NCBI GenBank assembly: GCA_964252035.1
Contig: OZ176200.1
DNA: 64,000 nucleotides
Reading direction: 5' to 3' (one strand)
Source: Podarcis erhardii
Taxonomy: Eukaryota
Part shown: piece by piece, positions 1 to 64,000 of the stretch
Layout of the letters: each line of letters starts with the position of its first letter
Position numbering within the stretch: position 1 is the first letter of the stretch
Notes under the pieces: generated by a model
Databases searched by the model: none
What the model saw: only the letters and a program-made list of their open reading frames with translations
What the model was told of the DNA's origin: nothing
Program-made: the position numbers and the translations under genes

Positions 1-425
1 CATGCTGTTGTGTAGAGAGCAGCTCAGAGACTTTTAAGAAGTGCTGAAGTATTGGATCAGCAAGCTGAGATAATGCAAGGCTATTTCCAAATGATGGTGC
101 AGTCATCAAAACATTAGAGGGTGATTACTTCACTAGCACTTCTGCTGTGTGGGGTGGGGAAAGAAAAGCTGAACTGTCTATAAGAGGAGTGCCTTCTTCA
201 AAAACAACTGCTGATTCTACAACAGTCAGAGCCTGCAGAATAACACGGCTGACAAAGACAAATAAAAGAGTTCTCTTTTCCATCAACAGCTCATAACCTT
301 CCCAACTGGAGATGGCAATGACAATGGGGCCTCATGGCACGGGAGAAAGATCCTTCACAACAGTCCCTGTGCCTAGATAGAAGTGTGTTGTGTAAATGGT
401 TCATTTACCTAATATCCTTCTTGAC

Positions 426-566
426 CAGGCTTTCTCAAACTCAGCCCTCACCTCCAGATGTTTTCGGCCTACAACTCCCATGGTCCCTAGCTAGGAGGAC
501 CAGCGGTCAGGGATGACGGGAATTGTAGTTTCAAAACATCTGGAGGGCCGAGTTTGAGGAAGCCTG
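426..566. mobile_element. hAT-type palindromic MITE
   Basis: TIRs CAGGCTTTCTCAAACTCAGCCCTC / GAGGGCCGAGTTTGAGGAAGCCTG; exact 8-bp TSD TTCTTGAC at 418-425 and 567-574, diagnostic of hAT. Confidence 0.9.
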
Positions 567-599
567 TTCTTGACAATCCATGTGATTGCATGGGTATCT

Positions 600-1161
600 C
601 ATAGAATCATAGAATCATAGAGTTGGAAGAGACCACAAGGGCCATCGAGTCCAACCCCCTGCCAAGCAGGAAACACCATCAGAGCACTCCTGACATATGG
701 TTGTCAAGCCTCTGCTTAAAGACCTCCAAAGAAGGAGAATCCACCACACTCCTTGGCAGCAAATTCCACTGTCGAACAGCTGTTACTGTCAGGAAGTTCT
801 TCCTAATGTTTAGGTGGAATCTTCTTTCTTGTAGTTTGGATCCATTGCTCCATGTCCGCTTCTCTGGAGCAGCAGAAAACAACCTTTCTCCCTCCTCTAT
901 GTGACATCCTTTTATATATATGAACATGGCTATCATATCACCCTTTAACCTCCTCTTCTCCAGGCTAAACATGCCCAGCTCCCTTAGCCGTTCTTCATAA
1001 GGCATTGTTTCCAGGCCTTTGACCATTTTGGTTGCCCTCCTCTGGACACGTTCCAGTTTGTCAGTGTCCTTCTTGAACTGTGGTGCCCAGAACTGGACAC
1101 AGTACTCCAGGTGAGGTCTGACCAGAGCAGAATACAGTGGCACTATTACTTCCCTTGATCT
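600..1161 (-). mobile_element. CR1 LINE, 5'-truncated (ORF2 C-terminus plus 3' UTR)
   Basis: ORF 679-1176(-) reads [24 protein letters not shown]...[17 protein letters not shown], typical CR1 ORF2; (ATTCTATG)n tail seen as atagaatcatagaatcatag at 601-620. Confidence 0.95.
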
Positions 1162-1182
1162 CTCACTGTTGACCATCCTATA

Positions 1183-1386
1183 CAGTGGTACCTTGGGTTA
1201 AGTACTTCATTTCTTCCGGTGGTCCGTTCTTAACCTGAAACTGTTCTTAACCTGAGGTACCACTTTAGGTAATGGGGCCTCCTGCTGCCGCCATTCTGCC
1301 AGAGCATGATTTCTGTTCTCATCCTGAAGCAAAGTTCTTAACCTGAGGTACTATTTCTGGGTCTGTAACCTGAAGCATATGTAACC
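1183..1386. mobile_element. Tigger/pogo-like MITE (CAGTGGTACC family), right end missing
   Basis: TA|CAGTGGTACCTTGGGTTAAG start; interior matches the complete copy at 15705-15922. Confidence 0.85.
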
Positions 1387-2470
1387 CAGAACCAGAATGA
1401 GGTGGCACCTGCTCCTCAGAGGCGGAATCCACTTTTGATCCCAACACATACATGGATCAATGGGAGTAAACAAACCTTGATAAATGCACTGATATTGCCT
1501 TTCCAGAAGTTGCCCCCACTCAAGGAGATTTAAGGATCTGATCCCACCCTTAAATTACCTCCCCACAAACCCCAGGAGCAGAGAATGCTATGAGCTAAAC
1601 CAGACAGCCAGATCATTGTCTACATTGGGTACCTTCAGGCTTTCCAGTAAGCCCTACTCAAGAAGAGAAAGTAGGAATGTCAGAAGTGAAATGGGTGCCC
1701 TCATTCAGAGCTCTGAATACCAGCTGCTGGAAACCAATGTAGGGGAGAGTGTTTGTGTGCTCAAATCCTGCTTGCTGCTTTGCCGTAGGCATCTGGTTGG
1801 CCACTGAGAGAACAGGGGGTTTATGGTCTTAAAGGGTAGCTTTGAAAACTGCTCAGTTGGTGCTAAGGCACTACTGGTGCAAAACCTCATTCTATGCAGC
1901 TTGTGGTGGGACAGCTCCCAGAGATCACTCCAAAAGGACCCCTACAAACTGAGTGAATGGGTGGTAAAATGGCAAATGCAGTATAAACAAGTGTAAAGTG
2001 ATGCATGTCGGGGCAAAATAAATCTCAATTTCACATATACTCTCGTGTGAGCTGAACTGATGGTGAGAACAAGGACAAGACCTTGGGGTTATAATAGCTC
2101 GATGAAGATCTCTACTCAGTGTGCTGTGGCCATGAAAAAAACAAATTCCATGCTAGGGATCATTAGGAAAGGAACTGAAAAGAAAACTGCTGACCTCATA
2201 ATGCCATTACACAAATCTATGGTGAGGTTGCATTTGGAACACTGTGTACAATTCTGGTTCCTTCACCTCAAAAAGGATTCTGCAGAGTTGGAAGAGGTTC
2301 GGGAAAAGGCAAGCAAAATGATGAAGGAGATGGAGCAACTCCCTTACGAATAAAAGTTACAGCATTTTCAGTTTGCAGAAAAGGCAAGGAAGAGGAGATA
2401 TGAAATAAATTTATAAAATCATGCATGGCACGGAGAAAGTGGATAGAGAAAAGCTTCTCTCCCTCTGTTA

Positions 2471-2637
2471 CATAGAAGACAACTCCTAGGGGCCAAGGTT
2501 CCTTCAGCCACCCAATAAAATATTTGAGGGGGCTTGGGGGGGGGAGAGACAAAGTTGATAGGCATTGCCATTGTCTTGTGATCAGTTATGTGATGTAAGG
2601 CTTACCTGAGCCCCCCAATATTTTATCGCCACCCCTG
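2471..2637. mobile_element. hAT-like MITE nested in CR1
   Basis: Interrupts the CR1; flanked by near-identical 8-mers CTCTGTTA / CTCTCTTA (probable TSD, 1 mismatch). Confidence 0.65.
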
Positions 2638-2899
2638 CTCTCTTATAACACTAGAACGCATGGACATTTGATGAAACGGAGTGTTGGAAGATTTGGGGCG
2701 CATAAAAGAAAGTACTTCTTCATTCGGTGCATAGTTGAACTATGGAACTCACTCCAAGTCAGATGGCTTTAAGAAAGGATTAGGCAAATTCATGGAGGAC
2801 AAGTCTATTAAAGGTGGTTAGCAATGATACTTATGTTCTGCCTCCACCATCAGAGGCATTATGCTGGGAATTGCAGGTGGGCAGAGTGCTGTTTCCCAC

Positions 2900-3325
2900 T
2901 GTGGCGTTCGTCCGGAGCCCCCAGTCGTTTCATGGACTGTTGACTCGTACACCACTAATCCATTGCCACCAACCAGGTTCTCCCCGGTAAAACACTTAGT
3001 CTCAGTCGGGTTCTCAAGTTAACAATGAAGATTGTAGTTTATTGCAAAGACAAATAAACTTTAAATGCATTCGAAACGCTGTTACCCTTTACCCTCTTAG
3101 TCTTATTTTATCCTGTCTCTAACTCTCCTACCTCCCCTCACACAAGAACCAACTGCACTAACTGTCTCTCTATTTCCATCTGTCTTCCGTCTGCTTTTTC
3201 CCAACTGTCTAAACCTCTGGCTAAGCCTTTTAAAAACAGGTAGGCTCCGCCTCTGAGCTTTTCTATTGGTCTACCCTTTCTCTCCCCCTGTACAGACATT
3301 TCCAAATGAACGGACAAATGCCACA
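2900..3325 (-). mobile_element. Solo LTR (426 bp)
   Basis: Ends TGTGGC...GCCACA (inverted); exact 5-bp TSD CCCAC (2895-2899, 3326-3330); minus-strand CCAAT, GC box, TATA-like and AATAAA motifs in LTR order. Confidence 0.9.
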
Positions 3326-3894
3326 CCCACCAACATCTGGTTGGCCACTGTGAGGAGAAGATGCTGGACTAGATGGACCACTGGCCTGATCCAGCAGGGC
3401 TCTTCTTATGTTCTTATGACCAGTGGTCCCATTTGTCTGGTAAACTGGACTCCTGCTAAATCACCAGATCCATCCACAAGGAAGAAATGAGATGTTTCCA
3501 AAAGCTACTCAACTTGCTTCTAAACTTTCAGAACAGCATTGTGTTCTGCCCAAGTGTTCCCTAATTGTGATCTATTGGGAAGAACTGAAGGTTTAATGGA
3601 CCTGAAAACATACACATTCACCTACATGGTTCTGTATTTCTGTTAGCACAGAATGAAACACAGTGAGAATATTAGCTGCCTAAAGATCTGTAAAGGCATT
3701 ATTCTTTATGACATCTGTGCTCGTGTTACCTCACTTTCATTGCACATATTCCTAGTGACTAATCATGTTGGCAAACAGAAACAAATGTTTTATTAGAATG
3801 GGTGTCAACAATCTTAAGAATTTTTTTTTAAAAATCATGAAAGAGCTTTATTTACGGATAGAAAGGAATGCAAACAAAATTTTAAAGTAGTTTT

Positions 3895-4340
3895 TAAAAT
3901 AGATTTTATTAAAGTTTGGGAAAGGATACAAAAGTCGATATCAAATATCCTTTTATCGAAGGTAAAAAAAAACACTAATCTAAACAAAACGCAAACCAAA
4001 AAGAAAGAAAGAAAGAAAGAAAGAAGAGACCTTCTGATTATTTGTCAGCTATATATAGAAAATTGGTCATAGCATCCACTCCAATATAACATCCAACAGT
4101 TCCACTTGCTATAAACCAATATTAGCTTCAATCCTCAAACTCAGATATAAGTCCATTTTCTTTTTCGTACAAAAAGTCTATAAGAAATTTCCAATCTTTA
4201 GTAAATGCTGACAATGATTTTTCTCTGATTAAACACATCAACTTCACCACCTTAGCTAAGTCCAATAATTTTAGCAATCATTCTTCCATGGTGGGTACGG
4301 ATGAATCTTTCCATCTTTTTGCATATAAAATTAGGAAGAT
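3895..4340 (-). mobile_element. L1 LINE 3' end (ORF2 C-terminus plus 3' UTR)
   Basis: Minus translation ILYAKRWKDSSVPTMEE*LLKLLDLAK...IREKSLSAFTKDWKFLIDFL resembles squamate L1 ORF2 ends; AATAAA near 3910(-); similar to 37030-37410. Confidence 0.8.
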
Positions 4341-4522
4341 TAAGGTTTTTTTATGCACGTAAATCTGCTTTTTCTTCTTTCTTTTTTCTGTATTTTCTTC
4401 TTTTCTTTTTTCTTAGTTCTTTTTTCTTTAATTTTCTTTTTGTAGTCTGAGATTGTAAATTCTTTGTATATGTGAGTAATTTAATTAATAAAGATTATTA
4501 GAAAAAGAAAAAAAGAAATAAA
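4341..4522 (+). mobile_element. Probable L1 3' UTR and poly(A) remnant
   Basis: T-rich UTR-like tract followed by AATAAA and an A-rich tail. Confidence 0.5.
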
Positions 4523-7500
4523 GTTCCATAGTCAACATTTAAAAGAAGTTTTGATATCAATATGATGCAATATCTATATGATGCAATTGTACAAATTATA
4601 CAGACTGGCCATTTTTTATAATGAGCAGGACAAGAATATTGGAAGCTGGTTTATAGTGAGCCAGACCATTAGTTCCATTTTACTCTACCTTTGCATTCTC
4701 TCCACTGATTGGTAGAAGAGATCCAGTATCTCAGATAGGGATGATTTATTTATTTTTTACAGTCCCCTGGGGATGCCAGGGTATGGTGTTGAGCTTATTT
4801 TATCATTTCAAGATGACTGTGTGTGGCGTGTGTTTTTCCAATAAGCATTTTCCCAGCACTCTGCAGCCTCTCTAGCTGCTTGATCTTCCTGATCCAATAT
4901 AACACAATGGGCACAGTTACCTCATGATGTCTTCCCCTGAGCTTTAACTGAAGCACAAGAAGTCACCGAGGTGGTGAGATCAGTGCTGTCACTGAGTTTG
5001 TTTTCAAGGAAAGTCCTTCCTTTCCTGGGGGGGGGTGGACTTTTCATACTGGTTTATTTAAAAGTCAAGAAGGCGTTGTATGAAATAAAAACAGCAGAAC
5101 ACCTGTCAACTGCACAGTAGACAGCCTTCCAGTCAGCCCATGGATATGGGAAAACACAGCAAATGCCACAATCAGGAAATTCAGGAAGGAAAGGTGCAGA
5201 CCACTGAAAAGACAATTTGTAGAATGGGGGGAAAAGGCCCTTGCCAATAAGTTAAGTGCATCAAAATCTCTCCTCACCATCCATGAGAATTTCGCCAAAT
5301 CTTTCCCCTTGCATAATTTAAAAATGCAATGTCTTTTCTCATAGAATGATTGAAAATGAGGGGTTTTTTTAAATAAATAAGCAAGCAGAGGAGAAATTTT
5401 CAACGTAGTACCATTTTGGATTGATCTCTTTATTTGTGCTGAGTGATTATCTCACTACTCATTCAAGGGCTCAAACATCAGACATAAGCACACCTATTAT
5501 TAGTTCTAGAACCCATAAGAATAATGAACAGTTACCACTTTGGAGATATATACGTAGCCACACACACACCCCCCCCACACACACACAAACAAACATATTT
5601 CTCAGCTAGTGATTAGGAGCCATTCTGCTCGTGTCGGTCTTCCTTCTCCATTCTTCAGCCATTATGCCTTGGTAAATACTTACCATGGTAAGTATTAATA
5701 ACTCTTCTGCTATCTTCCTGAATACTTGCTGATCAGATTCTTGCTCTTGCAAGTTTCTATTTCAATCTGTAATTACCGTTCCGTAATTGCGCCAAAGCAG
5801 CAACATCTGCTCTGGCTCATTACCATTTCTTCTCATTGCCTTAAAGCTTTTTTTATGCACTTTAAAAGAATCTTGGATTATGTTATCATTATGGGTTTTT
5901 TTTTTCTGATGCCTTCAGCAAAAGCGAGGCGAAGGATGTCAAAAATAATTCAGAAAGCCCTGGTTTGTCAAGGAGTTTAGGAGAACAGTGGATAAAAATG
6001 TGCACACTTATTCCCATGGCATATAAAGGTTTCTATTTTCTATTTTATTTTATTTTATTATTTTCATACCACCCTTCATCCAAAAACCACAGGGTGGTTT
6101 ACAGGTTAAAACATAAAAGGCATAACATAACAGCAACAGGAAACAATACCCCCTGCTAGTCTTTTAGTCTGAAATAGACATCACTCACTCACACAATTTA
6201 TATAGCAAATCATGACAATGTCATTGCCATTCTGTTGCATTGAAATGTTTTCATATGTAAAAAATAATAATAATCTAATTTGTGATTCTTTCTTTTCTTT
6301 TCTATTTTTTTGGGTCCTTTTGTTTAAAATTGATTTGCAGGGCCCATGTACCCAATGAGGTAACAAACTATTCAGGCATTTCAATGTTACTGTCTCTTTA
6401 AATAATCGTTTCTTCCTTGTCCTACTTTAAAAAGAAAGAAAGAAAAGAAATGGCCAATTAGTTTCTTCCTGTACAATTGCCGTGTCTATCTCATTCCTGA
6501 ATTGCCATGTGCTATCAGTTCTGTTTCATGTGCGTGGAAGCTCTAAGGACTGGTTTCTCTTTTATGACCAGAACAATTGCTTGCTAATTTGTTTAAATTT
6601 CATTTTTGTAGTGATAATATTTTTTAATAAAAATGAACAATTACTGTGGATACAAAGTAATAAGATGCCCCACCCACAAGAAAGCAGTTTAAGCAATTAA
6701 AGGCAATTTAGATATTAATGAATGCCTCACCAATTACTACTACTATTATTATTTCAATTTGTTTATTAATCACCTTCTAAACCATTGTCTCAAGGCTACT
6801 TATGTAGGATCCTGGAAGCCAAGTTTGTGGCAGGTATTCTTTGGTAAGAGAAGCCCGGCCGAGATTTAACATCACAAAGCATCCAGCAAAGAAAAACATT
6901 GAAATATAGGCTGTGAAACATTAAAAATGTGCCTTTCTGCTGAGTCTGAAAATGTCCCCTTTTGAAAGCTCTTTCCAAACTTTCCCACTTCCCTAGCATA
7001 GAGACAGATAACGCAACCAGTAAGTCATAAAATGGTTGGCTTACAAAGTTTTTCAAAGGCCAGATTCATGTGCTTTTCCAAACAGTAGTCAGAAAAGTGA
7101 AATACATTGCTTAGTTACAAATGGTTTTAAAAAAATCTAAATTATTGGTAAAGAAAAAACACTGGACTTCATTCTGGACTGAATCAAAAGCCATGCACTG
7201 GAATAGCCAGCTCAGAACTCCTTGCATACTGAAATCAACACAGGGAAAGAGAAAGATAACAAAGGCTTGGAGAACAATTTCATCTCAAGGTGGGAAGTGG
7301 TGACATAGGCCAAACTGATTTTAACCCCTTCAAGCACTTAATTTTAAAAGGCTAGAGTTATATGAGGCTGGAACCCTACAGTTTACACATAAGATAGTTA
7401 AAAACAAACTCAAATACATTTCGAGCAAAATTAAAAACCCTAACAAGTGGCCATTCTAGATGGGAAAGCCTGTCAGAACAAAAATGTATTCAGGTCTTCC

Positions 7501-7609
7501 CAAGTGCAGATAGTGTGTATCTGTGGCAACCAAATGGTCATTTCAAATAACAGAGACTCCAGGAGGAGGGGGGAAGTGGTGGAATCCCCTTCCCCAGCCC
7601 TGCAGCCCT

Positions 7610-7985
7610 GCTGTGCAAACTTTTTCAGTCCACTGTCCCTCAGACCTTGTGGGGGGGCTGGACTATATTTTGAAAAAAAATGAACGAATTCCTGTGCCCC
7701 ACAAATAACACTGAGATGCATTTTAAATAAAAACACACATTCTACTATCGTAAAAACACCAGGCAGGCCCCACAAATAACCCAGAGATGCATTTTAAATC
7801 AAAGCATACATTCTACTCATGTAAAAATACCAGGAAGGCCCCACAAATAACCTAGAGATGCATTTTAAATACAAGCACACATTCTACTCATGTAAAAACA
7901 CGCTGATTCCCGGACCGTCCGCAGGCCAGATTTAGAAGGCGATTGGGCCGGATCCGGCCCCCGGGCCTTAGTTTGCCTACCCATG
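7610..7985 (-). mobile_element. hAT-like non-autonomous element with internal 71-bp tandem array
   Basis: Terminus CATGGGTAGGCAAACTAAGGCCCGGGGGCCGG on minus; three ~71-bp units starting at 7696, 7767 and 7838. Confidence 0.75.
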
Positions 7986-8329
7986 ATTTAGGTGATCCCC
8001 CCAATGTTCTGAGCTTCTTCTTTTTAATATAAAAACTGTGGGAGAGCTTTTCAAAGATCTCCGATGTCATGTCTGTCCTGTAATGATGGCAATACAATAA
8101 AAAGTGGGTATGATCCGACAAGAGGCATGGTTAGAAGTTCCCCACAGTTGCTTTGTTCATGGGACTCTTACATAATGTCTTTGCAGGCTCTTCTGAGTCT
8201 GCCATCTCTTTCAACAGTGATGGGTCTAGAAGCACTGAATCCTATAGCACTGGTGAAGCCAATAGCAGACGGAGGAGGAGGATGTGTGGACAATCTATCC
8301 AGAAGATAAATTGTATTTCAAGGAGTTAG

Positions 8330-8830
8330 TGATCTGACATGGTTGCCCTCTTCCTGCCTCTGTTCCTTACCCCTCTCCTTGTCTCTTAAGTTCTTAAGCC
8401 TATAATGTCCTAATCAGTTAGGAAGAAGAGATAGTGCTGAGTACCTTCTTTGATGCTGGGCATTGTTTTGAGAAAGTGAGACATTAGGAGGGGGTGGCTA
8501 ATGAATAATCTTCACGTAGCTAGTAATGAATGATCTGCACATAGCCAGTTGGGCAAGCCACGCAGGCTAGCTATCTAGCTCTCTATAAATTGGATGGTTT
8601 GGGCCAGAATTGGGAGAAGCTTGTGCATGGACTGATCAGCCGTGGGGCCATGCAAACTGAGGCTACCTGGAGTAGTCACTTCGCTGCTTCTTGAGGGCTT
8701 CCAAGTGGCAGATTGCAGCGCTTGCTTAGTATGTACATATTGCTTGCTGTTTAGAATAAAATCTTCAATTTTCTCACTCAGTTGTGTTTTGTATTGCTTT
8801 TGAATCTCATTTTAAAAGAACCACCTTGCA
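8330..8830 (+). mobile_element. Possible old LTR remnant
   Basis: TATAAA at ~8584 and AATAAA ~170 bp downstream, then a U5-like tract; no TSD found. Confidence 0.35.
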
Positions 8831-8904
8831 TTGGGCAAGAAAGAGGAAGAGGAGGAACAATTAGGAAACCTATTGATTTATATGTTTACATTTATATGCC
8901 GCCA

Positions 8905-9050
8905 AGGAGCTCAAGGTGGTTCTCATCCACATTTTACCATCGCAGCCGCACTGTGAGGAAGGTTAGGCTAAGAGATAGCAAATGCCCCAAGTCATGGCTG
9001 AGTGAAGATTTGAGCCCTGGTCTCCTAGCCTGGCTCTCTAGCCACCACAC
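8905..9050 (-). mobile_element. MIR/CORE-like SINE fragment
   Basis: CORE-like sequence (ctgtgaggaaggttaggctaagaga...cccaagtca...gatttgagccctggtctcc) in reverse orientation. Confidence 0.6.
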
Positions 9051-10109
9051 CATAGTGATGAACCAGCAGTTAGAATAATAGGTTTTGCCTCCATATGCTG
9101 GAGGTCTTTGGCTTTCTGACAGCTCATTGAAGCCAATTACTTTTGTACAATGTTTAATAATGCATTTCTATTTAAATCTGTAATTCGTTTTATACAGAGC
9201 CTAAAAACACATTCCAGGTTAATATTTGTTAGTAACATGAGCATTAGTTTTTGCCAGTGAATCAATATTTAATAATGAAACAGAAGCTTTTTTTTTAACC
9301 ACAGGGGTGTGTGGAGGATATCTAATGGAAATTATTCGTGATGAACTTTTTAGAGGAACAATAGCTGTCTCTCTTATCGCTTGCAATGATAAGGCTAACT
9401 TCAGCTTTCTTAGCAAATAACTCATCTCTTAAGCTGCACAGTCTTCTTTGAATGTGCTCCTAATTAAAGCATGATATGCAGCTCACAGTTTTCTCCTTGT
9501 CACAAAATTAGAAGGGTTATCATTAGATTTAACCCATCAACACTAATACAGATATTATCTTTGAAAACAGAGTGGCGTAAAAGAAGCAGTATGGTAGTGA
9601 TCAGAGTGCAGAAAAGAGGTGCTCTCATTTTGACTCGAGAAAATCACCATTTTATAGTACATGGACAAAAGTACAAAGAACATGGATTACACCGGGAAAG
9701 GAAATGAAGCCGCCATCAGAGGTGGTAACAACAAAACTGACCAATCACCATGCTAGATTACAACTCCTACTTCACACATTAAACGCTCGCTTCCATCTGA
9801 GACTTGAGAAACACTGTGACAGGAAATGAGGCCGCCATCAGGGGTAGCAACGGAACTGATGATTCACTGTGCTAGAGAAGAAACTAAAAATGTTAATATT
9901 TTTAGTTTCTTCTCCCATTCGATTCAAAAAATGTTTAGGGGTGTGCGTACCCCCAGATAAAAAGCACTGGTTAAGTCTATGTCTTCTTTCATTTGGGGCA
10001 TGGCCCATGAAATGTAAAAAACATCGTGTGACAGGAGTGGGGAGAAGCACAATTAATTGGGGGTCTTTTAGCTATCCATCACAGACATATTTCACTTTTA
10101 CAAGAGGGA

Positions 10110-10230
10110 TGGGGGAACCCGATTTTGTTGGACTAACTCCCATCATCCCTAGTCATTGGCTGTACTAGCTTGGTTTATGGGAACTGAAATCCAACAAATT
10201 CCAGGGGGCCTCAGGTTCCTCACTCTTGCA
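10110..10230. mobile_element. Degenerate palindromic MITE related to 426-566
   Basis: ggactaactcccatcatcc...gggaactgaaatccaac inverted core. Other degenerate copies at ~20455-20585, ~25545-25690, ~28260-28400 and ~44700-44860. Confidence 0.65.
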
Positions 10231-11534
10231 CTATAAGTTTTGCTTTAGAATTATTGTATTGAAGTGTGTTCTCATTTTATATGTATTACTAGCAGCCTTG
10301 TGCCAGTTGTTGCTTGGGAGTTCTAAGAAATGGTTCAGTGCAGGTTTGAAGGATTCAGTCCACCATTACGATTAAAAATATTGTCCAACTGTTGTCCAAA
10401 TGTAGACAAAAAAATCTACTCCCTGATCTCAGGAAACATCATGCAAAATTTGGTTAAAATTTGCACAGGCTTCAAAGATTCAGTCTGCAACGTTGATTCA
10501 AAATGGCTTCTAAATGGAATAAAAACAGATCCTTCATCTCCGGAACTATATTGTGAAATTTGGTTGCCTAGAGAAAAGACAGGCAGACAAGCAACTTTCC
10601 AAAATATGGATACAGATTTATTAATTTTTTTAAGTTGCATATGAGCTACTTTGGGGACATTTCTGTTAAATGACAGTATAGAAATGTAGTAAAACAACAG
10701 ATGGGGGGGAAGGTTCAGGCTCCTGGGCTCTGTTTTAAGCTTTGTTTTTGAAGATTAGGTCACAAACGGGGCATTTGGAAGACAGCGGAAATGGTTGTTT
10801 ACAATATATAATTGTGAATTAAAAGGTGTGGCACAAAGAGAGTCACAGCATCTGAAAGGTCAGACCATGACCTACTCAAAAATTATTTCCGAAGTCATAA
10901 TAAAAGTTCTCAAATAGGTACCACGGCAACTTCATTATGGCAATTCAGGCCCAATTATTCTGAATCTGGCTCTGTAACAGGAAAACACCTCTGGCCCAAC
11001 AACTGAAGAAAGAAGTAGAATCTTGATTCTTGAGGGTAGGACTATCTCCATCAGCCCAGGCAATTACTGTGGGATGATGAGAAATGAAGAAAGGATGCAC
11101 AGGGCTGGATCAACTTTAATACACTTCAGGGGGCAAAGGGTGAAAAGGGATGCATAGCTTTCTACATAAAAAAATGGGCTTCAGATAACGAACACTCAAA
11201 TAAGACAAACTTATTTCTGTAGAGAGACATAGGAAACTTCTTCCAAAGCTACAGAAAGAGGGCGGAAATCCCCAGACCTGAAACCCCACACTGGGTTAAG
11301 CAGGTTGCTTAATGGTGGGAATGACTGGGATTTAAAAGGAGGCAGCATATAACTGCAGCATCACTTTCCTTTCACACCCATTTGTGCCTGAGGATACTGC
11401 TAGGGATCCAAAGGACTGCAAAGGACAGCAAGAATAAAACTGGTCTATGCTCCAAGGCTTCTGAGCCACAAAGTCCAGCCACAGTCTGCTGAGAGAAGGG
11501 AAAGTGGGCCATTCCATTGGCTCTGCTGAGATGC

Positions 11535-11615
11535 CAACAACAACAATAGCAGCAGCAGCAGCAGCAGCACCAGCAACAGCAGCAGCAGCAGCAGCAACAA
11601 CAACAACAACAACAA
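11535..11615 (+). repeat. Compound (CAA)n/(CAG)n microsatellite at an L2-type tail
   Basis: Directly abuts ccctgcccatctgactggttgccccatccactctgggtggct (11616-11660), the motif that follows (AAT)n in other L2-type tails here. Confidence 0.85.
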
Positions 11616-12184
11616 CCCTGCCCATCTGACTGGTTGCCCCATCCACTCTGGGTGGCTTTGGGCTCCTTGGACGACAGCTTTGGACTCTTCCACTCCTTGA
11701 ACTGTTTCCGTTCCAGCTGATCATTATAAGAAGTAGGAGCAATTGCATACCCGCCACCATTTTCAGAGGGACATAGCCACCCTCCACAATCCTGCCACCC
11801 ACTTTGCTCGCCTGCTCATACCCATCAAATGCCTTACAGCTGTCATCTTTGCCCCACTTCTTTTTTTCAGGCATTGTCACCTTCCCCTACCCTCTGTTCC
11901 AAGCTTGTCATGTGTCATAGGATGGCGATGTTCAGAACTGGCTGCTTAGCTCTTTGCATTGTGAATCAGGTCCAGAAGCAGGAGTGCCAACTTGGCCCCA
12001 TGACCATGGGTGCCCGGAGGCTGTGGGTGCTATGCAGCGTGCATGGCCCTGGCACCCAGATTTGTGGGTGCCAGGATCCTTCATGGGGAATTTTTGTGGG
12101 ATGTGTTACATCAGTACAGTCTATTACAACATGCTTTACTTCCTAGAGTGGACAGGATATGTAGTTTCCTGTTCCTCTTGTAAA

Positions 12185-12237
12185 TGACTCAGCAGGTGAG
12201 TGGGACTTTATAAAAAGCAAAGTCACGCAGCCATTTT
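12185..12237 (+). promoter_or_regulatory. Candidate promoter/enhancer motif cluster (ARE/AP-1, TATA, YY1-like)
   Basis: TGACTCAGCA 12185-12194, TATAAAA 12209-12215, GCCATTTT 12230-12237; overlaps a consensus donor CAG|GTGAGT. Confidence 0.3.
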
Positions 12238-14938
12238 GCCTTCTGTTCGATTTCAGCTCTATTTGATTCAGTTCAGTTAAATTGCTGGCTGTCAGCCAGC
12301 AGCACTTAGGCCCATCCTCACAAAGGATGTGAGCCACGTTATATCTTTGTAATCTGAAGCTTCAAGCTTGCTTTTTAGGATGTGTACTGTGAACAACTTG
12401 TGAGTAAACTTATTGTTATACTTTTAAAGACAGACTCGTGAGTCTTTATTGTATTTTAAGAGGGAGAAAAGAGGACACCAGGAGTAATCCACCTGGGCAA
12501 CCCAGATTGGATTAGTCAACTAGCTTCCGTGAATATAGAGGGGATTTGCTCTGCTACATCACTCACTAGAGTGAGTGAAGGAAGGATAACACTTAACAAA
12601 TATTTCCTTGCCTATTATCCTAAACATCCCCACAATTTAGTGGGTGCTCAAGCACCCAGGGCCCCAGGGAATTGGCACCTATGTTCAGAAGTGTCCTTGT
12701 CAGGTGTAAGTAAGCTTCCTAGCAGTTGGGTTGCTGGTTCTTAATGGTTGCCGACTCCCCCTTCACCACCCCAAGCCATTTTTGGGGGGTAGGGAAAGGA
12801 GGAAATTCCCGCTGCACTAGTGGAAGTCATTGCACAGGCTTCCACTAGTGAGACTGGTCAACGCCTGAGGCAGGAGCGCTTGAATGCTTGAGACAGGAGT
12901 GCTTCGTGTGCCCCTCCTGGTTCGCTCTCTGCTGGCAGAGGGCACTCTGGGTGCCACAGAGAATGGATGCCCTGGCGTTGTTCAGCTGGCCTGAGTGTTT
13001 ATTCCAGGGTGCCACCAGGAGGACTAGGCACTTTGAGTGAAAACGCACAAGTAACGCAAGAGTCACAAAACCTCAGAACCGAGAATCATACGTACCAAGG
13101 AGGATGCAAACTATTCAGACTAGTCAGTTGAATCCCACCCTATAACTCAGTTTTCTGACTACATTTTACTGCTCCTTTTTCTCATTGAAAGTTTGCTATC
13201 TGCAATAAGATACACAAATCTGAGGCAGTTTCCAGACATGGGGAAAAGACTAAACTTTTGCATATTTGAAAGAACGAGTTCTGGAGCGCACAACAGTGTG
13301 CATATGAGGAATGCCTTGCCCGAGCCACCCCCGTTCTCCCATTACCAACAGTATTCACAGAAGCCCCGCCATCCCTTCTATCCCTGAACAAACATATTGA
13401 TATATCTCGCCTGACAATTTTACAGCCCCGGCAAGACTGTGGGATAATCGCGAGCTACACCAGCCCGATATATTTTGCTAAGGAGTAGGAATGTCATCTT
13501 GCTCTGAAATTATTTTTCTGCGAAAGGCAAGCACAGGGTAACCAGTTTGATTTGCAGTGCTAAGGATCAAATGGGTTTTTGAGAAAAGCTGGCATTTGGC
13601 TACAAGCCACACTCTGGGTCATAAATTACACAGGCAGCTTGATCACGAGAAGCAAATCTGTTTGTTTTATGCCTTTGCTCCTGGTGATTGGGTTACATTT
13701 TTTTGCTTTGTATTATACCTAAGTGCCACTGTTCTTTCCATTCAGCCTTCAGAAAGATTCTGGTTTGTACATGCCTCTGCAGGGCCAGCCCAAGACATTT
13801 TGCTGCTTGAGAAGAAGGAAAAGACTGTGTGCACTCAACTGTATTGACAGTTGGATCTTTCTTCAGCACTGCGGCACATCATCCACAGCACTTGAGGGAA
13901 GCAGAGAGTTCAGGGCAGGGTGCAGGTCACACGGAACTTGGGATTCTGTCCTTCAGCACCTCAGCATTGCTCTTCGCTGCAGGACTGAAGTTTGCCTCAC
14001 AACTTCCTTTTTCTGGAGGCCTCTGGTTGGGCTGAATGATTATAAATTAATTACCAATCAATTGCCAATATCCTGTAAACAAAGGCTCCACCCTGGAATG
14101 AGGCTCTAGATCTTGTGAAAAGGTGATGATTGCTTTGCGCCTCAGGGAATCCCAGTCCACACAACAACGAAGGGTTTAAGACAGCTAAATCTGTGGTAGA
14201 AAAGAGAAGCTATAGCATGTTCATACTCACTCCATTTGAGAAATTGGAAATTGACAGAAAGGAAAAATGACTGGCTTGCCCATTCCTACCTGCGGGGGGG
14301 GGGGGGAGGAAGAACTGGGAGAAATCACATCCTGTCTTCCATTTGCAATCACTGAGAGGAACCCCATTTTGCAAGTGGAACTCCACTCAAAGATCTCAGG
14401 ATCCAACCCTTCGCCAGCGCCACCTGTGTGCACTGGCATACAGTGTGCTGCAGGAAATCTACTTGACATTAACACGCTTCCTAATAGCTTTGGTTTTTAT
14501 TGCCCAATTCGTATGGTTTGCCTACTCTTCCCATCTTCAATGATCCAATCTGTTCCTAATACACACTAGGCCTTTTGAGGAAATTGACAAATTCCCCAGT
14601 TACATTGTGGTTTAATGTTGCATTTCATCATTCCCTGTAAAACACACCACAGGAATAACTTGCCTTCAGCAGAAGAACAGAACGTTAGAGGGATCACACT
14701 AGCTACCCTGGTGTGCTATCATTCCCCCAGGATGCCTAACCATATATAGTTTTTTGCTAGGTTTCTCCCAGAGCTCCCTTCTGAATAAAAACTGAAGAAA
14801 TGCATTTGCAGATGCCTTTTCTTCCACACTTGTGTAAACAATGGCAGGGCTACCAAATAAAGATGGTTTTCACAAACTGGAAAACAAACACAAAAATAAA
14901 CACTGATGCCTGTGAGGGTAAGAAAACTATCTGCTTTA

Positions 14939-15010
14939 AGAACATAAGAAGAGCCCCACTGGATCGAGGTCCAGGTAGTCCAACATCCTGTTCCAAGGGG
15001 AAGCCGTCAA
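14939..15010 (-). mobile_element. CR1 3' UTR fragment
   Basis: aagaacataagaagagccccactggatc, the reverse complement of the CR1 (TTCTTATG) tail. Confidence 0.75.
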
Positions 15011-15704
15011 GCAGAAACTCTCTTTGATGAGAGAGAGGCATCCTCTGGGGCAGTGAGAGGACTTTGGTGGTTTCGTATGGGCTATTTCTAATGTTACGAC
15101 CATCATGTGATAGACACTGGAACTCATTTCTGCAATGTAATGGAGCCTGACTGAAAGGACCCAATTCCTGTGTTTCACTGTGCAGTGTGGGAATCTGCAG
15201 TCAAAATAACTTTGTATGTTTTGCTAATTGTGGATATGAAGTAGCTAAGACGCAGAGTTCCTGATTGCTAGAGAGGGCACTGTGTGACATCATTTCCCTT
15301 GAGTTCTATGGCAGGAAGAAGACAAAAGGGTTTAATCCTTTCTACTTCCCTTGCCTCAGAACTCAACCCCTTTTTTCCGCCATGCTTATGAGGCAGACAG
15401 ATGCCTAGTCTCCACTTCAAGCAGAGACTTCATCTTGAATTTGTAATCTAGAAGTAGAATCTGCCTGCCTTGTGTTTGTTACTATCACTGCTGGAATCAA
15501 GTGCAAGACTTTATGTAAGTAAATGCTATTTCTATGCTTAATTTACAGTCTGTTGTGTGATTCTCGTAATTAAGAGGGAGAAGGGGGAAATCCAATCTGT
15601 TACCACAGCTTAGATAAATTGCAAAAAGGCTACACAACCTAGTCTCAAAGTTTCTAATTTAAAGCCAACTGAACTGGCAGCTGCATCTTATGTCATTACT
15701 GGTA

Positions 15705-15922
15705 CAGTGGTACCTCGGGTTAAGAACTTAATTCATTCTGGAGGTCCGTTCTTAACCTGAAACTGTTCTTAACCTGAGGTACCACTTTAGCTAATGGGGC
15801 CTCCCGCTGCCGCCGCTGCACGATTTCTGTTCTCATCCTGAAGCAAAGTTCTGAACCCGAGGTACTACTTCTGGGTTAGCTGAGTCTGTAACCTGAAGCG
15901 TCTGTAACCTGAGGTACCACTG
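15705..15922. mobile_element. Tigger/pogo-like MITE, complete
   Basis: TA|CAGTGGTACCTCGGGTTA...TAACCTGAGGTACCACTG|TA: TIRs plus TA TSD. Confidence 0.92.
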
Positions 15923-17479
15923 TAATGGTATGAAATCATCCACTGCACCAGAGGGCAGCAGACTTGTTTAGGGGACATAAGACATGTCCTCTCTTTAAAC
16001 AGTAAAGAATGACCCAGGAGGCTCAGGAACAACAACCAGAAGGTGGCCACTGCTGCCTTTCCCTGAGGCTGCCACCCCATTCCACCTAACAGTAGGGGCG
16101 GCCCTGCCTCTAAACCATAAACAGTAGAACCAAAAAAAGGTATGACCAGCAGTAACTTCTCACATACCATTTTAAGAGCTTTGTAGAACAGCCCTACCTT
16201 CCCTGCATGGTCAAAAATGTAAACAGGGTGTTTTGAAGATTGGTGGATCAGATGTTCTTTTTCCACCTTCTCTTATCAAAAGTTAACCCAATGTGGGTAA
16301 CTTTATACAATCATTAAAGCAAAGTAGCAATGAACCAAGCTTAAAGCGGACAGGGAATTCAAGTACAGCACCTTAAAAGATCAAAGCTACATAGCTCCCC
16401 TCCCCCCCAAAAAAATACCAAAGTATATTCATCAAAGACAGGATGCTCCTGTTAAATATAACCACCAGCCTTTCACAGGATATGACCACATAAATTGCTC
16501 TTAGTCATTGTTGAATCAAGGATGAAGAACAGTAAATCGAGGATGGAGATTTGTGGCCCCAGCCATGTTAACTGGAGCTAATGTGAGTTTGAGTCCTAAC
16601 TACATCCAGAAGCCACAGGACCCCCCATCCCTGTTTTAAATGCTGATGGAAAGAGACAGCCTGAGTTACAGGGGTGATTTCTACATATGCTCATTAATTC
16701 CCCCACTTGCAGACACACTTCTTCTGACAGTTGTTAATATTAAGCTTTTTTCATTCTTCATCCTTTTCCTACTTGACCATATTAAAAAAAATATGACTCA
16801 GCTTCTCTTTACTTATGATCACAACAGACGGTCTTCAAAAGATTAGTGTCTTTTAAAATTCCATGATGGCTGGGTTGTTTTTAAAGACTGCACTCTTGCA
16901 GAGTCTAATTGACTAGATCAAAGACAGAGCCACTGTGGGTTACAATTTTCATGTCTAACCTTCCTTAAATGTGCCAAAATCAACCCATGCCATGCAGCTC
17001 AGTTGGAATAATGTCACTCAATATTTACTCCCTATCTTAATTCTTAAGATGTTGTCAAAATAAGAGAGAGGGAGAGAGAGGGAGAGAGGGACTATCCCTT
17101 GGCTTTTAACAAATGCATGACTGAGGAATGCATACTGAATGGGACTGATACCAGCCTCAATAAAGAGCCAATTGTATTGGGTTGGATTCAGACTTAGGTA
17201 TGCTTAGAGTAGACACACTAAAATGAGTTAGTCATGAAGAGATTAGTTATTCCAATGTGTACTCAAACATGATGGGTAGAGCAATCCAAACTCGAGAGAG
17301 AGAGAGCATAACTGATACGGTGGTAAATTATGCAGTAAAATTTGCCCCATTCCAAACTCCATTCAAGAATGAGGTTACTGCCAGCCAAGCCTGAACCTGG
17401 CAGAGGAGAACAAGCCTTTAAAACAGCGTTTGACTTCCACCACCCTTTTTGTCAGTGTAACTTGCATTGGGTGGAAGTT

Positions 17480-17935
17480 CATGGGACTGAGCCGAACAGT
17501 TTTTGTCTTGTTCAGATGCCACCGGATGCCATTTTTAATTAAGACAGTGGATTGAAATGCTCCAAGCCACAGCAATGGGACACGTTTGGCGCTCAATTTG
17601 GCATGACAGTTCCTAACATGGAGGACTGAGTTTTGGTTTATGTTTCGACAGTTTCAGGTGCCATTTGGAATCAAGACGGTGGGTCATCTTCTCATATATC
17701 TCAAGATATCTTTTGTCCAATCTGGCATGCCAATTCCCAAGATCGAAGAGCAGACTTTGGTGTACATTTGGACACCACTGGATGCCATTTTGAATCAAGA
17801 TGGCAAACCAAAGCATTCCAAGCTGCACCAATTTGGAGACCTTTTCCGATATCATGCACAATTTAATACAATGGTTCACAAGATGGAGAGGCCAGTTTTG
17901 TCTATGTTTGAATACTGTGCACCTTGATTAGGAGC
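17480..17935. mobile_element. Old DNA-transposon-like remnant (family uncertain)
   Basis: Repeated gccattttgaatcaagatggc-type motifs; no termini recognised. Confidence 0.35.
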
Positions 17936-18224
17936 ACGGCATATCTGCTGTTCTACTTCAGGCAGCAAAATGTCTTGGGCCAGCCCAATTTGGGATCATT
18001 TCATTTTCATCATTTCCTCAGAGAAAGTTCCAAATACACACACACACAACACAAACACATCACAAGAGCTAGGCATAGGATACCATATTACCTAATCTAG
18101 ATACTAAAGAAAATCTGAAAAACATACGGCACTCTTCACCAAATCAGATACTTTAGGCTTAAAGCCATCCAAAGTGTTTGCTCCCATGACTTTGTAACAA
18201 GAATGTCTGGAATATTGTTGCTTG

Positions 18225-18500
18225 TGTGCCAAGGCCCCATGACCTGCAGTTCCCTAGTGATTAATAAACACACAGACACCAGTATTCAGGTTTATGGGTT
18301 CAAATAGGTTGCAACTTTACTGGTTACAGATGTGAGCAGTTTGGCTTAGACATTGGGTGAAGCCAGGCTACATCTTGACTCCTGCCCATCTGCAGGGAGT
18401 CCATCTAAGGGTAAACCACCAATAGAGGGAGCCCTATGACTTACATCAAATAGGGGCACCTGAGGGGTCAGCGGACTTGTCCTCAGTGAATCCACAATTG
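18225..18500 (+). mobile_element. Diverged relative of repeat A of the 24094-25377 element
   Basis: aataaacacacagacacc...caactttactggtt...tttggcttagacattggg parallels aataaagacacaggagac...caactttattgatt...attggccttaggcattggc. Confidence 0.5.
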
Positions 18501-18620
18501 TCCTACATCTTATTTCAGACATCTTTAAGTATTTCAGCAGTTGCCATATTGCCCTCTAATCTTCCACTCCTCAAGCCATGACGTTGCAGCTGGTGGAAAT
18601 AAAACATGCAATACGTAACC

Positions 18621-18621
<1 letters not shown>

Positions 18622-18670
<49 letters not shown>
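18622..18670 (+). repeat. (TAT)n microsatellite
   Basis: About 16 perfect units. Confidence 0.97.
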
Positions 18671-19214
18671 TCTCTAACTGCAGGAAACCATTATGGTAGG
18701 AATGCTTCTATACCAATGGGGAATATTCCGGGAGCAAATCTAGATGTGCAGTTATATGCAATCTAAAACAGGGGTTGGGAATCTATGGCCCTCCAAATGT
18801 TGCTAACCTAAAGCTCCCATCATCCTGGACCAAGGGCTGTACCAGCTGGGGCAGGGTGACACTGGAATCTGACAGTATCTGCAGGGTACCAAGCCACCTC
18901 ATGCTGCATCAATCCTCAGGGACATGTAAATGCTCTACAGCCAATGGTGTGTGCATATGAGTGAGCACATATATACAGGTTGTGCATGACAAATAACGTT
19001 TGTGGCTGACAAGCTGCAATGTATGCTAGAGATGCATTGCTGGGATATATAGCCTATAGTAGATGGTTGCAAAAATAGTCTTCATTCCCCAATGCAAGGA
19101 TGCTTTTAATTTGGAGTCTCAGAACTTTGTTCAGCCTCAGGCAAGCCGTTGTTCCAGTTCCTCATCTCTATGTTTGCCATCTCCCTTAAATGACAGCTTC
19201 ACTTTTCACTCCAG

Positions 19215-19275
19215 CAGCAAAAGAAACATAAGCCACGCTGCTCCAACTACTAAGGCAATTCTTGCACGTTACAAG
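19215..19275 (+). CDS. Candidate internal exon (61 nt), unidentified protein
   Basis: Acceptor cttcacttttcactccag, donor AAG|GTAAGC; single open frame SKRNISHAAPTTKAILARYK (phase 2 to 0). No homologue recognised. Confidence 0.25.
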
Positions 19276-19836
19276 GTAAGCATCCATTCGAAACCACTGC
19301 AGCTGCACTTCCTTTGTTTTAAGGGCTGCCCATTTCATTATGAATGGTTTGGAGAACTCTGCTAAATCATACTTAATGAAATGCAGTTGAGGTCTTAAAT
19401 CCAAGGCAAAGGATCCGTGGTGGTATGTTTTGTTCCTTCTCTCTTCATAACTGTGATGTAATAAATAGAATATGACTTCAATATTATTTTAGCCAATGCG
19501 CCTGTCAATATGTTATATCTTTATAACTTATTAAAGCTAACACCTAATGGAAATATCTACAGGAGTCCCAAAAAGTATAATGAACAATACATTTCTAATA
19601 CTTTGCTTTATCGCCATTGACGGAGAGAGCAAGGGAAAGGCTTATGTAGTATTCATATGCACAGCTTCACAGAAGACAGCAGAGTTATAACTAGAATTGT
19701 AAGGAACCACAATTCTTTGGCAGCATACATAAAATATGGATTTCCTCAATCTGGCCAGTAAATAATGGTGCTAATGAAAGCAGAGAATAGGAAGCACCCT
19801 AGGAAACTTTCAAATATACACTCCAGTCTACAATTA

Positions 19837-20097
19837 CGTCCCTATTTTCATTGGAGAAATGTTGCAGGTTATGGAGTTATCCAACTCCTGAACAGTCTGA
19901 AGGCAATCCTGTATAGGGAAGTTTTTAAATGTTTAATTATGTTTTTATATATGTTGGAAGCTGCCCAGAGTGGCTGTGGCAACCCAATCAGATGGGCGGA
20001 GTATAAATAGTAAAAATAACATTGTTATTGTTGTCGTTGTTATCGTTATTTAATAGGATATCCCTATTTTCGTTGGAGAGATGTTGGAGTGTATGCA
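19837..20097 (+). mobile_element. Chimeric MITE-end plus L2-type tail element
   Basis: ccctattttcattggagaaatgttg joined to ctgaaggcaatcctgtatagggaag...cagatgggcggagtataaa; same order as 53647-54000(-). Confidence 0.7.
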
Positions 20098-22280
20098 ATC
20101 TAGTATGTTGTTAGACTCTACAATTCACTGAGCTCCTTGGGAACAGGGATTGATTGTTAAAGAACTCTGGAAACTGTAGGCCTGTGAGGAGAATAAGGGT
20201 CTTCTAACAACTCTCAGAAGCCTTATCAAACTATAGTTCTCAGGATTCTTTTGGGGAAACCATGGCTAGTTTCCATGTATGGTGTGGGTGTGGATCCTGT
20301 CTATTTCCATGTAGACCTCACAGTATACAACTTACTCAGTTTTAAGGATCTAACTTATTTTTTTCCCAAAAGGGAGCCAAAATGTATTCTCCCAGCAAGA
20401 ATGTCATGCTATTGAGTTTGAATGGAAATATGCAGGGTGACTATATAAATCATGGATGTGGAATCCATGGCCATCCTGATGCTGTTGGACTACAACTCCC
20501 ATAATCCCTGACCATCATCCATGTTGCCTGGGGCCATTGAGAGTTGTACTCCAACCACATCTGAAGGGCCAAGTTTCCTCATTCCTAGTAAAGGCTAAAA
20601 TGGTATTGGGGCACTCTTTCACCAACCATAACTCTTACTTATTGGAATAGGAAGGTGATTCAGACATACCAGTACCCCAGAAACATCATCATAGCTACTC
20701 TGCTCTTACAGTATGGGGATAATAATTAAACAGTGCCATGTTTTGCAAGGAAGGGCACAAGATAGGGTTAACTGGATTAGATTCTTAGTCATCCTCTTGT
20801 CTGTTAGATAATTGCAAAAGAAGAGGATTAACTCAGGAAGAGAATTAATTACCGTGTTTTGGTTACAGTGAATAGCTGAGGTCATTATGTGGTTTTTAAT
20901 TAAACTGTTGGTTGATTTTTCTTTAATTGTTTTTGAATATGTTATATAGCTGCAATCCTTTATTGTTATTGTTGAGTATGTATGTGTCTTTTTTAAAAAA
21001 AATGATTATGTGAAGAGCCCTTGTGGATTCTGACCCCGAAATGAATCATAACATCCATTTAATGACACTTTAAAACCAAGGTAGGTTTTAATCTCTGAAA
21101 CAGACATGTCTCTTCATGGTTTTTTTTAAGAGATCAGTTTACTAATGGGGCATATGCTGAAGATGTAGGTATATAGGAAACTGTTGTATAGTGTGTAGAC
21201 CATCAGATTCATCTAGTTTAGCAGTTTAGTTTAGCTTATCATCTAGACTTCCAGTGGCTCTCTAGGGTTTCAGACAGGGAAATCACATGGTAAATCACAC
21301 AGCTCAACGCTGGAGTTAACGCTTTGTTAGCAAAATAAAGTCTTCACAGACTTAGCTGAGTGTGAGGCCTATTGTGCACAGCAGCTCATCCCCAATAGGT
21401 CCCGTATGCCCCCCTGCATCAGCTGCCAAGACTGAAAGTCCCCGCCACCCCACAGCCGTCTAAGTCCTCTTCTCTCCTCTTCCAAGCAATCAGAGACTAC
21501 ACCTGCATGCAGCCCACCACTGCTCCACTCATTTCAGCACTCTTCTGGTCTGGGAGACAAGCAGTGAAGTTGGGATGTCAGAATTAAAGCCTAGGCATAC
21601 ACTATGCACATAAAGCACAAGGCAACACCCATATTAAGGTGGGTGGCGGCAAAAGAATGTGCTTCACTGATACACGGGCCCTCCTCCCTCCAGTTACATT
21701 TCCAGACCGGGACCCATTGTGTCCCCCTCCCCCAAGCTAGGTCAAGTGCTTATATAATAGGAGTGTTGAGCCTTTTTTCATCCCAAGGGCCCAACTCCTT
21801 CTGGGGGAGCACATTCCACAAGAGGTGAGGGTCAGAGGCAAAAGTGGGCTCAACCAGAAGCAACAGCAAGCAAAACAATGGACCTTTGAACCACAGGCAG
21901 CACATCAAAGACAAAAGTTTCTACACACACACACACACGCCTCCATCCTGCACATAGGCAAACATGCTGCATCATCACAATTCAGTAGAACAGCCAAACA
22001 AAAGCACTCTGAGGGATGCAGTTCAAGGCTATTAGGGATATGACTTAGGGAGGTGTGTGACCTGGTGGAAATCCTGAGGGCTAGATAGAAAAGCAACAAG
22101 GACTGAGGTTCCCAACCTTAAATACCCTGGAAATTGACTTTAAGAGACCATCTTGAAGTAACACCATGCTTCTCAACAATTTCTTTGTTGTCCCTTCAGG
22201 ACCTGATCAAGATGTGTGTGTATGGGTGTGAGAGAGAAATCCTTTGCCCTGATGCCTGTAAAATATTATTCGTCATTCAG

Positions 22281-22316
22281 GAGAGCAGTTCCATTTTGAA
22301 ATCAAGTAAAGATGAA
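22281..22316 (+). CDS. Candidate 36-nt exon (ESSSILKSSKDE)
   Basis: Acceptor ttattcgtcattcag, donor GAA|GTGAGT; phase 0-0, compatible with 19215-19275. Confidence 0.2.
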
Positions 22317-23935
22317 GTGAGTCTGATAGTGGAAGGTTTCATTCCCCCCCCCCATTCTAAGAGATAAAACCCTGCGCTTTGTCCTCCCCTTTCTTACATC
22401 AGCTGTGATTTATGTAGTGTTTGAATTAACAGTAATGGGCAAATGGCAACAGCCCAGTAGCTCTTTGTACCCAACCACAAACATAAAGTAAGCAGTTGTG
22501 TGCCCCTGTCTTCAGGGCCTGATTGCAGATCTTAACCTGATGTGCTCATTATGCCGCAGAGACAAGTCAAGCTTTAGGATAAATGTGAGCATCCCATCAT
22601 CATCATCATAAATAACAATCATCTCACTGAGCAATGAAGTTAAGTGGGAGTTTATTTCCCATGGATTTCCACCCTCTTTAACTGCCCACACTTGCCAAGG
22701 AAACAGCGTATTTACAAGAATTTTTAAATGTCATGAATTAAGAATTGATGGCTCAGTGGGAAGTCTTCGATGCGCCAGGTTCAGCAGACTACAATTAATT
22801 TTCAAGTTTATCTGTTGCTGTGATCTGCAGGGATGCCTCCACATGGAAGCAACTTGGAACTACAGCCGCTCAGCTGCTATTTCACACAGTACTTCTTTGG
22901 TTCATGATACAGATTGGGTCTGAGCTAAGTTGCAGGTGTATTTGATGGCAATATGAAATCTTGGGATGTGGCTGACATTCTCTGTTCTTGGGATTGGAAG
23001 CAACTTCAGGAGCCCATAAAAGCTCTCCTCAAAGGAGACATGAGGTTTACATGCCCCAAAATTCTTCTCCGGCTTGGATCAGAATTTGAGGCTAAGAAGA
23101 ATTCCTGGCTGACTCCATTTCCATCTCTTTCCCCATTAACCCACCCAAGAAATTGCACTCCCCCTTTCCTCCACTTACCTTGCAAAACTGGAACATAATA
23201 AGCTACCTTTACGGAGACAGATCATTGGTCCATCCAGCAATAAGGTATTGCCCTGAACCTGATATTTTCTGCCCCTGGATTTATTCTCCCTTTCTCTCTT
23301 CTAGGGAAAGACATACCTTGGATGCCTTAGCATGCTCTGTGTAAAAGGAACACACATTTCCTTGGCTTTGCTTTGCCCCCTAATTACCCAAATATTTCCC
23401 CACATTTCTCTCCATACTGTTAGCTTCCCAACATTTTAAAGCCCTGCAATACAATTGCAGTTTATAAGGAAAATAATGTGAGAAATTAGCTTCCTTCTTC
23501 TTGGCTCTATGAATGCCAACACTTTTACTTACTTGCTCCTCTTTAGCAACATAAAATGCACAACTGTATTAACCCTTACCTTAATAATCCAGGCCTTCTG
23601 TGTTTTAAGCCTTCATGAACATGAAAAGTACAATTAACACCTGACCTTCATAGCATATCTGCTGAGTTCTGCAGAAGAAAACCTGATAAGAAATACAATT
23701 GTGTTTATAATAGTAAAATTGTTCTTAGTTTTTCCCCCTTCCCAAGTAATAGCATCTTGAATTTTCTAACAGATGAAAATTACTGTATTCTGTTTTAAAG
23801 TTTTAGCAAGTGTCACTCTGTTACCACACTTTTCAGCTTTCTGAGTCTACTACCCATAGCACCACAGTTGTCTTGGGTGCACCAAACCTTTAACATGCAT
23901 GAATTACAACTTTATGAATGTTACCAAATTCAAAA

Positions 23936-25472
23936 AGAAGCAAGTGTGGTGTAGTGGTTAAGAGCGATAGACTCGTAATCTGGGGAACCGGGTTCACGTC
24001 TCCGCTCCTCCACATGCAGCTGTTGGGTGTCCTTAGGCCAGTCACACTTCTCTGAAGTCTCTCAGCCCCACTCACCTCACAGAGTGTTTGTTGCGTGTCA
24101 ATACCCCTCCCCCCCCCCAGAAATAAAGACACAGGAGACGTTGATTAAGTTAATTGGGCATGAAAGGCCACAACTTTATTGATTAGAGAATTGAAGGTAT
24201 TGGCCTTAGGCATTGGCACCTATCCAATACCCGGCATGGTGACCGGGATGGGTTAACACGAACCGTGGGGGTCCTGTTGAAGTACGCCAACTAGGATCCC
24301 ACGGGTGTCACCGCTCAGGGGCGTGCCGGAGGCCCTTACCTTCCCAGGTTTCGGACAAGACAACGCCCCCCGGAGTCCTTTACCGGACTACCCCTTTTCT
24401 TGGGGAAGGTGATGGCGTACCTTCCCCCCGATCCATTTGCATAACAATTGAACCCCCAGCCAATGCCTAACCGCCAATACTAAAGAAAGTTGTGACGTTT
24501 GCTACGAGGTAGGCGAAAAAACCAAAAGGCCGTAAGTTCGCCAACTTGGAAAAATTCCTACCAGGCCCCTTGCGGCGACCAACCGAAGTCCATAGCAAGG
24601 TCATATCTACCTAAGCTAACCTATACCTAAGGGTGGGTGGGACGGGAAAACCTCTCAGCTGGCCAGGAGTGAAGAGGGTGGTCCCTGGGCGTGCCTGGCC
24701 TTAAGTATGCCAAGGCCACGCCTCCCCCAGCCCGCCGATTGGCGGACGGGTGGAAGGCACGCCCAGGGATTCCCCCAACTCTCGCGGGGGCAGCAGGCCA
24801 GCCCCCGCGCTTGGGGGGAGGGGCAAGACCGCAACCCCCTCTCTTCCCCCATGGGGTCAGAAATGGCTTTGCGTGTCAATACCCCTCCCTCCCCAGAAAT
24901 AAAGACACAGGAGACGTTGATTAAGTTAATTGGGCATGAAAGGCCACAACTTTATTGATTAGAGAATTGAAGGTATTGGCCTTAGGCATTGGCACCTATC
25001 CACTACCCGGCATGGTGACCGGGATGGGTTAACACGAACCGTGGGGGTCCTGTTGAAGTACGCCAACTAGGATCCCACGGGTGTCACCGCTCGGGGGCGT
25101 GCCGGAGGCCCTTACCTTCCCAGGTTTCGGACAAGACAACGCCCCCCGGAGTCCTTTACCGGACTACCCCTTTTCTTAAGAGGGTGGTCCCTGGGCGTGC
25201 CTGGCCTTAAGTATGCCAAGGCCACGCCTCCCCCAGCCCGCCGATTGGCGGACGGGTGGAAGGCACGCCCAGGGATTCCCCCAACTCTCGCGGGGGCAGC
25301 AGGCCAGCCCCCGCGCTTGGGGGGAGGGGCAAGACCGCAACCCCCTCTCTTCCCCCATGGGGTCAGAAATGGCTTTGTGGGGGAGGAAGGGAAAGGAGAA
25401 TGTTAGCCGCTTTGAGACTCCTACGGGTAGTGCTAAAGCAGGACATCAAATCCAAACTCTGCTTCTCTTCTA
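23936..25472 (+). mobile_element. tRNA-derived SINE with (CTT)n tail (Squam2-like), split by an insertion
   Basis: Box A TGGTGTAGTGG and box B-like GGGTTCAC; 5' half 23936-24093 and 3' half 25378-25472 reconstitute the intact copies at 51472 and 54158. Confidence 0.88.
24094..25377 (+). mobile_element. Non-autonomous split-direct-repeat element (A1-X-B1-A2-B2), probable Ngaro/PAT-type tyrosine-recombinase retrotransposon derivative
   Basis: A1 24094-24401 matches A2 24872-25177; B1 24672-24871 matches B2 25178-25377; unique X 24402-24671; TTG at both borders and at the internal B1/A2 junction; no TG..CA ends. Confidence 0.7.
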
Positions 25473-27278
25473 TGTACCAAAGGAGAGGTTACTGGAGGCA
25501 AATAGTACATCGCATCTAGAATCCACAGTTGGGGGGTCCTAGTACAGGGATGGTGAACCTGTGACCCTCCAGATAGTCTTGGACTCCAACTCCCATCAAC
25601 CCCAGCCAGCATGGACAATAGTCAGTGATGATGAGCGTTGTAGTCCAGCAACCTCTCCCCATCCTGGAATGCCTTAGACATTTGAGGTTGCCGTGGTCCA
25701 GAAACACATTTACAACAGAGATAAAGGATATTATGTTGTGTCGAAGTCTTCAGGTTTGGCCACATTTCTCGACAGCTTGGATTTATGAGTCAATTTGTAC
25801 AGTAGAGATACATCTCATCCACAAGTGTACAAGATCTTAGGAGTCCTAGCGTTTTGCAACTTCTAAGTGAAGTGCAGCCATCAAGGAGATTATCAGGTCC
25901 TAACAAAGAGGTAAACCTGTATACCCAGTCTCTTCTGAAAGCTTACGAGCTAATCTCTTAATGGATGCAATGGGGCCACTATTCAGGTGCCTTCAGCTCT
26001 GCAGTTCTCTGATCTCTTGTGAAATATAACTTTGCTTTTAGCATTTTGATTCTCATAGATTTTTCTAAGGATATCAACTTTGTTTCCAATTTAAAGAATG
26101 TGCAACATGCAGCATTGAGCATGCGGATATTTGGGCTCTTACATTTTTATTGTTTACCATAAAGAAGCACTTAGGAAAATTGGAACGCATTATGCTCATG
26201 TATTTACACTGCATGGAAAGCACTATTAGAAATGTCACTGTTTTTACATTGATGAAAAATAAGATTAACAATTTAAAGGAAACACAGTGCACAAGGTTTG
26301 CTGTTCAAGATTTGTCATTGGGATTTTTATTCTGTTTAATTTTGCTGGGGGGATTTTTTCAGTGTCATTTGAACATCTTCTTAATTCTTTATTTATTTCC
26401 AATTAATCGAATAACCTTTATCTATTTCCAAATAATCACAATCATACTCAAACCATATCAATTTCAGTGAGAGAGTTAATGTTGAGTAAACCTTCCTAGG
26501 CACGTACTATGGACTTAGCTGCATTAGTCAAGAAAAAGCATTTTAAAAGCGTTATAACACTGATACCCCAGATGGCACTGTGGAATTCCATCTTTTGGCA
26601 ACGTGATTTCCCGTTATGAGGTTTACAACACATTTTCCTTATTTTTATTTTTTTAATGTGCCTAAATCCAGCCTATATCTCAAGCCCTGTTCAGGTTTTG
26701 TACCCCACTCAATCACCATTCTCACAAGACTCCACATGAACTTGTGTAACAGGGAGTCTTTTCCATTCAAAGCATTTTTATATCACTTTAAAAGCCATGG
26801 TTTCTTTTCCGCCTCGAAGAATCCCAGGATCTGGTGAAGGGTGCTGAGAAGCTATCATTAGGAGAACCTTATTCCCCTCACAAAGCTACAGTTTCCAGAG
26901 TTTCCTAGGAAGAGGGGTTGACTTTTAAACCATACTGTGAATTGTAGCTCTGTGAGGGGTATAGGTGCCCGCTAACAACTCCCAGCGCTTTTAGCAAACT
27001 GGATTCTTTCAGACAGGGAACCACGACTGGTAAAGTGCTGAGATGAGAAGTCTGGAGATGATCCTCCAGACTTCTGAATTGTGTGAAGAGCCTTGCATGC
27101 CGCTATGTTTTACTCAGAGTAGAGCCACTGAAATCGATGACCCCAAGTTAGCCATGCCTGTTAATTGCAGTGGGTCTACTCTGAGTTGGGCTTGCACTGA
27201 ACACAACTCTAAATGAGAGGTGCAAGCTCCCTGCTGCAGAAGAGCAACCCTCTCAGCATGTGGAGGAGTGCAAAAGCA

Positions 27279-27308
27279 GTGGTGGTGGTGGTGATGATGA
27301 TGATGATG

Positions 27309-27355
<47 letters not shown>
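27279..27355 (+). repeat. Compound (GGT)n(GAT)n(AAT)n microsatellite (L2 tail)
   Basis: Seen directly; continues into the L2 3' end. Confidence 0.95.
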
Positions 27356-27700
27356 TTATCATTTATACCCCACCCATCTGGCTGGGTTTCCCCAGCCACT
27401 CTGGGCAGCTCCCAACAGAATATTAAAAACACGATAAAACATCAACATTTAAAAGCTTCCCTAAACAGGGCTGCCTTCAGATGTCTTCTCAAAGTCAGAT
27501 AGTTGTATATTTTCTTGACATCTGATGGGAGAGCGTTCCACAGGGCGGGTGCCACTACCGAGAAGGCCCTCTGCCTGGTTCCCTATAACCCCACTTCTCA
27601 CAGGAAGGGAACTGCCAGAAGACCCTCGGAGCTGGACCTCAGTGTCTGGGCTGAATGATGGGGGGTGGAGATGCTCCTTCAGATATACTGGGCTGAGGCT
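27311..27700 (-). mobile_element. L2 LINE 3' end
   Basis: (AAT)n tail, ataccccacccatctggctgggtttccccagcc, then ccctaaacagggctgccttcagatgtcttct...gaaggccctctgcctggttccc; shared with 38519-38870 and 43231-43468. Confidence 0.9.
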
Positions 27701-29159
27701 GCTGCTGATGCAGCACAGGGGTCTGGGCCAAATATCCCTCTCCCTCTCTCCCCCTATCTGATCGCAATGGTGCAGGGTGAAAAATAGGGTTTTTCTGACC
27801 GGAATCAATGGAAGTGGAAAGTGTTTATCTGCAGCTATATTGTGCACTATATTTTCTGATTAGCTTCATGTTGTGGTTTTTCTTTATCCATCAGGGGCTC
27901 GTAATTCATAGGGAACTGCAACTGTAAATGCTTTTTAGTTGAATGCAACTTGAACACCAAAACAATTTAAAAAGTGAAGTGCAAGACACAGTTCTGGGTA
28001 GACCCACACCAGCACATTCAGCGCACATTTAAAGAACATGACTTCTCACAGTTAATCCTGGGAACTGTAGTTTGTTAAGGGTGCTGGGAATCACAGTTTT
28101 GTGGTGGGAAACTACACTTCACAAGATTCTTTTGAGGAAGTCATGTGCTTTAAATGTTGGTTGGTTGTGCTTTAGATGTATGGTGTGGTTGGAAGCAGCA
28201 GAAGTTAATCTCACCTCCAGAACAGCACACATGGGAGGGAAGAAAGTGGTAAAACAGTAGATCAGGAGTAGCCAACGGGGTGTTCTCCATGTACTGTTAG
28301 ACTACAACTCCCATCAGCCCTTGTCAGCATGGCCAATGGTCATGAATGATGGGAACTAGAGTCCAACAACATCCAAAGGACACCACATTGGCTACCTCTT
28401 GACTAGCTCATTCACACAATTGGCCAGCGATGCTGTGGCATCCTTTTGGGCAAAAGCTAATTAGAATTGGCATAATGGAGAAAATGGGGGGAAAGAGGCC
28501 AGAAGCTGCTTTGATATTTCCAATAATATCGCTTGGGAAAACTGAGATGAGAAGAAAACAATTCAAATGTGATTAACACTGAGGGACATGGTGATGCAAT
28601 ATGAAGGAACATGCAGAGAGGATAGAGATTCGAAATATGAATCTAATTGGGAAGAAAGTCTTGCATTTCAATCTCAGTGTAGAGATGGACAGATCAATCA
28701 GTTTCCAGTCCATGACACTTTCACATGCCCCCATTCCTAATTCACAAGTCTTCTCTAAATTTATAAGTCCCTTGATGATTTGGGTCCAGGATCAGTGAGA
28801 TCTTTGGGGGAGACTCTGCTAGTGGTCCTCCATGGCTCAGATGCATAGCTCACAACCACCAAGAGCCATGCATTGAATACTGTGGGCCCAGTCCTGTGGA
28901 TAGGCCCCCACCCTGTTGAACTTCTGGCACTTGGTGAAGACCTTTCTTATTTCACCAGGTTTAAATAAGTTTTTTTCTGATTGTGTGAGTTAATTTTAAC
29001 TGGTCTGTCTTTATTGTATGTTTTGTAATTGTACATCCCTTAGAAGCTATAGTGTTAAGTGATATATAAATTGTGGAAAATAATAACACTAACAATAATA
29101 AATCCATTTCATCCCATTATTACATCAATTTGCCATTTTAAAAAATCTTCATGAGAATA

Positions 29160-29385
29160 CAGTGGTACCTCGGGTTACATACGCTTCAGGTTACAGACTC
29201 CGCTAACCCAGAAATAGTACCTTGGGTTAAGAACTTTGCTTCAGGATGAGAACAGAAATCGGGCTCCGGCAGCACGGCAGCAGCAGGAGGCCCCATTATC
29301 TAAAGTGGTGCTTCAGGTTAAGAACAGTTTCAAGTTAAGAATGGACCTCCGGAACGAATTAAGTACGTAACCAGAGGTACCACTG
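29160..29385. mobile_element. Tigger/pogo-like MITE, complete (opposite orientation to 15705)
   Basis: TA|CAGTGGTACCTCGGGTTA...AGAGGTACCACTG|TA. Confidence 0.92.
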
Positions 29386-29596
29386 TAGTCATTATTTAAA
29401 CGTGTATTTTTCCAAATATGCATTGTTGACTCATGTATCTTATCATAAAACATGCATTTCAAGTGTATCTTTTGAGCCAAAACCTGAATTGCAAAATCTG
29501 AAGAAATGTGGATTTTGTAGGATTAGTGCTTATTAGTGCAAAATCCTGAGGATAACTATGTTTTGATCCACACATTAGCCTGGGAGGTGTAGATTA

Positions 29597-30933
29597 CCGT
29601 AAATTTCGCTCCATAACACGCAGATTTTTCCTCCTAGAAAGTAAGGGGAAATGTCTGTGCGTGTTATGGAGCGAATGCCTACAGATGGCGGGGGAATCTG
29701 CTGCAGTTGTGAGCAGTCCGTGGCTCGCTTTGAAACAGCAAAGCAGGTGTAAGCGGCTCCTGTCAGCGAGCCGAGCTGGGGAGGAGGGAGAGAAGCAGAG
29801 CAGGGTTGGCTGCTTTAAAACAACCCTGTCCTCTATGTTCCTCTCTCCTCCCCACTGATCTGCTAAGTAGCAGCAAAGCTTTTCAGCCAGCCTAGCCGGG
29901 AGGAGGGAGAGAAGCAGAGCGGGGTTGGCTGCTTTAAAACAACCCCCTGCTCTCTGTCCCTGCCTGCAGTTTTTTGCTGTCCGATTTTGGATTAGCCACT
30001 ATAGGGGCTGTGTGTGTGTGTGCTTGAGCTATGGTTCTCCTCCTCCTGCTTCCCCTTCGCTCTCCCTGGCTCTCCCTCCGACTTTAGAATTGACACTCTG
30101 TGTGTCTGTGTGTGTGTGCTTGAGCTATCGTTCTCCTCCTCCTGCTTCCCCTTCGCTCTCCCTGCGCCCCTGCGCTCTCCCTCCGACTTTAGAATTGACA
30201 CTCTGTGTGTCTCTGTGTGTGTGAGGGCTCCTTCTCCTTCTCTTGCTTCCCGTTCACTCCCCCAGCGCCCCTGCGACTTCCAGTGCCCTGCGACTTTAGG
30301 GCCAGTTCTCTCTCTGTGTGTGTGTGTGTTTTGACCTCACTGCGCTTGTTGGGGGAGAGTGTTGGTCGCAATTTTTCTTGATTTGTCTCAGAGTGGTTAC
30401 TATCATGGTTTCCTTGCCGGGGAGGAGGGAGAGACACAGAGCCTGCTTGTTCTAAAGGAGCAAAGCCGGAGAGGAGCCTCTCCTGCATTATCAGCAGCAT
30501 CCTTCTCCACACCCCCCACGCGTGCTCCTTGTCCCTTGAGTTCTTTTCCTTCCCTCCCCACTTAAAACATGGTTACAAAGCACGGATCCACATGGATCCT
30601 CAGGATTTTTGCACTAGGTCACCCCAAATTCACCATCAGATCACATAGCATGTCCATGGCTACAGCCTGCACCAAAAAACACACGCACCCACTGTTTCAT
30701 GGGTCCGCAATGGCGCAAAAACGTGGTTACAAAGCATGGATCCACATGGATCCTCAGGATTTTTGCATTGGGCTACCCCAAACTCACCGTCAGATCACAT
30801 GTCTGTGGCCACAGCATGAACCACAAAAATCATACATCCACTGTTTCGTTTAGAATATTTTTTTCTTGTTTTCCTCCTCTAAAAACTACGTGCGTGTTAT
30901 GGTCAGGTGCGTGTTATAGAGCGAAAAATACGG
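29597..30933. mobile_element. Tc2-like (Tc1/mariner superfamily) non-autonomous element, 1.34 kb, with internal repeats
   Basis: TA|CCGTAAATTTCGCTCCATAACACGCA...TGCGTGTTATAGAGCGAAAAATACGG|TA; several internally duplicated blocks; no transposase ORF. Confidence 0.88.
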
Positions 30934-33900
30934 TAAATCAGTTTGTATCAGAATTTGCAAAGTCCTCAAGCATCCCTATCTCAGAGTAACATGTTTTACA
31001 GATGCAAGACTGGCCCTAGAGAGTCTATTCACATTACGTTGATAGAACATTGATAGAAATTTTGTGTTAACACTGCTACATTCCACTTAAGATTTTTTCA
31101 ATAAATAGTACCAGCACAGCTACTGCACATGTAATCAAACAGAGACTGACTTCATACTTATTTGGTGGTAGTATAAATATGCAGGATTCTTCTGGGAAAT
31201 GTATAAGAGATAATTGGATATGAAATCCCATTAAGACCCGCAGTAATTCACTGGGTAACTCTACCATTAGAATATTGTGGGGGAAATGCACAGGAATCTA
31301 GTTGGGGGTTAATTAACTGCTGCCCAAAGCTTGCTCACAAAATACTGGAAGCAGAGAAAACTACCTGCCTTCAATGAAGGTATTGATTAAGAAACTGTTG
31401 CATAGCACAGTAGCATTTACACATTTTGAAGGCATCTGGGAAGGCTAAATTTACTCTGGTGAGTTCGTCTTAGAACAATCAAGTCCTAATATTTATATGA
31501 ATTTTTGCCCTGCTTTCTACTGCATATGCATGACTCATGGTGGCTCACAAAAAAAAAATTAAAAAAAACAGATGGCAAATTTATAATAAAACCCCAATAT
31601 CAAAACAAAATACAGTCAATTCAAGAAAATACACCAGAGTACCATAGAACAGCATAGAATAGAATACACATTAGAATACATACAAATAAATGGTGCAAAT
31701 CTGAGGAGGGATTTACAGTTGCCTTGGAGCCATGTTTTCTAGCTTTCATAGAGCATAGAGTCAGTGTGGAAATAGTTATACAGTATCAGGGACCTCTAGC
31801 GAGGGACAAAGGTAAATGGCATAAATTATTGAGTGTTTGTTCTTCTGAATAGCTTTTTTGCATACCGCCCCCTCCCCCTTGATTTTCCATGCCTTTCACT
31901 CTTCCCTCTTGGGTTGCTTTTGTTTTAATTTTGATTATGTATTTTGTATTTTTATACTGCGATTTTATCCTGTGAACTTCCCTGAAACCTGCGGGTATAG
32001 GGTGGTCTACAAATTTTAATAATAATAGATGCAGGGCTGGAAGATAGCACTAGACAGACAGTCAGTACTCACTATGATATGTGTGCTTCTGTGGTCGCTC
32101 AAGATTGCTTGCATTATTCTAATTATATATTAAAAAATCAATAAAGGTTAAATATTAAGATGTTGATTAATCTGAAGAAATAAGATTAGCTTCAGTTTAC
32201 TAATCTGGTTTTAAGGGTGATTGTTTAAGGGTGTGATCCTGTGCTAGAGATAAGCCGGCTGAGGATTCAGTTGAAGTCCTGCTGTACCAATGGAAAAGTA
32301 GCTATGCTGCTGCAGTGACCGAGATGCCAAAGAAACTTGGTGCTGGTAAAGCCATTCTGCCAGTCACTGGTGGAATGAATGAAATGGGGTGGAATCCTAG
32401 GCAGAACTTGGGTCCTGTGTGATTTATTGTAAACCACAATATTTCAAAATTTCTAAGTAGCAAACAACAATAACCTACAGTAAAAGACTATTTTTAAAAA
32501 AAAAAAAAAAGAATTCAGTAATAACAGGGTGTAGTCCTATGGACAGGGTAAACCTGAACAAAAAATTATGTCTTTACAAGCAAATGATAGATGATGCTTC
32601 ATGTATGGGAGTGGGAAGGGACAATTAAAAATTCCTGTTCCCAGGCCATCCACTATAGTTTAGGATGAGACAGTCCTTCATTGGCTGCTTATGTTTCCCT
32701 GGTCAGGTGTGTCAATTAGTGCCTGGTGGCTGTCCACTTCTTTCACACAAGGAATTTGGTCAAAACAGCAGAATGTGTGGAAAGTAACACAGCTAAGTAA
32801 TAAGTAGGTGAGTGTTCTTGATGGTGATGGGGGAATCTTGAGGCTTGCCAACCAGAGGTGTGCAACACAGGGAATGGGATACATAACCTCTTTGAGGCCA
32901 ACTTGTCTCTCCCACCAAGAGTTATGGAAGAGAGAGAGACTCAGGAGGTCCTCACTCAACCCCTAAACAGGTGTGGTCCAAGGGAAGGAAGCGTTTGAGA
33001 AGTGAATAACTACAAGATGTCTCCTGCATAGCAAGTACCTCACACAGTGGGTGGGTTCAAAGGAATGAGTTCCATCAGCAGAACCCCACACTAGGAATTC
33101 TACTTGTGCAATGGGGCTTTCCCCCTCTCCTCCCCTCATGTACATGCCCTGAAATTGGATTGGGGGGGGGGTGGAAGAACCCCCCCCCAAAAAAAAACCA
33201 GCACATGGGTGGAGAGGGAAGGGCAATTCCATCTGACAAGCTGAAAAGCTTGCATTGATGGAACAATGGCCATAGACGTTCCTCCCAGCTTCAGGATTGT
33301 TGCTGATCCTGTAAAGTGAAATGCAGGTTTTTCCCTAGTTAAACCAATGGCATATATCATGTCTTGTTCTTCTGGTTGTGATCACAATCATATAGTTCTG
33401 TCCTTCCATTGTTTAGGACTGCTGGAGAACCAGAAGACAAATAACCTTTGGGTATCATTCATTAGTATCCACCATATCTCTTTCTACAGACAGTTGGCAT
33501 TGAACTGGCATCCTGGGTTCACCTTGCTGAGTACTTTGTTCTTGGAAAGACTGTTCCAATTAATATGCATTGATATTGCTCCCACCCACCCACCCCTCAA
33601 GCATTGTATTGGGCCTTAAAATGAAAGATAATGCAATTTTCCATTACTTAATGTGACCCCTTTTGGGATGCATTGAAGATCTGATGGCAATTTTTCATTT
33701 TACTGCTCAAGTATAAGATGGCCATTCACATTTAATCATATCAACAGATTACCTCAATGAATGCAAATGTGTTATATAATCTTTAAATAAATGAATATCA
33801 ATATGTTGTAGAGTAACCAAGGTAATTGCATATTGATAACAGTTATTATCATATGTCATGGTTGCCAGCAGAAAATGCACTTGTATTTTTTTAATAAGGT

Positions 33901-34274
33901 GCAATAAGATGGTCTATTTTGAGCTGATAGAAAAGCTATTTCCCATACATAATATGGCATCATTTTAATATAGCCGACAGACCCAGAGCGTAGATAAAAT
34001 GCAAAATGTAAACTTGTGAATTGCAAGATTTTATAGTCTTTTGAAACTGGGCTGGATATTACGAAGGCCTTAGCATAGCTAATATGTAGAGGAGTCATTA
34101 TCTGAAGCAGGCTGCAGAAGTTTCCATTCCGCTCACCCACCATAGCTGATAACAGGAACAAGCCCATTACTATGAATTTATACAACAAGATATAGATCAG
34201 ATTTGGTGTTGTACTTTATTACAGTTTGCAAAGTAATCTGAAAGACACTAGAGAAAGAAGAAGAAAATTCTACT

Positions 34275-34282
<8 letters not shown>

Positions 34283-34317
<35 letters not shown>

Positions 34318-34345
34318 TACACACACACACACAAACACACAAACA
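34283..34345 (+). repeat. (CT)n(CA)n compound microsatellite
   Basis: Seen directly. Confidence 0.9.
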
Positions 34346-35292
34346 CCTATACATGTGTCTTATCCGTAACAATCAGCCACTAGTTCCATTCTGCAACAAC
34401 ACTTTCATGCTCTCTCTTCCTGCTGCAGCCCCTTGTGCCTTCCAAAAAGCCATTTTTAAGGATTGGGGACCTGCAACATGATGTGTGATGAAGGAAATTT
34501 GGTGGCATTGGGATTTGAATGAGCAGAAATTGAAGAGCTCTGCCTGCTTGTGCTTCTTCGTTTGATTGTGGAGGCTCTTTGGATACAAGCCAATGTGTTT
34601 GGCAATATCAAGTCCTAAAGCATAAAAGGTCTCCCAAAAGTGGGCCAGAATTCCTCTTTGATGCACACAAGAATCTCTGTACAGGCAGCATGCCACATTC
34701 AATGAAAGCATACTGTGCCGTGTACAATTAGGCCCCTATCCGCCACATGTTCATCCAACCTATTGAACACAACCTATGTACTTTGTTCAGAAGGTTGGGT
34801 GCAAGAACAGAGGTTCATTGAGAGGTCTGTGGCTGTACTCCTCACCTTCCGCATGTTCCTCTTTGCAACAAATCTCTCTCTTGTCATTATATATGAGTAC
34901 AGCACATAAAACGGACACTGTACTTCATTTTCCTCTCCTTACCATTAATGGACATTTTCCTCTCCTTACCATTAATGCTGCACACATTTCTGATGTGGCA
35001 AAGGCAACATGAGATTCTTTCATCTCATTAGTTTTATACTAATTTGCCCTAAGCCTGATAGAGGTAATACTCAGCAGGCTTCCTCCGGCCACTGTCCTTG
35101 GTGAGATGAATGTACAGTAACTCCCCTGCCCAGCTCAGTAGCTGGGAATCTAGACACCTAGCCTTGGCTAGATTAACTTAGTGGAGTTGGAGAGCTGGGA
35201 AAAAAATTCACACCTGGTAACCAATGCTCCCCTTGGGTTTCAGACAGTACGTGGGTAGATGAGTCTAAAAAGCCTGCAATGCAAATTTTCAT

Positions 35293-35308
35293 GGCCCTCT
35301 AGTGGCCA
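35293..35308 (-). promoter_or_regulatory. Candidate CTCF site
   Basis: Minus strand TGGCCACTAGAGGGCC, a close match to the CCASYAGRKGGC core. Confidence 0.5.
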
Positions 35309-35541
35309 TGGTGGCTAATGTAATGTATTTAGTCTTAACTCTGGGCATGTATACTTGATTCTGACTAAACTATTGATGGTACTAGCCATGGCTAATGGGA
35401 GTTGGAGCCCAATATTTGACTTGGCAGCACATCGACTATCCCTGATCTAAGATGGCTTTATAATCTGTTTTTGGCACAGCATTATAAAGAAGAAATGAAA
35501 AAGAGGCATAGTGGAGCAAAATACCATGTATCGGAACAATG

Positions 35542-35685
35542 GTTCACCCACAATTTAGATCACACACTGAATAACTAGTATCAGCTATGTAAGCAGTTCA
35601 ATAAATACATTTCAGTTCACCCACAATTCAGATCACACACTGGATAACTAGTATCAGCTATGCAAACAGTTTGATAAATACATTT
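35542..35685 (+). repeat. 73-bp tandem duplication
   Basis: gttcacccacaatt...ataaatacattt twice (copies start 35542 and 35615), few substitutions. Confidence 0.92.
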
Positions 35686-37029
35686 TCCCAATAACTTCTC
35701 AATATGAGGCCTGTCCAAAACTCTATATCAGGAACACTAGTGATATGAGAATGGGATGTAGGAATTTTCCTATTTCACAATGAAATGCAAGTGTATATTC
35801 TGAAAAATGGTGCCCTTATTATACAGCATGATCGCAAGCACATTTCTCCCAATGAAAATACCGCTGCGTTCAACTACCTATGTGTAAATGAGTGTAAGAT
35901 GGAAACCATGGAGATATGTACATCTGTACTTTAAAAAAAATCATCCTAAACCCATTTTTAAAGTGTTCTACTCTAATAATTTATTTTTAGTTTCTTTTTG
36001 TTGTTGTTATTGGTAAATAACCCTCCATGCCTTATTTCACAGAGATGAAAAAGTCATTGATTAGCAACTACTTCTTGCAGTGATTCATATCAAATAATGT
36101 ATGAATTTGAGTGCATGCAACTTTCAGCCTAGCCCTATAGACCGACTTCTGACAGGGCTGGGTGGGGCTCTTGTGCAATAAAAACTGGATCATGCTAAAG
36201 TCTGGCATGAAAATTTATTTATCTCCGTGTGCTCAGCTGAGAAACACTGTTGGCCTTAAACAGTGCAATTCTTTACATGTCTGCTGAAAAGATAGCTGAG
36301 TCCGTGGACGATTGTTCCCAGGTAAATGTTCATATCTGTGTGTGTAGGATTGTAGTCAAACAGTGCAAACATAGGCATGTCTACTCAAAAGCAAACTTCA
36401 CTAAATTAATTGGAACTTACTCCTAGTCAGTATGTGTAGAATTCTAGTAACTTGTGCATATGCATGCTTGCTCAAAATTAAGCCACACAATATTGAATAG
36501 GCTTTACTCCCAGGTAAATATGCACATGACTACAACCCTGGGATTCAAGAAGATCCAACAATTCTGATCAACAAAATCCCCCACTTTTTTCCTCCCCCTC
36601 CCCCGCAAGGCTTTTCCATTTGTTTCACTAGCATAAGAAAAGGATTTGTCATAATAACCTTCAAATGTTCACTCTTTCCATCTTTTACTAGTTTGTGCTG
36701 TCAGCACTCTCAAAATGCCTTTTCCCAACAAACCTTCCTATCCTTCACTTCTAATAAATCGGTATCTATCCTAATAATTAGCTGTTCAGGATTTTTCTGT
36801 GTTTTATGGTAGTGTCACTTTTCTGCATGAATGCTCTTGTCCAAATTGTGCCTGATGTTTGCATATATTCCAGCTTGATATGTTTTTCAGTATCTGTGTT
36901 TCTAACATCAGCTTATGCAATTGTGTAGCAAATAAATAGATGTATGTAGAATGAATTTGGAGGCTGTGTGGAATCAGTTATGAATTAATGAGATCAGGGA
37001 TGATCAGGATTCGTATTAATAACTTCAGG

Positions 37030-37410
37030 ATCAACCCAAAGGGTGTGTGAAAACAAAACATAACAATGACATATGGATTTGGGGACTGAAGATAATGTTG
37101 GTTTATAGAAAGTGGGTTTTTTGGGTGTTATCTTGGAGTGGATGAAGCGACTATTGTTTATATATTGCAGACAGATGAAGAATCAGAAGTTCTTTAATTT
37201 CTGTATTTTATCTTTTCTATTTTCTCTTTCAAATTCTTCTTATCGTTTTCTCTCGGGGGGTTTCCTCTCTTCTTTTCTTTTCTCCTCCTTTCCTTTTCCT
37301 TTTCCTCTTTCCCTCTTATGTTTTTATTTTATTTAGATTAATGTTGGATAAAAAAGATAGCTGATAGTAAGTTTTGTATCTCTCTTTACAAGCACTAATA
37401 AAATTTATTC
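37030..37410 (+). mobile_element. L1 3' end
   Basis: Similar to 3895-4340; T-rich UTR, AATAAA and A tail at ~37397-37420. Confidence 0.75.
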
Positions 37411-37470
37411 AAAGAAAAAAAGGATTGACACCATCTAGGTTCATTTCCCGACCAGCCAGTTTTATGCATA

Positions 37471-37598
37471 TTTTTGGAGCGCTTCTATATTTTGCTAGCA
37501 GATTACAGAACCAGTTAATAGTGATACTTTCCAATTTTTGGAGCGCTTCTATATTCCACTAGCAGATTACAGAACCAGTTGATAGTGATACTTTCCAA
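37471..37598 (+). repeat. 64-bp tandem duplication
   Basis: tttttggagcgcttctatatt...gatactttccaa twice (starts 37471 and 37535). Confidence 0.92.
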
Positions 37599-37632
37599 CC
37601 TGGATGGCTTTAAAAGAAGATTAGACAAGATA

Positions 37633-37961
37633 CAGTGGTGCCTCGCAAGACGAAATTAATCCATTCCGCGAGTCTCTTCGTCTTGCGGTTTTTTCGTCTT
37701 GCGAAGCACGGCTATTAGCGGCTTAGCGGCTATTAGCGGCTTAGCGGCTATTAACGGCTTAACGGCTTAGCAGCTTAGTGGCTTAGCAGCTATTAGTGGC
37801 TTAGCGGCTTTAAGAAAAAGGAAACAAACTCGCAAGACGTTTCGTCTTGCAAAGCAAGCCCATATGGAAATTCGTCTTGTGGAACGACTCAAAAAACGGA
37901 AAACTCTTTCGTCTAGCGAGTTTTTCGTCTTGCGAGGCATTCGTCTTGCGGGGCACCACTG
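37633..37961. mobile_element. Tigger/pogo-like MITE (CAGTGGTGCC subfamily) with internal (TTAGCGGC)n array
   Basis: TA|CAGTGGTGCCTCGCAAGACGAA...TTCGTCTTGCGGGGCACCACTG|TA. Confidence 0.9.
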
Positions 37962-38039
37962 TACTAGTCATGATGACTTACAGTATGTACGACCTCCAGC
38001 ATCAGAGCTGCCATGTGCATCTGATACCAGTTGTTGTGG

Positions 38040-38170
38040 TACCAAAGCGTTGCACTCAGGTCTTGCTTGTGAACTCCCCACAGGCATCTGCTTGGCTGTT
38101 GTGAGAACGGTATACTGGACAACTAGACTGGCCGGTGACCTGATCCAGAAGGGCTCTTCTTATATTCTCT
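38040..38170 (+). mobile_element. Old CR1 3' UTR fragment
   Basis: caggcatctgcttggctgttgtgagaac...gacctgatccagaagggctcttcttatattct. Confidence 0.7.
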
Positions 38171-38515
38171 ATTAAATGAAGTGCACTCAGTTGCTTCAAT
38201 CAAGGTGAGTGAAAAGCAACTCAGACTGCAGGCATCCCATCAGCTGCAATTAAGCCTGCCTTTCAGAGACTGTGACCCAAAAAATGGTGGGGGGAATTAA
38301 ACACAGCTATTTATATCCAGCTTACAATGTTAGCCTGGAGTAGAGATGTGAGGATCATCTTTTCTTCCCTTTGATAAATTTTGCTAGCATTACCAACTCT
38401 CAGTATGCTTACATCAGAACTCTGATCTTTATACCAAGCAGGCCCTTCCAAATTCATCTCTGGATTTCACTTTCAGTCAAAATGCCGCTACCAGAATTTA
38501 TTCTATGTTCATTCT

Positions 38516-38518
<3 letters not shown>

Positions 38519-38566
<48 letters not shown>

Positions 38567-38870
38567 TTATACCCTGCCCATCTGGGCGGCTCCCAACAGA
38601 ATATTAAAAATATGATAAAACAAATAAACATTAAAAACTTCCCTAAACAGGGCTGCCTTCAGATATCTTCTAAAAGTCGGATAGTTGTTTGTTTCCTTGA
38701 CATCTGATGGGAGGGCGTTCCACAGGGCGGGTGCCACTACCAAGAAGGCCCTCTGCCTCGTTCCCTGTAACTTGGCTTCTCGCAATGAGGGAACTGCCAG
38801 AAGGCCCTTAGAGCTGGACCTTAGTGTCCGGGCCAAACGATGGGGGTGGAGACGCTCCTTCAGGTATACT
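38519..38870 (-). mobile_element. L2 LINE 3' end with (AAT)n tail
   Basis: Same family as 27311-27700; ORF 38567-38836(-) RTLRSSSKGLLAVPSLREAKLQGTRQRAF...LWNALP is an L2 ORF2 C-terminus. Confidence 0.92.
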
Positions 38871-40273
38871 GTTTGTTCAGAATGTATTCAATTTTCTACA
38901 AAATAGCACTAAAGCAATAGCTTAGGCCTCAAAATGGAGAGAAGACTAATCTCTTCCTCTTTAATACTTAAAAGAAAGAGAGATATGGTTAATCTAAGTA
39001 ATGATTTAAATGTGGAGCTAAAAAAAACCTCAGGAGCTCTTCATGTAGTGTGTGGATATATAACAGTCTGAATATATCCATACATAATTAGACAGGTGTA
39101 TAAAGAGAGGCAGGAGGCTTCATCCCATGATTAACAAGAAATGAGCTGTGATTATTTTATTTTACTTTTTTTATAAAAAAAAAGAAAAGTAAAGTAAAAT
39201 GCCTTAAACATGAGAATTTATTTGCAGTCATTTAAGTCACCTAGTTCTAAATCCAAGACCTTTGATCATATTTAATCCTGTCGAAAGGCTGAATTGTAAT
39301 CAGACCAAGATCCATTATATTGTGGGGCTGTAGTACCGGTGCGTGACAGAATGCTATTTTCCATTAGTTCATTGTTGCAGGTAATACAAATGTTGGATGT
39401 GCTTAATAGCTCTCCCCCCCCCTCCTTCTATTGCATTTTAGGACTGGTCACTAATGTGAATTTTTGCTTGTTCTTAAATAAATTAATTAAAGTGCTCACG
39501 TCCATCTCTTTTTTAAAAAAAACCAACAAAGCTTGACACTCATTTGCAACATCAGCAAAATTCAACAATCAGGACATCATTCCAAATTACAACTTCTTAG
39601 TAACAGCAACCGCATGTCCTCTCTGTCTGATGAAAATGGATGTTTACAGGGTCTTTTGACTTGGGATTGATTTCCTTAATAGTTTTTATTGAGCTATGAA
39701 GAATTTCTCTCCGGCACCAGGATGCCTGTAAGAGTTTTACGAAAAGAGACTTGGAAGTTTTCTTTCGAAGGCCTCACTCGTGGAAAGCAGTTTTGCATGG
39801 CACCTAAGGTCAGCTCTCCAAATGGCGTATTTATTTATCTATTTGTCTATAAATGTATTTATAGGCTGCCTTTATGAGCACACCCTGATCCCATTGGCTT
39901 GATGCACTTTACTGAATATTATCTCAGCAGCTTGGTGGAATAAGAGAGGGGCATTGCTTAGAAAATTGCACTGGGACTGGAAAGAATGGGTTCATATCTA
40001 CTGTAGTGGCTGCATGGTGTAGACTGAGGAAAGTCACTATCTCTTGAGCCTCAGTTCCCAATTTATAAAACGGAAGTAAGAGTGACCTCCTTCCATTGTA
40101 GGGTGATTCTTAGAAGAAGACGCAATAGAGATGGGGAAGTGATTTGCAGATTTCAAATGCCTGTGCAAATGCTAAGTGATAACACCAATATGCAGCCATC
40201 TACATGAGATTTGTTCTCATAATACATGAATCCTCAGACATTGGGACTGAGGGCCATTCTTCAGGTCACATCT

Positions 40274-40760
40274 TGTCAGGATTTACAATCTCCCTCTCAC
40301 ACCAAGAGATGGGAGGCTGATGGTTTTATTACAGTCAGATTTATTAGTGTGTACACTTAGTTTCAGTCTGAGCCCACAGCTCAATCTTCCGCACCCAATG
40401 AGTCAGTTGAGCCCACTGAAAGGCGGGCTTTCCACCAACAGGATATCCTCCATTGGCTGCCCCTCCTCCTGTAGGACTGACGCCAAGCCTGGACTCTACT
40501 ACTACTACTACTACTACGAGGAAATTCGGGAGCAGCTTGCCCAGTTTGCCCCTACTCCCCTGAGAACGTGTCCGAGAGCTGTGGCCCCCCTGTCTGCCTT
40601 ATGCTGTCTTGGGTATTTACGACATGCATACCAGAACAGGAGGGCCTCTTTTAACTGTCCATATAGGAAGAAAGCAAGCCTCTGTCTCTTTCTACCTGCC
40701 ACCCCCCCACCCCCATCTTTGGAGCCCTCACTGTCACCCTGGGAAGGAACCTTCCTGACA
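40274..40760 (-). mobile_element. Solo LTR (487 bp)
   Basis: Ends TGTCAGGA...TCCTGACA (8-bp inverted); exact 5-bp TSD CATCT (40269-40273, 40761-40765); minus-strand AATAAA and CCAAT; internal (CTA)n. Confidence 0.9.
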
Positions 40761-41180
40761 CATCTGATCTGTCTTTCAGCAAATCAAGTCATAGAGTTCA
40801 CACAATAACTGAACCAAGGTAACCCAAGGGAACTTGCTCCCATGCACTGGGTGGTAAAGCATGCACGTTTTGAGTAAGCTAGAGGGGACAGAAAACAAGA
40901 GAGAAGGCTGCTGTATCCAATAGAGAAGACTACTGCATGCAAATGACAACCCAAATTCATGCCAGGTAGCTTAGTCATCTGTAGCATCCTTCTGTATAGA
41001 GCGGCTTTCCACAATGCTGTCTGGAGCTGATGGTTTCTGTAGAATTTTACAGAATGTTAATTTTTTCTGTAGATTTTACCACATCTAAATAGGTTCACAC
41101 AAATCTTAAACTATGGTCCTATAAACACTGATTTGGAAATAAATGTCTCTGAACTCTTTGACGCTTACTACTAGGTAATC

Positions 41181-41834
41181 ATGAACTTTGAGCTGCCAAC
41201 TTCTGTGAGCTGTGAATTTATGTGAACTGTGAACTTTTTGAGTTGCACACTTTTGCGCACTGTGAACCTTCGCAAACTTTGAGCTGCAATATTCTGGAAA
41301 CTGAATTTTTGTGAAGAAGCCATGAACTCATATGAGCTACGGACATTTGCAAGTTGTGAACGTTTGTGAATTGTGAACTTTTGTGAGCTCTTAAAAATAT
41401 TGAGATGCAAGATTCTGGGAGCTTCGGGAATCTGCCAACTTTTGCGAACTTTGAGCTGCAAACTTCTGCGAATTGCAAATTTATTTTAGTTGCGAACTTT
41501 TGAGAACCTTGTGCTGTGAAATTCTGGGAATTTGGGGTAGCTGTGTACTGTTTTGCACTGTGAACTAGTGAACTTTGGGGTCTGATATTCTGGAAACTGA
41601 ACTTTTTGCGAACATCTACTAGTTGCGAACTTCTGTGAGATGCGAATTTTTGTGATCTTTTGATAACCTTAAACTGCGAATTTCTGTGAGTTGCAAACTT
41701 TTGTGAATTTCAGAAACCTTTGAACTTCTAACTTTTGTAAGCTTTTCTGAATTTTGAGCTGCGAACTTCTGTGAGTTGCAAACATCTGTGGGTTGTGAAC
41801 TTTTCTGAGTTGAGAACTTTTGAGTTGAGAACTT
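41181..41834. repeat. Degenerate minisatellite, core (T/G)GCGAACTTYTGTGAG
   Basis: Dozens of tgtgaacttt / tgcgaactt / tgagttgc motifs; a longer block atattctggaaactgaa recurs at ~41289 and ~41585. Confidence 0.85.
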
Positions 41835-43230
41835 CCTCATTGCTTCCAGTCTCTGAGACCAGCTTAAATAAATGGGATTCCTTGGGGTCTTCTAGGCTGT
41901 TGCTATTTTGGGGTGAGATTCAATTACATCCTCTCAAATTCTGGTTGTTTGGTGATGGTTGGTTGAGAGGTCTTGCACAGCAAACCTACTTTGACAAAAT
42001 AATGGACTTCTTGTGTTAAGGAAAGCACTGCAAAATGGGGAATTACCCTTGATGCAACACCATCTAGCCTCCCACAAATAAATTAGGATGAATGCTCACT
42101 AAACAGCCAACCTCATCAAACCTCAACTGTGTACATCCCATACACTTAAACACGTGGCTTCCCCAAAGAATCTTGGGGACTGTAGTCCCCCCCCCAGCTA
42201 CAATTTCAAGAACCATTAACAAACTACATTTCCCAGGATTCTTTGGGGGATGTTTGTGCTCTAAATGTGCTTTAAATGTACGATGTGTTTGCTGTTCTCT
42301 GTGGGAACAAATCACGATGAATGATCAATAAGTAGATAGCCTTTCTAATATCATGTGCATAGGGAAAATGAGATACACATCCATCCCACAGTGAGATGTC
42401 TATGAGAACCACATACATATAGAGCTGGCTGAAGGAAAGATACAGGCCTCCCCCGCTGTCTTTTTTCATGTTACCCAGGAAGCAAGAATGTACTTTGTGT
42501 TATGAATAACTTAAGCTTCTCTCACATAAACTAGACTTGGCTCCTTCCCTGGACTTAGAGAGAAACCAGATTTCCTGCTACAGAACTTTTCTTTCCTGCT
42601 TCAGTTGCAATTTTAAAGAAGGACTAAAGTGTACATTTTGCACAGAAATGTGTAAAGAAAAAGCCACTGACAAGTCCCCCCCCAATGGAAAACAAATCTG
42701 AGTGAAAGCAATTTAGAACAAAGAAGCTAGAGAATGTATGCTTTATCTATTCCCTCCCTGCCCTTCTATGGCTTAAATTGCCCCCTGAGCCTCAGTTTCC
42801 AACCATGTGTGCTCCACATGAAACACTCACACTATGCTGAATTTATATACAACACAGAATATGTTCCTCAGGTGCCAAACTCTACTCTTGTACCTTATTT
42901 GAAAAGCAAGGGAAAGCACATATGACTTGGATTTTAAAAAAGTTCACTGGTTGCCAATTATTTTCCAGGCCCAATTCAAGGCACTTATGCTTATGTGTCC
43001 AAATATCAAGGAGAACACCGACCTGCCCATAGCTTAAGTGCAATGGACGATGCCTCACTCATGGTTTCTACTGAGAATGAAGTGTGTAGTACAGGGGCCT
43101 GTGGAAGTGCCTTTTCAGTGGTGGCTCCACATTTGTGAAACGCCAAGCTGCATTATTTGTTTGTTTGTTTGTTTGTTTTTGAGGAAATAGGTGATGAGGC
43201 ATGGATCTTTCAGTCGGCTTTTTGTGGCCA

Positions 43231-43468
43231 AAGGCAGAGGGCCTTTTCGGTGGTGGTGCCCTCCCTCTGGTAGTAGCGACATCCCTCAGATGTCAAGGAA
43301 ATAAACAGCTATCCGACTTTTAGAAGACATCTGAAGGCAGCCCTGTTTAGGGAAGTTTTTAAGGATTGATGTTTTCATTGTCTTTTTAGATATGTTGTAA
43401 GCCACCCAGAACGGCTAGGAAAATCCAGCCAGATGGGCAGGGTATAAATAAAATTAGTAGTAGTAGTA
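43231..43468 (+). mobile_element. L2 LINE 3' end
   Basis: Reverse complement of the 27311/38519 family; (TAG)n tail. Confidence 0.88.
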
Positions 43469-43471
43469 ATA

Positions 43472-43721
43472 CAGTGGACCTTGGTTTATAAATTTAATCC
43501 ATTCCAGAAGTCCATTCTTAAACCAAAGCATTCTTAAACCAAGGCGTCTTTCCCATAGCAGCGGGGGACTCAATTTACAAATGGAACACACTCAACAGGA
43601 AGCAAAACATGTTCTGCTTCCAAGGCAAAGTTCACAAACTAAAACACCTACTTCCGGGTTTGCAGCATTCTTAATCCAAGTTGTTCATAAACTAAGCTGT
43701 TCTTAAACCAAGGTACCACTG
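43472..43721. mobile_element. Tigger/pogo-like MITE (TTCTTAAACCAAG subfamily)
   Basis: TA|CAGTGGACCTTGGTTTA...TAAACCAAGGTACCACTG|TA. Confidence 0.88.
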
Positions 43722-45067
43722 TAATAGTTTGACACTGCTGCTTTTATTATGAGTTGTACTGAAATAATTGCTTTTGTGTTCTTGTATCATCTGATTGTTA
43801 TGCTGTTTGTTACATTGTAAATCAGCCTGTGGCCTTTTGACAAAGTGTGGTATATACATGTCTAAATAAACAAATAAATACAAAATGTTGCCCTAGTCTA
43901 GTTGCTAGTCATGTTATATCCTGACCATAAGTAAGAGTCCATGGTGTATGGCGGCTGACTGTTGGTATCTCAGGCAAGCAGGTAGAGTATGAAAACATGT
44001 GCACTAATTTTTACAGCTTTGATGCACATGAACACAACAGAAATTCACATCAATCCTAATATCTGCATGGGCACAGACCTATGGAAAGAAAGCAATGAGT
44101 TGCAGATCCAAGAATTCTCATGTTGAATGGGGGGAAATGCAAATTAAGTTTTTAAAAGTTGCATCAAACTGAATTTTAAAGAAACAGCTAATCAACACAC
44201 TGATAATTATGCCCTTTCTTCCTGTTTCTATCATCATAATGCCAATTGGGTTGCTCCTTTGTTCAGAGTGCATTCTCCAGTTTCCCACAACTCTATCTGG
44301 AAATGCAGATGAAAATGCCTGTTATCTACTGTGTGCCGAAATAATATCACTGCCATAATGGAATAATCTCTTCAGCTTTCCGCCATCGTATTTATAAGAT
44401 AAATGTAAGTGCTGAGAGAGGGAGTTCTGTTGTTCTGATGTGGAAAATCAGCACAGCTACAGTGAAGGAAGGGAGAGAAGCTGGGTGAAAATGTGACACA
44501 GAGGGGTCAAGGGCAGGAAGAAGAATGTAACCCAGAGGAGATGGAGAAGGTAGGGTGAACTGAAATGGGAGGCTGCTGAGGGTGAGGGAGCCAAGAAGCC
44601 ATCCTGTTCTATGTTAGTCCAGAAGGCAAGGTGAGAAGCAGAGAATGGAAATTGCAAGGAAACAGAGTTTGGTTAAATATAAAGGTGAAACCACTGAATG
44701 GTGAGGCCTGTTACAGTCCAGAAGTAGCCAAAACCATGCCTTCTACATGTTGCTCAATTCCAGCTTCCATTGATCCTATCCATCATAGTCAATGATCAGG
44801 GTTGATAAGAGTTGGAATCCAGCAACATCTAGGGGGCTCCATGTTGGCTGCCCTTGTGTTAAGATGGTGAGACAGACTCCCTAAAGTGTTGGTGGACTAT
44901 CCTTTGCTAGGAAGAGAATTAGAAAGAACAGTTTCCAATGCTATAATTCTAGGAGTACAAGAAAAATAGAGAAGGAAGTAAATATCATAGTAAGGCCTAG
45001 GTAAGGAGGTGTGTGTGGTGCTAGGATCAGAGAAGGAAATTTCCAAAGCACTTTCTGACCTGCCATT

Positions 45068-45068
<1 letters not shown>

Positions 45069-45099
<31 letters not shown>
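45069..45099 (+). repeat. (TG)n microsatellite
   Basis: Seen directly. Confidence 0.95.
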
Positions 45100-45107
<8 letters not shown>

Positions 45108-46029
45108 GTGTGTGATCTATTCAATGGGAAAGGTCAAAATAATCTCATTCACCCAGTACAATACCTTTGCATGAGCCTAAGTAGTTTTTTGTTTGGGTTT
45201 TTTAAAACCCAGTCTGAGAAAATAACAGAAGCCAATGCTACTTGGCCAAAGAATAGTTTGCAATTTCTTTCATTTACAAGGAAGGCGTTTGAAAACTCAG
45301 GTGGTGAGGTCTGTTCTGATGACATCATTACGAAGCAAGGTCTTGTTAACATATGAAGCCATGTGATATTCCATTCATGCTACATCAGCTCAGAATGGCA
45401 ATTATGAAGATGATCAAAATAATGGTGGTGGAGGTGCATGAGGAGGAGGGAAAGGGTCTAATTAAAATACTTAAAATCCCGAAGAAGAATTTATTGACCA
45501 AGGTCAATAAGATTTGTCATTTTCAGCCCAGCAAAAGTGATAGGGCAAGAGAGCATTTCATGTTAATTAAACAACAACCAAGAAGGAAAGGGGGGAAAAA
45601 ACCACCAAATCTAGAGCAGATGTCGCTAAGCACTTTTTCATGCAGAGAATTATAATTATAAGGGCATAAAACAGCTTTACTAAATGAGGTTGCAGAGGTT
45701 AAAAGAAGTGCTGGATCAGCAAATGAAGAAAACAATGTAGGCTAACCATAGATCATGAAAATGGGCAAGAGGGGAATTGGAGAGACGTATAATAAGAGAC
45801 CTAATAGAAAGACCCATCAAGAGTTCTGGTCAATGTTTTATTGTGGTGAGGATTCAATGGTCTTTGTGCATGCCCTGTGGTTAGAAAACAGTTGTTATCA
45901 AAGTGAACTTTTTACAGTGGGGGCCAGGAGGTTGGAGGCAGGGCAAATAGAATCAGGTTAGCATTTGGCTTTATCGGGAATTCAGCCAGATTGGAATCTA
46001 GATGGTACAGAGTGGCAAGATCTAAGAGC

Positions 46030-46858
46030 TTTGGAATAGAGCCTTAAGAGCTTGGGTGTAACCTTCGACGATGCCCTTTCCATGGAGGCATCTATTCCAA
46101 AGCATTTTTCCATCTCTGCTGAATTAAGCAGTTGGTCCCTTACCTTTCTCACCCTGATCTGGGCACAATGATCCATGCGACGGTCACCTCTAGGCTTGAT
46201 TCTTGTAACTCGCTCTACACGGGGCTGCCCTTGAAGCTGACCCAGAAATTCCAGTGGGTGCAGAATGCCACGGCGAGGCTCCTTACGGGGTCCTTGCCGT
46301 GGGATCACATTCATCCAGTGCTTTACCAACTGCACTGGCTCCTGGTGGAGTACAGGGTCAGGTTTAAGGTGCTGGTTTTGACCTTTAAAGCCCTATGTGG
46401 CCTAGGACCCACGTACCTACGGGACCGCCTCTCCTGGCATGTGCTGCGGAGGACCTTAAGGTCCACAAATGACAACACTTTGGAGGTCCCAAGCCGCAAG
46501 GTGGTTAGATTGGTCTCAACTAGAGTCAGGGCCTTTTCAGTACTGGTCCCGACTTGGACTTGACATCTTTCCGCAGGGCCTGCAGGACAGAGCTGTTCTG
46601 CCTGGCCTTTGGTTTGGACTCAGTCTGACCCTTATGTTTCCCTCCCCTTATGGTTTTGATCTATGGGCTACTTTTAGAATGAGGCTGCATTTTAAATTGT
46701 ATTTTAACCTGTATTTTAAATTGGTTTTTTTTCCTTTCTCCTATTATGTTTTTATTGTAATTTTACTGGAGTTAGCCACCCTGAGCCTGGGAGCTCCTCC
46801 TCTGGCCGGGGGAGGGCGGGGTATAAATAAAATTTATCATTATTATTATCATTATTAT
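46030..46858 (+). mobile_element. L2 LINE 3' portion (second family)
   Basis: ORF 46132-46563: HATVTSRLDSCNSLYTGLPLKLTQKFQWVQNATARLL...LHWLLVEYRVRFKVLVLTFKAL, canonical L2 ORF2; (TAT)n tail. Confidence 0.93.
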
Positions 46859-47551
46859 GGCAGAATCTGGACTTTAAAAGCTTTTCACACCCCAGTACTA
46901 CTTACTTGACAGAGCATAAAAAAATACTACAACTGGTTGGCAACACTTCAGTGGTGTTTCCATACCTGCCTCAGTGTTTTTGCAGTTTCCTGCACTGATC
47001 ACAGCATGTATGAGGGGCTACTCTCAAGGTCTGTCGTGTCCCATCACCTCCATGTCTGGACTAGCTCAGAACCAGACAAAAACATATTAGAGGAGGAAGA
47101 GCCCAGCATTGATTGCAGCATCTCGTTCCACCCAGCTCCTGGTTGTTGTGTGAGCTCTGATCCTTTTGTTGTACAGCTCCTTAGCTGTGGGCATCTGCTG
47201 GACAGCTCCATACAATGTAGGAAGGCAAAGAAACTTGAAGAGGAGCTAAGCTCCTTTTTCATCTGAAATAAATGTGAGCTATGATCCAGTCCTGGTGGAT
47301 CAAGAAGGAACTTGCTCACTACAAAGGCAAGATGACAAGATCTTGCCACACATAATATCACCATGACACAAAATGTAGATGGTATTGTGGAGTCCATTCC
47401 AAGGTAAGTTCCAAGGACATTTGTCCAGCTTTCCCAGAATTATCCAGATAGGATAGTTGTCTGTCCCAGGTAAGATCCCAGAGTATGAGCTAAGAGTAGA
47501 TGATATAACAATTGTACTGAAGTGATGCAATTCTGGATCTTGTCAATGCCA

Positions 47552-47564
47552 CCACCAGGTGGCA
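47552..47564 (+). promoter_or_regulatory. Candidate CTCF site
   Basis: CCACCAGGTGGCA matches the CTCF core consensus. Confidence 0.5.
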
Positions 47565-48285
47565 ATTTCCTGTATGTTGCTTTGAGTTTCATGATGAAAG
47601 AAAAGTAAAATATGCATATAATTTTTAAAAATGCAAAACACATAGATTCTAAAGTGTTTTACATTAGTGTTTTTCCCTCAATTCTTTTTGATATTAATAA
47701 TAAGGGGGGAATCATAATTAGCTAAGTATTGAGGACCCCCTGTTTTTCAAAAGCCAAGCCATGGAACTTCTACTTTTGAAAAATTTTGATAACTCTATGG
47801 TGGCTTTTGTTGTGGGTCTGCGGACCACCGGTTGTGAACCACTGCTCTGTGGAAATCTTTCCCTCTATTTACTACTGCTTTAAAGATAAAGAAAATATAA
47901 AATATCATGTCCATTTCCCCATAACACATAGGCCCTAGGTAGGTTCCAAACTAATAAAATAAAGCCACCCCCAATGAAACTGTAATGCTGATAATAAAAT
48001 ATAATGGACTGTATCCAAATTTATACTCATTGAAATGGGTCTACTCTGAAGATGTTTTAGAATGTTGTTTTCCACGTTTTGCTTTCTAACTTTCTTTATT
48101 GACATCTAATTGGTTTACTTTTTTTTTTTAAGTAAAGCAGAGTCCAGCCTTTCTGCTATTGGTTGGGTGGGGAGGGGAGTTAAAACATGTGAAGATAAAC
48201 AAGAAATCATTCAAAGTTCTACCTCACAATGAACATAAGTCACATATAGTTCACCCAGAGGTTATGGGAACTACTTTTAGAGATA

Positions 48286-48373
48286 TTTTGTTGAACGTCA
48301 TTTTGTTGAACGTTATTTTGTTGAACGTTCATTTTGCTGAACGTCATTTTGTTGAACGTCATTGAATTGAACC
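48286..48373. repeat. 15-bp tandem array (TTTTGTTGAACGTCA)x5, possible DNA-transposon subterminal array
   Basis: Five near-perfect copies, each retaining a CpG, followed by TGAATTGAACC. Confidence 0.8.
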
Positions 48374-48384
48374 AGCCTATTCCA

Positions 48385-48470
48385 AGCCTGAAGATAGAGG
48401 TGCCTGGCGTGCTCTGGTCCATGGGGTCACGAAGAGTCGGACACGACTAAACAACTAAACAACAACAACA
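48385..48470 (+). mobile_element. BovB (RTE) LINE 3' end
   Basis: gcctggcgtgctctggtccatggggtcacgaagagtcggacacgactaaacaactaaacaacaacaa, the BovB 3' terminus with (CAA)n tail. Confidence 0.9.
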
Positions 48471-50044
48471 TTCCAAAAACAACATTCCAAGCACTGCTCT
48501 GAACAAGGACATGTTTTCTTTTTCATCTCATTCTGTAATGCATTGTGGACAAAGATTGTACTATATAACTAAACTATTGTGATAGAAAAGCCAATGAACC
48601 AAAGAGTCTAGGCAGGGTGGCTTTCATTTGCTCTTCTCTTCCCTGGGTTGTGTTTTTGCATCAATGCAAGGATAACAAAGGAGATGAGTGATTATTATTT
48701 TTACTATCAGTGATGTAAAGCATAAAAGTGCACGACCAAAACCACATTCTGAACAACCTTTCAGCTTTCCCCCTTCACATCCTTTCAACCCTAACTGTAT
48801 TCTGGTTCTGGACTCTAGCTGAGCTTCACAAGTGTCCTTCGTTTCAGCAACAACTCAGCCAATCTCACACTTGTGTCAAATTGTTATCGACAAAGTGAGA
48901 TGTTGCGCAGAATAACTGACTGGGGCTGACACCTTTTATTAGGACTGTAAAAGATGGTACATCAGCAAAAACTAAAATATAGATTATTATGGATTCACAG
49001 AAAGAAAAGGAAATCCACCTTTCTTTCTGTCCAGAACATCACAGAATAACTGATGAATATATAGTAAAAGGAGTGAAAGAAAGCAATTACTGGTGCCATC
49101 TATTGGTGAAGTAATGAACTAAATCACTAGTGTAAGCATATAGAAAGCTTTAAAAAATAGGTCTCCTTAGATATTGTTGAACACAACCCCAATCTGTGAG
49201 CAGTGCAGGATTCCAGGGGTTCCAGGCACTTATCAAGTGTTCAAGTTTTTTTTTTGAATGCAGTACAGCAGAAACTGTGGTGCCTTTATGGTTTTTTGTT
49301 TATTTACACATATATGCAACCTGAGTCTATGATGGAGGGGTTCACAAACACCCCCAAAAGGCCAATTCACACTTCTCTGAATTTTGCAAAATGCAGCTAT
49401 CCAGCCAAGTAATATGTAAAAAAAAATTAAAATTTAATGTATATGCCAGGCTAGTGTTTGTGTGTGTGCAAATGCATATATTAATGAAAATAACGTATGA
49501 AAATTGATTACATTTGAGTCAATTGCTTTGCAAAACTGTACAATAGGCAAATTTGCATAAAAAAATGTTATATTTGGAGAAATTTGCACTACATGCTGAT
49601 GAATTTTCACATGGACTTCTTTTTCAAAAGACAATTGCAGAACGATGTGGAGGTGTGCTTTTGGAAAGACATCGGTGGCTTCCAGAAGTGCGGCTGCAGA
49701 AGCTCAGAGAGGTCATGTGAGCAAGGAACATGGTGTTTCTTCCTCTTTCTCCTGATACGATGGGGAAGCAGTCCGCAGCCCATGGTAGTGCCAGGAGGAG
49801 GAGCCACAGACCATGGAAGCTGAGCTGCCACACAACACCTGGACATCACATGCAATGTCACTCCCCCCTAATCTCTAGCAGAGCCTAGCCAGACTCCCAA
49901 TGCCTGAAGTTCCCAATCCCACCTTTTCTGTATATCAACAAATGAGCAATTTAATTGATTTTGACAAATAGTAGAGATGCAATTTCAAAATCTAAAAACA
50001 ATTAGTGAAATATGATACAGAGCCAGGAGAGGATAAACGTTATA

Positions 50045-50236
50045 CAGTCATACCTCTTGTTGCGTTTGCTTCATGTTGCATCTTTTCAGGTTGCGAACAC
50101 GGCAAACCTGGAAGTGTATACTTCCGGGTTTTGCCACGTTCTGCACACTTCACACATGTGCAGAAGCGTTCTGTGCGCTTTGCACATGCACAAAAGTGCT
50201 CTGTTGCACTCTATGCTTGTGCAGAAGGTACCACTG
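50045..50236. mobile_element. Tigger/pogo-like MITE, degenerate
   Basis: TA|CAGTCATACCTC...AAGGTACCACTG ends. Confidence 0.7.
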
Positions 50237-51471
50237 TGGGGTCAAATGGGTTCAGGGTGTAGGTGAAAACAGGATATAGGTATCTGAGGGGAAATGTGGA
50301 ATAGTGCACATAAATTCTACTTGTAATAAAGAAAATAAAAGTTACCCATTCACATGCCGCAAATGCCCCCCTCAAAAAAGAAGATGTGATCTTTGCCACA
50401 TTGTGGGAATGTGAAGGGGAGAGGGAGAAATTCAAAACTGAATAATTTGTATTTTAATGAAACAATGGCATTCTACTATGTCTGGGATTTTCTCATGATT
50501 TAAGTGTAAGATCTAACAAGACAAGAGCTCCAAAGCTGTCTCTGTGTGTGAATACACACACAGTTTCCTTTTCATACCAGCATTGGAGACAAGTATGCTA
50601 TAATCCTACCAGGGGCTGGGAGTGGGTCCCATCAAAGTCAATGAGACTAATTTTTGAGTGAATATGCTTTGGAATGTACTGTGAAACTGCAGAATTATAC
50701 TGGCAATTGTGGTCCTGTATTTCACAGGGTTGTGGTCCTTGAATTGTCCCTGGGGAAGGAGGGAGGAACACATCCAGGATTGGCGCTGAACTATGTATGA
50801 ACACACAATGGATTTGATTTTAATTTTATCCTTCTGATCAGGGCCTATTTTGAAAGATACAACTGAAATGCAAAAGCTCCAGGGTTGATGTATTACATTA
50901 GCATTTCATTCTTCATTCTAGGGAACTCAGAGCAGCTGGCATGATGGCTGGCACAGACCAGCACATTTCCATTCCATGATTGTTCTAGGATTCCAACATC
51001 TGGTTGGTACTACCTCACTCTAATTACGGTGAGAAATCTGGATTTTGGAACCTAGGAGAATGAATTCTCTGCATGGGGCCTTTCCTTAAAACCAGAAAAA
51101 TAGCTTCTTATCATTTTATTTCTATGTAATCGTTGCATTTTTATGTTCTAAAAGAAATACATTCTCACAATTGCAAAGTTCTTGTGATAGCTCTGCTGAA
51201 ATTAATTGGGGAAAAGAAAGTGCCTAGTTGTGATGGGCAAGAGAGAGAGAAAACTGTCAGTGGTGGTACATATCCATGTAGCATTTCTCTGTTGGGGAAA
51301 TTCATGGAAGAAATGGTGATCACCAGTTTGCAGTTACTGGGAGGAGCTCTGGTGGTGGCGATGAGTTTCAGCCTACCTTTGAATTCCCATCCATTCCCCC
51401 AAAAAATCAATGAACTGACTGCCCCCCATGTTGCTGCCCATGGATGAAACACCAAGGGAGGAGTGCTTTTT

Positions 51472-51722
51472 GAGAGCCAGTGTGGTGTAGTGGTTAAGAG
51501 CGGTAGACTCGTAATCTGGAGAACTGGGTTCGTGTCCCTGCTCCTCCACAGGCAGCTGCTGGGTGACCTTGGGCCAGTCACATTTCTCTGAAGTCTCTCA
51601 GCCCCACTCACCTCACAGAGTGTTTGTTGTGGGGGAGGAAGGGAAAGGAGATTGTTAGCCGCTTTGAGACTCCTTTGGGTACTGATACAGTGACATATCA
51701 AATCCAAACTCTTCTTCTTCTT
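51472..51722 (+). mobile_element. tRNA-derived SINE with (CTT)n tail (Squam2-like), full length
   Basis: Pol III box A and B, same body as 23936 and 54158, ends ccaaactcttcttcttctt. Confidence 0.92.
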
Positions 51723-51799
51723 CTGACAGGTGTTAATAGTCAGTGCAAGAGCTAGGCTTTCAAAGTCAAAACCCCCAGCCCTGTGAACTGAACCCAGAA

Positions 51800-52070
51800 A
51801 CTAATTGGCAGCCAATGTGGTCATGTCAGACCTGGTGTTATATGTTCAGATCACCCTGCCCAGCCAACAATCTGGACTCCAAATTCTGTACTGGATACAG
51901 TTTCTGAACCATCTTCCAAGTCATCTGCACATGTAATGCATTGCATTATTCCAAGCTAGACCTAAGTACAGACAACAAAGGTTAGGCTGTCCCTTTCCAG
52001 AAAGTAGCTCAGGTAGGCTACCAGTCAAAGTTGATGGATGGTACTCCAAACCACTGGGACCACTTGAGCC
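51800..52070 (-). mobile_element. Ancient L2 ORF2 fragment
   Basis: Decayed minus-strand sequence resembling the RLDYCNALY...QLVQN region of L2. Confidence 0.55.
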
Positions 52071-53645
52071 TCAAGCTACAGTAACAGAGCCAGAAGCACT
52101 CCCACGTAAGGAATTTTCTCCTTCATGGAGAGTGTAACCCCATCCAGTGTAGGCCACATCCCATCCATCCAGTCTAGAGAATGATCCACTAACAGCTAAT
52201 CGATGAGAATTATTTCTTCACTATTCTCATGAAACTCCTCTGCATCCAGAAAACTTTGGGTAGGTTTTCACAAGTAATCTATCCAAGAGCAAAATAGCAC
52301 AGTTCTTAACTCATACAAACTTTAAATCAAAAGGTTAGAAAAGTGGCTATGAACTAGAAATGACCAGCCCTCAACAAGAAGGCCCAAGAACATGGTCGTT
52401 TCAAGAAGAGCAGAAACACTCAGAGATATGAAAGAGGCTTTCATTTCAGCAATTACACCGGAAAGAAAATTACTCTAGTTTGCTTTGGCCATGTAGGGGT
52501 TTACAAATACCACAGCAATTGGGAAGATGATGATAGTGAAATATTTCCTTTGCATGACATCCTTATTTCATTTCACTTTTTATAGAGAAAATATTCACCT
52601 GGTTGAATTGCTGAGATGTGAGCAATACTGAGTATAGTTCTAAAGTTCTCCTACCCAGATGTATCCATTACCATTTGTACTCTGTCATCATAGCAATCTT
52701 CATTCAAAGGAGGGAACTGGATGTATAAATGTCAATAAATGAAAATGATGGGGTTTGAATTCTAACGTGGTTTCAGATGTGCTGGCAAATAATCTGATTG
52801 AAGTTCACGAAGTTTTTTTGCAGTATGAACTACTCTCCCCCCCCCCAAAAAAAAAAAATGTTTTGGCATTGGGCAATGTACCAGCTGAAATTCTCTGGGG
52901 GAAATGCTATTAATTCAAATGTGAGTAGAATCCTCTAACCTCTGGTTCCCCTATAGGTAGACAGGCCTACACTTGCAGAATCTGTTTGAGGACTGAATGC
53001 CTCCTTAATGGCCTTTTAATAGAATCTTACATGTTGCTGCTACATTCTTTATTGACAGCTTAATAGAATCTTGATGAATCAGAAATTAAATTTATTCATA
53101 AAGTCTAGGTCCATTTCATGTAGCTAATAAACTAATTAATACTGAAGCCAGGACAGGCAGGAATCCTACAGCACAGGCAAAAAAAAAAAATCTCAATTGT
53201 CAAATATCAAACACTGTAACATGAGAGTTTAACCTGAAGGTGACAAGCTTCCAAATGACACCATTATAACAATTCAATTAAAACCTGCGACCAAGTGAAA
53301 GGCTTCCAATTTTATTTACTGACCAAAGGGAGGAGTAGAAAAAACCCTAGCATGAATAGCCTCCCAAATGCCAGTGATTGGCAGCTAATTTGGCCAGAGG
53401 CATCAAGTTCCTTTCTCACTCTCTTCATGCTCACTTTTAATCACAGGAACTGGGACTGAAAGCTTCAAACCTGCCCTCGGCCTGTGTTTGAATATGGGGA
53501 AGGAGGGAATCACTAGAAATATTTGCCCACTAAAAGCCCCAATTCCTGAAGCCAGCTCAAAGAATACCATTCTCCAATGCCTCCTCACTCACTGAGCAGG
53601 TTAGATCCATTAGTCCGTGGTTTCATTCCCATAGGGACATTACAT

Positions 53646-53646
<1 letters not shown>

Positions 53647-53687
<41 letters not shown>

Positions 53688-54000
53688 CCCACTCATCTGA
53701 CTGGGTTGCCCCAGCCACTTTGGGTGACTTCCAATATATATAAAAACATATATAAAAACCCAATAAAACATTAAACATTGAAAAACTTCTCTATACAGGG
53801 CTGCCTTCAGATGTCTTCTAAAGGTTATATAGTTACTTAACTCCTTGGCTCAGGGGTTGCATAACTCCATACCCTCCAACACTTCTCCAATGAAAATAGG
53901 GACATCCTAAGAAAAAAAGGGGCATTCCAGGATCAAATCAGAAACTGGGACGGCTTCTGAAAATCCAGGACTGTCCTTGGAAAATAGGGACACTTGAAGG
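53647..54000 (-). mobile_element. Chimeric MITE-head plus L2-type tail element with (AAT)n tail
   Basis: MITE part cataccctccaac...aatagggacacttg (53866-54000) joined via gagttatgcaacccctgagccaagg to an L2 3' tail; second copy at 19837. Confidence 0.75.
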
Positions 54001-54029
54001 GTCAACATTTCACCATCTGGAAACTACTA

Positions 54030-54140
54030 AGCTCCTGCTTGTGGGTTTTCCACGGGCTTCTGGTTGACCACTGTGAGACCAAGATGTTAGACTGGATGGG
54101 CCACTGGCCTGATCCAACAGAGCTCTTGTTAGCTTCTTAT
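54030..54140 (+). mobile_element. Old CR1 3' UTR fragment
   Basis: ggttgaccactgtgagaccaagatgttagactggatgggccactggcctgatccaacag. Confidence 0.75.
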
Positions 54141-54157
54141 TGTCTCTTCGTAGACAA

Positions 54158-54415
54158 GAGAGCCAGTGTGGTATAGTGGTTAAGAGTGGTGGACTCGTAA
54201 TCTGGTGAACCGGGTTCGCATCTCCGCTCCTCCACATGCAGCTGCTGGGTGACCTTGGGCTAGTCATACTTCTTTGAAGTCTCTCAGCCTCACTCACCTC
54301 ACAGAGTGTTTGTTGTGGGTGGAGGAAGGGAAAGGAGAATGTTAGCCGCTTTGAGGCTCCTTTGGGTAGTGATAAAGCGGGATATCAAATCCAAACTCTT
54401 CTTCTTCTCTTCTTC
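54158..54415 (+). mobile_element. tRNA-derived SINE with (CTT)n tail (Squam2-like), full length
   Basis: Near-identical to 51472-51722. Confidence 0.92.
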
Positions 54416-54647
54416 ATAGACAATAAGTCTCACTGACCCTGGGCTACAAGTTTTCAGCAAGCGTTTTCTCCACTTGTTGTCATTGTTGTTGTCAGAGAAC
54501 ACTTAAAGGTTTCCTGTTTCTCATTTTGTCTGTGTTTCTTCTTTGATTAAGCTGCTACTTTTTAATTGATCAATCCCTTCACTCTGGCAAATCCCCATCT
54601 TCTCTTCTTTCTTTGCCTTTTCTCTTTTGTCACGTCTGCCCTGTCAG

Positions 54648-54690
54648 TACTTTCCTGCTACTTTCCTAAAAGACTTGTTGAAAAAGGAAG
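54648..54690 (+). CDS. Candidate 43-nt exon (YFPATFLKDLLKKE)
   Basis: ~50-nt polypyrimidine tract ending cag; donor AAG|GTATAG. Confidence 0.18.
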
Positions 54691-55169
54691 GTATAGTAGG
54701 CACCATAAAGGCAGTAAAGGTGGGGCCAGTAAAGGTGGGAGGATGTTCCAAAGGGCAGATTCCACCACACTAAAAGCCTGAGTCCTACATCGTATAGAGT
54801 GGACCGCCTGATGAGACGGCATTTGCACAAAGCTCTCTCTCCTCAGAGTGTGGTGATCAGTTGAGTACATAATGGGTGAGTTGAGGTGTTATTTTCTCCA
54901 TTTCCATATGTTTACTATATAGCAACCAGCTGCTGAGGCACTTTATAGAATAATAACATATTATTTGCATTATTAGAACTCAAACTTATTTTGTACCCTA
55001 TCAGTTTCTACCTCAATAGAAATGCCACTGATTATCATGCAGCACCTGAGAGCAGGCTAAATGGACAAAATTTAGTGCATAATATAAAGTTGATGGGCCA
55101 CAACGCTGAGCTACACAAACAATTTTATCCATAAGCAACTTCTTTTTTTAAAAGAGCTTTTTCACACAC

Positions 55170-55870
55170 TGTACATATTCTGCACCATTAACAAGAAGAG
55201 TCAAGGAAGCTGTTAGATACAATGAGAGTTCTTTTGGGGAAATGAAAGTCTTCCTCAAATAAGGAGGACAAAAAAAGAACACAAACTTTGGCAAAAGGAA
55301 TGCAAGCAGATAATAAGGGATACAAAAGAGAGAAAAAGGGGTTAGAGGAGCATGTCGATAAAAACATTAAGATCAAGAATAAAAACATCCCTCGCCGAAG
55401 ATTCCTGCATAAGCTTAGCAGTCATAGGATAGGAGGGCAGGTACTTTTCTGGATGAATAGCTGGTTAAAGAACAAGAAACAAGAGTCAGAATAAATGGAC
55501 AATTCTCAAAACTGAATGGTTTAAGAAATGGATTCTGAAGGAACTGTATTAGGTATTGGGCTTTTTTCACTTGTTTATAAATGATCCTAACTTTGTCATA
55601 AATGAGATAGGGGTGAGCACTTAAGTGCAGGGTGACACAGAACATCATGAATCTGTGGGATTTGCTACCCAAGGAGTTAGTGAGGGCCGCCAACTTGGAT
55701 GGCTTTAAAAGAGGATGTGACAAGTTCGTGGAGGGTAAGGCTATCAATGACCACTAGACATGGTGGCTGTGTGCTACCTCCAATATCCAAGGCTGTATGT
55801 CTTTCTGAATACCAATTGCTGGGGTCTGAGCAGAGAACTGGTGTGTTCATGTCCCCCTTAGAGATTTCCC
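55170..55870 (+). mobile_element. Old CR1 LINE with internal deletions
   Basis: Decayed ORF2 pieces (RRRFLHKLSSHRIGGQVLFWMNSWLKNKKQ) and a CR1 3' region (ggatggctttaaaagagga...). Confidence 0.82.
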
Positions 55871-56599
55871 ATATGGATCTGGTAGATCTTTAATCTGATC
55901 TAGTTGAAACAGTACTGAAACTGTATTCTTTTACATTAGATATCAGTTCCACTGAGAACTTCTGAACCCAAGTTACTTCAGCTGACAGGAATAATGTGAG
56001 TTAATACAATCATTGCTCTTCTTCTCTCAATATTTGAGTGTGTGGCCATGCCGGAGCCTAACATTTGTCATTTCCAGCAGCTTACAAACAGTGCAAATGT
56101 TTACCGCCATGTGTGGTGAATTAAAATGCAAATCCCTTTAGTACAAAATTGGAGCTGTGCATCTAATCCACTGCACGCCAAGCTGAAAATTTGCCCCGGT
56201 TTACAAAATAAGATAGCAAAGAGTTGCTCTCTCTCAGACATCTGATTAATATTCTAGTTCTGTTCTGATGTTGCCAAAGATATGAATTATTTCAGAATGA
56301 TTTGGGTAGCCAACGCTATGAGGAAAAGGAAAAAATGCTCCCGGGAATTTACATTTTGCTAGAAGATACATGATATACAACAACAGCGTGATTTTCAGGA
56401 CTTTCTTTCTTTCTTTCTTTTGCACTGAAATTTGTAGCTCTTCTCCTTTGCTATTTCAATAACTCAACAAAGTTTAAGGAAAATAAAAACATCAAAAAAC
56501 TCTATTGGTTCAGCCCAGAGATGTCCCTAGTATTGGCCAGGTAACTGTCCTCAAAATATAAGGCACGCTGCATAGGCCTAGCATCTGATACGCCAAGGC

Positions 56600-56712
56600 A
56601 GCACTATTTTTCTCGCAAAATAGGTGTTGGAACTCACCATGACCACCTCCCTAGTTCTCTTAGAATGGAATAGCATTCACCTGAAAGTTGCCAGAACTGA
56701 GTTTCGGCTGGG
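56600..56712. mobile_element. hAT-like MITE fragment
   Basis: cagcactatttttct...ggtgttggaactcacc...gttgccagaactgagtttcggc. Confidence 0.55.
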
Positions 56713-57241
56713 GGCGGGGGAGCCCTGCTCCAAGGTATCTTAGCTCTGAACCGTATATGGAGCTCTTGTGGCAAAAAGATACTGACAAGAGGAACCAACA
56801 ACATTTTGAGGGGAACCTCACCAAAATGCTGGAGAGGGTGCACCCCCACAGGCACATACCTTCACATGGATTACATTTGGCCTAGAGGTCACAAGTAATG
56901 TTTAAAATAGCCTTGAACAACACAGTTTCCAAACTTGGAGATCTTTAAAAAAAGGGGGGGGGAGAGAGAGAGGCAAAATGGCAGGTCTCAAAAATACAGG
57001 CATTGTCAGCACCTGTGAACACTGGTATTGAATTAAAGGCGATGCTTTGCTCATAAAGTATCCCTACATAGCAGACATCCTGCAAGAGTCTTCCGTAAGT
57101 CAAAGAGAGTTATTTCATTCATGGCTGGGAATTCTGATGGGACTCGCCTTACAGGACGTGGTAGAGCTAATCCCCGTCCACTTCAAGTCATAAATCTTAG
57201 ATTTCTAGCTCTCTTTTTTCCACACTTCTATTTTACTGCAG

Positions 57242-57331
57242 GAAAAGTGTGTTTGGGGGCAGTTGGGGAACACCAACACAATGCTACAAAGGCATCAATC
57301 TGCCAGCAGCTTTCTGCAGACTAAGCTTTGA
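57242..57331 (+). CDS. Candidate terminal exon (EKCVWGQLG...SSFLQTKL*)
   Basis: Strong acceptor ctctcttttttccacacttctattttactgcag; stop at 57329-57331; AATAAA at 57397-57402. Confidence 0.2.
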   Translation, partial: EKCVWGQLGNTNTMLQRHQSASSFLQTKL

Positions 57332-57411
57332 CACAATCTTTTTCAAGCCAACAGGATTACTTTGAAGTAAAGGGCTCACAGGCTGCAATCTTGCACAATA
57401 AAACACAACTA

Positions 57412-57627
57412 CAGTGGTACCTTGGCTTCAGGTTACAGACTCTGCTAACACAGAAATAGTACCTCGGGTTAAGAACTTTGCTTCAGGATGAGAACGGAAA
57501 TCGCGTGGTGGCGGCACGGCAGCAGCGGGAGGCCTCATTAGTTAAAGTGGTACCTCAGGTGAAGAACAGTTTCAGGTTAAGAACTGACCTCCGGAACGAA
57601 TTAAGTTCTTAACCCGAGGTACCACTG
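57412..57627. mobile_element. Tigger/pogo-like MITE, complete
   Basis: TA|CAGTGGTACCTTGG...AACCCGAGGTACCACTG|TA. Confidence 0.9.
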
Positions 57628-57679
57628 TACCTTTAAAGAAGCCAGGCACCTCCTTCAACCTTCTTTCCTATCACATATA

Positions 57680-58154
57680 CCGTATTTTTTGCCCCACAGG
57701 ACGCACCGCCCCATAGGACGCACCTAGATTTTGGGGGGCGAAATAAAGAAAAAAAAATTTTCCCCCAGGCGCGGGGCTGGTGCGGGGGAAGCCCGAGCTT
57801 CCCCCGACCCCAGCCCCCAGAACAGGCTGCTGCGTGCAAGCCTTGCGAGCCCGGCGGGACCTCCCGCCGGGCATGCAAGGCTTGCGGACATCTGCCCGAA
57901 GCACGGGGCGTGCTCCGCAGTGCGCCCCGTGCTCTGGGCTGCAGGCTGCCACCCCAAGCCTTGCGCGCCCGGCGGGACCTCCCGGGTCCCGGGATAGCTT
58001 CCTGAAGCCTGGAGAGCGAGAGGGGTCGGTGCGCACCGACGCCTCTTGCTCTCCAGGCTTCAGCGAAAGCCTGCATTCGCCCCATAAGACGCACATAGAT
58101 TTCCCCTTCATTTTTGGAGGGGAAAAAGTGCGTCTTATAGGGCGAAAAATACGG
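57680..58154. mobile_element. Tc2-like MITE (475 bp) with GC-rich interior
   Basis: TA|CCGTATTTTTTGCCCCACAGGACGCA...TGCGTCTTATAGGGCGAAAAATACGG|TA. Confidence 0.9.
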
Positions 58155-59399
58155 TAGTTTTTCACCAATGTAAGAAACACTCAACACCTATGAGGGCTTC
58201 TCTTATTCCATCTGCTGAAAAGAAGTGGGATCACATCCCACTTCAATCATTGAGAGGGACCTACCTCAGTGATGTTCAATGCAAATGATGGGCGTATCCT
58301 TCCAAATAGGCTCCTTGAGTTGGAAGCTGGAAGCGCTGTGTTTTACTTGTTCCTTTTACACTTGCTGTTCAGCTGATGAACTCTTTGACAGGCATGAAAC
58401 CCCTCAACTATGGCAGCTTCACCATTTTCTGGCGCGATGATGGGGTTGATGAACTGCAACTCCCACCATCCCTAACCAGCGGTCCTGCGGGCTGATGGGA
58501 GTTGCAGTCCAATAATACCTGGAAGAAATTGCCTACGTCTAAACATGGCTCAAAAGATAACTCTGCCTTCTGATTTAATGCATCTATAAATAGGAATGGA
58601 TATTTAAAATGTTTTTCTCCACCTCCACCAAAAACACATTTTATCCAAGATCCCTTGGCAATCTTATCTCCAGATAGTTTAAATGCTGACTTTTCATGTA
58701 CAGTTGTAAAAAGTTATGGTGATTTAGGCAGTATTATCACTAAAGTATTTTCCCCCATTGCACATTGTTTCCAGAAACAATTATATACGTAGGATTTCTT
58801 CTGATTATATCAAGATAACTTCCTACTGCTTTATTTTCCATGAAATCCTGATAAGACTTGACTTTTCAAGTAGGGCAGCATGTCATGCATCGAAAACTAA
58901 TCTTTTTTTTACTAGCTTCTATAAAGAGCTCTTCCCCCTTCTGCCGTAATTTGTAAGAGCAAATATTTGTTTCCAACTGTGTGACTGTGGAAGAGTCTGG
59001 AAAATATATAGAAATGAATTAATAATGTTTGACAAATTCTCATACTTTGTTTCCGATTTGATAAAAGTCACATCAACACCATACATTTAAAGCAGTTTTA
59101 AAGTGTATGGCTCCGCCCATTAGAATGCCAGGAACTACCATTTAACCCTTACAGAGCTACAATCAGCAGCACCCTTAAGAAACTACAGATCTCATTACTC
59201 TTTGGGGGAAGTCATGTGCTTTAAGCATGCTTTAAATGTATGGCATGGATATAAGCAAAACTGATGATAAAACTTGAAATATTACAATTTTTCCTCCATT
59301 TTTTATTTATTTTTGTTGATAAATTACCATGAGTGCATCTTTCATCATATTCGTTTCTTATACCTTGTGAAATAAATTAAATTTCTGATAAGTAGACAG

Positions 59400-59570
59400 T
59401 GGGTTGAACATAAAGAAAAAGGTGGAGCCTTGATGGATCAGACCAAAGACTCATCCAGTATAGTGTTCTGTTCCTACAGAGGCCAATCACAGATGCCAAT
59501 AGGAAGACCAAAAGCACAAAATAAGGACAATGGAACTGTTCCACTAGCAATCCCATGCAACTGGTACTGA
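59400..59570 (-). mobile_element. Old CR1 3' UTR fragment
   Basis: aacataaagaa...ttgatggatcagaccaaagactcatccagt...gaggccaatcacagatgcc. Confidence 0.7.
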
Positions 59571-60288
59571 GATACATACTGAATGCAATCTATAGACCTC
59601 TTAACTAGTAGATGCTGATAACCTTATGCTTCTCTCAGCTATGGAAGAAGTCTTCTACTCATAGAAGGTGTCTGTCCATTGCCTACTTCTTTTTTTAAAA
59701 TGAGAATTGTCAGATTCAGGTCTGTTAGACAATTACACACTCTGTTCTGGAAGCCCTTGACCCTAGTGGCAGATTTGTATAGGCTGATCTATGTTTTCAT
59801 TCGTATGGCAGGTTTTCTTGCTCTTTGACCATGTAATTCATCACACAGTGAATTTTACAGCACACAAGGGGCAGGATTCACACAGCACATTCTACTGACC
59901 AATATAGCTGAGGCACAGGATGGTTGCCACAGAGATACTTAAACGACGCTACACTCCGTTTCTACGATTCAGTGAAATATGGTTGTTCCTGCTTAAGTAC
60001 TCATAAAAATAAAGGACTTCTAGCATAAATCTCAGCACATTAAACAGCAATAAATGTTACAAGTTAGAGACGAGGAAAATTATAGATTTATTCAGGGTTT
60101 CTCCACATTTCTGCTTGCCTAAAGCTGAGAAAGCATGGTTCTGAATGCTTTTCGGCTTAAACCATGCTTTCTCGGTGTAGGACCAAGCAATTTTCCCCTT
60201 GCCCCACCCCTTTCCCAAGGAAAACCCACTTGCAGCAAACGCCAATCCGTGGTAGATTGTAAGAATCAGATTACTGAAGTCCCAAACC

Positions 60289-60325
<37 letters not shown>

Positions 60326-60935
60326 TTTTTATTGATACCCCACCATTCCCAGTTCAAAAACCAGCCTCAGGGCAGCTAACAACAAATTTAAAATACAGTA
60401 CAAAAACATGAATAACAATAAAATTCAAAAAATCAAAATCAATTTGATAATCCCCAGGGCTAGCTGGCTGAATTGGTCCTACTTGGGCCAGCGAGGAGGC
60501 CAGGGGAGAATCAGCTGGGGGGTCTCAGAGTGGGTGATCTTCATAAAAGGGGAGGGGGGGAAATAAGGGAAATAAAAGATCAGGCTGAATTCAAATTAAA
60601 GGCCAGGCAGAATAGCTCTGTCTTACAGGCCCGACGAAAGGAGGTTAAATCCTGAAGGGCTCACGGGACAGAGCATTCCACCAGGTCGGAGCCATCACTG
60701 AAAAGGCCCTGGCCCTGGTGGAGGATAGTTTGACTTCCCTAGGGCCTGGGACCTCTAAACTATGGTTATTCATGGACCTTAAGGTCCTCTGCGGGGCATA
60801 CCAGGAGAGGCAGTTCCATAGATACAAGGGTCCTAAGCCACAAAGGGCTTTAAAGGTCAAGACCAGCACCTTGAACCTGACCCTATACTCCACTGGGAGC
60901 CAGTGCAGCTGATAAAGCACTGGGTGAATATTCTA
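60289..60935 (-). mobile_element. L2 LINE 3' portion with (AAT)n tail
   Basis: ORF 60645-60920(-) LYQLHWLPVEYRVRFKVLVLTFKALCGLGP; same family as 46030-46858. Confidence 0.93.
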
Positions 60936-61004
60936 TATTCATCTGCTATTCCACCCAACAGATAACAGCAATTTCAGCTCTATCTGTTCCACTGCCCAAG
61001 GGGC

Positions 61005-61382
61005 AAAAGGTAAAAAGGTAAAGGACCCCTGGACAGTTAGGTCCAGACTATGGGTCTGTGGCACTCCTCACATATTCAGACCAAGGGAGCCAGTGTTTGT
61101 CCACAGACAGCTTTCTGGGTCACGTGGCCAGCCTGACTAAACTGCTTCTGATGCAATGGAACACCATGATGGAAACCAGAGCGTATAGAAATGCCGCTTA
61201 CCTTCCCGTCACAGTGGTACCTATTTATCTACTTGCGTTGGTATGTTTTTGAACTGCTAGCTTGGCAGGAGCAGGGACAGAGCAACAGGAGCTTACCCTG
61301 TCATGGGGATTCAAACCGCCAACCTTCTGATCGGCAAGCCCAAGAGGCTCAGTGGTTTAGACCACAGCGCCACCTGTGTCCC
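61005..61382 (-). mobile_element. Sauria SINE (Squam1/POMSINE-like)
   Basis: tRNA-like head on minus (gggacacaggtggcgctgtggtctaaacc...ggtttgaatcccc) and (ACCTTT)n tail. Confidence 0.92.
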
Positions 61383-62734
61383 ATTGCATTCTGCTCTTCT
61401 CCAACAAACAATGATCCCTGGAAGACTGTTCCTGCCAGCATTCCACACCCTTGGGCAGTAAATCTAAAACAATATGCAGCATCCTAATAGCCTTCATAAC
61501 TAGAAATTACATAACTTCCCATCTAATCATGCTGCCTTCTAAGGCCAATCTTAGCCATCTATGTGTCCTGGGCAGAAGTTCAGGTCTGCACTCCCATCCC
61601 AAATCCACCATCCCACACACTGATTGCATAGAGTATTCTAAGCAATCCACATTCTATTTATGAACCAGAAAGTTGCTGCTAGGAAGATGAAGCACAGCCT
61701 CATATGATATGAAGTTTAGAGAGGAGCCAAGAAGATGAAATTGCAGCACTCACTAGAGGCCCAGAAACATGGTCTTCAAGTTTCTATCTTGCCAAATAAG
61801 ACAGTGTGGCAACACATAATTTGGGTTCCATTTATAAGAAAAATAGGATAGGGCCCCTGAAGCACAATTCCTTCATTTGCATGTTTGGTACTGGGAATCG
61901 TGGACAAAAGATTGTGTCTTTTTCTTTCCTTTTAGAGTACTGTGAAGCTACCTGAAGTGCAAAAGTATAATTTAAACACCCCTTTGCTTCTACAAGAAAA
62001 AAAAAAAACAACCTCCTGCAAGATACAAGCTCTTATTTGAAAGCTTTCCAACTTTAAATTCCACCGGCTCATGATACTATGTCTTCCGACTGTTGAATTG
62101 CAAAGCTCACAGAGTTCAGTGGGAAATATATAGTCACACATCACTGAGTCGTGTGCCCCCCCCCCAAAAAAAAGATCAAATATATTATAACTCATATAGA
62201 GGAACAACTTTCTGCTACATTATGATGAAAGCAGGGAAAATTTACACCAACATCAATGGATTTGCAAATGCTTGTGCCAAAAGATACTGGTAATACATTA
62301 CAAACAAACAAAGTTCAAGGAGCTAATTCCCTTCCCAGTTAATCAACACAAAGGGTGGGATCCAGTTAGTTCTCTTGGAGTTAGAGAAGGGCCTTAGAGC
62401 CAGTGGAGGTGTCTAAAGTGGGCCTGTCCATACTTTTCACTTGACCTGTATTTTTCTTGGCTTGTGTACTGCTTAATCCCCCCCACGTCTGAGAGCTCTT
62501 TACACTGCTCTGCTTTTGTGCCATTGGTTTCTTGTGAAAATCTGATATTGCCAGATGTGTGGTAACTCCTGGTATCTTGTGGTTCCCTCTAGTGCCTGGT
62601 GGCTCCCTCATTTTGAGAGGTGAAGTTACAGGAAACCAGGCAAAGGGCCTTTTCGGTAGTTGCACCCGCCCTAGAGCTCTGCAGGCAGAGGCAGTCGCCT
62701 CCCACCTCCTTGCTTTTCTTCCATGCTTCTCCAC

Positions 62735-63007
62735 TCTTACTTACCATCCCAGGCCGCCCATCTGAGGCTACATTGTTCTTTCTTTTATCAGATCAAAATG
62801 CTCAGACAATAGCAAAGGTTGCTAGGTTTATTGAAGGTGCAATGTGATTAAGGGCCAATATCTGAACGATAAACTTAGCCATTTGATTGCCCTTTTTACC
62901 CATTGCTGTCTTTTTTTATTTGTATATATTTTATTTGTATATATTGTTTGTTTTATGTTGCTATGGCCGTTGGTTAATGCGAATAAAGTTTATCTTATCT
63001 TATCTTC
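62735..63007 (+). mobile_element. LINE 3' end with (TATCT)n tail, clade uncertain
   Basis: ORF end PGRPSEATLFFLLSDQNAQTIAKVARFIEGAM*, short UTR, AATAAA and ttatcttatcttatctt tail. Confidence 0.7.
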
Positions 63008-63310
63008 TCCAAATGATCAGCTTTCATTAGATTTCCGACCGGTGAACAGCACACATCCAATTCTTGCCTGACTGGAAACCAGGATTCCCTGTCATTTTCC
63101 AAATGACACTATTACCCTCCCCTCCCCATGCTCAAAGCACTATTCTGATTGTGTCACATCACTGCATAATCCTAAAACCTTCCTTTTTTTAAAAAAAAAG
63201 GACCCGGCATCTCCAGAGAATGGAGGAAGGAGGGATAGGGAGGAGGGAGGAGCAGCAATGCCTGGAAGACCAGAGAGTCCATAGCAGCCTCTCTTAACAA
63301 CAGATAGGGA

Positions 63311-63672
63311 GAAGGTAAAGTAAAGGTAAGGGGACCCCTGACCATTAGGTCCAGTTGTGTCCGACTCTGGGGTTGCGGCACTCATCTCACTTTATTGGCC
63401 GAGGGAGCCAGCATACAGCTTCTGTGTCATGTGGCCAGCATGACTAAGCCACTTCTGGCGAACCAGAGCAGCACATGGAAACACAGTTTACCTTCCCGCC
63501 GGAGCGGTACCTATCTATCTGCTTGCCCTTTGACGTGCTTTCGAACTGCTAGGTTGGCAGGAGCAGGGACCGAGCAACAGGAGCTCACACCGTTGCGGGG
63601 ATTTGAACCGCCGACCTTCTGATCGGCAAGTCCTAGGCTCTGTGGTTTAACCCACAGCGCCACCCGTGTCCC
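63311..63672 (-). mobile_element. Sauria SINE (Squam1/POMSINE-like)
   Basis: Same structure as 61005-61382. Confidence 0.92.
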
Positions 63673-64000
63673 TAGGGAGAAGATAGTCAAGAACAAATCC
63701 AGGAAACCCAGTGTGTCCTTAGCAACCCATCTTACTAACAACAAATGCCCTCAGCTCCAGCAAACACGGAGGAAGATACACCCAGAAAAATCAGACTAAG
63801 ATGAACTGAAGAGTGGACAAAGAAACACATGTTTTCTGGAGAGGGTTCCAGGGGGAAAATAGAAAGTGCATGAGTATGGACCCACAAATGGCAAAACAAT
63901 GAAAGTCTGGCATTACCATCCCTAACAGAAAAGGAGGGGGGACATTTTTGCAAATTCTCCCTGCCATACCCAGCACTTCCAAAAAATAAATAAATCATCA

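What the first reader, a model, noticed from the sequence alone, without database searches (positions are those of the whole stretch)
24094..25377. Young ORF-less element with split direct repeats (A1-X-B1-A2-B2): candidate miniature Ngaro/PAT-type tyrosine-recombinase retrotransposon
Seen: A1 (308 bp) and A2 (306 bp) differ by about two substitutions plus a poly-C length change; B1 and B2 (200 bp) look identical; X is unique (270 bp). The element splits a SINE at gtttg-TTG-tggggg. The same TTG lies at the internal B1/A2 junction (ggct-TTG-cgtg), and there are no TG..CA ends. Established: split direct repeats in this order and integration without an integrase-type TSD are hallmarks of PAT/Ngaro YR retrotransposons, which are thought to use circular intermediates. 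Inference: a minimal, recently active non-autonomous parasite of such an element that integrates by crossover at a TTG core. An alternative is two tandem LTR-like units, one with a deletion of X.
Basis: partly seen in the sequence, partly recalled or inferred. Interest (0 to 1): 0.75.

Follow-up and report, generated by a model that had tools for sequence, protein, structure and literature searches.

The report
Miniature coding-free Ngaro-type lizard retroelement
A young 1.28-kb jumping-gene remnant in a wall-lizard genome encodes no protein but has the repeat layout and three-letter border mark of tyrosine-recombinase (Ngaro/DIRS-type) retrotransposons. It is most likely a small parasite of those elements, a new example of a known kind.

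Summary
The layout is A1 (24094-24401), X (24402-24671), B1 (24672-24871), A2 (24872-25177) and B2 (25178-25377). A1 and A2 differ by 3 substitutions and a 2-nt poly-C change; B1 and B2 are identical. The element splits a tRNA-type SINE. Two intact SINE copies in the window show one TTG at the empty site. The filled site has TTG on both sides and at the B1/A2 junction.

This layout and border mark are the published hallmarks of DIRS-order elements, and A1-[internal]-B1A2B2 is the Ngaro layout. No ORF, Pfam or Rfam signal was found.

Public contigs show a family. About 7-19 near-identical copies occur in each of two species, older relatives of the A/X core are much more abundant, and an RNA-like contig crosses X-B-A.

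Three things remain untested: an autonomous partner with the same ends, TTG borders in other copies, and the sense strand. The direct A-to-B joint was not seen in other samples, so most copies may be plain A-X-B.

Other windows of this genome were already flagged for Ngaro elements, a TTG crossover and coding-free relatives (unchecked notes).

Verdict: probably a non-autonomous Ngaro-type element, a new member of a known kind.

The parts
23935..24093 (+). Left part of the host tRNA-derived SINE, ending in the target TTG (24091-24093)
   Evidence: 87-92% identical SINE copies at about 51.5 kb and 54.2 kb. Alignment with the intact copies. Weak tRNA-like match at 23940-24012 (below threshold). 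Very high depth in all runs.
24094..24401 (+). A1, first copy of repeat A (308 nt). It has AATAAA at 24122 on the + strand and at 24175-24180 on the - strand, and four CCAAT/ATTGG boxes at 24153-24228.
   Evidence: At position 24227 its 'A' is private: every laid contig carries the A2 state.
24402..24671 (+). X, the unique internal segment (270 nt), with no ORF over 45 aa. A 9-bp (DNA fold) to 10-bp (RNA fold) hairpin lies at 24402-24427, a high-copy core at 24466-24624, and a purine-rich tract at 24665-24681 across the X/B border.
   Evidence: overall fold z = -0.7 on both strands; hairpin z about -3.1 to -3.3. Depth profile.
24672..24871 (+). B1, first copy of repeat B (200 nt, 69% GC, ATTGG and CCACGCC boxes), ending in TTG (24869-24871)
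24830..24873 (.). Imperfect palindrome (CGCAA...CCCCATGGGG...TTGCG). Its right arm contains the junction TTG and the first bases of A, so it is complete only when B is joined to A.
   Evidence: I3, 26-nt arms, 77% complementary. (DNA hairpin z = -2.2 on + and -3.0 on -).
24872..25177 (+). A2, second copy of repeat A (306 nt). It matches the family consensus at the positions where A1 and A2 differ.
25178..25377 (+). B2, second copy of repeat B (200 nt, identical to B1), joined directly to A2 and ending in TTG (25375-25377)
   Evidence: The A2|B2 joint itself was not seen in any of the four runs laid.
25378..25470 (+). Right part of the host SINE, resuming at TGGGGG

Best explanation
This is a recently inserted, non-autonomous member of the tyrosine-recombinase retrotransposons (DIRS order) with the Ngaro-type split-direct-repeat layout A1-[X]-B1A2B2. 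The coding body has been reduced to a 270-nt non-coding X.

Inferred mechanism: an RNA of the element is reverse-transcribed by enzymes supplied by an autonomous Ngaro of the same genome. The internal B1-TTG-A2 junction serves as the template that restores the ends and gives a closed circle. The partner's tyrosine recombinase then crosses the circle's B-TTG-A junction with a TTG in the target. This leaves one TTG on each side and makes no integrase-type duplication.

Shown here: the layout, the youth of the copy, the single TTG in the empty site, the three TTGs in the filled site, the lack of coding capacity and the existence of a multi-copy family in several species.

Inferred: the reverse transcription, the circle, the recombinase and the identity of the partner.
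For: - Layout and identities.
- Empty site with a single TTG, against TTG at both borders and at the B1/A2 junction.
- Published definitions: Ngaro is A1 at the 5' end and B1, A2, B2 at the 3' end, with Xenopus repeats of 236 and 152 bp, close to the 308 and 200 bp here (PMC9210276; PMC8547959). [quoted passage not shown]
- A palindrome that is complete only across the B/A junction.
- No ORF over 110 aa, no Pfam or Rfam family, no A-tail, no TIR and no TG..CA ends.
- Youth: CpG observed/expected is 0.62 in the element against 0.14-0.27 in the flanks.
- Family: exact-match contigs over the A/X and X/B junctions and inside B have 7-19 times the single-copy flank depth in two organisms whose flanks differ by 0.45% and 2.7% from the window. 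Four organism labels hold 55-65% of the element's 31-mers. An RNA-like contig of a second species runs X-B-TTG-A.
- Short or non-autonomous derivatives of this order are known: SIRE of VIPER (PMC6681497) and TOC1 (10.1101/2022.06.16.496473).
- Unchecked notes of this scan report complete Ngaro elements, a TTG crossover with a palindromic circle junction, solo A-B units and coding-free relatives elsewhere in this genome.
Against: - No autonomous element sharing A and B could be examined, so the link to a recombinase rests on architecture alone.
- Only one insertion site was seen, and a 3-nt match has about a 1/64 chance.
- The A2|B2 joint of this locus is absent from the listed joints of three contig sets. 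One other copy has a different A-to-B breakpoint at single-copy depth. B depth is about equal to the depth of the X junctions, not twice it. Most young copies may therefore be A-X-B rather than A-X-B-A-B.
- The + strand has an AATAAA 29 nt into A that a full-length + RNA would have to read through. The RNA reads are strand-biased, but the library type is unknown, so the sense strand is open.
- A 3-nt crossover core is short for a tyrosine recombinase.
Confidence: 0.65

Rival explanations
1. The normal family member is a single A-X-B unit of 778 bp with TTG at the closure. This locus is a two-unit form: one full unit followed by one unit that lacks X. It arose from a dimeric or heterodimeric circle, from a second integration into the B/A junction of the first, or in a retrovirus-like way. 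In the retrovirus-like version the LTR equals B+A, a one-LTR circle gives A-X-B, and a two-LTR circle opened at the TTG inside the LTR gives A-X-B-A-B. Integration is still by site-specific crossover at TTG, but the split repeats are not an inherited feature of every copy.
For: From: the A-to-B joint is missing or rare and its breakpoints vary (24398>24658 at single-copy depth in X1). The exact A/X and X/B junction contigs are at about 7-13 copies. The B to X-junction depth ratio is about 1. The low-copy block (X tail, B and the first 54 nt of A) is contiguous across the B-TTG-A junction, as a fast-changing U3-like region would be. From: AATAAA lies 29 nt after the B/A junction, a purine-rich tract sits at the X/B border, and B is GC-rich with CCAAT and GC boxes.
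Against: Contigs drop rare joints, so their absence proves little. The precise A-B unit next to an A-X-B unit is exactly the canonical Ngaro 3' end. A-X-B copies are also expected from B1/B2 recombination of canonical copies. An integrated permuted copy would lack a promoter upstream of X in this model.
Confidence: 0.2
2. Two tandem solo LTRs of an ordinary integrase-type LTR retrotransposon or endogenous retrovirus, one with X deleted.
For: Direct repeats of LTR-like size with promoter-like and poly(A) motifs.
Against: No TG..CA ends. At most a 3-nt flanking repeat instead of 4-6 bp. The same 3 nt also sit at the internal junction, which a staggered-cut duplication does not explain.
Confidence: 0.05
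3. An assembly artefact: the real locus is a plain A-X-B insertion or something else, and the A2-B2 part is a mis-join of repeat copies.
For: The A2|B2 joint and the A1-specific base at 24227 were not found in any contig of a sample whose flank differs from the window by only 0.45%.
Against: The A2-B2 unit ends exactly at the SINE breakpoint with the expected TTG. A1 and A2 carry distinct variants. The layout is biologically canonical. Contig sets drop rare variants, and the sample is probably another individual.
Confidence: 0.05

Closest known systems
Ngaro retrotransposons (DIRS order), e.g. DIRS-53_XT of Xenopus tropicalis and zebrafish Ngaro1
   Same: Split direct repeats in the order A1-[internal]-B1A2B2. 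Repeat sizes of a few hundred bp (236 and 152 bp in Xenopus, 308 and 200 bp here). No integrase-type duplication. Vertebrate host.
   Different: No gag, RT/RNase H, YR or SGNH-hydrolase ORF; the internal part is 270 non-coding nt. Sequence similarity to any Ngaro was not tested.
SIRE, the short interspersed element derived from VIPER in Trypanosoma cruzi
   Same: A short, coding-free sequence made of the terminal repeats of a tyrosine-recombinase retrotransposon. It is abundant, and whether it moves or is only a remnant is debated (PMC6681497).
   Different: SIRE corresponds to A2+B2 only, a solo-type unit. This element keeps the full A1-X-B1A2B2 set. The host and superfamily also differ.
TOC1, a non-autonomous PAT-like DIRS element of Chlamydomonas, with TOC3 as the coding relative
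   Same: A non-autonomous member of the same order with split repeats, known to be active (10.1101/2022.06.16.496473).
   Different: By my recollection, not checked here, TOC1 is several kb long. It is an algal, PAT-type element. This one is 1.28 kb and in an amniote.
TRIM and SMART miniature LTR retrotransposons (from general knowledge)
   Same: Terminal repeats around a very short non-coding core, mobilised in trans.
   Different: Those have plain LTRs with TG..CA ends, a PBS and PPT, and 5-bp duplications made by a DDE integrase.

Membership tests
Ngaro / split-repeat DIRS-order retrotransposons | Split direct repeats: A1 at the 5' end and B1-A2-B2 together at the 3' end, with A1=A2 and B1=B2 | tested here: met
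   the A copies are 98-99% identical and the B copies 100% identical, in the order A1-X-B1-A2-B2 on the + strand. The sense strand is not established.
Ngaro / split-repeat DIRS-order retrotransposons | [quoted passage not shown] | tested here: met
   one TTG in two intact SINE copies, and TTG at both borders and at B1/A2. This is one locus only.
Ngaro / split-repeat DIRS-order retrotransposons | Encodes a tyrosine recombinase and RT/RNase H or, for a non-autonomous member, shares its ends with an element that does | not testable with these tools
   No ORF or Pfam hit in the element or the window. The ORF probe and the pattern scans were blank.
Ngaro / split-repeat DIRS-order retrotransposons | Other copies repeat the same layout and borders | tested here: inconclusive
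   the family is present at about 7-19 near-identical copies in two species, and an X-B-A contig occurs in a second species. However, the A|B joint was not seen, and one variant joint sits at single-copy depth.
Ngaro as opposed to PAT-like | No methyltransferase domain; internal repeats downstream of YR; phylogeny of RT/YR | not testable with these tools
   The element has no coding sequence. Ngaro is preferred only because vertebrates, and by unchecked scan notes this genome, carry Ngaro.
Integrase-type LTR retrotransposon / solo LTR | TG..CA ends and a 4-6 bp target duplication | tested here: not met
   the ends read CGTG...TTTG. Only 3 nt are shared, and those are repeated at the internal junction.
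LINE-dependent SINE or retroposon | 3' A-rich or microsatellite tail, a variable duplication, an internal pol III promoter | tested here: not met
   no tail at either end on either strand; no tRNA, 7SL or 5S match inside the element.
Retrozyme or ribozyme-bearing circular RNA element | Hammerhead or HDV-like self-cleaving ribozyme in the repeats | tested here: not met
   no ribozyme family up to E = 10 on either strand.

The most novel reading that the evidence does not exclude
The family may replicate like a small LTR element whose LTR is B+A: B is promoter-like, a poly(A) signal lies just past the junction, and a purine tract precedes B. It would be inserted as a circle by a tyrosine recombinase that cuts at a TTG inside the LTR. 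One-LTR circles would then give A-X-B copies and two-LTR circles A-X-B-A-B copies, with a freshly made, variable A|B joint in each. If so, the genomic copies are a natural record of the long-postulated but never observed circular intermediates of Ngaro elements. The split repeats would be a by-product of which circle was integrated, not a fixed part of the element.
Probability: 0.15. Interest if true: 0.65.

Novelty: new member of a known kind. Interest (0 to 1): 0.4.

Why it matters
How tyrosine-recombinase retrotransposons replicate and integrate is still largely a model. The circle has not been captured, and the crossover site is inferred from a few families. This family is 1.28 kb, coding-free, recently active, and has a readable empty site, a clean three-letter core and near-identical copies in several wall-lizard species. 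That makes it a convenient natural substrate for testing the model by insertion polymorphism, circle detection and transcript mapping. It would also document trans-mobilisation of a miniature Ngaro derivative in an amniote. It does not reveal a new kind of element.

Tried and rejected
No other loci could be fetched that way.
- The search for homologous proteins with the same ORF, used as a probe for called ORFs on other copies, returned no candidate.
- An exact 20-nt pattern from the high-copy X core found nothing in metagenome contigs or viral contigs. Neither collection is expected to hold lizard DNA.
- The search of earlier findings by sequence and by relatives was blank.
- Rfam at E up to 10 gave only sub-threshold microRNA-like noise and no ribozyme or tRNA inside the element.
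- Pfam on the eight largest window ORFs gave nothing, so the window holds no RT or YR fragment to use as a bridge.
- RNA folding of X gave z = -0.7 on both strands, so there is no significant global structure.
- I could not settle the sense strand. Both strands carry an AATAAA in A. The raw RNA reads are strand-biased over the X core (17.5 against 0.2), but the library's strand convention is unknown.
- I did not test a primer-binding-site match to a tRNA, because no lizard tRNA set was at hand and sequences from memory are unreliable.
- I rejected the Helitron, MITE and LINE-dependent readings on end structure.

Full report
**What is there**

- A1 is 24094-24401 (308 nt).
- X is 24402-24671 (270 nt, present once).
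- B1 is 24672-24871 (200 nt).
- A2 is 24872-25177 (306 nt).
- B2 is 25178-25377 (200 nt).

A1 and A2 differ by three substitutions (one inside the poly-C run, plus 24227 and 24317) and a 2-nt poly-C length change. B1 and B2 are identical. No other copy of A, X or B lies in the 64-kb window. The window has no N.

**The insertion site**

The element sits in a tRNA-derived SINE. Two uninterrupted copies of that SINE in the same window (about 51.6 and 54.3 kb, 87-92% identical) read GTTTG-TTG-TGGGGG across the breakpoint. The empty site therefore has one TTG.

The filled site has TTG directly before A1 (24091-24093) and as the last three bases of B2 (25375-25377). The same TTG forms the B1/A2 junction (24869-24871). 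A staggered-cut duplication would explain the two outer TTGs but not the inner one. A crossover between a TTG in the target and the TTG of a closed B-TTG-A junction explains all three. With one locus, the 3-nt match alone has a chance probability of about 1/64. No further similarity between the target and the junction was seen by eye.

**What it does not contain**

- No ORF exceeds 110 aa, and the longest ones run out into the flank.
- Rfam at E up to 10 finds no ribozyme, tRNA or other plausible family inside the element.
- There are no TG..CA ends, no terminal inverted repeats and no A-rich or microsatellite tail on either strand.
- The eight largest ORFs of the window have no Pfam family, so the window holds no RT or recombinase fragment.

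**Features inside the element**

- CpG observed/expected is 0.62 in the element against 0.14-0.27 in the flanks, which fits a young insertion in a methylated genome.
- B is 69% GC and carries ATTGG and CCACGCC boxes.
- A has four CCAAT/ATTGG boxes at 24153-24228. It has one AATAAA on the + strand 29 nt after its start, and one AATAAA on the - strand at 24175-24180.
- A purine-rich tract (24665-24681) spans the X/B border.
- A hairpin of 9 bp (DNA fold) to 10 bp (RNA fold) directly follows A1 (24402-24427; z about -3.1 to -3.3).
- An imperfect palindrome at 24830-24873 has the junction TTG and the first bases of A in its right arm. It is therefore complete only where B is joined to A (z = -2.2 on + and -3.0 on -).
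- X as a whole has no significant fold on either strand (z = -0.7).

**The family, from public runs**

Twenty runs under four organism labels hold 51-65% of the element's sampled 31-mers.

I laid the contigs of two DNA-like runs, the contigs of one RNA-like run and the raw reads of one RNA run on 23300-24885. That stretch covers the left flank, A1, X, B1 and 14 nt of A2, so it has no internal duplicate.

The unique flank has word depth 85.7 in X1 (3 differences in 669 nt, so the window's species or very close to it) and 81.5 in X6 (18 differences in 668 nt, so another species).

| Exact or near-exact contig | Run | Depth | Approx. multiple of flank |
|---|---|---|---|
| A1/X junction | X1 | 891 | 10 |
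| A1/X junction | X6 | 1089 | 13 |
| X/B1 junction | X1 | 590 | 7 |
| Inside B | X1 | 773 | 9 |
| Inside B | X6 | 930-1570 | 11-19 |

So each species has roughly 7-19 near-identical copies. The tool warns that summed depths are not copy numbers, so I use only single-contig depths relative to the flank, and only as rough figures. The copies in the second species differ from this one by about 0.5%, much less than the 2.7% of the flank. That fits activity after or around the species split.

At 90% identity or better the picture is a mosaic.
- The block from about position 55 of A to about position 222 of X (24148-24624) reaches hundreds to thousands of flank-equivalents.
- The X tail, B and the first 54 nt of A reach only tens to about two hundred. 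These three pieces are contiguous across the B-TTG-A junction.

An older and much larger family therefore shares the A/X core. The junction-proximal block is specific to the young subfamily.

**Signs of transcription**

The RNA-like contig set (X4) has no depth on the unique flank but holds the element. One 495-nt contig runs from the end of X through B and the TTG into A, with 3 substitutions and 3 gaps. Relative to the DNA runs, B is about ten times over-represented compared with the X core. That suggests the young subfamily is transcribed, although 'RNA' is only a guess for that run.

The raw RNA run gives low, strand-biased coverage (17.5 against 0.2 over the X core). I do not know the library's strand convention, so the sense strand stays open.

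**What speaks against a simple reading**

- The direct A-to-B joint of this locus would appear as a 270-nt skip from 24401 to 24672. It is not among the 15 listed joints of any run (one further joint was not shown).
- One other joint, 24398 to 24658 with one extra base, stands at single-copy depth in X1. At least one other copy therefore joins A to B at a different breakpoint.
- B depth is about equal to the depth of the X junctions, not twice it.
- The A1-specific base at 24227 has zero depth in both DNA runs.
- Both exact B contigs stop at 24870, one base before the final G. I cannot explain this.

Contigs drop rare variants and prove no absence. Taken at face value, though, most young copies are A-X-B (or longer) rather than A-X-B-A-B. 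This insertion may also be absent from the sampled individuals.

**Comparison with what is known**

Ngaro, PAT-like and VIPER elements are defined by split direct repeats. In Ngaro, A1 is at the 5' end and B1, A2 and B2 are at the 3' end. The Xenopus element DIRS-53_XT has repeats of 236 and 152 bp (PMC9210276; also PMC8547959, PMC4157794 and PMC3783388).

For DIRS-order elements, a species-specific trinucleotide at the circle junction is thought to define integration sites. [quoted passage not shown] TTT and GTT cases have been reported (PMC9210276). The present locus shows exactly this pattern with TTG.

Solo A-B units are known from Cafeteria Ngaros (PMC8547959). Short or non-autonomous derivatives of the order are also known: SIRE of VIPER, which equals A2+B2 (PMC6681497), and TOC1 (10.1101/2022.06.16.496473). 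My literature searches found no description of a miniature Ngaro derivative in lizards, but the held library is incomplete.

**Earlier notes of this scan**

Unchecked notes on other windows of the same genome call it a wall lizard. They report:
- complete Ngaro elements;
- a TTG crossover with a palindromic circle junction in one of them;
- 'A-ORFs-B' and solo 'A-B' states;
- a coding-free relative of about 0.9 kb.

These agree with my reading. The TTG and palindrome note matches what I see here. I could not read those sequences, so they are leads and not evidence.

**Verdict**

The most likely explanation (0.65) is a young, non-autonomous Ngaro-type split-repeat retroelement integrated by crossover at TTG. 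The layout, the site and the family are shown. The reverse transcription, the circle, the recombinase and the partner are inferred.

The main rival (0.2) keeps the same integration chemistry. It takes A-X-B as the normal unit and this locus as a two-unit (two-LTR-circle-like or dimeric) form. Tandem ordinary LTRs (0.05) and a mis-assembly (0.05) are unlikely.

This is a new member of a known kind. Its interest is moderate, mainly as a handy substrate for testing the integration model.

- The single read-laying run and the single run search were used.
- The genome itself could not be searched.

Noticed in passing
window 24466-24624: The core of X is by far the most repeated part of the element. 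Summed contig depth at 90% identity or better is 220,000-460,000 against about 85 for the unique flank, with many diverged variants visible as loose ends. It may be a cis-acting module shared with a much larger and older family, or with the autonomous Ngaro 3' region.
   Followed up: partly
window 24870/24871: In two species the exact-match B contigs both end at 24870, one base before the G of the terminal TTG. The assembly graph therefore branches inside the supposed core, which could mean that some copies end in TTT plus a base other than G.
   Followed up: no
window 25571-25654: A sub-threshold match to the mir-5408 precursor family on the - strand (31.6 bits against a gathering score of 90, E = 0.004). 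It lies in a repeat-like stretch about 100 nt beyond the end of the host SINE and is probably another interspersed repeat that forms a hairpin.
   Followed up: no
window 51475-51723 and 54156-54405: Two further copies of the same tRNA-derived SINE, 87-92% identical to the interrupted one. They served as empty-site references. The depth of this SINE in the runs is of the order of 100,000 flank-equivalents.
   Followed up: partly
RNA-like run X4, contig record 12: A 1958-nt contig whose last 132 nt match A positions 70-198 at about 91%, preceded by about 1.8 kb that does not match this element. It is a candidate longer relative, possibly a coding element of another subfamily ending in an A-like repeat. 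Its sequence could not be read here.
   Followed up: no
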